This document shows positions 1 through 64,000 of a stretch of 64,000 nt of DNA, piece by piece. Below the pieces are notes generated by a model. It was not told the origin of the DNA and made no database searches. It worked only from the letters and a program-made list of their open reading frames with translations. This DNA comes from TPA_inf: Saccharomyces (Eukaryota): positions 224,001 to 288,000 of the forward strand of contig BK006948.2 in NCBI GenBank assembly GCA_000146045.2, given 5' to 3'. Positions within the stretch are counted from its first letter, which is position 1, and each line of letters opens with the position of its first letter. The position numbers and the translations under genes are program-made.

Positions 1-179
1 TATTGGAAGGTATCTCAGATGAAGACATCAAAGATGTCGATATTCCCAACGGCATTCCGCTAGTTATAGAGTTGGATAGAGACAATTACTCTTTTGTGAG
101 GAAATTTTACTTGGATCCAGAATCAGCTAAAGTTAATGCTCAAATGGTTCGTGATGAGGGTTTCGAAAAGAATCCATGA
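1..179 (+). CDS. GPM3: 3' end (C-terminal ~58 codons) of phosphoglycerate mutase paralog, truncated by window edge
   Basis: The in-frame translation ends ...LEGISDEDIKDVDIPNGIPLVIELDRDNYSFVRKFYLDPESAKVNAQMVRDEGFEKNP*, with the stop at 177-179. This resembles the phosphoglycerate mutase C-terminus, and its position upstream of THI20 matches YOL056W. Confidence 0.75.
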   Translation, partial: LEGISDEDIKDVDIPNGIPLVIELDRDNYSFVRKFYLDPESAKVNAQMVRDEGFEKNP

Positions 180-419
180 ATAGTTTTTAAAAATAAAAAA
201 TTAGCGCCATTTTTTTCATGGTTTCCTTTTATATTTCCTTCTTTCTTTATTGATAGAATAATGAGTAACGAAAAGCAGCTAAATAAACGTGTTTAAATTT
301 CTATAAGAAGTTTTTATAGATTGTATAACAAAGAAACTTTTTTCTTATTATTATTTTTTTGTTTTTATAATTCATTATATGTAGGTATATCTTTATCTAT
401 TGTGCATAAGCCATCTTAT

Positions 420-2075
420 CTACTCGTATTCTAGCGCAGCGGTCCAAAAATTTGTTTCTAATTCACAAACTTCAGCGTAGATTGTTACTAAAGTGTCAAG
501 TTGCTCTGGAGGGTATGTTTCTAAGATGTGGTTCAAAAGTTTTTCACCTTCATCCATGGCTTCACGATACCATGAAGATGCGTAAGTTTCACACCATTCG
601 TGGTAAACGGACCCTTCAGGTGCGGTGACTTTACCCTTCATTTTAGTTAAAGCTTCACCATAACCCATCAAACAAGGAGTAAGGGATGCAACCAATTCTT
701 GCCAGTTACCTCTTCTGGAAACATCGTTAAAGTAACGAGAGTAAGCTCTTAATGCAGGTCCTCTCTTAATCTTTTGAAAGTAATCAGGATCTTTAACACC
801 AAATACTTCTTTTAATCTCTTTTCATGTTGACCCATTTCAGTACGAACACCTCCAACAATGACTAGCTCCTTTTCCATATCTTCTAGGCATGGAGCTTTA
901 CTACCCGCGATACAATGAACTCTAGCATAATCAACCAAGTATGCATAATCTTGTTCAATAAAGAACTGAAACTTCTTACGTTCTAATGTACCGTCCGCAA
1001 CCTTTTTAACAAACTCATGGTTAATATAGGAATCCCAGTGTGGCTTAACTTTAGGGTGATTGATCAGGTATTCATAGAAATTACCGCCTGGGATTTTGTC
1101 AGCAGCACTTTTGAGCGGCTTTTTAGGTATAACATCCGATGCAGTAAAACATTCATCACTGAGCATTTTCTCCAATGGAATTTCCACGGCGTAAACATGA
1201 TTAATTGGTCCATTATCCTTGACAGTTTCTTTTGTGACATCACAACCAATTGCCACGGCATTTTGGACGTATTCAATACCACCATAAACAGACTGAGGAA
1301 GAGAATAACCACGAGCCAAGTTTGATGCAATGGCAGAAGCTAGTGTGCACCCAGTACCATGTGTATGCGTGGTGTTAACGAAATTGCCTTTAAAGATAAT
1401 GAATTTTTGTTCAGCACCCAAGAAAAGAACGTCGGTAATGTACTTTTCCTTTTCATCATTCCATGGAATATGGCCACCCTTCACTAGTATATTCGAACAC
1501 TTGGTTATTTTAGCAAGGTCTTTTGCGATTTGGAAAATATCCTGTAATCCGTTAACCTTTCTTTCCTCACCTAACAATTTGTAACACTCTGGGATGTTAG
1601 GAGTCAAAATATCAGCAAAAGGTGCAACCTTCTCCGTAATCAAACTAACTATATCCTTTCCAGCTAAAGAAGAACCAGAAGTAGCGACAAGAACTGGATC
1701 AACAACCAACTTAGGTCTATTTTCGCCGAGTTGCAGCAGTTTTTCGTGCAAGACTTCGATAGCAGCTGCGGTAAGCATACCGGTTTTGATAACATTACAT
1801 TTCATATCCTTTAAATTGGATTCCAAAGTTTGGAAAACCACTTCTTTTGGTGTGTTATTTATGCTGTAGACTTTAACTGGAGTTTGAGCATTTAAAGCAG
1901 TGATACATGTCATGGCATAACATCTGTGTGCTGTGATAGTTTTGACATCAGCTTCGATACCGGCTCCACCACTTGGATCTGTTCCAGCAATGGATAAAAC
2001 TGTTGGCAACTTTTCGTTGCAGGCTAAAGTAAGATATGGTGGAGGCGTGTTGATGCTAACTGTAGAATAGGTCAT
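420..2075 (-). CDS. THI20: bifunctional HMP/HMP-P kinase plus thiaminase II (ThiD-TenA fusion), 551 aa
   Basis: The 551-aa ORF has an N-terminal ThiD-like kinase region (GTDPSGGAGIEADVKT) and a C-terminal TenA-like domain. Its position next to PSH1 fits YOL055C. Confidence 0.85.
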   Translation of the reverse strand: MTYSTVSINTPPPYLTLACNEKLPTVLSIAGTDPSGGAGIEADVKTITAHRCYAMTCITALNAQTPVKVYSINNTPKEVVFQTLESNLKDMKCNVIKTGMLTAAAIEVLHEKLLQLGENRPKLVVDPVLVATSGSSLAGKDIVSLITEKVAPFADILTPNIPECYKLLGEERKVNGLQDIFQIAKDLAKITKCSNILVKGGHIPWNDEKEKYITDVLFLGAEQKFIIFKGNFVNTTHTHGTGCTLASAIASNLARGYSLPQSVYGGIEYVQNAVAIGCDVTKETVKDNGPINHVYAVEIPLEKMLSDECFTASDVIPKKPLKSAADKIPGGNFYEYLINHPKVKPHWDSYINHEFVKKVADGTLERKKFQFFIEQDYAYLVDYARVHCIAGSKAPCLEDMEKELVIVGGVRTEMGQHEKRLKEVFGVKDPDYFQKIKRGPALRAYSRYFNDVSRRGNWQELVASLTPCLMGYGEALTKMKGKVTAPEGSVYHEWCETYASSWYREAMDEGEKLLNHILETYPPEQLDTLVTIYAEVCELETNFWTAALEYE

Positions 2076-2610
2076 AGTAAAATGCGAGACGTTTTCCTTA
2101 TATATTATTTATTAATCTGTCTAGTATCATTGAGAGAAAAATAATAACGCAAGGAATGCAACCTTTATCGAAGTCTCAGTATGCTTTGTCTGATGGTTTA
2201 AATAATAGGATTTTTTCTGCCAGCTGGCATAGCTCTAAGGGTTTCCTAACCTTCATCGGGGATCATTAATCTATCAGAAAATAGAAGCTATACATATACA
2301 TGTCGCTAAAGAAGTACGGAGGGCTTGTGTAATAAAAGGCAACACAATACGTGGCTGCTAGAATGGATTCATCTTACACGCGGTCATATTAGGCTAAACG
2401 GCACATGTTAACTTTTTTCACATTTGTAAGTAAAAGTAATAGATCCAGTTCCCTTTATAGGATAACTGGCAACGATGGGGAACGTTGACAGAAATACTGG
2501 GCCCAAAAGAGGATAGAAAAAGAAAAAATAAAGTGTAATCAATAATTAATCAATCTATCAAAAGTTATATACATTGCAATGTTGAAATTAAAAAAATTCA
2601 ACAAAAAATT

Positions 2611-2681
2611 TGCGCAAGCCCGGAATCGAACCGGGGGCCCAACGATGGCAACGTTGGATTTTACCACTAAACCACTTGCGC
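2611..2681 (-). tRNA. tRNA-Gly (anticodon GCC), 71 nt
   Basis: The reverse complement reads GCGCAAGTGGTTTAGTGGTAAAATCCAACGTTGCCATCGTTGGGCCCCCGGTTCGATTCCGGGCTTGCGCA. It is identical to the second copy at 58164-58234. Confidence 0.95.
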
Positions 2682-2690
2682 TGAATTTCT

Positions 2691-3038
2691 TGATGGTATT
2701 ACATCTCAGGATAGCATACCTCAGTATGACAATACATCATCTCGTAAACGCTCATATGAAACAACCTTATAACAAAACGAATAGAATGAGCAACATGAGA
2801 TAAAACTCCGCCTCCCGTAGTTGAACCACCCAAACGTATAAATCCCTGAACAATTAGTTTAGATCTGAGATTCCTCGCTTTCATCATTTAGTGTAATTCA
2901 TATTTTATATGATATATAGAATAAGCAACATCCCATGAATCAAGCTGATAATCCGTTTTGGCAACTGATTACTTCCCAAAGACTCCTTATATTAGGATTG
3001 TCTAGACACCCCGGTATTACTCGAGCCCTAATACAACA
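2691..3038 (+). mobile_element. Ty3 sigma solo LTR (~348 bp) inserted about 10-17 bp upstream of the tRNA-Gly 5' end
   Basis: The sequence aligns along its length to the sigma consensus (CAGTATGACAATAC...CATATGAAACAACCTTATAACAAAACGAA...GTATAAATSCCTGAACAATTAGTTTAGATC...GGTATTACTCGAGCCC...ATACAACA). The position is the hallmark Ty3 integration site upstream of Pol III genes. Confidence 0.85.
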
Positions 3039-3074
3039 GTAAAAGTTTGTAAATATATAGAATTAATTGGTCAC

Positions 3075-3285
3075 AATTGTTTGATGCTCCCCTTTCAATT
3101 AACGAATATCTATTGACTGGTATTTATATTACTATTATATTATCATATAAGACGTGACAAGATGACATAAAGACTAAGAAACAGTCATTAGATTCATATG
3201 AAAGCTAAATGCAAGGATAAATATTGTAATAAGATAATAAGGGCCTGCACATAAAAATGGGAAGAATAAAAAGAATAGTAATAAT
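3075..3285 (+). mobile_element. partial Ty1/Ty2-type delta LTR fragment (5' two-thirds), truncated at the (GAT)n tract
   Basis: Roughly 75 percent similar to delta positions ~30-230 (CTGGTATTTATATTACTATTATATTATCATATAAGACG...GCAAGGAT...). Confidence 0.6.
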
Positions 3286-3300
3286 AATAATGATGATGAC

Positions 3301-3337
<37 letters not shown>

Positions 3338-3345
3338 ATGATTAC
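3281..3345. repeat. trinucleotide microsatellite, (ATA)3 followed by (GAT)~15 with GAC/GAT variants
   Basis: A direct read, aataataataatgatgatgacgatgatgatg...gatgattatgattac. It is intergenic, between LTR fragments. Confidence 0.95.
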
Positions 3346-3351
3346 AATGTA

Positions 3352-3440
3352 TTTGATAATATACTAGTATCACGAATATTACTAAATGGATGACACTCTA
3401 GAGTTTCATCTGAATAATTACCAAATTATTCACCTATCTC
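3352..3440 (-). mobile_element. short diverged delta-like LTR 5'-end fragment
   Basis: GATAATATACTAGTATCACGAATATTACTAAATGGATGA... resembles the reverse complement of the delta 5' region and is similar to 4120-4181. Boundaries are uncertain. Confidence 0.4.
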
Positions 3441-3654
3441 TTAGTAGTATACCTATTTTTTCGTTTAATTAGTGTCCTTATTGGCTTTAAAGTAATTAAT
3501 GCAGATGGTTCATGGCATACAAAAAATACTTTGTTTCGTTTGTTTTTTTTTTCTTTTTGTTATGATTTTATTAGCCTAATAATGTCCTAGAGTTAACAAA
3601 TGTAAATTGTAAGAGGATACATTACATCTACAAAAATTAAAACCAGTTAACTCT

Positions 3655-3850
3655 CTATCCTCATCCTTTTAATTTTGTTGAATAAGAGGCAACCATAAAG
3701 GTTAAGAAATAGCATCAGATGTAATGGAAGCTGAAAAATGCAATGATTGATTATTCAATAATAGTGAATAACGGCGTGTAAATGAATAAGAAATGGTAAT
3801 AATAATACTGATGCCTTTTTATGGATTCCTATATCCTTGTGGAAAACCTC
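3655..3850 (+). mobile_element. diverged delta-like LTR fragment (central region)
   Basis: GGAAGCTGAAAAATGCAATGATTGAT... and ...GGATTCCTATATCC match the delta central block. It abuts the inverted delta copy head to head. Confidence 0.5.
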
Positions 3851-3852
3851 TT

Positions 3853-4181
3853 GAATACTGGGTGAATAATTTGATAATTGTTGTCATTCCATTGTTGGTG
3901 AAGGCTATAATATTATGTATACAGATTATAATAGAAATTTTCCTCGAGGATATAGGAATCCTCAAAAAGGAATCTATATTTCTACATACTAATATTACGA
4001 ATATTCCCAATTCCGTTTTATACATTTCATTATCCTATTACATTATTAGTCCTTGCATTTCGCTTCAATCAATCTAACTGTTTCCCAATCTTTATGTTAT
4101 CTTCTTACACTGCATGTGATAATATACTAGTAACACGAATACTACTAAAAAGATGATATTTTAAAGTTTCATTCCAACACC
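3853..4181 (-). mobile_element. near full-length solo delta LTR (Ty1/Ty2 type), reverse orientation
   Basis: The reverse complement aligns end to end with delta: TGTTGGAATGAAACTTTAAAATATCATC...ACTAGTATATTATCAC...GAGGATATAGGAATCCTC...CCCAGTATTCA. The TGTTGGAAT terminus lies at about 4181. Confidence 0.75.
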
Positions 4182-4275
4182 TCTAACATGTTCTATATAC
4201 CTAATATTAAACCTTTATTAATAATGGAATCTCAACAATTGTCTCAAAATTCTCCCATTTCTCACAATCTTGTGC
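4182..4275 (+). mobile_element. delta LTR 3'-end fragment
   Basis: TATACCTAATATTAAACCTTTATTAATAATGGAATCTCAACAATTGTCTCAAAATTCTCCCATTTCTCA matches the last ~90 bp of delta in forward orientation. Confidence 0.6.
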
Positions 4276-4330
4276 ATTGAGAACTGTGCATCATTAAGTT
4301 TCTAAAATTTAGATCTTTCATAAAATATTA

Positions 4331-4404
4331 GACTCCATGGCCAAGTTGGTTAAGGCGTGCGACTGTTAATCGCAAGATCGTGAGTTCAACCCTCACTGGG
4401 GTCG
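4331..4404 (+). tRNA. tRNA-Asn (anticodon GUU), 74 nt
   Basis: GACTCCATGGCCAAGTTGGTTAAGGCGTGCGACTGTTAATCGCAAGATCGTGAGTTCAACCCTCACTGGGGTCG. It forms a cloverleaf with a GTT anticodon. Confidence 0.93.
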
Positions 4405-4613
4405 TTATTTTTGAATACCCAATACTTTTTTTTCGGGCCATTTCACACAATGGCGTTTTTTATCCTATGTCCACTACAATTTAGATGAGCTCTCTTCTAG
4501 CATACAACTGCGATGAGGAATTTGATAATATTCTATTTTAAGCATTAAGTTTTCAGAAAACGAACGATCGCGTTTTTTCTCAGACAGAAAGTTTTAATAT
4601 ATTGATAAGAATA

Positions 4614-5834
4614 ATGGGCGACGAATTACACAACCGTTTACTTCACCAAAACGATGGCACCAAGGACGCCATACTTTATAAGATAATAGAATCGTTAGTT
4701 TGCTCCATCTGCCACGATTATATGTTTGTACCGATGATGACACCTTGTGGTCATAATTATTGCTATGGTTGTCTGAACACCTGGTTTGCCAGCAATACTC
4801 AAAAAGAATTGGCTTGTCCGCAGTGCAGATCTGATATTACCACCATTCCCGCATTGAATACAACGTTGCAACAGTATCTATCATTCATTTTAGAGAAATT
4901 AAGGGACCAGAATGATGAATCTTTTAAAAAACTTTTAACAACTAAAACCAAGGAGGAAAATGATTACAAGAATGACAAGGAAAAGGACACATTGTTTGAC
5001 AAAGTATTTAAGAATAGCGCATTGGCAGTGGCCGACGACTCGGATGATGGTATCACACGTTGTAGTAATTGTCATTGGGAATTAGACCCAGACGAAGTAG
5101 AGGACGGAAATGTTTGTCCCCACTGCAATGCCAGAATACGGAATTACGCAGGTGGTCGCGACGAATTTGATGAAGAAGAATACAGTGAAGGAGAGTTGGA
5201 TGAAATCCGGGAAAGCATGCGTAGGCGTAGAGAGAATCGATTTGCGTCTACCAATCCGTTTGCTAATAGAGATGATGTAAGTTCTGAAGACGATGATAGC
5301 AGTGAAGAGGAGCCCATGCGAGAACATATCCCACTAGGCCGTTGGGCCAGGTCACATAATCGTAGTATTGCTGTGGATGCTGTGGATGATGAAGACGACG
5401 AAGAAGAGGATGAGGAAGAAGAAGAGGAGATGGATTCCGATTTGAAAGATTTTATAGAGGATGATGAAGATGACGAAGATGAAGATGGAAGTAGGAGGAA
5501 TTTGGTATTGTCTGCACTCAAGAACAGACATGTAATTATTACTGATGATGAGGAAGAGGAGCAACGGCGACATGCTACAGAAGAGGAAGATCGCGATAGT
5601 GACTTTTACGAGCATAATGATGATGGTTTTGTAAGTGGTGATAGCCTTGATGAGGATCAGAAGGAGGTTACACGGATACAATCGAGTTCTGATTCCGAAG
5701 ATCGTTCACTTTCGTATTCCGGCTCCAGCGATGTCAAGGATAACAATGACGATAACACGGAAGAATTAGATGACCCACAACCGAAAAGGCAGAAACGCTT
5801 CCGTGTAGTTCTAGGAGACAGTGACGATGAATAA
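4614..5834 (+). CDS. PSH1: RING-finger E3 ubiquitin ligase with a long acidic C-terminal tail, 406 aa from the MGDEL start
   Basis: It has a C3HC4 RING (CSICHDYMFVPMMTPCGHNYCYGCL...CPQC) followed by a D/E-rich tail. The ORF track starts 4 codons earlier (MIRIMGDEL); the ATG at 4614 gives 406 aa, the length I remember for PSH1. Confidence 0.8.
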   Translation: MGDELHNRLLHQNDGTKDAILYKIIESLVCSICHDYMFVPMMTPCGHNYCYGCLNTWFASNTQKELACPQCRSDITTIPALNTTLQQYLSFILEKLRDQNDESFKKLLTTKTKEENDYKNDKEKDTLFDKVFKNSALAVADDSDDGITRCSNCHWELDPDEVEDGNVCPHCNARIRNYAGGRDEFDEEEYSEGELDEIRESMRRRRENRFASTNPFANRDDVSSEDDDSSEEEPMREHIPLGRWARSHNRSIAVDAVDDEDDEEEDEEEEEEMDSDLKDFIEDDEDDEDEDGSRRNLVLSALKNRHVIITDDEEEEQRRHATEEEDRDSDFYEHNDDGFVSGDSLDEDQKEVTRIQSSSDSEDRSLSYSGSSDVKDNNDDNTEELDDPQPKRQKRFRVVLGDSDDE

Positions 5835-6084
5835 TCTGAACATTTTAACTAGCGGGAACGGCATATGTACGGAACTTTTATGTATGTTTTTAAAAAATTT
5901 CCTTTCTATCCTTATTACATTAAGATTTTTAAGCGATAGTAGGATCGGAAATATAAGCACTCGTTTATGATATAAATAGGTCAAGAATTTCGTAAAGTAA
6001 AATCAATACATATGTGAATCTTTTTTTTTTTTTTTTTGGGACTGCTATTGGTATTTTTTTAGCGTCACGTTAATCAGCCCAATT

Positions 6085-7272
6085 ATGTGGGGGTTATGCA
6101 AGAAGCATTTTCCGAGCAATAAAATTCAAGTGCAGGAGAGAAACAAAGCATTAAAACCAAAGAAGAGTGGCAGCGAACATAAGACAAAGCAACTGTTTCC
6201 TGTATTCAATTGCAAGAAGAAGGAAAAAGGGGTAATGATACGGTTTGCGATTCTACGTAATGCTAACACATCTCTACTGTCCGCGAGAAGTATATGCTTA
6301 TTTACCCAGGCGCCTACCTATTGTCATGTAAGGTTGAATACCTTGAATAAAAGCATTACAACTAAAAGAAATTCATTGACAGAGTCGAAAAGGCATGTCC
6401 ATGATGGCAAGCATTTTTTTACGACGCCACATCAACAGCAACAGACGAAGTTGGGGGAAATTGAAGAGGGACACAGTCCTAACATAAAAGGAGAGGACTT
6501 GAGAAGCATTGGTCAAGCAATAACACATCAGCGAAACAAGCGCCGAAAGCAAATATGGTCCGCCATATTTGGTGGTATATTCGGTGTGATATTAGGATAC
6601 TCACTAATCTATAGAGTGATATATTTAAAGGAACAAAGTTTCTTACCATTGTTTCCATCATCCAAGATACGTAAACTGAGTACCAGAGATTTGAAAAAGG
6701 TTGACGTAAACCAAGTACAGAAGCTTTCTAAATTAAGGGTTTTAGAGATATTATCCGGTCATGACATGATCAAGGAACAATACGGAGTACCATTGCTTGA
6801 TAAAGATGGCAATTCACCCACGTTAAATGAATTCAGCATGTGGTGCGAAGATCAAGATCCATGTGTAACTGGTATTGTAATGGAGCCAGACGATAAAAGG
6901 GATAGTTCGCACACTTGGTATAGAATACCCTTTGTTTGCAAATGGAGGATAACGCATCGGCCAATAAGTATACGGGGAACCATCGACGATTTACTGAACC
7001 GCATTGGTTTGGAAACAGCCGATTTATTTGAGATTATATCGCCGGAGAGGGTATACGGGTCGTTCAAGTACGAATACCCACTGCAGGGGGACTCACATGC
7101 ATTACACCTTTGGTTTCATGGCGAAATCGAACTGGACGATGATTCTTTGATTGTATATAATGGAAAATACCACGTTGATGTTAAATTGCAAGAAATCGAC
7201 CTCTTCAGACGTGAAAAGAACGGACAACTAATACAGTACGTTCTATACAAAAACGAAGCGGGCGACAAGTAA
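6085..7272 (+). CDS. AIM39: mitochondrial protein of unknown function, 395 aa
   Basis: A 395-aa ORF at the YOL053W position. It has one predicted TM segment (IWSAIFGGIFGVILGYSLIY). Confidence 0.7.
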   Translation: MWGLCKKHFPSNKIQVQERNKALKPKKSGSEHKTKQLFPVFNCKKKEKGVMIRFAILRNANTSLLSARSICLFTQAPTYCHVRLNTLNKSITTKRNSLTESKRHVHDGKHFFTTPHQQQQTKLGEIEEGHSPNIKGEDLRSIGQAITHQRNKRRKQIWSAIFGGIFGVILGYSLIYRVIYLKEQSFLPLFPSSKIRKLSTRDLKKVDVNQVQKLSKLRVLEILSGHDMIKEQYGVPLLDKDGNSPTLNEFSMWCEDQDPCVTGIVMEPDDKRDSSHTWYRIPFVCKWRITHRPISIRGTIDDLLNRIGLETADLFEIISPERVYGSFKYEYPLQGDSHALHLWFHGEIELDDDSLIVYNGKYHVDVKLQEIDLFRREKNGQLIQYVLYKNEAGDK

Positions 7273-7569
7273 GAAAAATGTAAATATTTTTATCACAATT
7301 ATGATTATTATCGTTATTAAACTACTTATTTTCGGTTACGTAGATGAAATAGTGTTATATAAGAATATTTGAGAAAGTAAAACTGATAAATAAATATAAT
7401 GGAATGAAAAAATAGAGACGAACTGGAAGAAGAGAAAAAAAATTAAAGCACCAAATTTACTACTCTGGGGCCTATAGATGGAATATCAAAGGGGAAGATG
7501 AGAAAAGAAATTATACATTTCAGAAACGTCAATAGGGTATCATCATCGTGGCAGTAAGCGGCGTTTTTC

Positions 7570-7755
7570 CTAAATCAAAAAGGCCAAAGCACCACCAACA
7601 GCAGCACCGACGACTCCGGCGTTTAGTAGTTGACCATTTTGAGCGTGCAAAGCAGGAGCAGCGTTACTCGTGGTGTTGGATGCGTTTTGAGCATTTACGC
7701 TAGTAGCGAGGCCGAAGACAGAGATGGCAGAAATGAAAACTTGTGATACTTTCAT
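7570..7755 (-). CDS. DDR2: small stress and DNA-damage-responsive protein, 61 aa, with signal-peptide-like N-terminus and Gly/Ala-rich C-terminus
   Basis: MKVSQVFISAISVFGLATSVNAQNASNTTSNAAPALHAQNGQLLNAGVVGAAVGGALAFLI. The length and position match YOL052C-A. Confidence 0.8.
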   Translation of the reverse strand: MKVSQVFISAISVFGLATSVNAQNASNTTSNAAPALHAQNGQLLNAGVVGAAVGGALAFLI

Positions 7756-7925
7756 GTTTAAATCGATATTAAATTAGCGTGCTTGCTTGGAGGGCTTTTC
7801 AGAATGAAAAAAAAAAGAATGAAGAAAGAATTAACCAAAGAATGGAGGTTATGTGTAAGAAATGGCATTTATATATACATTTATATAAAAATGTATAAAC
7901 ATACTTGCATTATTGATGTCCCATA

Positions 7926-8227
7926 AGGGGTGAGAAAAGACAAAAATGGAAACAGGGGAAAAGAAGAAGAGTAAAAAAAGGATTATTTTAGGAGAGAAAG
8001 GGGATTAGAAGAACATCGGGCATAAACCTTTGAGCATCATCCTTTATTGATGTTTGACACCTTGCGATTGATGAAAAATATTGATGATATTAAGGTATTT
8101 CTGATAGCCACTGCCCCGTCCCTTGAAGCGGCCTTCCGTCGAGGCCTTGGCAACCGTGTCTGGGTGTGTGATATATTACATCAGAGGAAATAAAAGCTTG
8201 AGCGGCTAAACTCCCTTAGCTCAGGGG
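7926..8227. promoter_or_regulatory. cluster of three STRE motifs (AGGGG on top strand, CCCCT on the DDR2 strand) in the DDR2 upstream region
   Basis: AGGGG occurs at 7926-7930, 7999-8003 and 8223-8227, which is 170-470 bp upstream of the DDR2 ATG. STRE is the Msn2/4 element known for DDR2. Confidence 0.55.
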
Positions 8228-8445
8228 TGGTCTGGCCAGGAATTTTCAGTGGCCATTTTTCCTGTTCCGGGTCCGGCCAATCTGTGCCGGTTTTCTCTAG
8301 AGGAAAAAAAAAAGCATGCGGGGTAATGATGTAGAAGATATACAAGCGGGTTAAACTACATTAGTTATGAGTGCTAGAAAGCAAGCGAAGGATAATAGAA
8401 GAGGGCTATTCTATGTAAGTATGAGGAGACACAAATGGCGGCTTT

Positions 8446-9636
8446 TCATATTTTCTTCTGCAATTTCATATAGAAAAGGTGGTAGTCGTCCAGATCATAA
8501 ACAATTTTGTCTAACTTGATGTAGTCGGGCAGTGACTCGTTGATGCTTAGTAGTTTTTGGAAGGATTGGTTCTGATAATTTTTGGTAAAAAAGGTCATCG
8601 AGAACTCTCTTGGTTGAAAAACGTTCAGAATATGTAGAAGAACGTCCAAGTTGTCTTGCTTCCCTTGGGAAATGTCAAATACGGGTATGTTACTTTCGAA
8701 AGAGGCGTAAGACCAACCCTTTTCCGGAGTCACGTGCAGGGTGTAATAGTATTTTTCAGCGAGAATCATATTGGATGAGTATCCACATGGCGTGAACGCA
8801 AATGCATCGTGGTGAAATGATAAATCGGAGTCTTGGGCCGAGTTGACATATATTTCGTCAAGCCTTGTATTTTTAGTCATTTGGTAGCCGAGGTTGTGGC
8901 CCTTATCTTCGTTTGGCTCCACGAGAGCGGTTGTGGATGCCTCAGGCCCGCAAACAAACTTACTAGCGCATTCTGGGTCCAGCTCCGTCATCAGTACTTC
9001 GAAAGTTTCGTCGTCATCCTCGATGTACTCCTTTCCCTTAGGTGTGGAGCGGTCCGTCTCGGTGACGTACAGGTTCCAGTGGTTGCTCTTGTCATTTCTT
9101 CCCACGGAATAACTTTTACCATTGTCGAAAAATTTGTTCAAATAGTCGACTTCGTCAGCCCAGTTTTGATGGATAGCGGCTTGCTTACAGGGGAAAAGGA
9201 AACATCGTCTAGAATAAAACACTTTAAATGGTTTGTACTTGCCCCCTTGTGTTGTGCGGAAAGCCCACGATAACTCTTGCTCAACGATCTGGAAAAGCTT
9301 TTCGAGACAGAACAATGTGGTTGTAGTACCGCACGTCTTCATCGTCAATTTGTGATCGAAGACGAAGAGGGAAGACTCACTCAACAAAAAGGCATCCAGT
9401 TCTTTAGTCTTCTTCATGGAAAGAACTTCGCATTTCACTAATTTCAAAATCTCGATCCATCTATCCATGCCAATATTTCTTAATGTCTTTTCGGTCGTGA
9501 TGGACTTCTTGTGAGGGAAGAACCAGATTTCCAGCAACTTCTCGGGACCCTCGAACGCATCCGTTGAGTCTAAAGTGGCTGATAGTTCGTGGTCAATGTA
9601 GTTGTGGTTAGTCAATTCTTTTATGGTGACAGTCAT
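8446..9636 (-). CDS. SPE2: S-adenosylmethionine decarboxylase proenzyme, 396 aa
   Basis: The sequence is AdoMetDC-family and contains the proenzyme self-cleavage region FEGPEKLLEIWFF. Its length matches YOL052C. Confidence 0.88.
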   Translation of the reverse strand: MTVTIKELTNHNYIDHELSATLDSTDAFEGPEKLLEIWFFPHKKSITTEKTLRNIGMDRWIEILKLVKCEVLSMKKTKELDAFLLSESSLFVFDHKLTMKTCGTTTTLFCLEKLFQIVEQELSWAFRTTQGGKYKPFKVFYSRRCFLFPCKQAAIHQNWADEVDYLNKFFDNGKSYSVGRNDKSNHWNLYVTETDRSTPKGKEYIEDDDETFEVLMTELDPECASKFVCGPEASTTALVEPNEDKGHNLGYQMTKNTRLDEIYVNSAQDSDLSFHHDAFAFTPCGYSSNMILAEKYYYTLHVTPEKGWSYASFESNIPVFDISQGKQDNLDVLLHILNVFQPREFSMTFFTKNYQNQSFQKLLSINESLPDYIKLDKIVYDLDDYHLFYMKLQKKI

Positions 9637-10939
9637 TCTATGGTCCGCCTATTTGCGTAAGACACTATATGAAAACCTAAAAAATATAAAAAAGAAGCTA
9701 CAGTACAGTAATTGATTAACCTGGAAGAAAAAAAAGAAAAAAAGAGTTGATGCAAGGAGCGAGCTGTAGCGAATACAATATATACACGTATAGATATGCA
9801 GAGATGCTTTTAGTCGATTAGCAAAGTTTATTCGATGCCTAAATACCGGAGAACCGTGTTTGGAATTTTTTTTCTTCGAGTGGAAAAAAGTGAAAATTTC
9901 CAAAGTCAATCATTGTGTACGTACGCTGAAATTGGATGCAGAAGAGGTAAAAGGCGAAGGAAAAGAGGGCGAGGGTAAAAAGCCTGATTGCCAAACCATG
10001 GTGCCCAATTTATTGGATATTACTACTGATGGAAGGCTACATATCTCTGGCGCTTTCTATCAGCTGTCATCGATTTGAAATTCTTCTAGCCCTAGGAACG
10101 CCATTATGGGGCTTATCCGGGTAGCCAGTTGGCGGTTTTAGTTTTTTCACTTCTTGATTTTTTTCTAGTTCGAAGAATTTTTTCCACTGATGATTGAGCT
10201 ATAAAAGAGCCTGATTAAGATGAAGAGCTCCGATTCTCTTCGTTAACGGAGCATCAAACATGACGTTAGCGTCAAGTAACCTACGATATTTGTGCAACAG
10301 ACATGATGGAGTACCCTCATGCTTTGGCGCGTGCGCATCTATATAAGGTTAGGGACTGCAAAAGAAGCGGCGAGGCAGCCCACATCAAGTGGAACTACAC
10401 AGACTTCCTTGTCGCGATACTACGGTCCCAAGAGCAATCCTAACAAGCAATTACATATTCCCCCGCTGAACCTGTACAGTCCACGGATGGTGCAGAAGTT
10501 ATATGATTTGGGGGAAGACGCTTTTTCACATCTTCTTGCATGATAAGAGTAGTAGTAACTAAGTAATATGATTCAGTCAGTCTCTAGTTAATATAATTAG
10601 GCATTACCCTACATTGTGGCGGCCTCTTTTTTATTTCGAATCGGGCCTTCCTTCCACCCCGGCCCCGGTTGCGTCGATCAGAAAATTATATTATGGATGA
10701 GGATGATGAAGGTGCTTAACCTTTACAGTCAAACTTTTAATAGTCAACCATTCACAAGGACTAGGAATTTGTCTCTGGAAACAGCTGGTTCCACAAAGAA
10801 GTACTTCCACGACATTGCTATATACTTGTGCTGGTATATTTTTCTTTGTTAGTTAAACCCCATTTTTATAAGCGTATCGTTTCGTATAGTGCCGTACTCA
10901 AAGATCAAGGATTAAAACGCTATTTCTTTTAAATCTGCT

Positions 10940-12957
10940 ATGTCTGCTGCTCCTGTCCAAGACAAAGACACTCTGTCCAATGCCGAGCGTGCGAAGAACG
11001 TCAACGGGTTGCTTCAGGTGCTCATGGACATTAACACTCTGAACGGAGGGAGCTCCGACACTGCTGATAAGATAAGAATTCATGCCAAAAACTTCGAGGC
11101 AGCTTTGTTCGCAAAGAGCTCTTCAAAGAAAGAATACATGGACAGCATGAACGAAAAAGTTGCTGTCATGCGCAACACGTACAATACGAGGAAAAACGCC
11201 GTTACTGCTGCTGCCGCTAATAACAACATTAAACCCGTGGAACAGCACCATATTAACAACTTGAAAAATTCTGGCAACAGCGCCAATAATATGAATGTCA
11301 ATATGAATCTAAACCCACAGATGTTCTTGAATCAGCAGGCTCAGGCAAGGCAACAGGTTGCGCAACAATTAAGAAATCAACAACAACAACAACAACAGCA
11401 GCAGCAGCAACAGAGGCGTCAATTGACTCCTCAACAACAACAATTAGTGAACCAGATGAAAGTGGCACCTATTCCCAAACAATTACTGCAAAGAATTCCT
11501 AACATTCCACCCAATATCAACACCTGGCAGCAGGTCACTGCTTTGGCTCAACAAAAGCTATTGACACCTCAGGATATGGAAGCTGCGAAGGAAGTCTACA
11601 AGATTCACCAGCAGTTGCTATTCAAAGCAAGGCTACAGCAACAACAAGCACAGGCTCAAGCACAAGCTAATAACAACAACAACGGCCTCCCCCAAAATGG
11701 TAATATTAACAATAACATAAATATTCCTCAACAGCAGCAAATGCAACCTCCCAATTCAAGTGCGAACAACAACCCTTTGCAACAGCAATCATCACAAAAT
11801 ACCGTACCAAACGTCCTCAACCAAATTAACCAAATCTTTTCTCCAGAGGAGCAACGCAGCTTATTACAAGAAGCCATCGAAACCTGCAAGAATTTTGAAA
11901 AAACACAATTGGGTAGTACGATGACGGAACCTGTCAAGCAAAGTTTTATTAGGAAATACATTAACCAAAAGGCCCTGAGAAAAATCCAAGCTTTGAGAGA
12001 TGTTAAGAACAACAATAACGCTAACAACAACGGCTCGAACCTTCAGAGAGCCCAAAATGTCCCTATGAATATCATCCAACAACAACAACAACAGAACACG
12101 AACAATAATGACACCATTGCCACTTCTGCTACACCTAATGCTGCCGCTTTCTCTCAGCAACAGAACGCAAGTTCTAAATTATATCAGATGCAACAACAGC
12201 AACAAGCTCAAGCTCAAGCTCAAGCTCAAGCTCAGGCACAGGCTCAAGCACAAGCTCAAGCACAGGCGGCACAAGCGGCGCAAGCGCAAGCACAAGCACA
12301 AGCACAAGCACAAGCACAGGCACAGGCACAGGCACAAGCCCAGGCGCAGGCCCAAGCCCAAGCCCAAGCACAAGCACAAGCACACGCTCAGCACCAGCCC
12401 TCCCAACAACCACAACAAGCTCAGCAACAACCTAACCCACTACATGGGTTGACACCTACTGCAAAGGATGTCGAAGTAATTAAGCAATTGTCCTTGGATG
12501 CTTCTAAGACCAACCTAAGGCTTACGGACGTAACAAATTCTTTATCCAATGAAGAAAAGGAAAAAATTAAAATGAAGTTAAAGCAAGGTCAAAAGCTTTT
12601 TGTTCAGGTGAGTAATTTCGCCCCACAAGTCTACATCATCACAAAGAATGAAAACTTCTTGAAGGAAGTTTTTCAGTTAAGAATCTTTGTAAAAGAGATC
12701 CTAGAAAAATGTGCCGAGGGTATATTTGTTGTTAAATTAGACACCGTTGACAGGTTAATTATTAAGTATCAAAAATATTGGGAAAGTATGAGAATTCAAA
12801 TTTTAAGAAGACAAGCTATTTTAAGACAACAACAGCAAATGGCAAACAACAATGGGAACCCAGGCACTACTTCTACTGGAAACAATAATAATATTGCAAC
12901 TCAGCAAAATATGCAACAGTCACTACAGCAAATGCAGCATTTACAGCAATTGAAAAT

Positions 12958-13023
<66 letters not shown>

Positions 13024-14185
13024 ACAGCACATATATCCCTCCTCGACTCCTGGTGTGGCTAATTATTCGGCAATGGCTAATGCACCCGGTAACAATATCC
13101 CATATATGAACCATAAAAATACCTCTAGCATGGATTTTTTGAACTCTATGGAAAATACACCAAAAGTTCCCGTATCCGCTGCGGCAACCCCATCACTGAA
13201 CAAGACGATCAACGGTAAGGTGAATGGCAGGACAAAATCTAATACGATACCTGTTACCAGCATTCCATCAACAAATAAGAAACTATCAATTTCAAATGCC
13301 GCTAGTCAACAACCCACTCCTAGGTCTGCATCAAATACCGCTAAGTCAACCCCAAATACAAATCCTTCTCCACTGAAAACCCAAACTAAAAATGGCACAC
13401 CAAACCCCAATAATATGAAGACTGTACAGTCTCCTATGGGTGCACAACCATCATATAATAGTGCCATTATAGAGAATGCATTCAGAAAGGAAGAACTCTT
13501 GTTAAAAGATTTGGAAATCAGGAAGTTGGAGATATCTTCTCGTTTTAAACATCGCCAAGAAATTTTCAAAGATTCTCCTATGGATTTGTTTATGAGTACG
13601 CTGGGTGATTGCTTAGGTATCAAAGATGAAGAGATGCTTACGTCATGCACTATCCCAAAGGCTGTGGTTGATCACATCAACGGCTCTGGCAAAAGGAAGC
13701 CTACAAAAGCGGCTCAAAGGGCTCGCGATCAAGATTCCATTGACATTTCCATAAAAGACAACAAATTGGTTATGAAGAGTAAATTCAATAAGAGCAATAG
13801 GTCGTATTCGATAGCGTTGTCCAATGTAGCTGCTATATTCAAGGGTATCGGTGGTAACTTTAAAGACTTGTCCACTTTGGTTCATTCATCATCGCCGTCC
13901 ACATCTTCTAATATGGATGTCGGCAACCCAAGAAAAAGAAAAGCCAGCGTATTAGAAATAAGCCCGCAAGATTCGATAGCCTCGGTGCTATCACCAGATT
14001 CAAATATAATGAGTGATTCTAAAAAAATTAAAGTAGATTCTCCTGATGACCCATTCATGACAAAATCAGGAGCCACAACTAGTGAAAAACAAGAAGTAAC
14101 AAATGAAGCTCCATTTTTAACTTCTGGGACTAGTTCAGAACAATTCAATGTATGGGATTGGAATAATTGGACAAGTGCTACTTGA
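10940..14185 (+). CDS. GAL11: Mediator tail subunit Med15, Gln/Asn-rich, 1081 aa
   Basis: A 1081-aa ORF with an N-terminal KIX-like region, polyQ tracts and a long (QA)n tract, at the YOL051W position. Confidence 0.9.
11378..11413 (+). repeat. CAA/CAG polyglutamine-coding tract (12 Q) in GAL11
   Basis: Direct read: caacaacaacaacaacagcagcagcagcaacag. Confidence 0.9.
12205..12390 (+). repeat. hexanucleotide (CARGCW)~31 tandem repeat encoding (Gln-Ala)n in GAL11
   Basis: Direct read: caagctcaagct...caggcacaggcacaagcc... This produces the spurious ORFs in the other frames and on the opposite strand. Confidence 0.95.
12958..13029 (+). repeat. CAG/CAA polyglutamine tract (23 Q) in GAL11
   Basis: Direct read: gcagcagcaacaacaacagcagcaacaacaacag... 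Confidence 0.9.
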
Positions 14186-14615
14186 ACATTTGAAGTTTCC
14201 ATACTTTTGATACTTTTGAAGTTACTTCGTTTGGTGTTATGGTCACCAACATCTTTTTTTTCTCCTTCTTTCAAACTCTTTTTTAACTCCAGAAAAGAAA
14301 TTCTTTATTTCACAAAAATTTCTCCCCACTTTTAATGTAATTTTTCTTTATATAATATATATATATATATACATGAGTATCAATACAATATAACCTAATC
14401 TAGCTTTTTATCCAATGGACTTGACTATCATCAGTACTAGAAAGTGTCATTTCCATCAGTACGCTTTTTTGGCCGGGTTAGCTAGTGCTGACAAATAGTT
14501 GAACCTTCTTGAATTATCTAAATGTCTCCCAAATCAACCACATCCATATACGATCCTCCAAAGGTAGCAAAGTGCCACTTCAAGCAATTATAGGAAGAAA
14601 GCACTACTCCTATAA

Positions 14616-16094
<1,479 letters not shown>

Positions 16095-16203
16095 GTGTAC
16101 ATGTACTATACACATAGATGCTAGGAAGATGATGCTAGAACTTGATTAACAATTAGTTAAGGAATATATAATCACACTTCTACATAAATTTGCTGTTTTA
16201 GGC

Positions 16204-17310
16204 TCATTCCTTCTTTCTTTCACCCTTTAGTAGCGAAGTACACCATTTAGCTGCACCAACAGTGTTGCTAGATATGGTGACTATTGTGAAGAAGGGTATT
16301 AACTCTAGTAGACCGGCAGACATACCGAAACATATGAAACTTGCGTAATGCTCGTACTGAAAATCTTTGGCCTGTTTCTTACTGAATCCCTTTAGTAAAA
16401 AGTACCTCTGCAAATAGGTAAAGGTTCTTTTTGGGGCCATTAGTTGATTTGCCAAGATTGGTCCTACAATAGGAATTAGCGACAGTAATGTTAGTGAAGT
16501 AAAATTGGAGACTTTAAAAAACATTCTGAATAGTAATCTGGGAATCTTAAAAATCCGACTTCCCTTTATTGTGTTGAAATTTCTCACCGCATCAGGTTCA
16601 TCGATTTTTCTATGTGGCTTTTGTGGTTTAGGCAATACCTTCACCTCGTTTAGAAATTCATCTTGGTCTTGCAACACCAAAGATATATCAAATATCTGAT
16701 TCGTAATATGGGTCAGGACCAGTGTTCTACAAACAAAGGCAGTCAAGACATTCGTTTGTAAAATCCATTGAATATGAACCAGTATCACACCAAGAGGCCC
16801 TAATAACAGTATGGCCCATGTCACTAAAAGCGGTACAAGTGTGACATAAAAGAGACCAGCAATAGTGACAAAAATCAGGGCATAGCAAACCGCAAACAGT
16901 AAAATATGCTTCCAATAAACAGGATTCGTCAGCACTTCATAAAACCCCTACGGTTAACAAATAAAAATTAAATATGTTAGTCATAAAACAAGTCATATCA
17001 ATGCAAACAAAAATCATGTACTTACTAAGAATGGGTAGATAAATGCTCTTGAGTTGAAAATTTCTTTAATGAAGTTTTTTCTAAGCAGTTCGTATCTCAC
17101 TTTCATTGTTGGTATCGTTTCAGGAAACCAAATATCAAACTGTCTTATGAAAATCTTTAGCCAACGACTTACGTTACTTTCCTTTGAAGAACTGTGTTCT
17201 TTGAATTGTCTTTTTAAACGTTGTGGCCCCTTTTCTGCAAGGGTCATAGAATTAGCATATGTGGCGTGAGAAGCCTGGCTGTGACTTATAAGCTCAATTC
17301 CGGCTTTCAT
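16204..17310 (-). CDS. RRT8: multi-pass membrane protein of the RRT8/LDS family, two exons with a 78-nt intron, ~342 aa
   Basis: Exon 1 is 17026-17310 and exon 2 is 16204-16947. The intron is 16948-17025 on the minus strand, with 5'ss GTAAGT, branch GACTAAC and 3'ss TAG. The exons join in frame (...YPFL|GFYEVLTNPVYWKH...). The product is paralogous to the downstream gene. Confidence 0.7.
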
Positions 17311-17613
17311 CCTTAGTTTGTCTTTACAGCCAACCAGGGGTCCTCAGGGATATACCTTGCCCTTTTTTTCCTTTTTTTGACGTCCCTTCACCTTTCTTGA
17401 AAGTGATTTACTTTATTTAGGTTTTGAAGTTCCGAGTGTAACCACCCTGATTTTCATAAGTCCCCTGATTTCCCAAATTTTTTATGCATATACAAATGTT
17501 GAAAAGAAACGAATATTATTAGCAAGTAATATATAGTATATAGTATATATATATATTTATATATGTAAACATATAATGAATATATAAATTGGTATGTAAA
17601 AGAGTTGCGAGCT

Positions 17614-18747
17614 TCATGGCGGATTAATGTGAGCTATAGATTGTTGGATTGGAGGTGCATAGGATCCTACAGTAGGCTCTTCTGGTTCCGCAGGAGGGGA
17701 AGGAGGTACGGCTGGCTGGTCCCGGTCTTTTATCTCTTTAACTATCCAAAGCGAAGCACCTACTGCGTTTGTTCCAATGAACAACCCACCCAGAATGGGA
17801 ATAGACTCTAATAAACCGCTGGATATCGAGTAAAGGAGCCACTTGGCAAAGCCCTTGTAGTAAACTTTGGAAAGTTTGCGCGAATCCAAATGTAGCACGT
17901 CAACAAAATAAGGCTCAAAATAGTAAAATCCCATTCCGGGGCTAAATGGTAGCATATTGATTGTAATTGGACCCACTATTGGAACGAGCAACAATAAAAG
18001 AAACATAAAGGCTATGAAGATGTACCAGAAGAAAAAAATGAAAAACTGCGGCAAAGAGACGAGGTAAAACCGTTTCGAAAAGAGGCCACCCAAACGATGT
18101 GACCTTCTGTAGACAAAGGGCGTGAAACTTATCGTTTCACAGGCTTCACTCAACTCTGTTAATCCCTTTCTTGCGAACGTCACTCCATAAATACGTGTGA
18201 AAAGAACGAAATCGGTACCCTTCACCATAGAATTACATAGCGTTGTGGAAATCAGAATAGTTTGCATATAAGCCAGAGGTAACGCAAAGAGTCCGAGAAA
18301 GGGCAAATAGATGCACACTAACAAGGACCACGCAAGGATTGACGTAAACGCAACAATAAGCAGGAGATTCAGCAGGTAGTATCCAAATATTAGGAAAAAT
18401 AGATGCAAATAATCCGAGTTTCCCACGGATTCGCTAATTCCCTTCAAAGGCGGTTAGTATGACGGCTTAAAAAACATGATCTGCTTATTGGAACATCAAC
18501 ATACTTTATACGGATACCAGATGATCTGGTGCGACGACTCTAGGTCTTTCCAAAAATTGTCTTTAACAAGCATAGCATTCTTGTACCATCGAACTATCGG
18601 AGCCTTGTATGCCATCCAAATTTTTGATTTCTTATGGTTCCCTTGGTCTTGGATGGGGAGTAATTGTGGTTCCTCCCCTTCTGCCAGTGGCGTAGAGGCA
18701 TATGGATGTCTATGGTAATACCAATCAGGTTGGGGTCTAGTCGACAT
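17614..18747 (-). CDS. LDS2: RRT8/LDS-family multi-pass membrane protein, two exons with a 63-nt intron, ~356 aa
   Basis: Exon 1 is 18505-18747 and exon 2 is 17614-18441. The intron is 18442-18504, with canonical GTATGT, TACTAAC and AG. The exons join in frame (...IIWYPYK|GISESVGNSDYL...). The C-terminal PPSPPAEPEEP tail matches. Confidence 0.7.
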
Positions 18748-18854
18748 GTTTGCTTGGTGTCTTAGCAGCTCTTATAGTTCTAATGCTATAACTAAGAAAG
18801 TAATAATAATAATAATAAAAAGCTTTATATAATGTTTTATTATGGAAGTTTCGT

Positions 18855-18863
18855 TTTTGTGGC
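18855..18863 (-). promoter_or_regulatory. candidate Ndt80 middle-sporulation element (GCCACAAAA, matching GNCRCAAAW) about 110 bp upstream of LDS2 exon 1
   Basis: The top strand reads ttttgtggc at 18855-18863, so the gene strand reads GCCACAAAA. LDS family genes are induced in sporulation. Confidence 0.4.
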
Positions 18864-19496
18864 GCGACGCGATCAGCCAAAATCAGCGGAAAAATTCGTC
18901 GGAACATTTTTTTCTTTTTTGGCCAAGCTATTGTTACAGGTGGGGCAGGGGCAAGAGACGATATGTCATCGCGAAGCTGTAAAGACACTTGTCGAAGTGA
19001 TAAAGCGCAAGAGCTGTTTGTCTACGGAACCAGCAAGTACTATCTAATAGCGTGTTCCAGAGAATAACAGCATTTTTCAACTTCTTTCTCCTGGTGTGAG
19101 TAATCAGTACGTGAAAAGAGAACGAAGTTAAAAAAAAAAACAAGAAAAAGAAACAAGATCAAAAGAAACGATAAAGGCTGGCTTATAAAATAATAGCATC
19201 GCGAACGATCAATAAGGGGCCCTGTTTATTTTTAACAAAGTTTACATATTTCGTTTTCCTCTTTAAGCTGACATCACGTCTATACCCTGTTTTATTCCTT
19301 GTTAGAAACATAACGGAGCAGGTAGTAACAACAACAGTATAAACTATCATAAACTTTTTTCCTTCCTTATTGGTGACTTTTAACACTTAGAATTCTAAGT
19401 CTGGCAAGAACAGTAATCATACTTCTTTGCAGGGCGTTTTATTGTTACTCCTCTGCCCTGCTAGATTAAAGTAAAGAATCATAAACAAAGAACACA

Positions 19497-22400
19497 ATGA
19501 CATACCCGGTTAGTGCAGCCGCTCCTGCCGACATTTCATATTCTAAAAATACCCCGTTGGTAGGGCTCTCTAAACCTCCATGCTTGTACCAACACGCTTC
19601 CTCGTCCGTCGATTCGTTTTCGTCAACATTCAGTGATGATGATCGTTCGGACCTTGTTGCTGTACCTAATGAGTCGCCGCATGCATTTTCGTATAATCCC
19701 ATATCACCAAACTCACTGGGAGTAAGGTTGACCATCTTAAGAAGGTCTTTGGAAATAATGGTAAACAGTCCTGACATCTTACATGAGTTGAAGAAAAAAG
19801 CACCCGTAATAGCATACCCCCCCTCACTTAGACACACAAGAAACTTAACAGAGACTGCCACGTTATCAGCATCGCGAGATCCGTTAAATGGGTCTCTAAT
19901 TTCACCATTAGTATCCAATATGCCATCTCCTGCTAGTAGACCCGTGATACAGAGAGCAACGTCCTTAATGGTGTTGCCTGATAATGATACTGCCAGTAAA
20001 CTGAATCCAGCCAAGTCCGAGTTAGAAAACTTGTTATTCTTGCTAAATTTAGCATTGGAAAACAATTCCTTCGAAAGAGCTTCCGATTTACACATGCTAT
20101 CGTTATTGAATATCAAGAAAATAAACTTTGATTCAGACATTCAAAAATCAGAAACTTTGAAAAAGGTTTTATTAGATAGTTTAGCAGAACCATTTTTTGA
20201 AAACTACAAGAAGTTCCCTCACAAAGATTTAGGTTCGAAATCGCAATATAATGAATATGAGGAGAAACACGATGATATAGTCTCCTTAGCAGACATCAAA
20301 CCACAACAGGACTATAGCCGAATTCTTCATCCTTTCACATCTGCAAAAAATTCTGGTCCAGAGGCCATTTTTACATGTTCTCAACAATACCCCTGGAACT
20401 TCAAAGCTGCCAATGATTTGGCGTGTCTAACGTTCGGTATATCAAAGAATGTTATCAAGGCACTTACTTTACTAGACCTTATTCATACGGATAGCAGAAA
20501 TTTTGTTCTAGAGAAAATCATGAATGCAGAAGATGATAACCAAGAAATTGTGTTTACCGGAGAAACTATACCTATCGTCCAGCCAAATTCGACAAGCAAT
20601 AATAATGTACCAAATCTGATTTGGGCTTCACTATGGGCCAAGCGGAAGAATGGCCTACTGGTCTGCGTATTTGAAAAAACGCCTTGCGATTACATTGACG
20701 TCATGTTAAACTTGAGAGATTTTTCAGTGGACAGCATTATTGATACAACACACTTTCTGGAAAACTTTGACAAGAAAAAGCAGCAAGAATCAACTTCGCC
20801 AATGACAGAAAAGAAAACGGTAAAATTTGCAAATGAAATTCACGATATTGGGTCAGTAAGTCACTCACTGAGTAAACTAATTGATGATGTACGTTTTGGA
20901 AAAGTGTTTTCTGCAGATGATGATTTATTACCCTTGTCTATCAGGGTGGCAAATCATGTCAACGAAGAGAGATATTTTACGTTGAATTGTCTATCTGAAA
21001 ATATACCATGTGCTGTTACAACTTCCGTATTGGAAAACGAAATAAAATTAAAAATTCATAGTTTGCCCTATCAGGCTGGGCTATTTATTGTTGACAGTCA
21101 CACTTTAAGTCTTTTAAGTTTCAACAAATCAGTCGCCAAAAACATGTTTGGCTTGCGACTTCACGAGTTGGCCGGTAGTTCGGTTACTAAGTTGGTTCCT
21201 TCTTTGGCGGACATGATATCTTATATCAATAAAACTTATCCTATGTTAAATATCACATTACCAGAAAATAAAGGATTGGTTTTAACAGAACATTTTTTCA
21301 GAAAAATTGAGGCTGAAATGCATCATGATAAGGACTCGTTTTACACTTCTATTGGTCTAGACGGCTGTCACAAAGATGGTAATTTGATAAAGGTGGATGT
21401 TCAATTACGGGTCTTGAATACGAATGCTGTATTATTATGGATTACACACTCAAGAGACGTGGTCATTGAAAATTATACCACCGTTCCTTCGCAGCTACCG
21501 ATGTTAAAGGAGAACGAAATTGATGTCGTTGGCAGTAGAGGTAGTTCCAGTGCATCTTCCAAGAAATCTTCGGAAAAAATTCCTGTGAATACTTTGAAGG
21601 CAATGGCTGATCTGTCGATTAGCTCCGCTGAAACGATTTCTAATTCAGACGATGAAGTAGACTTAAATCAAGTGAATGAAAAACTACGAGAAACTTCTTG
21701 CGGTAAAGTGAGAGGTATCGAATCTAATGACAACAATAACTATGACGATGACATGACAATGGTTGATGATCCTGAGTTAAAACATAAAATTGAATTAACG
21801 AAAATGTACACGCAGGACAAATCAAAATTTGTAAAGGACGACAACTTTAAAGTGGATGAAAAATTTATAATGAGGATAATTGAACCGATAAACGGAGAAG
21901 AAATCAAAAAGGAAACAAATGAGCTAGACAAAAGAAATTCTACTTTAAAAGCTACGTACTTGACTACTCCAGAGGCTAATATAGGCTCACAAAAGCGCAT
22001 AAAGAAATTTTCTGATTTTACTATTCTGCAAGTGATGGGTGAGGGTGCGTACGGTAAAGTCAATTTATGCATTCATAACAGAGAACACTATATCGTGGTC
22101 ATCAAAATGATTTTCAAAGAGAGGATTTTAGTAGACACATGGGTGAGAGATAGAAAATTAGGTACTATACCTTCTGAGATCCAAATTATGGCGACCTTGA
22201 ATAAAAATTCCCAAGAAAATATCTTGAAGTTATTAGATTTTTTTGAAGATGACGATTATTATTACATTGAAACACCGGTCCATGGAGAAACTGGTAGTAT
22301 TGATCTATTTGATGTTATCGAATTCAAAAAAGATATGGTTGAACATGAAGCTAAACTGGTGTTTAAACAGGTAGTCGCTAGTATAAAGCATTTACATGAC

Positions 22401-22802
22401 CAAGGAATTGTTCATAGAGACATAAAGGACGAAAATGTTATTGTTGATTCTCATGGCTTTGTAAAATTAATCGATTTCGGTTCGGCTGCCTATATCAAGA
22501 GTGGACCATTCGATGTTTTTGTGGGAACAATGGACTATGCTGCACCTGAAGTCCTTGGTGGTTCCTCTTACAAAGGTAAACCACAAGATATTTGGGCTCT
22601 TGGTGTGCTACTTTATACCATAATTTATAAAGAGAATCCTTATTACAACATTGATGAAATCTTGGAAGGTGAATTAAGGTTCGATAAATCGGAACATGTC
22701 AGTGAAGAATGCATCAGTTTGATAAAAAGAATTTTGACAAGAGAAGTTGATAAAAGACCTACTATTGATGAAATATATGAAGATAAATGGCTTAAAATCT
22801 AG
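19497..22802 (+). CDS. PSK2: PAS-domain Ser/Thr protein kinase, 1101 aa, with C-terminal kinase domain
   Basis: The kinase subdomains are present (GEGAYGKV...HRDIKDEN...DFGSA...APE) with an upstream PAS-like region. The 1101-aa length matches YOL045W. Confidence 0.85.
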   Translation: MTYPVSAAAPADISYSKNTPLVGLSKPPCLYQHASSSVDSFSSTFSDDDRSDLVAVPNESPHAFSYNPISPNSLGVRLTILRRSLEIMVNSPDILHELKKKAPVIAYPPSLRHTRNLTETATLSASRDPLNGSLISPLVSNMPSPASRPVIQRATSLMVLPDNDTASKLNPAKSELENLLFLLNLALENNSFERASDLHMLSLLNIKKINFDSDIQKSETLKKVLLDSLAEPFFENYKKFPHKDLGSKSQYNEYEEKHDDIVSLADIKPQQDYSRILHPFTSAKNSGPEAIFTCSQQYPWNFKAANDLACLTFGISKNVIKALTLLDLIHTDSRNFVLEKIMNAEDDNQEIVFTGETIPIVQPNSTSNNNVPNLIWASLWAKRKNGLLVCVFEKTPCDYIDVMLNLRDFSVDSIIDTTHFLENFDKKKQQESTSPMTEKKTVKFANEIHDIGSVSHSLSKLIDDVRFGKVFSADDDLLPLSIRVANHVNEERYFTLNCLSENIPCAVTTSVLENEIKLKIHSLPYQAGLFIVDSHTLSLLSFNKSVAKNMFGLRLHELAGSSVTKLVPSLADMISYINKTYPMLNITLPENKGLVLTEHFFRKIEAEMHHDKDSFYTSIGLDGCHKDGNLIKVDVQLRVLNTNAVLLWITHSRDVVIENYTTVPSQLPMLKENEIDVVGSRGSSSASSKKSSEKIPVNTLKAMADLSISSAETISNSDDEVDLNQVNEKLRETSCGKVRGIESNDNNNYDDDMTMVDDPELKHKIELTKMYTQDKSKFVKDDNFKVDEKFIMRIIEPINGEEIKKETNELDKRNSTLKATYLTTPEANIGSQKRIKKFSDFTILQVMGEGAYGKVNLCIHNREHYIVVIKMIFKERILVDTWVRDRKLGTIPSEIQIMATLNKNSQENILKLLDFFEDDDYYYIETPVHGETGSIDLFDVIEFKKDMVEHEAKLVFKQVVASIKHLHDQGIVHRDIKDENVIVDSHGFVKLIDFGSAAYIKSGPFDVFVGTMDYAAPEVLGGSSYKGKPQDIWALGVLLYTIIYKENPYYNIDEILEGELRFDKSEHVSEECISLIKRILTREVDKRPTIDEIYEDKWLKI

Positions 22803-23149
22803 TTTTCCGTACTCTCCAAGATAAAGGGAAAGAATAATTTAATCCATTTTCATAACCATTTACCTTCATAAATGTTCTATTCTTTTTTTGGCTATATATT
22901 AATTACATTTTTAATATCATATCATTGCTCTATATCCTTCTTGTCCAGCCTCTATGCAGTATTTTCTTTCATTCTATTTTGGGGCAAACTTCTGCGCTGA
23001 GCGGCTTATCGCCGTCGGAGTGACATCAAGTACCATAGAAAAGTCATCGTAGACTTACATATTTAGGCAAGAGAAATAGTTAGGTAAACAGAAAGAGGCA
23101 CTAGCAGAACGTACTACGGTGTGGTTTATACAAGAGGGTTCTGTGAATA

Positions 23150-24301
23150 ATGGCTGCAAGTGAGATAATGAACAATCTGCCTATGCATTCCCTCGATTCT
23201 TCTCTAAGGGATTTACTTAACGATGACTTATTCATTGAAAGTGATGAATCGACCAAGTCGGTAAATGATCAGAGGAGTGAAGTATTTCAAGAATGTGTGA
23301 ACCTTTTCATAAAAAGAGATATCAAGGATTGCCTAGAAAAAATGTCTGAGGTTGGATTTATTGATATTACCGTTTTCAAGTCCAACCCTATGATATTAGA
23401 TTTATTTGTCAGCGCCTGTGATATTATGCCCAGCTTTACCAAATTAGGTTTAACACTGCAGAGTGAGATTTTGAATATTTTCACGTTAGATACCCCTCAA
23501 TGTATTGAGACAAGAAAAATTATTCTCGGTGACCTCAGTAAACTTTTGGTCATCAATAAATTCTTTCGATGCTGTATCAAGGTTATTCAGTTTAACTTAA
23601 CTGATCACACCGAACAAGAAGAAAAAACTCTGGAGCTTGAATCCATAATGAGTGATTTCATTTTCGTATACATAACGAAAATGAGGACAACTATAGATGT
23701 AGTTGGCTTACAAGAATTAATCGAGATATTCATCTTTCAGGTGAAGGTAAAACTGCATCATAAAAAACCCTCACCGAATATGTATTGGGCGCTTTGCAAA
23801 ACATTACCTAAGTTATCTCCAACCCTAAAGGGCCTTTACTTATCTAAAGATGTTTCCATAGAGGATGCTATTCTGAACTCAATAGATAATAAAATACAAA
23901 AAGATAAGGCGAAGTCTAAAGGTAAACAAAGAGGAGTGAAACAGAAAATACACCATTTTCACGAGCCTATGTTACACAATAGTAGTGAAGAACAGGTTAA
24001 GGTTGAGGATGCGTTTAATCAACGCACCTCTACTGATAGTAGACTCCAGAGTACTGGAACGGCGCCCCGTAAAAAAAACAATGATATTACTGTTCTGGCT
24101 GGTTCATTTTGGGCTGTCCTGAAGCATCATTTCACAAGAAGTGTGCTGAACAAAAACGGACTTCTGCTCACAGGTCTGCTGCTACTCTTATGTTTGAAAA
24201 AATATAAGTCATTGATGGCAATTTTCAAACATGTTCCAGCGGCCTTTCACACTGTATACCCCCAGATTGTAGGGTTGCTAAAACTTCTAGCGAGTATATG
24301 A
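23150..24301 (+). CDS. PEX15: tail-anchored peroxisomal membrane protein, 383 aa
   Basis: A 383-aa ORF with a single C-terminal TM segment (LLLTGLLLLLCL), at the YOL044W position. Confidence 0.75.
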   Translation: MAASEIMNNLPMHSLDSSLRDLLNDDLFIESDESTKSVNDQRSEVFQECVNLFIKRDIKDCLEKMSEVGFIDITVFKSNPMILDLFVSACDIMPSFTKLGLTLQSEILNIFTLDTPQCIETRKIILGDLSKLLVINKFFRCCIKVIQFNLTDHTEQEEKTLELESIMSDFIFVYITKMRTTIDVVGLQELIEIFIFQVKVKLHHKKPSPNMYWALCKTLPKLSPTLKGLYLSKDVSIEDAILNSIDNKIQKDKAKSKGKQRGVKQKIHHFHEPMLHNSSEEQVKVEDAFNQRTSTDSRLQSTGTAPRKKNNDITVLAGSFWAVLKHHFTRSVLNKNGLLLTGLLLLLCLKKYKSLMAIFKHVPAAFHTVYPQIVGLLKLLASI

Positions 24302-24391
24302 GAAATATTTGAATAGTTTATAAAACCCTACCTACTTATTTTAATGACATACATAATGGTTTTTCATCTTTTTCCACAATGAATGGTGGTT

Positions 24392-25534
24392 CTATTTTTT
24401 CTTGTGTCTTTCTGTTGTAATTCCATTTGTAACCGTGTCCAACCAATGCGAATATACTTTCTCGATGTCTTCTTTGTCCTCCAATTGATGAAATTTGGAA
24501 GATTCGATTAGCTTCTCATTGCGAGCATTGCAGACATCGTTTGCTAGACATAAATCACACCTCTTACCCCTGGCCATGCAGATCAATTGACCAAATCCAA
24601 CCAAAACGGTGTTTATTTCGTACCACAGTGAGTGAGGTAGCCAAACCTGTAACTCCTTTCTAGTATGCTCGGCAGTCTTACACTTAATAGGGTCTACCCA
24701 ATTCCACATTTTACACAGCCTATGGACATGAACATCGACGCATATGCCGGCAATCAGCCCCCAACCTTTTTGCAGTGTTAAATATCCCATTTTAGGTCCA
24801 ACTCCAGGTAACGAGAGAATTCCCTCTATATCATACGGTATATCTGAATCGAAATTGTCTACCAATAATTGTGCGGTTCTTTTGATGAAATTGGCTTTTC
24901 TGGTATAGAAGCTAACGCATCGAATTAGATTTGCTAATACAGGTTCATCAATTTTAAGCAGTCCATCTAGCGTAATACCCTCTGCTATTTTTAATGTGTT
25001 TAAGCAGTATTCGGTGATATTCAAAGCCGCTTGCGCCATCCTTTCGTCCCTCGTTTGAGCAGAAAGCATAGTGCCAATAAGAAATTGAAGCCTGAAATTC
25101 TTTGGATCGACTTTTTCACTAGGTATCCCACATTTATTAGAAACTAAAACAGGAATCATGCTACATCCCATAGCATCTACCGGGGTTTTAACCTTGGACC
25201 TCATTAATCTCACCCGATTATATATGGGTAAGAAACTCTCAGGAACTTTCGCCCCAGAATCGTTAATCATTTCTTCTTTAGTTATTGGCCGTCCCCAAGT
25301 TCTCGGATCATCACAAGTCCTTGATTCGATCCATTCAAAATACTCTATTGGCTTCAGTGCCTTGATCCAGTCAATATTTACTCCGCCGTAATTTTGCAAA
25401 TCTTTATTGATTTTATTTTCTTTTACTAACTCAACAGTTCTCTCATTCTTTTTGAAATACTTAGATCGAACTTCTACCTCTTCAATATCAACAGGAATAT
25501 GCTTTCTCTTCCTAGACCTACTTTCCTCTCTCAT
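24392..25534 (-). CDS. NTG2: endonuclease III-like DNA N-glycosylase/AP lyase with a [4Fe-4S] cluster loop, 380 aa
   Basis: It has HhH-GPD motifs (LPGVGPKMG) and a C-terminal Cys cluster (CMARGKRCDLCLANDVC). Confidence 0.85.
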   Translation of the reverse strand: MREESRSRKRKHIPVDIEEVEVRSKYFKKNERTVELVKENKINKDLQNYGGVNIDWIKALKPIEYFEWIESRTCDDPRTWGRPITKEEMINDSGAKVPESFLPIYNRVRLMRSKVKTPVDAMGCSMIPVLVSNKCGIPSEKVDPKNFRLQFLIGTMLSAQTRDERMAQAALNITEYCLNTLKIAEGITLDGLLKIDEPVLANLIRCVSFYTRKANFIKRTAQLLVDNFDSDIPYDIEGILSLPGVGPKMGYLTLQKGWGLIAGICVDVHVHRLCKMWNWVDPIKCKTAEHTRKELQVWLPHSLWYEINTVLVGFGQLICMARGKRCDLCLANDVCNARNEKLIESSKFHQLEDKEDIEKVYSHWLDTVTNGITTERHKKK

Positions 25535-25824
25535 TATATACTGTGAAAGACGTTGTGCTTATACATTTTTTGTGTGCTCCCAATAAGCAACAGATTCAAA
25601 ATGCTAAAGAGGTCCTTGCCTTCCTTCCTTTCTACTACATGTATATTCCCAAGTTAGGATAACTGCTTCACCAGCTGATTTTGATTTCTCGGCAACAAAA
25701 CTAACAAATTAACCATGAGTTGTTTAATTGTTCCTGTTAGAGAAGAAAGGAGATCTACACAAACTAAGCTGGATAACGGCAAAAAAGAACATTGGAGAGA
25801 GATTTACTGCTCATACAAGTAACA

Positions 25825-26916
25825 ATGTTTACTCGAAGGTTTATTCCAGTTGTTCAGTCAACTAAGCAAAACATCGGTAAATATGTGCGAAAAGATGCTA
25901 GGTTCACTTTATTAACATACAACATGCTCTCACCGTCATATATGTGGCCACAGGTATACACATACGTTGCAGAGCCATACAAAAACTGGAGTTATAGGCA
26001 CAGACTGCTGGAGAAAGAACTTTTGAATACTTTCAAGGCTGATATTATGTGTCTCCAAGAAATGACCGCAAGAGATTATGAAGATTATTGGCACGATTCC
26101 ATAGGGGTAGATGTCAATTATGGGTCCAAATTCATTTCCAAGACACCCCCAAAGTATTGGAAAAAACCGGTTAAAGATATGGACGGTGTATCTATTTTCT
26201 ATAATCTTGCAAAATTTGACTTTATATCGTCATCAGGGATCTACTTAAACCAGCTACTGAATGTTTTCAATCAAAGGGAACTGAAATACTTATACAATAA
26301 GAAGGTAACATTAACCGATGGTGCTTCCAATGTTATTGGTGAAGACAGCTTATTGGATGTTTTAAAAGGCAAGAATCAGGTATGCTTATTCGTATCTCTA
26401 AGACATAAGGAGACGGGTACTATTTTTGTCGTTTTAAATACTCATTTGTATTGGAAATATGACGAAGTTAAGCTAACACAATGCATGATTATAATGAGAG
26501 AGTTATCAAAGATCATTAAGCAGCTCCTACCGGGAGATGTAAAAGGCCAAGAAAGGGTGAAGATTTTATTCACTGGTGATCTAAATTCTACAAGAGATTC
26601 GCTAGTTGTTAATTTTCTGCAAGGTCAGATAGTTAGCCATGGAGACCTTAATCTTATTAACCCAATGAGGCCGTATTTGGATCGTTGTGTCTATGACGAT
26701 ATACCAAAGGATTATTTTGTACATACGTGCTATTCAGGAAAATTGAAGGGCATCTTTGATTACGTATGGTACCATGATTCAGATTTTTTACTAACTAAGA
26801 TCCTAACCGGTAATGAAGTATCAGACGAATTGCTAGCGTCTAATCAGTTGGGTTTACCCAATGAAAACCATCCTAGTGATCATATACCTCTACTAACAGA
26901 ATTCAAAATACTGTGA
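25825..26916 (+). CDS. NGL1: CCR4/EEP-family endonuclease-exonuclease-phosphatase protein, 363 aa from second ATG
   Basis: EEP-fold motifs are present (LNTHLYW, GDLNS, SDHIPL). The ORF track begins 11 codons earlier, at 25792. Confidence 0.75.
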   Translation: MFTRRFIPVVQSTKQNIGKYVRKDARFTLLTYNMLSPSYMWPQVYTYVAEPYKNWSYRHRLLEKELLNTFKADIMCLQEMTARDYEDYWHDSIGVDVNYGSKFISKTPPKYWKKPVKDMDGVSIFYNLAKFDFISSSGIYLNQLLNVFNQRELKYLYNKKVTLTDGASNVIGEDSLLDVLKGKNQVCLFVSLRHKETGTIFVVLNTHLYWKYDEVKLTQCMIIMRELSKIIKQLLPGDVKGQERVKILFTGDLNSTRDSLVVNFLQGQIVSHGDLNLINPMRPYLDRCVYDDIPKDYFVHTCYSGKLKGIFDYVWYHDSDFLLTKILTGNEVSDELLASNQLGLPNENHPSDHIPLLTEFKIL

Positions 26917-27266
26917 GGCATTACTATCTTGCCTTTTTTGTGCTTTTTTTCTTCATTCCTTGTTTTATTTTATTTGTACCTCTCTTATAACCTTGTTATC
27001 ATACTTTTTATTCATTTCAAATATTCTTTCCATTATTGCAGTATTCTTTAAGTAATATTCCGAACGTGTTCCATAATTTGGGTATGAATGTATTTATAGA
27101 AATATATAAAACGCATGATTTTTCTTTTTTATATGTATATTATACTATTAGAACTATGTAAAAAAATGCCAGCATGTATAGAGGAAGCTACAAGAGATAA
27201 GAAATAACTAGTAATAATATACAGTGTATCTCTAACAAAATTGATATTGTGTGAAAACTAATGAAA

Positions 27267-28646
27267 CTATTTCTTGCTCTTTTCAGCTTGAGCTTTCTTG
27301 AATGCTATCGATCTTTTGGTAACCCTACCTGTAGCGGATCTTTGTTTCTTCTTTTTTAGATGGGTGGAACCTTCGCCTTTCTTTGCTCTTAAACCTTCGA
27401 TAGTTATCTCTTGGCCCAAAGTGGCTCTATCAGCCTTACCTAAAATCTTTTTAGCTCTACCTGCTCTGGTTCTTTGTGAATCTGTCAACCCATTTCTATC
27501 CAAGCCGGTCCCAATAGTAGTACCCTTCTTCATGTTCTTACATCTGGAAACACGCAATTTTCTTGCCTTTTTAGTTGGTTTCTTTGTATTTTCGTCTTCT
27601 TGTTTTTGTGACTTCATAGGCTTTTCGTTCAATAAAAGTGCTTTGTTTACACTTTGTAAATCTTTAAATTGAACATAAGCAAATCCCTTACCCATATTTG
27701 TCTTTGAATCTCTGATAATACGGACATATTCAATATCGCCACATGGTTCAAAATGTTTCCAAAGACTTTCTTCTATTTCTTCAAAATCCAAGTTACCTAC
27801 AAAGATTGAACGCTTCTTATCATGCGGAGCTGGATGAGCAACTGAATCAACTCTTAAGTGATGATCTTGGAAAACGACAGCATTCAAATTCGAGCAGATT
27901 TTTCTTACAGCAGACTTATTCTTATAGACGATGTAAGCGTTTATTGTATCCCTTGACTTATGAAATTTTTGTTGGACAAACGCAACTTTTCTAGGAAGAG
28001 CTTCATCAAAGGAAATAGATCTGAATCTTATGCTTTCAATGGCAAATTCGTTATTGTCACTTTTCTTAGAACTTTCCTCTTCTTTTTCATTACCAGATTC
28101 CTCAGTTTCTGCTATCGGATTTGTACCAAAAAGTTTTTTGAATTCTTTATAAACCTTTTTAGATGTGATGACAGTACTTAAGATGTTACCAATGAAAACA
28201 GTTCTTTCTGCCTTTTCTAACTCGTCTTCTTTGAAATCAACTTTCTTAGCTGCTGATGTCAGTGGTACTGAAGTTTCATCAGTTTTCGTTACTGTTGGTT
28301 TATCATCCTCAGCCTCAGCTTCTTCATTTAGTAGTTTCGCATAATAGCGGGCTTCTAAGTCTTCATCCTCGTCATTCCTTTTACTTTTTTTGGCCTTCTT
28401 TACTTTTGGAAGGGCAACTTCTTCAGTTTGCTCATCTGAAACATCAGGTTTGCTTGCTTCTTTTTCTTCTTGATCAGCTTCGGCAGCTCTTTCCCTTTTC
28501 TTCGAATCAGGAAGGACAGTACGTGTTTTGCTTTTGACTTCCAATTTATTAATAGGTCCACAGGATGAACTAAATAGCTTATCTACTGAAGATTCTATTT
28601 TTTTCTCATCAATGTTACCAAAGAGATTGTCAATTGCAGAGGACAT
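27267..28646 (-). CDS. NOP12: nucleolar RRM-containing ribosome biogenesis protein, 459 aa
   Basis: Two RRM-like segments (VFIGNI..., [10 protein letters not shown]...GFAYVQF) plus Lys-rich termini. Confidence 0.85.
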
Positions 28647-28772
28647 TTTTCACTTTAAAATTTATAGCGTGATAATCTGGTGGATGATATGTCGACTGTT
28701 TTCTTAATAAAGTGCCTCAAGCTATCTACCTTCAATATAACAGTTTAAAATTTAGACAAGCAAAAAAAAATT

Positions 28773-28794
28773 GCGATGAGCTTGAAAAAATTTC
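28773..28794. promoter_or_regulatory. PAC (GCGATGAGCT) immediately followed by RRPE-like (TGAAAAAATTTC) ribosome-biogenesis promoter elements upstream of NOP12
   Basis: Direct read ttgcgatgagcttgaaaaaatttcg, about 130-150 bp upstream of the NOP12 ATG. Confidence 0.6.
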
Positions 28795-29148
28795 GAAGTT
28801 CGTTTTAAGTGATCAATATATCAAAGAAAATAGAAAGTTGATGAAAGTAGTCCGTGACAGTAAATGAAGCACTTGAGTTGAGGTTTCACGTCCGCTTACA
28901 ATATATATCATATATGAGGACGAACATTTACAGTAATGATGGAAGGCAATTTAAAAGCTGTCTGCGGAAACAAGTGCTATTGTTGCTTTCCGTGTACAAC
29001 CCCCATTCACTTCATAAAAGAAATTAAACAAATATAATATAATAGATTATAATAATAATACCAATAAACAAAAATTTTATTTTCCTAATACCTAGACATT
29101 ATATATAAAAAAGATACAAGGATGACTGCGATTCTGTTATTAGGGAGC

Positions 29149-29577
29149 TTATTTCAATGGGATGAAACGGGAAGTAGTAGCACCGGCTCTACCATGTCTG
29201 ACTGGGGTGTAAGTAATGGAGAATTCACCCAAATAGTGACCCAACATTTCTGGTCTGATTTCAACTTGGTTGAAAGCCTTACCGTTGTAGATACCGACGA
29301 CGGAACCGATCATTTCTGGAACAATGATCATGTTTCTCATGTGGGTTCTGACTGGAGCTGGCTTTTCATTTTCTGGGGCAGCCAACTTGGCAGCTCTCAA
29401 CTTCTTCATGAAACCGGCTGGCTTGGAAGTCATACCACGGGCAAATCTTCTTCTAACTCTAGCTGGGGCCAACTTGACGAAATCTTCAGTGGACATTTCC
29501 AACAATTTTTCCAAATCGACACCTCTGTAAGAGTGGGTCTTAAAAACTCTCTTCTTGGCATTAACAGCTTGAGACAT
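29149..29577 (-). CDS. RPS15: ribosomal protein S15 (uS19), 142 aa
   Basis: [28 protein letters not shown]...[11 protein letters not shown]. The product is highly conserved uS19. Confidence 0.95.
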
Positions 29578-29902
29578 GATCGGTCGTGATTATCTTGTTG
29601 TGTACTTCTAGTTCGTCTTATTCTACAATGTAAGGATAAGCACTAACAAATAAGAAAAAAATGAAATCCAAGAACAAATAAAAGAAGAGACCATACCATA
29701 ATGTGAAACTCTGCACAAAAGATTAAAAAGGAATAAATTGATTGCGGATAGGAAGGGCCAAGCAGACGATTACGGTGTTGTCTCGCAGCTTCCCAGCAAG
29801 GAGTTTCTCAGAGAACCTACTCCGAGTGAAACGGACGGAAGAGACCTTCCAAAGAGAAACGAAAATCGGTTCTAGGAGGACGCTCCCTCTAAGTGTCTAG
29901 GC

Positions 29903-29933
29903 CCGTGTTGGGCGGAACTGCCGCCCAACACGG
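29903..29933. promoter_or_regulatory. perfect 13-bp inverted repeat (CCGTGTTGGGCGG aactg CCGCCCAACACGG) in the GC-rich divergent RPS15/RPP2A promoter
   Basis: A direct read. Rap1-like sites lie nearby, ACGCCCAGACATAAC and GGTGTACGGATT at about 29950-29995. Confidence 0.5.
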
Positions 29934-30296
29934 TTTCCGGGACTATACGCCCAGACATAACATTGATTTATACGCGCGGTGTACGGATTAAAAAAGTTTT
30001 GTACCTGTTTTGAGGCTGTAACTCATGGCAGCCGAGGGGAATACCAGGGGAGAGACTATACCGGACGATATGCGGAAGACGCGCGAAACGTGAAACATTT
30101 TGCATGGAACTCCAAAGCGTTGATACCCGCTTGAAGTTTAGTTAACCTAGTAGCGGAGAGCCGTTATTATTCGAGGTTTTTCAATTGTTACTTCTGGTAA
30201 TTTCTACTTCCGTTTATTCAAAAGCTTTTTCTATTATTTTAGTGATTTTTTTCTCATTGGAAATTCATACACAACAACAGAACCAATCATACAAAA

Positions 30297-30617
30297 ATGA
30301 AGTACTTAGCTGCTTACCTATTATTGAACGCTGCTGGTAACACCCCAGATGCCACCAAGATTAAGGCTATTTTGGAATCCGTCGGTATCGAAATCGAAGA
30401 CGAAAAGGTTTCCTCCGTTTTGTCCGCTTTGGAAGGTAAGTCTGTTGACGAATTAATTACTGAAGGTAACGAAAAGTTGGCTGCTGTTCCAGCTGCTGGT
30501 CCAGCTTCTGCTGGCGGTGCTGCTGCTGCCTCTGGTGATGCTGCTGCTGAAGAAGAAAAGGAAGAAGAAGCCGCTGAAGAATCTGACGACGACATGGGTT
30601 TCGGTTTATTCGACTAA
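30297..30617 (+). CDS. RPP2A: acidic ribosomal stalk protein P2-alpha, 106 aa
   Basis: [11 protein letters not shown]...[13 protein letters not shown], the classic P-protein C-terminus. Confidence 0.95.
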
Positions 30618-31227
30618 GGTTGAGTAAATTTGTGCAATCTCGTTATATCATATCTTGGAAGTTATAGAGGGAAGGGCGCAAAAATAAACCCTTTCCTCTT
30701 TTTTACGGCGACCATACTCTTTTTTTCCTAATCCTTTTCAAGTTTAAATCCATGATTTAATATCTATTTATACATATAAATAATATAAGTAATGGTTTAA
30801 TGCATTGTTTCAAAAAAAAAATAAAAAAAAAAGGGAAGAAATTATATATAAATATACTTCTTCATCTTCAAAATTCAAACCGATTGTTTTACTGGTTAGA
30901 ATATTATGTGTGCTCTTTCTTTGCTCTATGACATGGCTCTGTTTTGTACCTTCCTTTTTTTTATGCTATTGAATAAATTTGTTGTAGCCGCTTTCCTCAG
31001 GAAGGACCCCATGTATTTCATCAAATCATATAAGTTGAATATCCCATCAATTGCGTACCTAGTACTTAAATAAAATACTCACGTCGCTTTCTTTGAATAT
31101 TTGGAAATGAATTGAGACCTAGTGTGCTGTGTGCCCTTGTTCATTGACGATTAAAGCTTTAAGGACCATTACTATGGGTAAGAATATCATCCGGGCAACG
31201 GTATTTCTTAATCTTTTCGAAGATTCT

Positions 31228-31236
31228 TTTGCCACC
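31228..31236 (-). promoter_or_regulatory. PACE (Rpn4-binding GGTGGCAAA) about 100 bp upstream of PRE6
   Basis: The top strand reads tttgccacc, which is the reverse complement of GGTGGCAAA. Confidence 0.6.
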
Positions 31237-31336
31237 GGAAGGGAAAGAAAAGACATCATATATAGGTGGTAGCAAAACCTTCAAGTTAGTGCTCAGCAGT
31301 TCATCAGGATCAGTTGCATAAACACAATTACACAAA

Positions 31337-32101
31337 ATGAGTGGTTACGATAGAGCTTTGTCCATTTTCTCCCCAGATGGACACATTTTCCAAGTGGAGT
31401 ACGCCCTGGAGGCGGTAAAGAGGGGTACCTGTGCTGTAGGTGTCAAGGGTAAGAATTGTGTAGTATTGGGCTGCGAAAGAAGGTCTACTTTGAAGCTGCA
31501 AGACACTAGAATTACGCCTTCCAAAGTTTCCAAAATTGACTCGCATGTGGTGTTGTCATTTTCTGGTTTAAATGCAGATTCCAGAATTCTTATCGAGAAG
31601 GCTAGAGTGGAGGCCCAAAGTCACAGACTAACGTTGGAGGATCCCGTGACGGTGGAGTATCTCACACGTTATGTCGCTGGTGTGCAACAAAGGTACACGC
31701 AGTCAGGAGGTGTTAGACCATTTGGTGTGTCGACGCTGATTGCCGGCTTCGACCCGAGAGATGATGAACCCAAGCTTTACCAGACCGAGCCAAGTGGTAT
31801 ATACTCTTCGTGGTCCGCTCAGACCATTGGGAGAAACTCCAAGACGGTACGTGAGTTTTTGGAGAAGAATTACGATCGCAAAGAACCACCAGCCACAGTG
31901 GAAGAATGTGTCAAACTTACTGTAAGATCTCTGTTGGAGGTAGTTCAAACAGGTGCAAAAAATATTGAAATCACTGTTGTTAAGCCGGACTCAGATATTG
32001 TTGCGTTGAGCAGTGAGGAAATTAACCAGTACGTCACCCAAATCGAACAAGAAAAGCAAGAGCAGCAAGAGCAGGACAAAAAGAAAAAATCTAACCATTA
32101 A
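31337..32101 (+). CDS. PRE6: 20S proteasome alpha-type subunit (alpha4), 254 aa
   Basis: The proteasome alpha signature is present (YDRALSIFSPDGHIFQVEYA). Confidence 0.92.
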   Translation: MSGYDRALSIFSPDGHIFQVEYALEAVKRGTCAVGVKGKNCVVLGCERRSTLKLQDTRITPSKVSKIDSHVVLSFSGLNADSRILIEKARVEAQSHRLTLEDPVTVEYLTRYVAGVQQRYTQSGGVRPFGVSTLIAGFDPRDDEPKLYQTEPSGIYSSWSAQTIGRNSKTVREFLEKNYDRKEPPATVEECVKLTVRSLLEVVQTGAKNIEITVVKPDSDIVALSSEEINQYVTQIEQEKQEQQEQDKKKKSNH

Positions 32102-32744
32102 AAACGGCGATATATATTGGGCATAAAACCTATATAAAATAACAGCAATAATAAAAATGCAAAATATAACATAGCACGGTATAGTTAGCTCATATATGTT
32201 TTAACGAGCCTTACATTATATCATTTAATACGATCTCATGTTTTTCGGATTTCGGATCTCGCCAAGAAAACTTGCTGATATAGAATGGAATGGAATGACT
32301 TCAAAAACTGCCCACTCATAAAGTTTGCTTCTTTAAATTGAATATATATTCACAGTCCGATTTGAAAAGCTTACCATCTGCCACACGCATTCTACTCCCT
32401 AATTTCCACACACAGTGTTTTTGTTTCTATAAAGAAAAAGAAAACCAAAATACTGTACTTTTTCCCATAATTTTCTTTCCATACGCCTATATGCCCATAC
32501 TTTGCCCGGTTTATCGAACAACGCTGTGAATTTTGCGAGTCATAAAAGACTTATCGTACCATTATACCCCATTCATTATCAAAACATTATCTTATTTATA
32601 TATCCAATTTAAAATCCTGTTTTTTAAGAAATAATTTCCAATACATTATTATAACTTATTGATACCTATTTAGAATCGATATTTGGTCTTTTCTTTGAGA
32701 AGAAAAAAGAAAAGAAATAAAAAAAAAGTTCACAAAAGTTTGTC

Positions 32745-35030
32745 ATGGAACACCAAGATAGTTCGCCACCTAGATTCAGGAACTCTGGCTCTAATAGAGT
32801 CACTGTGTATAACGGTACTACCCTGCCTACGATGCCCAAGAGCGCCACACCAACATCGAGCTCAACAACAGTTACTACGCATTTGCAAAATATTAAGGAG
32901 GAGGAAACAAACGATGACGAACTCACCCAAGTGGATCGTTCATCTCCTCGTGTTTTGGGGAGGATCTCCTCTACGTCCTCATCTTCATCCAATATTGATT
33001 TGCGCGATAACTTGGACATGTTACACGAAATAGAAAAATCAAATACTAATATTTCTTTATCAGCTCCTAATTTGCATGAGGAACTGGGCGTTCTCAGCGA
33101 TAAAGGTAACAGTAAAGAAGAATTGGCTTTGTTACCACCTTTACCTCACACAGGAGAAATGGAAATCACTCCACAATTTGATATCAACGAGGCTATTTTT
33201 GAACGAGATGACATCAGCCACTCTTCAAGGCTAGAACCAGATGACGTGTTAACAAAGTTAGCGAACTCTACTCGAGATGCTACGGGTGAAGATCAGGGGT
33301 TTGTTGTCATGACTCATGGCCACGATGCGTCGACAAACGACGATTCGCAATTAAGCGCTACTATTCTTGACAATCAGACGTCATTTGATCTTTCTAAAGC
33401 TCTAGAGATGACTAGCCATTCAAATATTTCTAATATTATTAATAGTTCCGGTTCTGAGGGAAGACGTTCAAGGACACCGGTAAGCAATTCCACTCTGAAA
33501 CCAAATTTATCATCTCCTGAAAGCGCAGAACGTGAAGCAAACACGACTTCGTCCTCCTCTACGTCGGATCACGGGGCAACAATGCAATATGATCCCAAGA
33601 AAATAATAACTCCAATTCCTGTTTTACCTTCCTCTGTCCGTGAACAGCAACAGAACAATGCACCTTTGAGAGAAAGAAGCAGATCTAATTCTAGTGCACT
33701 GGCATCTACACTGAGAGATACGATCATTTCAGGACTGCCTCAAAATATTAATTCTGTAGAAAGAAAGTTATCAAGGAAGAGTAACAGGAGTAGGAAGAAT
33801 ACGGTGACTTTTGAAGATCGTCTTCAGAAATTGCCACCCTTAAGCACCCAAATTTCGAACCAGTACGCCAAGGTAGCACCAGCTGAGAACAATATCGCCT
33901 TACACTTTCATAACTTACCTACACCAGTATCAAACACTCAAACGCCTGTTACGTTTCAGTCTGAATCCGGACTGACAGGGGGAGAAAAGAAAATGCCTTT
34001 TTTGAGAAGAGCATCTAGTGCCCTATTAAGAAAGACATCTGCCAAAAATTGCTCCAATTTAACCAGAACAAATACACCTACTTTATCGACATCCTCAACA
34101 TTTGAGTCAGATCTAAATGCTCGGCAGCCCATGCTAATTCGACGATCTTCCACTATTGATAATAAACTACCTAGGAGGCAGCTTTCGTGCTCGAAGCTTT
34201 ATTCGCGCCTCAATTCGGACAGCAAGTTTGCGAATAGCAGTCGAGCTTCGGAGGAGGTCTTAGTGTCCACTCCAAATGACACAGAACACGTCTACAGAAA
34301 GACATCTCTAGGTTCTAAGATAAAGAGAGGTTTTACTAGAATATTGAGCGACAGTAATAATAGTAAGGAAATTCTCACTTTATCACCCAAATCTATGGTG
34401 ACTACGGGGCCTACAGAATTGTCGTTTTCCTCTTTATCAACCGTGGGAGGACATCCGACAACGCCAGTCTCAAAAGAAAATGATCGAGTTTCAATAGATG
34501 GCGTGAGTACATTTAATCGAGCATCAACATCTCTTCCAGAATCATCAACAGACGACATCTCTCCACTACGCGAAGAAGGTAAGATTAATGTTCCTAAAAG
34601 AACGTCAAGTAGAAAGATACTGTCTAAAAATTCAAGCAAAAAAAATGTACTGCCTGAACAGCAAACAAAGCCAAGTGAAATATATCTGGATAAAGAAGCC
34701 TTACAAAGTTTTGTTCCCGTACTCTCTGTCACAGAGGGTACTCATCGCATCAATCGCTCGTCGTTACAAACGCAATCTACCATCGGATTATGCATTACCA
34801 ATTTAAGAAACAAAGAAGGCATGAAGCTCAATGCCAAGGAATACGTGGAAATCCTGGCTCAGCAGCAACGCAAGGAAGATGAAAGGTATGCTGTTTTGGA
34901 AAGAAAATTTGCATCTTGTAGATGGTGCAGTGATAAGGACCTGCAGTATTTGAAAAAGAAACGAATTTCCATGAATAAGATATGGTCTGATTATGTCCGA
35001 TTTTACCGTGGAAAGTTGAACAACCCATGA
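32745..35030 (+). CDS. uncharacterised Ser/Thr/Asn-rich, largely low-complexity protein, 761 aa
   Basis: A long ORF with yeast-like codon usage at the YOL036W position. It has no recognisable catalytic motifs, only a small structured-looking C-terminal region (AKEYVEILAQQQRKEDERYAVLERKFASCRWCSDKDLQYLKKK). Confidence 0.7.
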   Translation: MEHQDSSPPRFRNSGSNRVTVYNGTTLPTMPKSATPTSSSTTVTTHLQNIKEEETNDDELTQVDRSSPRVLGRISSTSSSSSNIDLRDNLDMLHEIEKSNTNISLSAPNLHEELGVLSDKGNSKEELALLPPLPHTGEMEITPQFDINEAIFERDDISHSSRLEPDDVLTKLANSTRDATGEDQGFVVMTHGHDASTNDDSQLSATILDNQTSFDLSKALEMTSHSNISNIINSSGSEGRRSRTPVSNSTLKPNLSSPESAEREANTTSSSSTSDHGATMQYDPKKIITPIPVLPSSVREQQQNNAPLRERSRSNSSALASTLRDTIISGLPQNINSVERKLSRKSNRSRKNTVTFEDRLQKLPPLSTQISNQYAKVAPAENNIALHFHNLPTPVSNTQTPVTFQSESGLTGGEKKMPFLRRASSALLRKTSAKNCSNLTRTNTPTLSTSSTFESDLNARQPMLIRRSSTIDNKLPRRQLSCSKLYSRLNSDSKFANSSRASEEVLVSTPNDTEHVYRKTSLGSKIKRGFTRILSDSNNSKEILTLSPKSMVTTGPTELSFSSLSTVGGHPTTPVSKENDRVSIDGVSTFNRASTSLPESSTDDISPLREEGKINVPKRTSSRKILSKNSSKKNVLPEQQTKPSEIYLDKEALQSFVPVLSVTEGTHRINRSSLQTQSTIGLCITNLRNKEGMKLNAKEYVEILAQQQRKEDERYAVLERKFASCRWCSDKDLQYLKKKRISMNKIWSDYVRFYRGKLNNP

Positions 35031-35922
35031 AGGAAAAAGGTCTTGGCTATATATAACGGCAGACAAAATATAAGTATACACGTATATATGGTGGTAAACA
35101 CGCATATACTGTATGCCATGTATTTACCATTACATAGTTATTTACGCACTCTATAAAAAGTTAACATTGCATTTTAATAAATTCCTTAAATTACTCTAAT
35201 TAGGATGGTAGCCCTACCTTTTTTTTTTTTGGCACACATGGTCAACTTTTCTTCTCATGCTTTAAAAGGCGAGAAAAAATGAAAATTAGCAAAATGACCT
35301 TTCCCTCCTTCCCACATTGAATATATACACTGGAAGATATAAGCAACCAGTACTGTAGATAAAAAAGATCACTACGATATTCGTCGGACTCCAGTCGGAG
35401 TGCAGTGCCCGATTACTCTTAATTGCACGCATCGTGCCAAGTTTAATTGGTATTGCTCGAACATCTAGGAATAAGAGAAGGACTTACTTTAGAATGATGA
35501 AAGAGGTAGCAATTTGCAGCAGATTTTTCGTGATTGAATCAAACAAAGATTAACCTTTACAGAACCGCTACACTGATACTAATGTAAGAAACATTTCCTT
35601 TATTTTTTTTCTAGCCCGTAGTGTACTCTTATAGTTTTGATATTTCCTTTCTATCTTTGTAAATGTAAATAATCACATTTGTCTGACAACACACTTGTTG
35701 CCACTAATTATTTCAACAAGCTGGCATAGCTGATCTTATTAATCTTGTAGACCGTTCAGGATGACTGGGCTATATTATGGCGTTAACTTTCGCGTTGGAT
35801 TACCTTTTTATGCGATGACAAGATGCCGATAATAGGTATTTACTTTCACAAGTACGTGTACGCAATTCTAAAGGAAGTATATCAAATAAAAGGGCGTGGT
35901 ACATAAAAGCTATATCCCTAGC

Positions 35923-38900
35923 ATGACCAGTCTAATAGATTTGGGCAGATATGTTGAAAGAACGCATCATGGAGAAGATACAGAGCCAAGATCGAAAAGG
36001 GTAAAAATCGCAAAACCTGACTTGTCTTCCTTCCAACCAGGCAGCATTATTAAGATCCGTTTACAGGATTTTGTTACTTACACTTTAACCGAATTCAATC
36101 TTTCACCGTCTTTAAATATGATCATTGGGCCAAACGGATCTGGAAAATCTACTTTCGTATGCGCAGTGTGTTTAGGATTGGCTGGTAAACCCGAGTATAT
36201 TGGTAGGAGTAAAAAAGTGGAAGATTTCATCAAAAATGGTCAAGATGTTTCAAAAATTGAAATCACCTTGAAAAATTCACCAAATGTTACTGATATTGAA
36301 TACATAGACGCACGTGATGAAACAATAAAGATTACCAGGATTATTACGAGATCCAAGAGGAGATCGGATTATCTAATAAATGACTACCAGGTATCTGAGA
36401 GTGTAGTTAAAACTTTAGTTGCTCAGCTGAACATTCAGTTGGATAATCTTTGTCAATTTTTATCTCAAGAGCGTGTTGAGGAGTTTGCTCGCTTGAAGTC
36501 AGTTAAATTATTAGTAGAGACTATAAGGTCAATCGATGCAAGCTTATTGGATGTGTTGGATGAACTAAGGGAATTACAAGGAAATGAGCAAAGCTTGCAA
36601 AAAGATCTCGATTTTAAAAAAGCTAAAATTGTTCATTTGAGACAAGAAAGTGATAAACTACGTAAATCAGTTGAATCTTTACGAGATTTTCAAAATAAGA
36701 AGGGTGAAATCGAGTTACACTCCCAACTATTACCTTATGTGAAAGTAAAGGACCATAAAGAAAAGCTAAACATATATAAAGAAGAATACGAACGAGCGAA
36801 AGCGAACTTAAGGGCTATACTGAAGGATAAAAAACCATTTGCAAATACTAAGAAGACTTTGGAAAATCAGGTGGAAGAGTTAACAGAGAAGTGTTCCCTA
36901 AAAACTGATGAGTTCCTGAAAGCAAAAGAAAAGATCAACGAAATCTTCGAAAAATTAAATACTATTAGGGATGAGGTCATCAAAAAGAAAAACCAGAACG
37001 AATATTATAGAGGAAGAACCAAAAAACTACAGGCCACCATTATTAGTACAAAGGAAGATTTTCTAAGGAGTCAGGAAATATTAGCACAAACACATCTTCC
37101 TGAGAAAAGCGTATTTGAAGATATAGACATTAAAAGAAAGGAAATTATTAATAAAGAAGGCGAAATTAGGGATCTTATTTCCGAAATTGATGCGAAGGCG
37201 AACGCTATTAATCATGAGATGAGAAGCATACAGAGACAAGCTGAAAGCAAGACCAAATCCCTTACAACAACTGATAAAATCGGTATCTTAAATCAGGACC
37301 AGGATTTAAAGGAGGTCCGTGATGCTGTGTTGATGGTTAGAGAGCATCCAGAAATGAAAGATAAAATTCTAGAACCGCCAATAATGACCGTGTCTGCCAT
37401 TAACGCTCAATTTGCTGCATATTTAGCACAATGTGTGGATTATAATACGAGTAAAGCCTTGACTGTTGTTGATTCTGATTCTTACAAGCTATTTGCAAAT
37501 CCAATTCTTGACAAATTCAAGGTTAATTTGAGAGAACTCTCCAGTGCAGACACCACCCCTCCTGTACCAGCGGAAACGGTGAGGGACCTGGGATTTGAGG
37601 GTTATCTATCCGATTTTATTACCGGTGATAAGAGGGTTATGAAAATGCTTTGTCAAACTAGCAAAATTCATACTATACCGGTATCAAGAAGGGAATTGAC
37701 GCCTGCTCAGATAAAGAAGTTGATTACACCAAGACCGAATGGGAAAATTCTTTTTAAAAGGATTATTCATGGGAATAGGTTAGTCGATATCAAGCAATCA
37801 GCATATGGTAGTAAGCAGGTCTTTCCTACTGACGTTAGTATTAAACAAACTAATTTTTATCAGGGATCAATCATGTCAAATGAGCAGAAAATTAGAATTG
37901 AAAATGAAATTATCAACTTAAAGAATGAATACAACGATCGAAAATCTACGTTAGATGCATTGTCAAACCAGAAAAGTGGTTATAGGCACGAATTATCTGA
38001 GTTGGCGTCAAAAAACGACGATATTAATAGGGAAGCTCATCAATTAAATGAGATTCGCAAGAAGTACACTATGAGAAAAAGTACAATAGAGACTTTAAGA
38101 GAGAAATTAGATCAACTGAAACGTGAAGCTAGAAAGGACGTATCTCAAAAGATTAAAGATATTGATGATCAGATCCAACAACTATTACTCAAGCAAAGAC
38201 ATTTGCTGTCTAAAATGGCCTCTTCAATGAAGAGTTTAAAGAATTGTCAGAAGGAGTTAATAAGTACTCAAATCCTTCAATTTGAAGCCCAAAATATGGA
38301 TGTTTCTATGAATGACGTAATTGGTTTTTTCAATGAGAGGGAAGCTGATTTGAAGAGCCAATATGAAGACAAGAAAAAGTTCGTAAAAGAAATGAGAGAC
38401 ACTCCTGAATTTCAATCATGGATGAGAGAAATCAGGTCTTATGACCAAGACACTAAGGAAAAATTGAATAAAGTGGCAGAAAAATACGAGGAGGAAGGGA
38501 ATTTCAATCTGTCATTCGTTCAGGATGTTCTCGATAAATTAGAATCGGAGATAGCTATGGTAAACCACGACGAGTCAGCCGTAACAATTTTGGATCAAGT
38601 CACAGCCGAACTGAGAGAGTTGGAGCACACGGTTCCTCAGCAGTCGAAAGACTTGGAGACCATTAAAGCTAAATTAAAAGAAGATCACGCAGTTTTGGAG
38701 CCCAAATTAGATGATATTGTATCAAAAATCTCTGCAAGATTTGCGCGCTTATTCAACAATGTTGGGAGTGCTGGTGCGGTTCGTCTAGAAAAGCCGAAGG
38801 ACTATGCTGAATGGAAGATAGAAATCATGGTAAAATTCAGAGATAATGCACCTTTAAAAAAGTTAGATTCCCACACGCAATCAGGTGGTGAAAGAGCTGT

Positions 38901-39204
38901 TTCTACAGTTCTTTACATGATTGCTTTGCAAGAGTTTACCTCTGCACCATTTAGAGTGGTTGATGAAATCAATCAAGGTATGGACTCTAGAAATGAAAGG
39001 ATCGTTCATAAAGCTATGGTGGAGAACGCGTGTGCCGAAAACACTTCTCAATATTTTTTAATCACTCCAAAATTATTGACTGGCTTGCATTATCATGAAA
39101 AGATGAGAATACACTGTGTCATGGCTGGTTCTTGGATTCCAAACCCTTCTGAGGATCCGAAGATGATACATTTCGGTGAAACTTCTAACTACTCATTCGA
39201 TTAA
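35923..39204 (+). CDS. SMC5: SMC family ATPase (Smc5 of the Smc5/6 complex), 1093 aa from MTSLIDLG
   Basis: It has a Walker A (GPNGSGKST), long coiled coils, and C-terminal signature and Walker B motifs ([17 protein letters not shown]...[10 protein letters not shown]). Confidence 0.88.
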
Positions 39205-39474
39205 TCTTTCACTATTGCATAATTAATTATACACATATAGATGTAAACATGTTTATAACCAAGACGTTTGGTCTCATCTAGCAAAAATGTCTTCTAGTGT
39301 CAGCTGTCTTACCTCACAAATGTAAGGCTTCACCAAATAAAGAACTAATTAAATAGAACGCGCTTAAGAAAAGCTGCAATAATTAATTTCTTATATTAAA
39401 TTCGAGGCACCAAAGCAAGCAACCGCTACATGACAAAAATCTAATCTGGTACAGAAGAACTATAAAATAACAAT

Positions 39475-41085
39475 ATGATCATGTTGAGAATACCGACACG
39501 GTCTTATTGTTCACCTTCGAAGCTAATAAAGGGCGTAGGTCTCTCACCATTGAAGAAATCTCTGTTATCCAAGAAAATAAAGGAAGATATCCATCCTTCT
39601 TTACCTGTTAGAACTAGGTTTGCGCCTTCTCCAACTGGGTTTTTACACTTGGGGTCACTGAGAACAGCCCTTTACAATTACCTATTAGCAAGAAACACCA
39701 ATGGGCAGTTTTTGCTTCGTTTAGAAGATACAGACCAGAAGAGGCTAATAGAGGGAGCAGAAGAAAACATCTACGAGATTCTGAAATGGTGTAACATAAA
39801 CTACGATGAAACCCCTATAAAGCAAAGTGAAAGGAAACTAATATATGACAAATATGTAAAAATATTACTATCTTCTGGGAAGGCGTATAGATGTTTTTGT
39901 TCAAAGGAGCGATTGAACGATTTGAGACACTCTGCAATGGAATTGAAACCTCCTTCGATGGCAAGCTATGATCGATGTTGTGCACACTTAGGGGAGGAAG
40001 AAATAAAATCTAAGCTAGCGCAAGGTATACCTTTCACTGTGCGGTTTAAATCGCCAGAACGATATCCAACGTTTACTGATCTTTTACATGGACAAATAAA
40101 TCTTCAACCGCAAGTAAACTTTAACGATAAACGGTACGATGACCTTATCCTTGTTAAGTCGGATAAGTTGCCAACCTATCATCTGGCAAATGTTGTGGAT
40201 GACCATTTGATGGGAATAACCCATGTTATAAGAGGTGAGGAATGGCTGCCCTCTACTCCTAAACATATCGCCCTATATAATGCATTTGGGTGGGCTTGCC
40301 CAAAGTTCATCCACATTCCCTTATTGACGACGGTTGGTGATAAGAAATTGAGTAAAAGAAAAGGTGATATGTCTATCTCGGATTTAAAAAGACAGGGAGT
40401 TTTGCCAGAAGCTTTGATTAACTTTTGTGCGCTATTTGGCTGGTCTCCTCCAAGAGATCTGGCTTCGAAAAAGCATGAGTGTTTTTCAATGGAGGAATTG
40501 GAAACCATTTTTAATTTGAATGGTTTGACGAAGGGAAATGCCAAAGTCGATGATAAAAAATTGTGGTTCTTCAATAAGCATTTTTTGCAAAAAAGAATAC
40601 TTAATCCTTCTACATTGAGGGAGCTTGTCGACGACATTATGCCTTCTTTAGAGTCCATATATAACACATCTACCATAAGCCGTGAGAAAGTAGCTAAAAT
40701 TTTACTGAACTGTGGTGGTTCTCTATCAAGGATTAACGATTTTCATGATGAATTTTATTATTTTTTTGAAAAGCCCAAATATAATGATAATGATGCTGTC
40801 ACGAAATTTCTAAGCAAGAACGAAAGCCGCCACATTGCTCACTTATTGAAGAAGCTTGGACAGTTTCAAGAGGGCACCGATGCTCAAGAAGTCGAATCTA
40901 TGGTCGAAACGATGTATTATGAGAACGGTTTTTCTAGGAAAGTCACGTATCAGGCAATGAGATTTGCTCTTGCGGGATGTCACCCAGGTGCCAAAATAGC
41001 AGCCATGATAGATATTTTGGGCATCAAGGAAAGTAACAAAAGATTATCCGAAGGTTTACAGTTCTTGCAAAGAGAGAAAAAGTAA
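39475..41085 (+). CDS. MSE1: mitochondrial glutamyl-tRNA synthetase (class I), 536 aa
   Basis: It has a HIGH-like region (FAPSPTGFLHLGSLRTALYNY) and a KMSKS-like motif (KLSKRKG). Confidence 0.88.
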   Translation: MIMLRIPTRSYCSPSKLIKGVGLSPLKKSLLSKKIKEDIHPSLPVRTRFAPSPTGFLHLGSLRTALYNYLLARNTNGQFLLRLEDTDQKRLIEGAEENIYEILKWCNINYDETPIKQSERKLIYDKYVKILLSSGKAYRCFCSKERLNDLRHSAMELKPPSMASYDRCCAHLGEEEIKSKLAQGIPFTVRFKSPERYPTFTDLLHGQINLQPQVNFNDKRYDDLILVKSDKLPTYHLANVVDDHLMGITHVIRGEEWLPSTPKHIALYNAFGWACPKFIHIPLLTTVGDKKLSKRKGDMSISDLKRQGVLPEALINFCALFGWSPPRDLASKKHECFSMEELETIFNLNGLTKGNAKVDDKKLWFFNKHFLQKRILNPSTLRELVDDIMPSLESIYNTSTISREKVAKILLNCGGSLSRINDFHDEFYYFFEKPKYNDNDAVTKFLSKNESRHIAHLLKKLGQFQEGTDAQEVESMVETMYYENGFSRKVTYQAMRFALAGCHPGAKIAAMIDILGIKESNKRLSEGLQFLQREKK

Positions 41086-41428
41086 TAATAATATTAATAA
41101 AAGGTTTCGATACAATAGGGTCATGTAAATACGTCATATACATAATGTAATTAGCCACTACTGTATACGTTTATTTTGTTATTATGATTAAGCTTGATTA
41201 AGTTTAATTAAGTTTAATTGAATTTTCTTAATGAAGCCGACCGAACGTTCTGGAAGAGTTATATAGGAATCGGGTACTAAAAGCGAAATTTGGGGATAAA
41301 AGGAGAGATCTACATTTTATTTAAAATACGTCAATTCGACTCACCCTTTAAATACGAAAATAAGTGGTCTAATAAATTTGCAAATTCGGAGATTGATAAG
41401 AAATATTTGAGTGAGAGAAAATAAAGAA

Positions 41429-42169
41429 ATGTTTGCTGCAATTGCCTCAGGAAATCCATTGCAACTATCGGTAGAAGTCCCCAATTCAAATGGGTTACAG
41501 CATACAATTGTCCTTTCTCGAACGAAACCGAAACTATACTCGCATATAACACTGTTTATATTACCTAATGTTACCTTTCCTCAGGATTATATAGCTACAG
41601 TCTATTTCAAACTTAGCCCTCAGGAAGAATTTAAACTATTTGGGTACCTAAGCAGTGAGAAACCCAGTGCCATATTCAAAGTGCAAATACCGAGCTCGAA
41701 GAAAGACGCTGGAGATACAAGTGATGGATTAGGTGAGATAGACATGGATGTAGATGATGGTTCGGGGGCCGCTGATCCGTTTACTGACACCAATGGAAGT
41801 AGCAGTAATAACATATCAGAATTGATTATTGGTATTTCCATTGAGCCTCGAGAACAAGGAATGATGAAATTAGAAGAGTGGAAGGCCAGCATGAATGCCG
41901 AAGCACAAAAGAACAACTCATTGATCTTGTCAAGACCTAACTTAGGAATAATTCGAAATATTACCACGGCAGGGCAGTTGGCACAAGTTTACCCTTCATT
42001 GACACAAGAATTGGCCGCCAAAATCGTTCAGCATGCATATAACTATTTATCAGGGTTCCTAGATGCTCAGGGAAACGTGCCCATCAAGAGGTTTGATACA
42101 TGGTGGGACAAATTTAGAAATAGACTGGCCAACGACGGGACGTTTTTGGATGAAGTAACTAAAAATTAG
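41429..42169 (+). CDS. OPI10: Hikeshi-like protein (DUF775), 246 aa from MFAAIASG
   Basis: The length and sequence match YOL032W. The ORF track starts 6 codons upstream. Confidence 0.7.
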   Translation: MFAAIASGNPLQLSVEVPNSNGLQHTIVLSRTKPKLYSHITLFILPNVTFPQDYIATVYFKLSPQEEFKLFGYLSSEKPSAIFKVQIPSSKKDAGDTSDGLGEIDMDVDDGSGAADPFTDTNGSSSNNISELIIGISIEPREQGMMKLEEWKASMNAEAQKNNSLILSRPNLGIIRNITTAGQLAQVYPSLTQELAAKIVQHAYNYLSGFLDAQGNVPIKRFDTWWDKFRNRLANDGTFLDEVTKN

Positions 42170-42263
42170 ACACGGATATATAATATATCTCTAATAAGAT
42201 TCACGAAATATTAATTGAAAAAAATATTATTAATATTAAACTATATATGCAATGACAGTGAAA

Positions 42264-43529
42264 TCAGAGTTCATCTCTGAAATTTTTTATTCTATGAGCC
42301 ATGGGGTTGCCAAAGATCAAGTGTCTGCTGTCGATAAGTTTCTTATCAAATGAGTCTTGTTCAGTATCTCTCTCTTGGAGCCCATTGTCCAAGTTAGATT
42401 GCCTGGCTTTACATTGTTGCGCTAACCAATTCAAAAACCCTTTGTTGATCGTGATGTCACTTTTGAAAATTTTCTTCAAGTTGTAAAGGGTGTCAAAAAA
42501 CGTTCTTGTATGTAGTTCATCTATACTTTTGTTCTGGACCATCTCTTGGAACTCGTTTGCCCACTCTTGCAGATTTGACGACCAATTCTCAGCATTTCTT
42601 TTGAACAAAATTAGATTTGTATCGTCATTTTCGTACATGTCGGCCTTCAAAATTTTGCTGATCAACTCCAGGACTTTTATTTGTAACTGTTTGTCCTTGT
42701 TGTTTCTTTCATATACATTTTGTAAAACAACCGTAGAGTATATAGGAAGATCTTCGGATGTGACAGGTAATTCGTTTAAAATGGACAAGTATCTTTTTAT
42801 TAGGATATTAGAGGATCTGTGGTTAGAATCATTCAAATTTGACAGAGCGGCCATGATTTTGCTTTTAAAATTTGGAAAACTTTCATTAATGAACTCGACT
42901 ACAGGAGGATTGTTTCTCAAGCAGCTGGTAATGACTCTAGTACTGAGCTCTCTCAATGTTAACGGCAAATTTTCATTGAGACTAAGGTTGGCCAAGAGGG
43001 CGAATTCATGGGTAATAATTTTGTAGCCGTGCTTGTAATCATGCGCAAATTCCATTATTCTATCAAAACTATCCTCCAATCTGGCAATGTCCTGTGAAGA
43101 TAAAGTCGGGTTAGAATCTATGATGTTTCTCATTTCTTTGAAATCACTGGAAAATTCATAGTCACCAGGCGATGCTTTCATGTCTTCTGAAGATACAATT
43201 AACTCATGGCTACCATTATCACCGACATTCTTCTCATCATTTAGTTTTGCCTCTTTTAAACCTGTGTCCATGTTTATTCTAATGTCCAAACCACCGGGGA
43301 GTTCTTGACCTGGCAGTATGGGCTGCCAATCGTGTCTTGGTTCAAATATCTTAGGATAGCAACGATTATCAACGCAGATCGAATTCCCTGAAATTTCAAG
43401 TTCTTTAAGATCTTCTGCAGATATGATTTCGCCTCCAGATGGCACTGAGTGTATGGATGAATGCAATATTGTACTCGCCACTAATTTCGAAGATAGGGCG
43501 CTCAAAATTATGGGAAGAATCCGGACCAT
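42264..43529 (-). CDS. SIL1: ER nucleotide-exchange factor for BiP/Kar2 (armadillo-like), 421 aa with signal peptide
   Basis: N-terminal signal peptide (MVRILPIILSALSSKLVAST), 421 aa, at the YOL031C position. Confidence 0.8.
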   Translation of the reverse strand: MVRILPIILSALSSKLVASTILHSSIHSVPSGGEIISAEDLKELEISGNSICVDNRCYPKIFEPRHDWQPILPGQELPGGLDIRINMDTGLKEAKLNDEKNVGDNGSHELIVSSEDMKASPGDYEFSSDFKEMRNIIDSNPTLSSQDIARLEDSFDRIMEFAHDYKHGYKIITHEFALLANLSLNENLPLTLRELSTRVITSCLRNNPPVVEFINESFPNFKSKIMAALSNLNDSNHRSSNILIKRYLSILNELPVTSEDLPIYSTVVLQNVYERNNKDKQLQIKVLELISKILKADMYENDDTNLILFKRNAENWSSNLQEWANEFQEMVQNKSIDELHTRTFFDTLYNLKKIFKSDITINKGFLNWLAQQCKARQSNLDNGLQERDTEQDSFDKKLIDSRHLIFGNPMAHRIKNFRDEL

Positions 43530-44186
43530 TCTAAGTTTGCGTTCTTGGAAGTGATATTCAATATCGAGAACTTCCAGCGATGCGAAAACTAGTCTATTAT
43601 AGTTGCTAATGTGTGCTCTATCATTTACGTGGCCTTTTCACATAGTCTGGTCTTTCTTAATTATCACAATTCCGTTACCCGAAATCTAATCTCGTGTTTA
43701 GCTTCGATCTGCGGACGTTACTTCTAACGTCCAGAACACTTCACCCGCTATTTACGTTTTGATCTAGTTGCGGCCTCCAAACCTGCAGATGAATCGTTCA
43801 TTACATTCTTGCTGCCACTAGTTGGCCGCTGCGTATACAACAAGAAATATACTATGCATTTATGTAACGCGCTTTAGTCAGTAGCCTCAGTAATGCCTTT
43901 TCTAAGGTCAGTATGTCAATATCTCTCGGGTGAACCCCAACATTGTTGTTCTTTCTTCGTTGTTTCTCTCTCTTATCATCTTCTGTGTCTTTGCTTTCTT
44001 TTGTTCACAATTTCTCGAGAAAAAAAACTCCGCAGGAAATTTTTCACTTTTATTTTGCTTATACTATAAATAGGAAGGTCCCTGAACTGATTTGTTGACA
44101 GTGTTGCATTTCGTATATAAAAGTAAACAGTGGGCTGTAACAAACATATTATATATCACTCGCTACACACACAGCTCTAAATAGCT

Positions 44187-45641
44187 ATGTTACTACGTTC
44201 TCTTACAAGTGCCTTCGTTTTAAGTGCTGGTTTGGCTCAGGCTGCTAGCAGCAGTAACAGTTCCACACCATCCATTGAAATTAAAGGCAATGCATTTTTT
44301 AATTCGGAATCAGGTGAAAGGTTTTATATCCGTGGTGTTGATTACCAGCCTGGTGGTTCTTCTAACTTGACTGATCCCTTAGCAGACGCATCTGTCTGTG
44401 ACAGAGACGTCCCCGTTCTGAAAGATCTAGGGATAAATACTGTCAGAGTTTATACTGTGGATAACTCGCAAGATCATTCCCATTGTATGAAACTATTGCA
44501 GGAGAACGGTATATACTTGATCCTGGATGTCAATACCCCCACGAGTGCTATTTCTCGTTACGATCCAGCCTGCTCCTATAACGCTGACTACTTACAAAAT
44601 GTCTTTGCCACCATTGATACCTTTGCTGATTACGACAATGTTCTAGGTTTTTTCGCTGGTAACGAGGTCATCAATAGTGTTAATACTACCAACACTGCTA
44701 CTTATGTCAAGGCAGTGGTCAGGGACATGAAGAAATACATCAAGGCTAGAAAATACAGACAAATTCCGGTAGGTTACTCGGCTGCTGATATCGTCGCTAA
44801 CAGACAATTGGCTGCTGAATACTTTAACTGTGGTGATGAAGCTGACGCTAGAATCGACATGTTTGGTGTTAATGACTATTCTTGGTGTGGTGAATCTTCA
44901 TTTGTGGTATCGGGTTATTCCACCAAGATGAAGCTATATCAAGATTACTCCGTTCCTGTCTTCTTAAGTGAATTTGGTTGTAACCAAGTCAAGAGCTCTC
45001 GTCCATTCACAGAAATTGAAGCTATCTATTCCACTCAAATGTCTTCTGTATTCTCCGGTGGGCTAGTCTACGAATATTCCAATGAAACTAACAATTACGG
45101 GCTCGTTCAAATTGATGGTGACAAGGTCACTAAATTGACAGATTTTGAAAACTTGAAAAATGAATACAGCAAAGTATCCAACCCAGAAGGCAATGGTGGT
45201 TACAGTACTTCCAACAACTATTCTACATGTCCTGATTATGAAAAGGGTGTCTGGGAAGCTAATAACACTTTGCCTGCTATGCCAAGTGCTGCTTCTGCTT
45301 ACTTCACATCTGGAGCAGGTTCTCCTATGGGAACCGGAATCGCCACCCAACAAAGTTGTGATGCTAAGGACGATGACGACGAAGAAGACGACGACACCTC
45401 CTCTTCATCCTCTTCTTCCTCTTCATCTTCATCTTCCGCTTCTTCATCTTCTGAATCATCATCCTCGACTTCAAAGGCATCTTCCTCCTCCCCTTCTGCT
45501 AGCGAAACGAGCTTGCTAAAATCTGCCGCATCTGCTACTTCGTCCAGCCAATCGTCCTCGAAATCAAAGGGTGCTGCCGGAATTATTGAGATTCCTTTGA
45601 TATTCCGTGCTTTGGCAGAACTTTATAACTTGGTTTTATGA
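44187..45641 (+). CDS. GAS5: GH72 beta-1,3-glucanosyltransferase with Ser-rich stalk and GPI-anchor signal, 484 aa
   Basis: It has a signal peptide and a GH72 catalytic region (FFAGNEV...SEFGCN), followed by a poly-Ser tract and a hydrophobic C-terminus. Confidence 0.88.
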   Translation: MLLRSLTSAFVLSAGLAQAASSSNSSTPSIEIKGNAFFNSESGERFYIRGVDYQPGGSSNLTDPLADASVCDRDVPVLKDLGINTVRVYTVDNSQDHSHCMKLLQENGIYLILDVNTPTSAISRYDPACSYNADYLQNVFATIDTFADYDNVLGFFAGNEVINSVNTTNTATYVKAVVRDMKKYIKARKYRQIPVGYSAADIVANRQLAAEYFNCGDEADARIDMFGVNDYSWCGESSFVVSGYSTKMKLYQDYSVPVFLSEFGCNQVKSSRPFTEIEAIYSTQMSSVFSGGLVYEYSNETNNYGLVQIDGDKVTKLTDFENLKNEYSKVSNPEGNGGYSTSNNYSTCPDYEKGVWEANNTLPAMPSAASAYFTSGAGSPMGTGIATQQSCDAKDDDDEEDDDTSSSSSSSSSSSSSASSSSESSSSTSKASSSSPSASETSLLKSAASATSSSQSSSKSKGAAGIIEIPLIFRALAELYNLVL

Positions 45642-45814
45642 GTTTTCACCCCCGTTCTTTACCACATTGTTTCTAATTATTCCGTTAGCGCCGCTTACTT
45701 TTAATGTTCTTAAGATAAAAAAACATCATTAATATTATTATTAAAAAATTCATATATATACCTATATCTATATGCACTATTTATGCTTCCACTTTTCTTT
45801 TCTTTCTAAATACA

Positions 45815-46420
45815 TCATTCCAAGACGTTTTTGTCCATCTTATGTAATGCATCCTTGATGCTTTGCAATTCTACTTTCTGTCCACGAACGTGCAATCCAG
45901 ATGCAATGTTCTCTAACGCTGATGAGATCGAAGTTGAATCCTCAGGATTTAGTTGTTCTTGGATACTTTTATTTTTTTGCATATGTTGACGGATTTTTTG
46001 ATATGTGTAACTGATCGGCAGATACCTCTTTGCATCGGAAGCCGCATTCATTTGTGCATTCTTGCAGGAACATATTTCGGGTAGCTTGATTGAATTGTAA
46101 TTTACGTCAGTTTGTTGTTCATTTAGATCCGGTGACAACGCACTGTTGGAAGAGAAAGAGCTTGAACTACATTTATTCGAAAGTGATTGACAAAAATTCC
46201 TACTATGGGGGTCTGATCTACATTGCTTGCAGCTTCCAGGTATCCATGACCCATCCTCTTTAGTGATCGGTCTATTCTCGCTATCGTAGATTTCTTTGTC
46301 TCCACAGCATTTCGATATTGATTTCTTAGCATCGGATTCTATTTTCTTTTCTGAACAGCAAACGGGGACTAAGGATGGCATTATGTTATTCTTTTGGTTG
46401 CAACATGTTACTGGTTTCAT
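45815..46420 (-). pseudogene. Cys-rich ORF (201 aa from MKPVTCC; the open frame extends upstream to 46639); probable severed C-terminal half of the upstream bZIP gene
   Basis: The open frame on this strand runs from 46676 without an ATG and overlaps the YAP7 stop by 7 nt in another frame. It contains Cys clusters (KCCRNKD, TCCNQ, VCCSEKK, SCKQCRSD, CSCKNA) typical of YAP-family redox domains. This is the YOL029C position. Confidence 0.6.
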
Positions 46421-46632
46421 GGCATCTTTATTCCTACAACATTTTATTTTTTTGTTGCCACTGCCTGCACATGCATTGATACTGCTGCTGCATGAAGACA
46501 GAGGTGAATTAATATGGCCATCAAGCGATGAATTCGTTGAACTAAACTGTCTGCCGCTCAGATATTGATAATCGTTGGCTATATCAATCTCAGACAAAGA
46601 CTGGTCTGTTAATACCGCGGGCACATGAGATG

Positions 46633-47370
46633 TTAACAATGGGCCTTCAGCTTTCCTTTTTTTAAACTGACAGCGCCGATTGGTTTAAAGTTTTCTACCA
46701 TTTCTAATATCGAAATAGGATTGTCTGGCGGGTTTTCTGGCTGCTGTTGAAATGGAGTATTAACAATCAAAGGCAAGGCTTTTTGCAATTCGTTGTTTAA
46801 TGCTATTGATTTTTGCAAGTTTTCCTTTGTATCGGAAAACTCAGATTCCAGCAGTTTATATTTCCTTTGCCAATCATCGACCAAATTGTGTAGCATCTCA
46901 ACCTTCTCTTCCAGAACCTGGATTCTTGTTGTTCTGCGTTCCCTATATGCTCTTTGCGCATCTCTATTTTGCCTCCTTCGCTTTTCCACGCTATCGACAC
47001 CGTTTTCATCACCACTTCCGTTGCCTTCATCATCAGATTTCCCCTCATGACCTTTTGCGCCTTCGTTCTCATGATCTTTTGTGGTCATTTGGTCTTTCTG
47101 GTTGGAAGTTTGAACCTTCTTTATCTTGGACGATCCATCATTATTAGCTGATGCATCCCCGCGCTTGGATTTCGGTTTGCGGCCCGGTTTTAGGCGCTGT
47201 GGTAACTCCCAATTCTTGGATAACTTAATAGCTGACGGTCCTGATGTACTCACATTTCCATCTGGTGAGGATGGAGGTGGAGACGTCGTAGACATGGAAC
47301 CCTGTTTATGCCCCAATTTGAAGCCTTTGGGCTTTACGCTAACTGCTACTACAGACCTTCGTTGTCTCAT
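46633..47370 (-). CDS. YAP7: bZIP (YAP family) transcription factor, truncated form, 245 aa from MRQRRS
   Basis: It has a basic region-leucine zipper (KRRRQNRDAQRAYRERRTTRIQVLEEKVEMLHNLVDDWQRKYKLLESEF). The stop at 46633-46635 sits just 3' of an A7 run on the coding strand. Confidence 0.8.
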   Translation of the reverse strand: MRQRRSVVAVSVKPKGFKLGHKQGSMSTTSPPPSSPDGNVSTSGPSAIKLSKNWELPQRLKPGRKPKSKRGDASANNDGSSKIKKVQTSNQKDQMTTKDHENEGAKGHEGKSDDEGNGSGDENGVDSVEKRRRQNRDAQRAYRERRTTRIQVLEEKVEMLHNLVDDWQRKYKLLESEFSDTKENLQKSIALNNELQKALPLIVNTPFQQQPENPPDNPISILEMVENFKPIGAVSLKKGKLKAHC

Positions 47371-48002
47371 GATCCATTGAAAGTGTGCGTAAATGACAAA
47401 ATTTTGTGCCTTTCTATATTCTTTAATTGATGATTTACTTCCTTGATAACGGCTCAACAAACGAAGAGCAATTTTCAAATTTCAAAAGAAAAAACCGTTG
47501 AAACTGTTCTTGAGCAACTTTCAAGCCTCTTATGATGATGTGCTACAGATTGAAGTACAGGTGAAAAGAGGAATAACCAATAGCCTTGTTTGCTTTCTAC
47601 GGTGGGGCAGCGGATTTTCTCTTTTATGCTTATGCTTCTTCTTCCATATATTACTAATTTTTCTCGAGCGAGCAGCTTTACTGCGTGCATTACCGATGAA
47701 AAAAATCGCCGATATATGAAAATCCAGCTCATAAGATGCTGATTAAGGAGTCATGAGTGAAAGGACCCTCGTGGCCATCACAAAAAAGACACTTTGCTCC
47801 TGTATAAAAAAAAAAATAAGGCGGTAGTTTAGATAGGGTGTCTATTATATACATGCATAATAATTTAGTTTTGAAGGGTCGCTGGTTTTGCCGTGACGTA
47901 CGCTTCTCTTTGATCTTTTGCCATTGTTGTCAGAGAAAAGAGAACCGATTGACTTTTTTTTTTTAGTTTTTTTTAGTTTTTTTCTTAGGCTTTGATCTAA
48001 TA

Positions 48003-49724
48003 TCAATCTTTCTTAATGACAAAAGTCTTCGCAGCTTGATCGGCCGGAATGGGAGGTACAGATTTTGCTTCTTCCTCTTCATCTAGGTTGATATCATCTG
48101 GCACATGCTCTCTCGAAGCTCTTTGCTTAGCTTCCTCTTCCTCCTTCTTTATTAGTTCTTCTTGCTCCTTCAAAACGTTCAATTTGAACTCGTTATCGTC
48201 GGATGTCTTCTTTTCTTCAGCTTCCGTGGCTTCCGCAGAGTCGGTAGGCTCTGCGTTCTCTTTTTCCTGAGATATTTCCTCTGTCTTCGCTGTTTCTGCC
48301 TTTTCATTAACTACGACTAGTTTAGGAGTAACCGCAGAAGCGGTGGTAGCTATAACAGACTCTTTTGCGGTGGCTTCTTCCTTCGGTATAGCAGTTTCCT
48401 CGGGTTTTTCTTCCGTCTTTATCTTCTTTTCAGCAACTTGCTTTTCAGCTTCAGTTTCAGCAGCGGATGATTTCGATTCAGATACATCTAGTTTTGCGAC
48501 GTTGTAAACGGGATCTGGAATGGAACTTAGCACTTGTAATATACCGTCGTAGTACAGATCCAAAAGGTCGTCATATTTGCTTTTTGTTTCTTTTTTTTCA
48601 GCTAGTGGCGAGAATGCCTTTGAATAGTTCTCCTTTGGAAGTCCTCCAAACGTGAACGTGGAACTCAAAACCATCAAGACGGATGGGATTTTTTGTCTCA
48701 GTCTCAATTCTAGCCAAACTTTTAGATTATCGACCAAGTCCTCCTTGGATACACCGTACGCTTTCATACCACGAGACACACAAGCTTGATACAGCTCTTC
48801 TTGCGATAAACTTTCAACGCCTTCGTAGTCAATAGTTTTATCGTCGTTCATTATATCCTTTAGTTTGGAACGAATTTGGTAACGAAGCATGTTATCGTTA
48901 CCAAATGGCCTTAGTGACATAAACTTCGACATTGCTGCCAATTGTGGTCTTGACAAGTTATCCAAAACGCTATCGTTTTTGAACATTTGCGCAATGGCGC
49001 TTATTTCATCGTGTTGGAAAGTCATAATCTTACCTTCCTTGGCAGAATAAAGCTTCCGGAAAAAATTCAAAAATTTTTGCTTCTTCTCTGCATTTTCAAT
49101 GGTGTTGTAAGTGATCAAATTGGATTCTTCCAAAGTCTCATGCAAGAATTCGGATGTCTTTTTTCTGATCTCGATGAGCTTATTTCTCTTGGCTTGCTTA
49201 TCCTTGCCGGATTCGTAAGTGGAGGGTAGTAAGTTGGGGAAGAGTTTCAAAGCGAAAGGCAAAAATAGTTCGGCGAATGGAATAATAAGGAACGCTGAAA
49301 AAGGGATCAACCTAAACACATCGCCCATTGTCCTCCTCAATTGGTTCCTCTCTCTTCTAGACAACTCGTAACCCTGAGCAAATTTAATCAAAAGCTTAGT
49401 AGAAACTTTGATTTCGTAACCCAAAAGTTTCGTCCCATTAGCATAATGTTTCAAGGCGTGCTTCACTTTGACCATAAGCGTCTCCTTGGGCTTGGCAGGA
49501 GCATCGGTGGATGTTGGAGCTACGGGCTTCGTAACACTTTTCGACTTATCAGTAGAATAAAATCTCAAAGATAAAGGATAGTTGGGCTGTACTCCTTGCG
49601 CTCTCAAAGGCCAATGACACGAGGGAATAGTGGAAGCTATTAATCTAGGGCCTTGATTTTTAACAAAATACAAGCTTGCTTGACGTCTTGTCACACATGA
49701 CGCTCTTGATGCGAAATTCAACAT
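48003..49724 (-). CDS. MDM38: LETM1-family mitochondrial inner-membrane K+/H+ exchange and ribosome-receptor protein, 573 aa
   Basis: It has a LETM1-like domain and a TM segment ([22 protein letters not shown]). Confidence 0.85.
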
Positions 49725-50011
49725 CTTAGTATATTATCTGTAGTGATAGAGATAGCGTATATTATGCGCTGCCTGAAATGCACTGCGCTGTTCATATTCA
49801 TCACCGTGGCAATGACTGATCCATTTATTTGGAGATGATTCAACGAATAATTTTTCACCGCGGGATTATCGCCCAAGACGGGGTCGTTTGAGGGTAATAC
49901 CGTGGCTAGCTTTATGGCTTGTGAAACTATTGCCAGTTATGTGGTTACGTATAATCTACCGTATGTGTGTGTGTATTTATTTATGTAGGTTGCTAATGCT
50001 TTGGTGATCGT

Positions 50012-50353
50012 TTAAAGGAACTTGGACGCAACCCTCCCACGGGTGCCAGGGCTTGAAATCTCTTTCAATGCTGCTATTTTGCGCGACTCTGGGTACACCT
50101 TATACCCCTTGTTTCTATGGTTAAACCAATTGAATCTCCAGCAGAGCTCGTGAGCAAATAGCTCGCCGAAGCCGAGCATCATGCCGTTGAGGAAGGGCAA
50201 AAGTAGGTTGATGGAGCACGAGCCTACAAAGGATACAAGGCTCTGCACAAGTGGGCTCTCGTCGGCACTCACTGTGTTCTGCACCTCCATACAGTCTTTG
50301 TCTTCTGATTCGTCATCTGACACGCTCTCCCAGAATCCCACAACCTCTGTCAT
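50012..50353 (-). CDS. MIM1: small mitochondrial outer-membrane import protein, 113 aa
   Basis: A 113-aa ORF with a single TM carrying a GxxxG-like motif (LLLPFLNGMMLGFGELFAHEL), at the YOL026C position. Confidence 0.75.
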   Translation of the reverse strand: MTEVVGFWESVSDDESEDKDCMEVQNTVSADESPLVQSLVSFVGSCSINLLLPFLNGMMLGFGELFAHELCWRFNWFNHRNKGYKVYPESRKIAALKEISSPGTRGRVASKFL

Positions 50354-50672
50354 ATTTCTGTCTTGTGGCAGTTTCGTAAGAAGGGGGGTGATGTTTCTAA
50401 TATTACAGTGATGTTCTATTGTTCAAGTAAAGTGTATGGCTGTTTCTTATGGCGCGGAATATACCACTTCGTTATAAGTGATTACATCTCGTAACGCATT
50501 CCTCTTGTTCAGTGGTAGGGGAGGCCGATGGTAGTGGAATAATACGCTTTTATGGGCCATTGGTATTACTATTTATCTTCGTTATAATAAATAGTACACG
50601 TTGCAGACATATTTGGAGGAGAGTTTTTAAAGTACTGTTGGGGTGCTCTTGCTGTGCATTGTAAGTAATCGT

Positions 50673-50773
50673 GTCCCAGTGGCCGAGTGGTTAAGGCGAT
50701 GCCCTGCTATTTCCTCAGAAAAGCAATTAGGCATTGGGTTTTACCTGCGCAGGTTCGAATCCTGTCTGTGACG
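50673..50773 (+). tRNA. tRNA-Ser (anticodon GCU) containing a 19-nt intron (50710-50728)
   Basis: GTCCCAGTGGCCGAGTGGTTAAGGCGATGCCCTGCTA[tttcctcagaaaagcaatt]AGGCATTGGGTTTTACCTGCGCAGGTTCGAATCCTGTCTGTGACG. It has the long variable arm typical of a Ser tRNA. Confidence 0.9.
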
Positions 50774-50956
50774 CATTTCTTTTTTGTGAATTCTTGCTTC
50801 TTATCCTTCTACAATCCTTTCGTGACATTTATTGAATCATCTCTACAAAATTTTTACACATAGCTAAGGTTAGCTTGTTCTACATTACACAAGTGGTAGC
50901 AAAATCGTTTACATTGCACTCAGCTATATCAACATCACGTTCTACCGCAACTAGTA

Positions 50957-52939
50957 ATGAGCTTGCACATTAGTAAACTGATTGAGCAATATCGTTCCAC
51001 TAAGGACAATGACCTTAAATATATGCTTTTAAGGCAAAACTTTAAAATTAACGACATAGAGGATGAGCTGGCTCCTCTTGTTAACGAATTGCTGCTCCCG
51101 GTATTGGTCGAAGAACAAGACATGGAAATTCTCAACCTAGTATCGTTTCAAGTGCTCCCCGATTTAGTTCTTTCTATGATCAGCGACCCTGCAGCTGCTC
51201 AGTTGGGATGGGTAATAAGCTTGATATGCGACCCTTTATTAAACCAAAGCATGATACATGCAAATCGTTCTTTTGTTCTGATTGAGACACTAAGAAATGT
51301 GTTACAAAAAATTGAAAACTCCCCTCATTTAGATTACCACCAACCAGTAAACAGTTCATTAGAGTTTATCTCCAAATTTATTGTTGAAATGAAAAGGCAT
51401 ATGTGTGATGTGGATGCTGCGCAGCTTTCACATTCACTTTCTGAAAGCAATATGCTAATTTACATAGAATCCCTTAATCTATTGCTAAAATTTAGCTTCT
51501 TTTCAGACGCGGCAAGTCCTTCAGTAATGGTCACACTGCCCTTTGATATTTTGAATGACGTTTTTACAATTGCGCAGGACTATTCTGCTACGAATACAAA
51601 TGAAAGCATTGATAGGATCACAGAAAAATTACTTTTGACTTCTACGCAATTAACTCATCCGGTGGACCTGGAAAATTTATGCCCCAAAATGAAGTACAAT
51701 ACTTTAGCAGCAGTTTCTCGAATATGGTACAAATTTGGCCCCATAGTCGATAAATTATTTACTAACCGGCTATTACCGGTTCTATTCCCCCCGCAAATGG
51801 GAGAAGAATGTAACGTCGAAGATGTTCTCGAAATAGTTCATAACTTCCATCCATATTTTTCTATTCGTAGGCTAAAGGATAATAGGCCTCTATTGTCAGA
51901 TTCGACTATTAGCCAGCTAAGAGAGGGTTTGTTTGGTATGCTCAGCATATTAAACGACTCGCTGACAAGGACGCAAAATGAAAACGACCATGGTAGCGAC
52001 AATCTGATCGACAGTGACGACGGATTTGGCTCAGACAACGATCCTGAACAACAAGCGTACCTCGATGAACTCGTATCAGAAGGTTATGACGAAAACATGT
52101 ATGACGGTGATACGGATGACGAAGACGCAGATGATATAAACGTTGAAAAAAATGATGAAGCCACCAAAGACATTACAGAAACGAACAAAATCCTTTTAAT
52201 CTTTTCTGAGTTACATTATCCTCAGGAGGAGCGCTTCTCTGAACTGTTGGTTGAGTTGCAGACTAAGATCGCTATAAACACATCCTTAATTGATAAAATT
52301 CTTTCAAAAGAGACAACAGAATTACCCACTCACAATGGGGAAATCGCAGATTTGAACGAAATTCTAAATGAAGTGAAAGGCAATAAACCAATTAGAAAAA
52401 ACGTTATTTTTTGTACGTTAGCGCATACTTTGTCGTTGCAATCCGGTTCCGAATTGTCTGTTCTACAGCTATCAATAGAGGTTATTGATCATCTGCTGGT
52501 TAAAAATCATTCAAATAACATCACTCGTGGCGAGCAATTTCAATTGATTAAGTTGATATTACCCCATCTAAAAACAAATAAATCTTTTATTGATACATTA
52601 AAAGCAGGAAATTTTACCCAAAAAATTGATGAAGGAGTGACCTTAAGAACAATGATTCTTTCTCTACTACTACAACTATTCCCACTGGATTACTCTATGC
52701 TAGGTGAGATTTTACCCACTATTGCGCGATATTCTGTAAGGGATAAGGATCTTGGGGTGAGAGATCTGTCCTTCCAATTGCTGGACCAAATTCTACGCAC
52801 ATACTATAATTACCTAATTGGTATCGATTGGGAATGGTATAAAGATGACTTCTATCAAGTTTTGCAAGAAACTTGTATTAAAAAAGACATAAATACCAAC
52901 CTCTTGCTACAATTTCCTCCTTATCTCCCTCATGACTAG
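50957..52939 (+). CDS. LAG2: longevity-assurance / cullin-regulatory protein, 660 aa
   Basis: The 660-aa length matches YOL025W, and there is an acidic DG/DE-rich central stretch. Confidence 0.75.
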   Translation: MSLHISKLIEQYRSTKDNDLKYMLLRQNFKINDIEDELAPLVNELLLPVLVEEQDMEILNLVSFQVLPDLVLSMISDPAAAQLGWVISLICDPLLNQSMIHANRSFVLIETLRNVLQKIENSPHLDYHQPVNSSLEFISKFIVEMKRHMCDVDAAQLSHSLSESNMLIYIESLNLLLKFSFFSDAASPSVMVTLPFDILNDVFTIAQDYSATNTNESIDRITEKLLLTSTQLTHPVDLENLCPKMKYNTLAAVSRIWYKFGPIVDKLFTNRLLPVLFPPQMGEECNVEDVLEIVHNFHPYFSIRRLKDNRPLLSDSTISQLREGLFGMLSILNDSLTRTQNENDHGSDNLIDSDDGFGSDNDPEQQAYLDELVSEGYDENMYDGDTDDEDADDINVEKNDEATKDITETNKILLIFSELHYPQEERFSELLVELQTKIAINTSLIDKILSKETTELPTHNGEIADLNEILNEVKGNKPIRKNVIFCTLAHTLSLQSGSELSVLQLSIEVIDHLLVKNHSNNITRGEQFQLIKLILPHLKTNKSFIDTLKAGNFTQKIDEGVTLRTMILSLLLQLFPLDYSMLGEILPTIARYSVRDKDLGVRDLSFQLLDQILRTYYNYLIGIDWEWYKDDFYQVLQETCIKKDINTNLLLQFPPYLPHD

Positions 52940-53085
52940 ATAGTTTTATACCAAATACATCATGCATCTTTTTTTTTTCCTTATAGTTTGTGTCATCAAC
53001 ATGTTTTTGCCCGTATTAATACACAATAATCTATCCTCTCAGGCAGGGAGAAGAAAACTAAATATACATAGCACCCTCACACAGG

Positions 53086-53604
53086 ATGTCAAAACTATCG
53101 TCTTATCCTCATGCCGCCGATTTTATAAATATGGAAGAACCGCCAAAATCTAAAGAGTTTTTCGATGATCTTTGTGCCGTCCCTAATTTACTCAAAAGAC
53201 GTTTTCCAAACTCTCGAAGATCGACGCATTATTGTGAGGCTTTAAATTATTCTAGGAAAAAGCTTCCTGTTGTGTTGTCTAAAATGACACTGCAAGAGTT
53301 GAGGCACAATATGTCAACATTTTTTTTGCAGGAAAAGGATCAAATAAATATTTATGACACCTGTAAGGTGATAGACATGGGGGACCGTGTCTTGCTCGAA
53401 ACTATGCCTCCACAGCCAAGAGATTTATTTGAAAAATTGCATGCAAGTAAAACAAATTTAGTAGTTCAGACAGCAGCTTTGGATGAACCCCTACTTACAG
53501 TAAAAGCAGAGCTACAGTCATCTTCCTTTCCACAAAAATCAAGCCTATTTCTGTATGAGGATTATAAAAAATTTATTTATCAACAACTAGATATGTTTAG
53601 TTAA
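53086..53604 (+). CDS. uncharacterised small protein, 172 aa
   Basis: An ORF at the YOL024W position. I recognise no domain. Confidence 0.55.
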   Translation: MSKLSSYPHAADFINMEEPPKSKEFFDDLCAVPNLLKRRFPNSRRSTHYCEALNYSRKKLPVVLSKMTLQELRHNMSTFFLQEKDQINIYDTCKVIDMGDRVLLETMPPQPRDLFEKLHASKTNLVVQTAALDEPLLTVKAELQSSSFPQKSSLFLYEDYKKFIYQQLDMFS

Positions 53605-54055
53605 TTACTTACGAAAAGAGAGGCTATTGTTTATTGTTGGCCATTTTATTTATTATTATTTTTTTCCACCTTAGCATAAGGAAACACGATTTGGATTTCA
53701 AAAGTAGAGCTTTAATAACAAAAGATAAACAACCACAGTGTCAAGAACGGTTACAACGAGAAGGATAGGCTGATGATTTATCAAACATCTTCTTATTGGT
53801 TCCTAGTAATTTCCCTATTTTTGAGCAACAAAATGTCGGGATAATATTCTCATAATACTCAAACACTCTTAATATCATATATATATATATACAGTCATTT
53901 TTTGTTATTCGTTACCCGAACTTCTTTATTATTATAACCAGGGAACATCAATAACGAGCTACAATAATCATGTTCATCTCCCTCATTGTCTCTTATTTGA
54001 TGTTACACACGCTTTTCTAGCATAGGAGGAACTTCCATATGCATACTAATAGATC

Positions 54056-64000: not shown

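Follow-up and report, generated by a model that had tools for sequence, protein, structure and literature searches.

Introns activated by Mer1 and Nam8 are carried by the sporulation genes AMA1, MER2/REC107, MER3/HFM1, and SPO22, and they are among the closest described systems for the two introns considered here. The Mer1 enhancer (AYACCCUY) is intronic and lies 18-25 nt from the 5' splice site (reviewed in PMC11585973). [quoted passage not shown] GACUAAC is a rare non-consensus branchpoint, and a fairly long 5' exon has been noted for some regulated meiotic introns (PMC3082912). The intron of SAE3 is also meiotic, is Tgs1- and Npl3-dependent, and ends in AAG, a rare 3' splice site (PMC3141232). 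Stable excised linear introns, with a short distance between branch point and 3' splice site, have been described in a 2026 bioRxiv study, whose text names neither LDS2 nor RRT8. The RRT8 and LDS2 proteins have been located to lipid droplets and have redundant roles in the outer spore wall (PMC3744438), and Rrt8 was detected in a vegetative lipid-particle proteome (PMC3229976).

The window is the whole stretch of S. cerevisiae chromosome XV that was analysed (64,000 nucleotides), and chromosomal coordinates are window positions plus 224,000. It contains RRT8 (YOL048C) and LDS2 (YOL047C) as a minus-strand pair flanked by GSH2 and PSK2. The features of the two genes, in window positions, are the following.

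17026-17310, minus strand: RRT8 exon 1 (ATG at 17310; 285 nt, 95 codons), a hydrophilic N-terminal region ending ...IYPFL
16948-17025, minus strand: RRT8 intron (78 nt, phase 0), whose removal gives exactly NP_014594.2, with published junction reads
17025-17020, minus strand: RRT8 5' splice site GTAAGT
16982-16976, minus strand: RRT8 branch site GACTAAC (context tGACTAAC), branch A at 16977
16950-16948, minus strand: RRT8 3' splice site TAG
16204-16947, minus strand: RRT8 exon 2 (247 codons plus stop), with the entire EI24/CysZ-like membrane domain
18505-18747, minus strand: LDS2 exon 1 (ATG at 18747; 243 nt, 81 codons), ending ...IIWYPYK
18442-18504, minus strand: LDS2 intron (63 nt, phase 0), whose removal gives exactly LDS2_YEAST
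18504-18499, minus strand: LDS2 5' splice site GTATGT
18459-18453, minus strand: LDS2 branch site TACTAAC, branch A at 18454
18444-18442, minus strand: LDS2 3' splice site AAG, only 12 nt past branch A
17614-18441, minus strand: LDS2 exon 2 (275 codons plus stop), the homolog of RRT8 exon 2, coding for the membrane domain and for a C-terminal tail rich in proline

The gene names given in an earlier note made from the sequence were right, and its coordinates were exact to the single base for both genes. Spliced translations of RRT8 and LDS2 match the S288C reference proteins exactly (RRT8_YEAST/NP_014594.2 and LDS2_YEAST); therefore, the intron-exon structure is already annotated. Comparison of the reference annotation with the window gave zero differences, and intron coordinates, lengths, and splice sites are those of the tables in PMC3983031 and PMC12350175. 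The latter lists the RRT8 intron at chrXV:240947-241025 (78 nt) and the LDS2 intron at chrXV:242441-242504 (63 nt), and Table S4 of PMC3983031 gives the LDS2 intron as GTATGT/AAG. Both introns, with coordinates and splice sites, are thus already known from the reference annotation and published intron tables, and the functions of both genes are already known from publications.

Splicing of both genes is obligatory; unspliced RNA reaches a stop two to three codons into the intron, ahead of any membrane segment. RRT8 reads through to a stop three codons in (...PFLVST*), and LDS2 does so after two (...PYKVC*). There is no hydrophobic segment in RRT8 exon 1, and those of the full protein lie at aa 104-160, 243-265, and 297-320. 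The proposal of same-strand tandem paralogs that each require their own short intron is supported. In RRT8, branch A lies 48 nt from the 5' splice site and 29 nt from the 3' splice site. An upstream in-frame GTAAGT in RRT8 exon 1 (17172-17167) was considered as an alternative donor and rejected; its use is at trace level (0, 1, 0, and 2 reads), and S. kudriavzevii does not conserve it. Taken as a whole, the locus is best read (probability about 0.85) as the known RRT8/LDS2 paralogs with one old, obligatory phase-0 intron each, in which the variant RRT8 signals are tolerated. The two products are membrane proteins of lipid droplets, paralogous to each other, and the outer spore wall depends on them.

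In a BLASTP comparison, the spliced proteins are 26% identical over 270 aa (E = 9e-16), and the motifs that had been noticed as shared by the two genes (PIVGPI and LLE.IP...N.VGA..W) lie inside this alignment. The Pfam EI24 family (PF07264) has a gathering threshold of 32 bits. RRT8 aa 92-319 cover profile positions 1-197 of 199, with scores of 31.1 bits for S. cerevisiae (just below threshold), 31.2 for S. uvarum, 33.0 for T. globosa, and 44.3 for K. naganishii; the last two orthologs exceed the family cut-off. LDS2 and its S. kudriavzevii ortholog gave no match to this profile. The fungal RRT8/LDS2 branch (about 180 representative sequences) is divergent from EI24/CysZ proteins, and it is lipid-droplet associated and not a known transporter.

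Both introns occupy one aligned phase-0 site, YPFL|GFYE in RRT8 and YPYK|GISE in LDS2 (motif YPxx|G), immediately ahead of the EI24/CysZ-like membrane domain. The same site is used by the RRT8 genes of K. naganishii, K. africana, T. globosa, and V. polyspora, by an LDS-like gene of V. polyspora, and in Lipomyces tetrasporus. Because RRT8 and LDS2-like genes of other yeasts, Lipomyces included, share the site, the intron is older than the duplication, and it would have been inherited from the gene ancestral to the duplication of this family. The RRT8-LDS2 tandem arrangement is older than the whole-genome duplication. The local duplication proposed earlier therefore stands as a duplication, but only as a very old event that preceded the whole-genome duplication. 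LDS1 was represented in the comparison by its N. dairenensis, K. africana, and T. globosa orthologs. This comparative work is of modest use for annotation and intron evolution: it identifies an old intron position common to paralogs, shows repeated intron loss inside the RRT8/LDS family, and reveals that some public gene models of other yeasts are truncated.

Conservation of exons and splice signals was compared in five Saccharomyces species. The earlier note had proposed looking at orthologs, and those of Saccharomyces keep the introns and splice signals, with exon-1 frames open. In RRT8, exon 1 is open in all five species and under purifying selection (dN/dS 0.25-0.41), although its first ~45 residues evolve fast; exon 2 has dN/dS of 0.03-0.04. 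Exon 1 of LDS2 is likewise open in the five species and under purifying selection (dN/dS 0.03-0.06; amino-acid identity 85-94% across Saccharomyces). In LDS2, TACTAAC, AAG, and the 12-nt spacing are each present in 5/5. In RRT8, GTAAGT and TAG occur in 5/5 and GACTAAC in 4/5, with S. uvarum having GGCTAAC; the branch heptamer begins with G in every species. Fifteen of the 16 splice-signal positions of the RRT8 intron are invariant, versus about one third of its remaining positions. With that third unchanged too, the persistence of the RRT8 non-consensus bases in five close species supports selection only weakly. Intron lengths vary between species, out of frame. The introns and exon-1 frames are more than chance.

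Intron retention in vegetative cells was assessed from two published data sets (PMC3983031 and PMC12350175). The annotated RRT8 junction has 485, 462, 628, and 483 reads in wild type, upf1Δ, upf2Δ, and upf3Δ, respectively, and RRT8 RPKM in these strains is 78, 68, 77, and 73, unchanged without nonsense-mediated decay (PMC3983031 Table S5). These are vegetative reads at the predicted junction, 17026|16947. Retention is expressed as the ratio of intron coverage to coding-region coverage. In cells without inhibitor, 143 of 288 yeast introns have ratios below 0.05, and only 28 exceed 0.5 (PMC12350175). The RRT8 ratio is 0.036 (PMC12350175), and the intron falls in the better-spliced half of yeast introns in vegetative cells. 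The LDS2 (YOL047C) ratio is 0.675 (PMC12350175), a value that may be too high, through overlapping or antisense transcripts, if strand-specific libraries were not used. For LDS2, RPKM and splice sites are tabulated in PMC3983031 Table S4, and its transcript level is unchanged in upf mutants.

LDS2 vegetative RPKM is about 250, which is unexpectedly high for a sporulation-induced gene.

For vegetative cells, these data contradict the earlier idea of inefficient or conditional splicing of RRT8: the ratio is low, there are ~460-630 junction reads per strain, and there is no response to loss of nonsense-mediated decay. The RRT8 intron is spliced efficiently in published RNA data, and the finding is therefore ordinary. 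The LDS2 intron had been called fully canonical, but it ends in AAG, not YAG, 12 nt from branch A. Of the two introns, that of LDS2 is probably the less efficiently removed in vegetative cells. A conserved YAG is located 8 nt downstream of the LDS2 AAG. Its use as a non-productive alternative 3' splice site is disfavoured, at least in vegetative cells, because PMC3983031 Table S4 places YOL047C among genes without alternative junctions, upf mutants included.

Induction during sporulation is reported for LDS2 but not for RRT8 (PMC3744438). An MSE-like element had been noted upstream of LDS2, and it exists and is phylogenetically conserved.

18863-18855, minus strand: MSE-like element GCCACAAAA, 108 nt upstream of the LDS2 ATG, matching GNCRCAAAW

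The element lies inside a 21-nt block, GATCGCGTCGCGCCACAAAAA, that S. cerevisiae, S. kudriavzevii, and S. uvarum share without change. The 64-kb window shows no MSE enrichment (11 matches versus 10.7 expected from shuffles), so the motif is not above chance and the support for its function comes from conservation. No match to the MSE consensus gNCRCAAA(A/T) was found upstream of RRT8. The timing of LDS2 expression may be set mainly by Ndt80 acting at the conserved MSE. The literature search found no evidence on Ndt80 dependence of LDS2 induction. A scan for bacterial-type promoters and terminators was set aside as irrelevant to a yeast locus.

Other readings of the introns were weighed against these data. 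That the introns are not real, with exon 1 either untranslated leader or decayed remnant and translation starting within exon 2, is effectively refuted. Exon-1 frames are open and selected, splice signals are kept while the intron interior diverges and its length shifts out of frame, RRT8 junction reads are published, and both the conserved YPxxG motif and the beginning of the EI24 profile run across the junction. The public gene models of the T. globosa and V. polyspora orthologs do consist of exon 2 only, but upstream exons and introns are readily located at the same site in these species, and the fast change of the first residues of RRT8 is the other point in favor of this reading. It is improbable that RRT8, with its doubly non-consensus intron, is weakly spliced in vegetative cells and that Mer1/Nam8-type activators, or relieved competition for the spliceosome, switch on or enhance its splicing in meiosis. 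The GUAAGU and GACUAAC deviations are real, as had been claimed, and kept in Saccharomyces; GACUAAC is also the branch site of the Mer1/Nam8-dependent MER3 intron (PMC3082912), and the 285-nt 5' exon of RRT8 is fairly long. RRT8 acts in spore wall formation, but it is not sporulation-induced (PMC3744438), its protein is present in vegetative cells (PMC3229976), and its vegetative ratio, hundreds of junction reads, and stable level in upf mutants speak against poor vegetative splicing. The Mer1 enhancer AYACCCUY has no match in either intron, and the one match nearby (16292-16299) falls well inside RRT8 exon 2. When both introns were folded with their flanks, neither was more structured than shuffled controls (z = 0.84 for RRT8 and 0.18 for LDS2); for this reason, the idea of a SAE3-like inhibitory hairpin was dropped. 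GUAAGU is the full complement of the U1 snRNA 5' end and pairs perfectly with its ACUUAC motif. This 5' splice site occurs in 5 of 96 introns of one published table, and the U1 ACUUAC motif is named in PMC3753624. The literature search found no mer1Δ or nam8Δ data for RRT8 or LDS2 and no meiotic or sporulation splicing time course for these genes; RRT8 splicing may thus increase further, or LDS2 splicing switch, during sporulation.

A regulated intron of meiotic type is a better candidate in LDS2 than in RRT8, but it is still unlikely. The LDS2 intron would be poorly removed in vegetative cells through the AAG 12 nt from the branch point and efficiently removed in sporulation, as a second lock over Ndt80-dependent transcription. 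Its vegetative ratio places it among the 28 most retained of 288 introns, beside MEI4 (0.79), HOP2 (0.74), and SAE3 (0.88), and poor vegetative splicing is compatible with the LDS2 value; this coverage ratio, however, is possibly confounded by other transcripts over the locus. The AAG and its spacing are invariant in five species, the gene is sporulation-induced (PMC3744438), and the rare AAG is common to LDS2 and the regulated SAE3 intron (PMC3141232). In SAE3, however, splicing was no better once a UAG 3' splice site had been restored (PMC3141232), and AAG alone therefore need not be limiting. The unchanged LDS2 level in upf mutants is also unexpected if there is a large cytoplasmic unspliced pool. 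Regulated splicing of LDS2 may already be on record in meiotic splicing surveys. If this reading is true, LDS2 would join the meiotic splicing regulon by a 3'-end-limited mechanism rather than by a weak 5' splice site. Under the preferred reading of one old, obligatory intron in each paralog, the RRT8 variants GUAAGU and GACUAAC would be tolerated and lineage-stable, with no conditional splicing imposed by them. Departure from consensus failed to predict splicing efficiency at this locus, where the "non-canonical" RRT8 intron is well spliced and the "canonical-looking" LDS2 intron is retained. The discovery value is low, and the useful outcome is a corrected emphasis on which intron is retained (LDS2, not RRT8).

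Compared with the Mer1/Nam8-activated introns, RRT8 shares GACUAAC with MER3, and it resembles the group as a sporulation gene with a fairly long 5' exon. Unlike that group, it has no AYACCCUY in its intron and is transcribed and efficiently spliced in vegetative cells. [quoted passage not shown] Like the SAE3 intron, LDS2 combines the rare AAG with a high vegetative coverage ratio (0.875 for SAE3 versus 0.675 for LDS2), whereas the non-consensus branch site UAUUAAC and the inhibitory hairpin belong to SAE3. With respect to stable excised linear introns, the RRT8 distance is 29 nt and its signals are non-consensus, while LDS2 has the sequence features required for that class (12 nt, GTATGT, and TACTAAC) and would be a candidate for it.

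The intron-exon structure of RRT8 (YOL048C) and LDS2 (YOL047C) is already annotated and characterised, and the earlier note described it accurately and named both genes rightly. The minus strand of 15900-19100 was read and its ORFs were listed; all coordinates proposed earlier were confirmed. The features are as follows.

14619-16094, plus: GSH2, neighbouring gene
17310-17026, minus: RRT8 exon 1, 285 nt, 95 codons
17025-16948, minus: RRT8 intron, 78 nt (GTAAGT at 17025, tGACTAAC at 16982-16976, TAG ending at 16948)
18747-18505, minus: LDS2 exon 1, 243 nt, 81 codons
18504-18442, minus: LDS2 intron, 63 nt (GTATGT at 18504, TACTAAC at 18459-18453, AAG at 18444-18442)
19497-22802, plus: PSK2 kinase gene, neighbouring gene

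Each unspliced first exon runs into a stop, as had been claimed: the RRT8 frame ends ...PFLVST-stop, with in-frame stops inside the 78-nt intron, and the LDS2 frame ends ...PYKVC-stop. The joined exons encode 342 aa (RRT8) and 356 aa (LDS2), and the translations match S288C Rrt8p (NP_014594.2, RRT8_YEAST) and Lds2p (LDS2_YEAST) exactly. The introns are tabulated at chrXV:240947-241025 (RRT8, 78 nt) and chrXV:242441-242504 (YOL047C, 63 nt) (PMC12350175), so window positions plus 224,000 give chromosome XV coordinates. Because of these exact matches and published tables, the structure deduced from the sequence is the reference annotation. The two proteins are related, as proposed (BLASTP, 26% identity over 270 residues, E = 9e-16), and their intron sites coincide in the alignment (YPFL/GFYE vs YPYK/GISE, the slash marking the intron). 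A 224-aa ORF antisense to the 5' part of PSK2 (19466-20140, minus) is probably a spurious overlap.

Splice signals were compared across S. cerevisiae, S. paradoxus, S. mikatae, S. kudriavzevii, and S. uvarum, and both genes have introns in all five species, with the exon-1 frame open; the uninterrupted sensu stricto ORFs that the earlier note had weighed against its model did not appear. RRT8 introns (76-82 nt) have GTAAGT and TAG in 5/5 species and GACTAAC in 4/5 (GGCTAAC in S. uvarum); when aligned, they are invariant at 15 of 16 signal positions vs roughly one third of the others. LDS2 introns (59-63 nt) have GTATGT in 4/5 (GTACGT in S. uvarum), and TACTAAC, the AAG 3' splice site, and a distance of only 12 nt from branch A to that site are invariant in all five; for S. 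mikatae, TACTAAC and the spacing were read off the intron itself. Across the species, intron length is not constant modulo 3. Relative to S. cerevisiae, dN/dS is 0.25-0.41 for RRT8 exon 1 (57-80% amino-acid identity within Saccharomyces), 0.03-0.06 for LDS2 exon 1, and 0.03-0.13 for exon 2 of both genes (0.03-0.04 for RRT8). Within RRT8 exon 1 (17026-17310), the first ~45 residues evolve fast and the last ~45 are strongly conserved.

Beyond Saccharomyces, an intron was found at the same phase-0 site in the following homologs (5' splice site, branch site, 3' splice site).

K. naganishii RRT8: GTAAGT, TACTAAC, TAG
K. africana RRT8: GTATGT, TACTAAC, TAG
T. globosa RRT8 (locus L003, 4859-4919): GTTTGT, TACTAAC, CAG
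V. polyspora RRT8: GTATGT, TACTGAC, TAG
V. polyspora upstream LDS-like gene: GTATGT, TACTAAC, TAG
Lipomyces tetrasporus homolog: intron site YPFV/GICY

The intron is absent from the copies in Komagataella phaffii and Kluyveromyces marxianus, from N. dairenensis LDS1, from the two T. globosa LDS-like genes, and, going by published coordinates, from A. gossypii ADL027W. The simplest reading of these sequences is a single ancient intron, passed to both paralogs and later lost several times, with uninterrupted ORFs thus occurring only in intron-loss lineages and not in sensu stricto orthologs. Three public models contain exon 2 only (T. globosa HG536_0F03840, V. polyspora Kpol_233p3, and the V. 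polyspora LDS-like gene upstream of Kpol_233p3); in each, the genomic sequence has a further exon upstream and, at the conserved site, an intron whose splice signals are good (L003:4859-4919 in T. globosa; L004:2497-2585 and L004:470-573 in V. polyspora).

The local duplication proposed earlier is real, but it is old. T. globosa belongs to a lineage not known to have undergone the whole-genome duplication, and its LDS1-like gene (L003:813-1706), LDS2-like gene (L003:1817-2668), and RRT8 (up to L003:5630) form one array beside GSH2. In a BLAST matrix and a tree built by neighbour-joining alone, with S. cerevisiae LDS1 left out, the T. globosa LDS1-like gene clusters tightly with N. dairenensis and K. 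africana LDS1 (~240-260 bits, vs ~45-50 bits against LDS2). The array and this grouping argue for the greater age of the duplication, and the LDS1, LDS2, and RRT8 clades seem to be older than the whole-genome duplication. LDS1 and LDS2 have been called a duplication pair (PMC3744438); the pair may instead be what remains after reciprocal loss among older tandem copies. The convergent RRT8-GSH2 pair (14619-17310) is retained from Komagataella phaffii to Saccharomyces (loci L001-L003, L005, L008, and L011).

LDS1, LDS2, and RRT8 form a group of paralogs whose proteins localize to lipid droplets adjoining the prospore membrane as it forms; dityrosine fluorescence is missing in the triple mutant, and spores of the rrt8Δ single mutant are ether-sensitive (PMC3744438). 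Vegetative cells, too, show Rrt8-GFP on lipid droplets (PMC3744438), and Rrt8 peptides occur in the vegetative lipid-particle proteome (PMC3229976). A Candida dubliniensis ortholog has been linked to the chitosan layer of chlamydospores (PMC8092133). RRT8 residues 92-319 align along almost the full Pfam EI24/CysZ profile with 31.1 bits, slightly below the cut-off of 32 bits; the ortholog of K. naganishii reaches 44.3 bits, and LDS2 gave no match to this profile. Exon 2 holds every hydrophobic segment, so the intron falls between the membrane domain and an N-terminal extension that is hydrophilic. An exhaustive search yielded only 182 representative relatives, and those looked up by name belong to Saccharomycotina and Dactylellina.

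LDS2 is induced in sporulation, whereas RRT8 is not (PMC3744438). Upstream of LDS2, GCCACAAAA at 18863-18855 fits the consensus of the MSE, an Ndt80-type element. This site, pointed out earlier, is present and conserved in three species, but the motif is no commoner than chance (11 matches in the window vs 10.7 expected) and by itself carries no weight. It lies within a 21-nt block, GATCGCGTCGCGCCACAAAAA, that S. cerevisiae, S. kudriavzevii, and S. uvarum share without a single change; its flanks diverge. A motif search of the window found no MSE upstream of RRT8, and this fits the difference in expression that has been reported (PMC3744438). Further blocks invariant in the three species lie at 18870-18990 (minus), CGCGATGAC and TTGCCCCTGCCCCACCT..AACAATAGCT. 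A (TTA)6 run between the MSE and the LDS2 ATG (18801-18818) is not conserved.

Among yeast introns, 76% have the 5' splice site GUAUGU (PMC11585973), GTAAGT occurs in 5 of 96 in one published table (PMC3983031 Table S4), and GACUAAC is a rare non-consensus branch point (PMC3082912); the deviation of RRT8 at both signals is genuine. Inefficient or conditional splicing, which the earlier note drew from it, is contradicted for vegetative cells by published data. The annotated YOL048C junction (GTAAGT/TAG) has 485, 462, 628, and 483 reads in wild type, upf1Δ, upf2Δ, and upf3Δ, respectively, and RPKM is steady at 78, 68, 77, and 73 (PMC3983031 Table S5), giving no sign of an unspliced pool sensitive to nonsense-mediated decay. 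In an independent data set, the ratio of intron to coding-region coverage for RRT8 is 0.036 without splicing inhibitor and 0.90 with it; without inhibitor, 143 of 288 introns fall below 0.05 (PMC12350175). A second GTAAGT, in frame within exon 1 (17167-17172, minus) and 147 nt before the genuine 5' splice site, is joined to the normal 3' splice site in 0/1/0/2 junction reads, indicating trace use (PMC3983031 Table S5), and is not conserved in S. kudriavzevii. No Mer1 enhancer (AYACCCUY) was found by motif search in the RRT8 or LDS2 intron, and no unusual RNA folding was predicted for either. GUAAGU can pair along its full length with the U1 ACUUAC motif, so the RRT8 5' splice site is not weak for U1.

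The LDS2 intron had been considered fully canonical, which does not hold for its AAG 3' splice site, described as rare (PMC3141232) and used in 8 of 96 introns (PMC3983031 Table S4). A YAG (TAG or CAG) lies 8 nt beyond the AAG, in exon 2 (18434-18436, minus), in 5/5 Saccharomyces species. Splicing to it would shift the frame, and it is probably unused in vegetative cells because YOL047C is among the genes without alternative junctions, even in upf mutants (PMC3983031 Table S4). In vegetative haploids, LDS2 RPKM is ~250 vs ~75 for RRT8 and is unchanged in upf mutants (PMC3983031), a level unexpected for a gene described as sporulation-induced (PMC3744438). Both the RPKM and the high intron coverage might be accounted for by a transcript that overlaps LDS2 or runs antisense to it, or by a non-productive isoform; the coverage may stem from regulated splicing or from other transcripts across the locus. 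Should one of the two introns be regulated, LDS2 is the likelier candidate on this evidence. Its vegetative coverage ratio of 0.675 is among the 28 of 288 above 0.5 and is near those of the known meiotic introns of MEI4 (0.79), HOP2 (0.74), and SAE3 (0.88) (PMC12350175).

Follow-up and report, generated by a model that had tools for sequence, protein, structure and literature searches.

YAP7 and YOL029C in S288C-type Saccharomyces cerevisiae: two halves of one bZIP gene separated by a single-nucleotide deletion in an adenine tract

The window analyzed here is a stretch of 64,000 nucleotides of Saccharomyces DNA (assembly GCA_000146045.2, contig BK006948.2, positions 224,001 to 288,000 of the forward strand), and all coordinates below refer to positions within it. 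The locus lies on the minus strand and comprises the truncated YAP7 gene, a homopolymeric adenine run close to its 3′ end, and a second, out-of-frame reading frame from which YOL029C has been annotated. Residue numbers refer to full-length Yap7.

46633 to 47370, minus strand: truncated YAP7 (YOL028C) ORF of 245 aa, with the ATG at 47368-47370, the stop codon TAA at 46633-46635 and the C-terminus ...AVSLKKGKLKAHC before the stop.
47173 to 47223, minus strand: Hap4-like CBC-binding motif, residues 50-66, retained (Pfam PF10297, 30.6 bits against a cutoff of 21.1).
46819 to 46986, minus strand: bZIP basic region and leucine zipper, residues 129-184, retained (Pfam PF00170, bZIP_1, 30.6 bits against a cutoff of 27.6).
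46657 to 46663, minus strand: A7 homopolymer (T7 on the top strand), the site of the one-nucleotide deletion; A8 in intact alleles.
46633 to 46656, minus strand: out-of-frame tail GKLKAHC and premature stop; KKRKAEGP of full-length alleles becomes KKGKLKAHC followed by the stop.
45815 to 46656, minus strand: stranded C-terminal half, corresponding to residues 239-518 of full-length Yap7 and the stop codon TGA at 45815-45817, fully open.
45815 to 46420, minus strand: YOL029C, the annotated ORF of 201 aa that begins at the first ATG in the stranded frame and aligns to full-length residues 318-518.
46304 to 46441, minus strand: four Cys-Cys pairs (KCC...TCC...VCC...KCC) within residues 311-356, conserved in part within the genus.
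46190 to 46240, minus strand: cysteine motif PGSCKQCRSDPHSRNFC, residues 378-394, a hallmark of the HapX/Hap43/Yap5/Yap7 type, with invariant P-G-C-C-D-F-C columns (alignment A3).
45818 to 46024, minus strand: conserved C-terminal module, residues 450-518 (YLPISYTYQKIRQHMQKNK ... RGQKVELQSIKDALHKMDKNVLE), predicted to be helical with a pLDDT of 70-84.

Comparison with public proteins showed that the 245-aa translation from the window is identical to the entry “Yap7p [Saccharomyces cerevisiae S288C]” (P0027). The arrangement of the two frames largely agreed with the original prediction: on the minus strand, the YAP7 stop codon, the position and length of the adenine run, the 7-nt overlap, and the 73 codons lacking an ATG were all found as it had described them. 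The second frame, for which an upstream limit at 46676 had been given, in fact remains open to position 46684 and is bounded by an in-frame TAA at 46685-46687. Its mechanical ORF begins with a TTG at 46639, which creates the overlap with the YAP7 stop, and its first ATG (46418-46420) follows 73 codons further on. At the base composition of the window, a codon is a stop with a probability of 0.065 and 290 consecutive codons stay free of stops with a probability of ~3e-9, so an open frame of this length is beyond chance.

Only one frameshift separates the YAP7 and YOL029C ORFs. Adding one A to the A7 run fuses the two frames into a single protein with the junction ...AVSLKKRKAEGPLLTSHVPAV..., exactly as had been written out in advance, although the fused product has 518 aa rather than the roughly 510 aa that had been estimated. 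YOL029C, whose 201-aa sequence exactly matches the “uncharacterized protein YOL029C [S. cerevisiae S288C]” (P0041), is a fragment of YAP7: it is the longest ORF with an ATG start that the stranded half still offers, and not an ancestral gene.

The truncated product retains both of its recognizable N-terminal elements. The Hap4-like motif lies N-terminal to the bZIP domain and is invariant in all eight sequences of the genus alignment. Within the basic region, residues 134-146 read QNRDAQRAYRERR, which matches the signature N-x-x-A-Q-x-x-F/Y-R of Yap/Pap1-type basic regions and is invariant in the genus except for a D137 to N exchange in one protein (P0005). Judged by its sequence, Yap7 belongs to the fungal Yap (AP-1-like) bZIP family. 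The 16 cysteines of the fused protein all lie in the C-terminal half, downstream of the break, where the cysteine motif follows the pattern PGSCxxCxxDPxxxxFC.

To describe the lesion at the DNA level, we compared the loci of three full-length S. cerevisiae alleles, truncated-allele loci, and the window. Nine loci encoding the 518-aa protein (L007-9 and L020-25) carry the sequence GTTT-A8-GG-AAA-G, whereas A7-GG-AAA is present in the window and in all ten chromosome-scale loci that encode the 245-aa product (L010-19). A divergent S. cerevisiae lineage (L001-6) reads A8-G-AAAA at the run. The coding sequence of one intact locus, L008, equals that of the window with one A added and is otherwise identical; because the two differ by that A alone, the lesion is a one-nucleotide deletion in an A8 tract. 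The reconstructed 518-aa protein is also found residue for residue in public data (“Yap7p [Saccharomyces cerevisiae]”, P0028), and 518-aa versions are further present in strain YJM789 and in many ScRAP assemblies. The locus has the properties of a strain-polymorphic split ORF, with an intact single ORF in outgroups as well as in conspecific strains and a break that differs from them only by an indel. These comparisons bear out the proposal that YAP7 and YOL029C are one bZIP gene with a one-nucleotide homopolymer frameshift, and the count of the run across isolates, which had been suggested as a check, consistently separates A8 in 518-aa alleles from A7 in 245-aa alleles.

The original prediction had also allowed for a sequencing or assembly artefact, in which case the true run would be A8 and this strain would have no frameshift at all. 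Homopolymers are classic error sites, and the same protein cluster contains a FostersO model (P0039) with one additional A in a second A7 run (46447-46453), which could well be a sequencing error of this kind. However, each of the ten A7 loci comes from its own chromosome-scale assembly, the flanking haplotypes vary, with 2-9 mismatches per 3.7 kb relative to the window, and 128 blocks of the collection list a product identical to the 245-aa one. In addition, statements in PMC6545440 and PMC4860858 report that the frameshift affects Yap7 function in laboratory backgrounds. The presence of A7 in at least ten independent assemblies indicates a segregating one-nucleotide deletion, and we regard an artefact as next to impossible. 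A YJM-series genome and ScRAP assemblies are among the sources of the A7 loci; the A7 allele is widespread in S. cerevisiae and extends beyond laboratory strains. The earlier view of a laboratory-strain allele encoding a truncated Yap7 was thus correct with regard to the truncation, but too narrow with regard to its distribution.

Outside S. cerevisiae, the gene is intact. A search with the fused protein retrieved the S. cerevisiae protein of 518 aa, in a cluster of 343 sequences, together with orthologues from S. mikatae (517 aa), S. kudriavzevii (515 aa), S. uvarum (518 aa), and S. eubayanus (517 aa). A further orthologue of 518 aa with 83% identity is probably from S. paradoxus, and another (P0006) has 522 aa and 63% identity. 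Orthologues of 515-522 aa, with 100% coverage, span five or six other Saccharomyces species, so that the conservation of the fused frame that had been proposed for examination is found across the genus. The contrary outcome, with the same A7 run and stop in other species and an unconserved downstream frame, was not observed: the orthologues are intact and their downstream halves are conserved. In the genus alignment, the junction L236-K-K-R-K240 is invariant, and long invariant blocks also occur in the downstream half. In four interspecies comparisons (Nei-Gojobori), dN/dS was 0.12-0.23 for residues 239-518 and 0.14-0.22 for the retained N-terminal half. The low values for the C-terminal half, similar to those of the N-terminal half, show that the stranded half codes for protein and is kept by purifying selection in all lineages that read it in frame.

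The same junction reveals how the adenine tract arose. In other species, the LKKRK residues are encoded by CTG AAA AAG AGG, by CTG AAG AAA AGG (twice), or by TTG AAA AAA AGG, and none of the four other-species loci has an A8 tract at the junction. In S. cerevisiae alone, a TTA leucine codon followed by AAA AAA A makes up the A8 tract, a run prone to slippage.

In none of the ten A7 loci, nor in the window, has the stranded frame acquired a further stop; the frameshift may be of recent date, or the remnant may have kept some use. The continued openness of this frame also bears on two other readings of the locus. According to the first, a −1 ribosomal slip or addition of an A by RNA polymerase at A7 allows the allele to make some functional Yap7 after all. 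The run A_AAA_AAA (46657-46663) does form an X_XXY_YYZ slippery heptamer in phase with the YAP7 zero frame, a −1 slip at this site yields the native full-length sequence ...LKK-RKAEGP..., and the stranded frame is intact in every A7 locus read. Yet the 117 nt downstream fold no more stably than shuffled sequence does (MFE −23.3; mean of the shuffles −24.4; z = +0.34), and the two-frame arrangement is not conserved: other species, with no A8 in the four loci compared, and many strains have a single frame, so that selection had no opportunity to build a frameshift signal. The truncated allele is moreover reported to be unable to repress transcription (Yap7 statements in PMC6545440). Recoding is therefore very improbable.

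The second reading holds that A7 strains have two functional genes, with YOL029C separately expressed as a cysteine-rich protein of 201 aa that lacks a DNA-binding domain and has a function of its own. Besides the frame that is still open in every A7 locus read, one modified peptide that a proteomics appendix (PMC12786128) attributes to YOL029C and the Pfam family PF28364, “YOL029C_N”, which is named after the fragment, are in line with this idea. The lone peptide, however, stems from a long, low-stringency list that includes dubious ORFs (PMC12786128), and 73 codons without an ATG follow the opening of the frame. Every outgroup and many S. cerevisiae strains carry a single ORF, which makes any separateness of YOL029C derived and recent. 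A second functional gene is unlikely. Taken together, the locus is almost certainly the S288C-type allele of YAP7, in which an ancestral 518-aa Hap4L-bZIP gene has been broken by a change from A8 to A7.

For the half that is lost in this allele, the original prediction had drawn a parallel to the redox-sensing domains of Yap1-family factors. The cysteine-rich character of this half was upheld, with every cysteine of the protein located there, but its assignment as a Yap1/Pap1-type redox domain was rejected. The corresponding Pfam domain PF08601 (PAP1) was not detected at E<=1 in the fused protein, nor was it detected in 20 relatives. A sequence search of the PDB gave nothing significant (best E = 0.11, to an unrelated protein). 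Foldseek against the PDB likewise gave nothing significant (best E = 5.5), and this absence of fold matches is weak evidence because the AlphaFold model used as query, that of the C-terminal module, has an overall pLDDT of only 62 and a pTM of 0.55.

A relationship to a different set of fungal regulators emerged from profile comparisons. While a word-indexed profile search with the C-terminal module returned fragments only, an exhaustive search of representative proteins with a profile of residues 361-518 matched 88 proteins, which are found in CTG-clade yeasts and out to Pyronema. Among 20 sampled of these 88 relatives, all 20 contain a bZIP domain and 17 a Hap4L motif, and none contains PAP1. 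Of 78 distant relatives, 68 carry a related CxxCxxxP...FC motif. The lost region is the C-terminal part characteristic of the Hap4L-bZIP lineage (HapX/Hap43/Yap5/Yap7), where the label HapX/Hap43 is based on domain architecture and the literature because the database names of the distant relatives (“hypothetical”, “jun-like”, “BZIP domain-containing”) are uninformative. The expected homology of the C-terminus to other bZIP factors is accordingly present, but it lies with this lineage and not with the Yap1/Pap1 domain. In the statements on these factors in PMC5471220, Yap7 is described as a potential Hap43/HapX orthologue, and PMC6545440 and PMC5471220 indicate that the Hap4L-bZIP lineage keeps the CRD, with Fe-S cluster sensing by the CRD stated there for Yap5 only.

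Further variation was found in other alleles and gene models. An independent nonsense allele, Q440* (CAA at 46052-46054 changed to TAA), occurs on the A8 background in 23 contigs and removes the conserved C-terminal module. A variant of 450 aa (P0038) was considered as a third truncation and discarded, as its locus translates to the intact 518 aa. Public models of 481 aa correspond to the window sequence after removal of a GT..AG segment of 110 nt (46589-46698). A real intron that rescues the frame was rejected for these models, which have a non-consensus 5′ site (GTAGAA) and no TACTAAC; they are false-intron annotation artefacts.

At least three gene haplotypes carry the A7 allele. Two of them, distinguished by SNPs that flank the run on both sides, also exist with A8 in an otherwise identical sequence, so that all four gametes occur between the run and the SNPs on each side. 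The history of A7 and A8 is more than one clean event, and recombination (within ~900 bp), recurrence, or reversion must be involved. One interpretation is that loss of YAP7 in S. cerevisiae is recurrent and possibly adaptive, with A8/A7 acting as a mutational hot spot that switches both ways. The independent Q440* allele on the A8 background fits this picture. As loss of Yap7 raises nitric-oxide resistance according to the relevant statement in PMC6545440, the polymorphism could be selected in some niches. We consider this interpretation doubtful; the haplotype pattern is nevertheless the only route to anything new at this locus, if a speculative one.

The events that led to the S288C-type YAP7 allele can be outlined as follows. 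YAP7 is the whole-genome-duplication paralogue of YAP5, and its ancestral product had 518 aa. In the S. cerevisiae lineage, the codons for Leu-Lys-Lys-Arg became TTA AAA AAA AGG, which gave rise to the A8 tract, and one A was then lost from it, presumably by replication slippage. As a consequence, the frame shifts after Lys238 and ends after the seven foreign residues GKLKAHC. The truncated product keeps the Hap4-like CBC-binding motif and the bZIP domain for DNA binding and dimerization, and loses residues 239-518 with the 16 cysteines, the PGSCxxCxxDPxxxxFC motif, and the C-terminal helical module. It also lacks the Tup1-interaction domain, the loss of Tup1 binding and repression being taken from the literature. 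Since this Tup1-interacting part is lost, the truncated Yap7 is unable to repress its target YHB1. In addition, nonsense-mediated decay of the YAP7 mRNA from the A7 allele is possible.

Published work agrees with this outline. The original prediction mentioned literature on a frameshift in S288C YAP7, and such literature exists: statements in the review PMC6545440 and in PMC4860858 describe YAP7 of laboratory S. cerevisiae as broken by a frameshift, each with reference to Merhej et al. (2015, Mol Microbiol 96:951). According to the statements in PMC6545440, the role of Yap7 in repressing YHB1 was revealed in “wild” strains with full-length Yap7 (citing Merhej et al., 2015), and truncated Yap7 neither interacts with Tup1 nor represses, the C-terminal part being the Tup1-interacting one. 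The same source describes YHB1 as a nitric-oxide-detoxifying flavohaemoglobin that is derepressed upon loss of Yap7, which raises resistance to nitric oxide. The YAP7 frameshift is real but already known, having been published with functional tests in 2015.

The practical consequence is that genome-wide “Yap7” data from S288C-derived strains, including ChIP, deletion collections, and two-hybrid screens, describe a truncated, non-repressing protein, a caveat that is already in the literature. Our additions are of use to annotators: the mutational site, the A8 tract restricted to S. cerevisiae, the wide occurrence of A7, a second null allele, the false-intron models, and a Pfam family named after a fragment. 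They may also be useful for work on natural variation in nitrosative-stress resistance, and the overall picture is unchanged.

Several known systems can be compared with this locus. Loss-of-function alleles of S288C and other laboratory strains include the nonsense mutation in FLO8 and the truncation of SSD1 in W303. Like these, the A7 allele of YAP7 disables a regulator, and the reference annotation and large-scale data show the mutant state; it differs from them in that one gene has been split into two annotated ORFs and in that the allele is common outside laboratory strains. With the redox CRD of Yap1/Pap1 (PF08601), Yap7 shares a cysteine-rich region located C-terminal to a Yap-type bZIP domain, but PF08601 itself was not detected at E<=1, and no solved structure, a set that would take in the Yap1 redox domain, was matched in sequence or fold. 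The extreme C-terminus of Yap7 (RG-x-x-V-x-x-x-S/D-V/I-x-x-A-L) presumably resembles the end of the Yap1 c-CRD, which we regard as a lead. HapX, Hap43, and Yap5 have the Hap4-like motif followed by bZIP in common with Yap7, as well as the C-terminal cysteine motif and terminal helix. They are regulators of iron homeostasis, whereas Yap7 is reported in statements of PMC6545440 and PMC5471220 as a constitutive, Tup1-dependent repressor of YHB1 that is not iron-responsive. Finally, the closest precedent is the published YAP7 frameshift in the S288C background (Merhej et al., 2015, known here through the two citing statements), which concerns the same gene and the same phenomenon, with the DNA-binding half kept. 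Beyond what these two statements contain, the present analysis documents the exact site of the A8-to-A7 change, the specificity of A8 to S. cerevisiae, the spread of A7, and the Q440* allele.

In addition to the A7 frameshift allele, and independent of it, YAP7 carries a nonsense allele, Q440*, in which codon 440 is changed from CAA to TAA (window 46052-46054, minus strand; loci L030-L033). Q440* is present in 23 contigs and lies in an A8 background, in which YAP7 is intact apart from the nonsense codon. Its 439-aa product (protein sequences P0029/P0032) lacks the most conserved C-terminal module of Yap7. Among the window and loci L007-L025, A7 and A8 (the run at gene position 707) occur in all four combinations with the flanking SNPs 399 G/A and 1301 T/C. 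This pattern implies that recombination took place within ~900 bp or that the A tract mutated repeatedly or reverted.

Another coding-strand A7 run is located within the stranded half of YAP7, the out-of-frame C-terminal part, at window positions 46447-46453. One additional A in this run accounts for P0039, the 312-aa protein model from FostersO (ending in ...KKNKML*). The extra A may be a sequencing error in the homopolymer or may mark a genuine second allele with a frameshift.

Public gene models around the A7 frameshift include two 481-aa "Yap7p" proteins (P0044 and P0047), which correspond to the window sequence minus a 110-nt GT..AG segment (46589-46698). This segment was rejected as an intron, having the 5' site GTAGAA and no TACTAAC branch point, and is an invention of gene predictors that bridges the YAP7 frameshift. 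A further S. cerevisiae model, P0040 (GMC44846.1, 419 aa), begins in a different frame (MRTKAQKVMR...) and returns to Yap7 at approximately residue 109, which suggests a further indel near the Yap7 N-terminus or an assembly error.

The split-ORF fragment YOL029C (window 45815-46420) has given its name to a recent Pfam family, PF28364 ("YOL029C_N"); in all intact orthologues, this region is an internal or C-terminal part of Yap7. One modified peptide (KPVTCCNQKNNIMPSLVPVCCSEK) is attributed to YOL029C in an appendix table of PMC12786128, a proteomics list that includes dubious ORFs, and hints that the stranded YAP7 frame may be translated.

Length variation was also observed in the adjacent gene:

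44187-45641, plus strand: GAS5-like gene (Glyco_hydro_72), downstream neighbour of YAP7

Its product comprises 477, 484, 489, or 494 aa in different strains (L014, L019, L023, L024), presumably reflecting length polymorphism in the Ser-rich C-terminal tract.

In remoter Yap7 homologues (e.g., from Maudiozyma humilis), the PGSCxxCxxDPxxxxFC motif is repeated in tandem:

P0009, residues 278-303, 331-357, 386-412, and 441-600: tandem copies of the Cys motif
P0008, P0010, and P0011: tandem copies of the Cys motif also present

Saccharomyces Yap7 contains a single copy of the motif, preceded by four CC pairs, whereas the distant homologues contain two to four copies.
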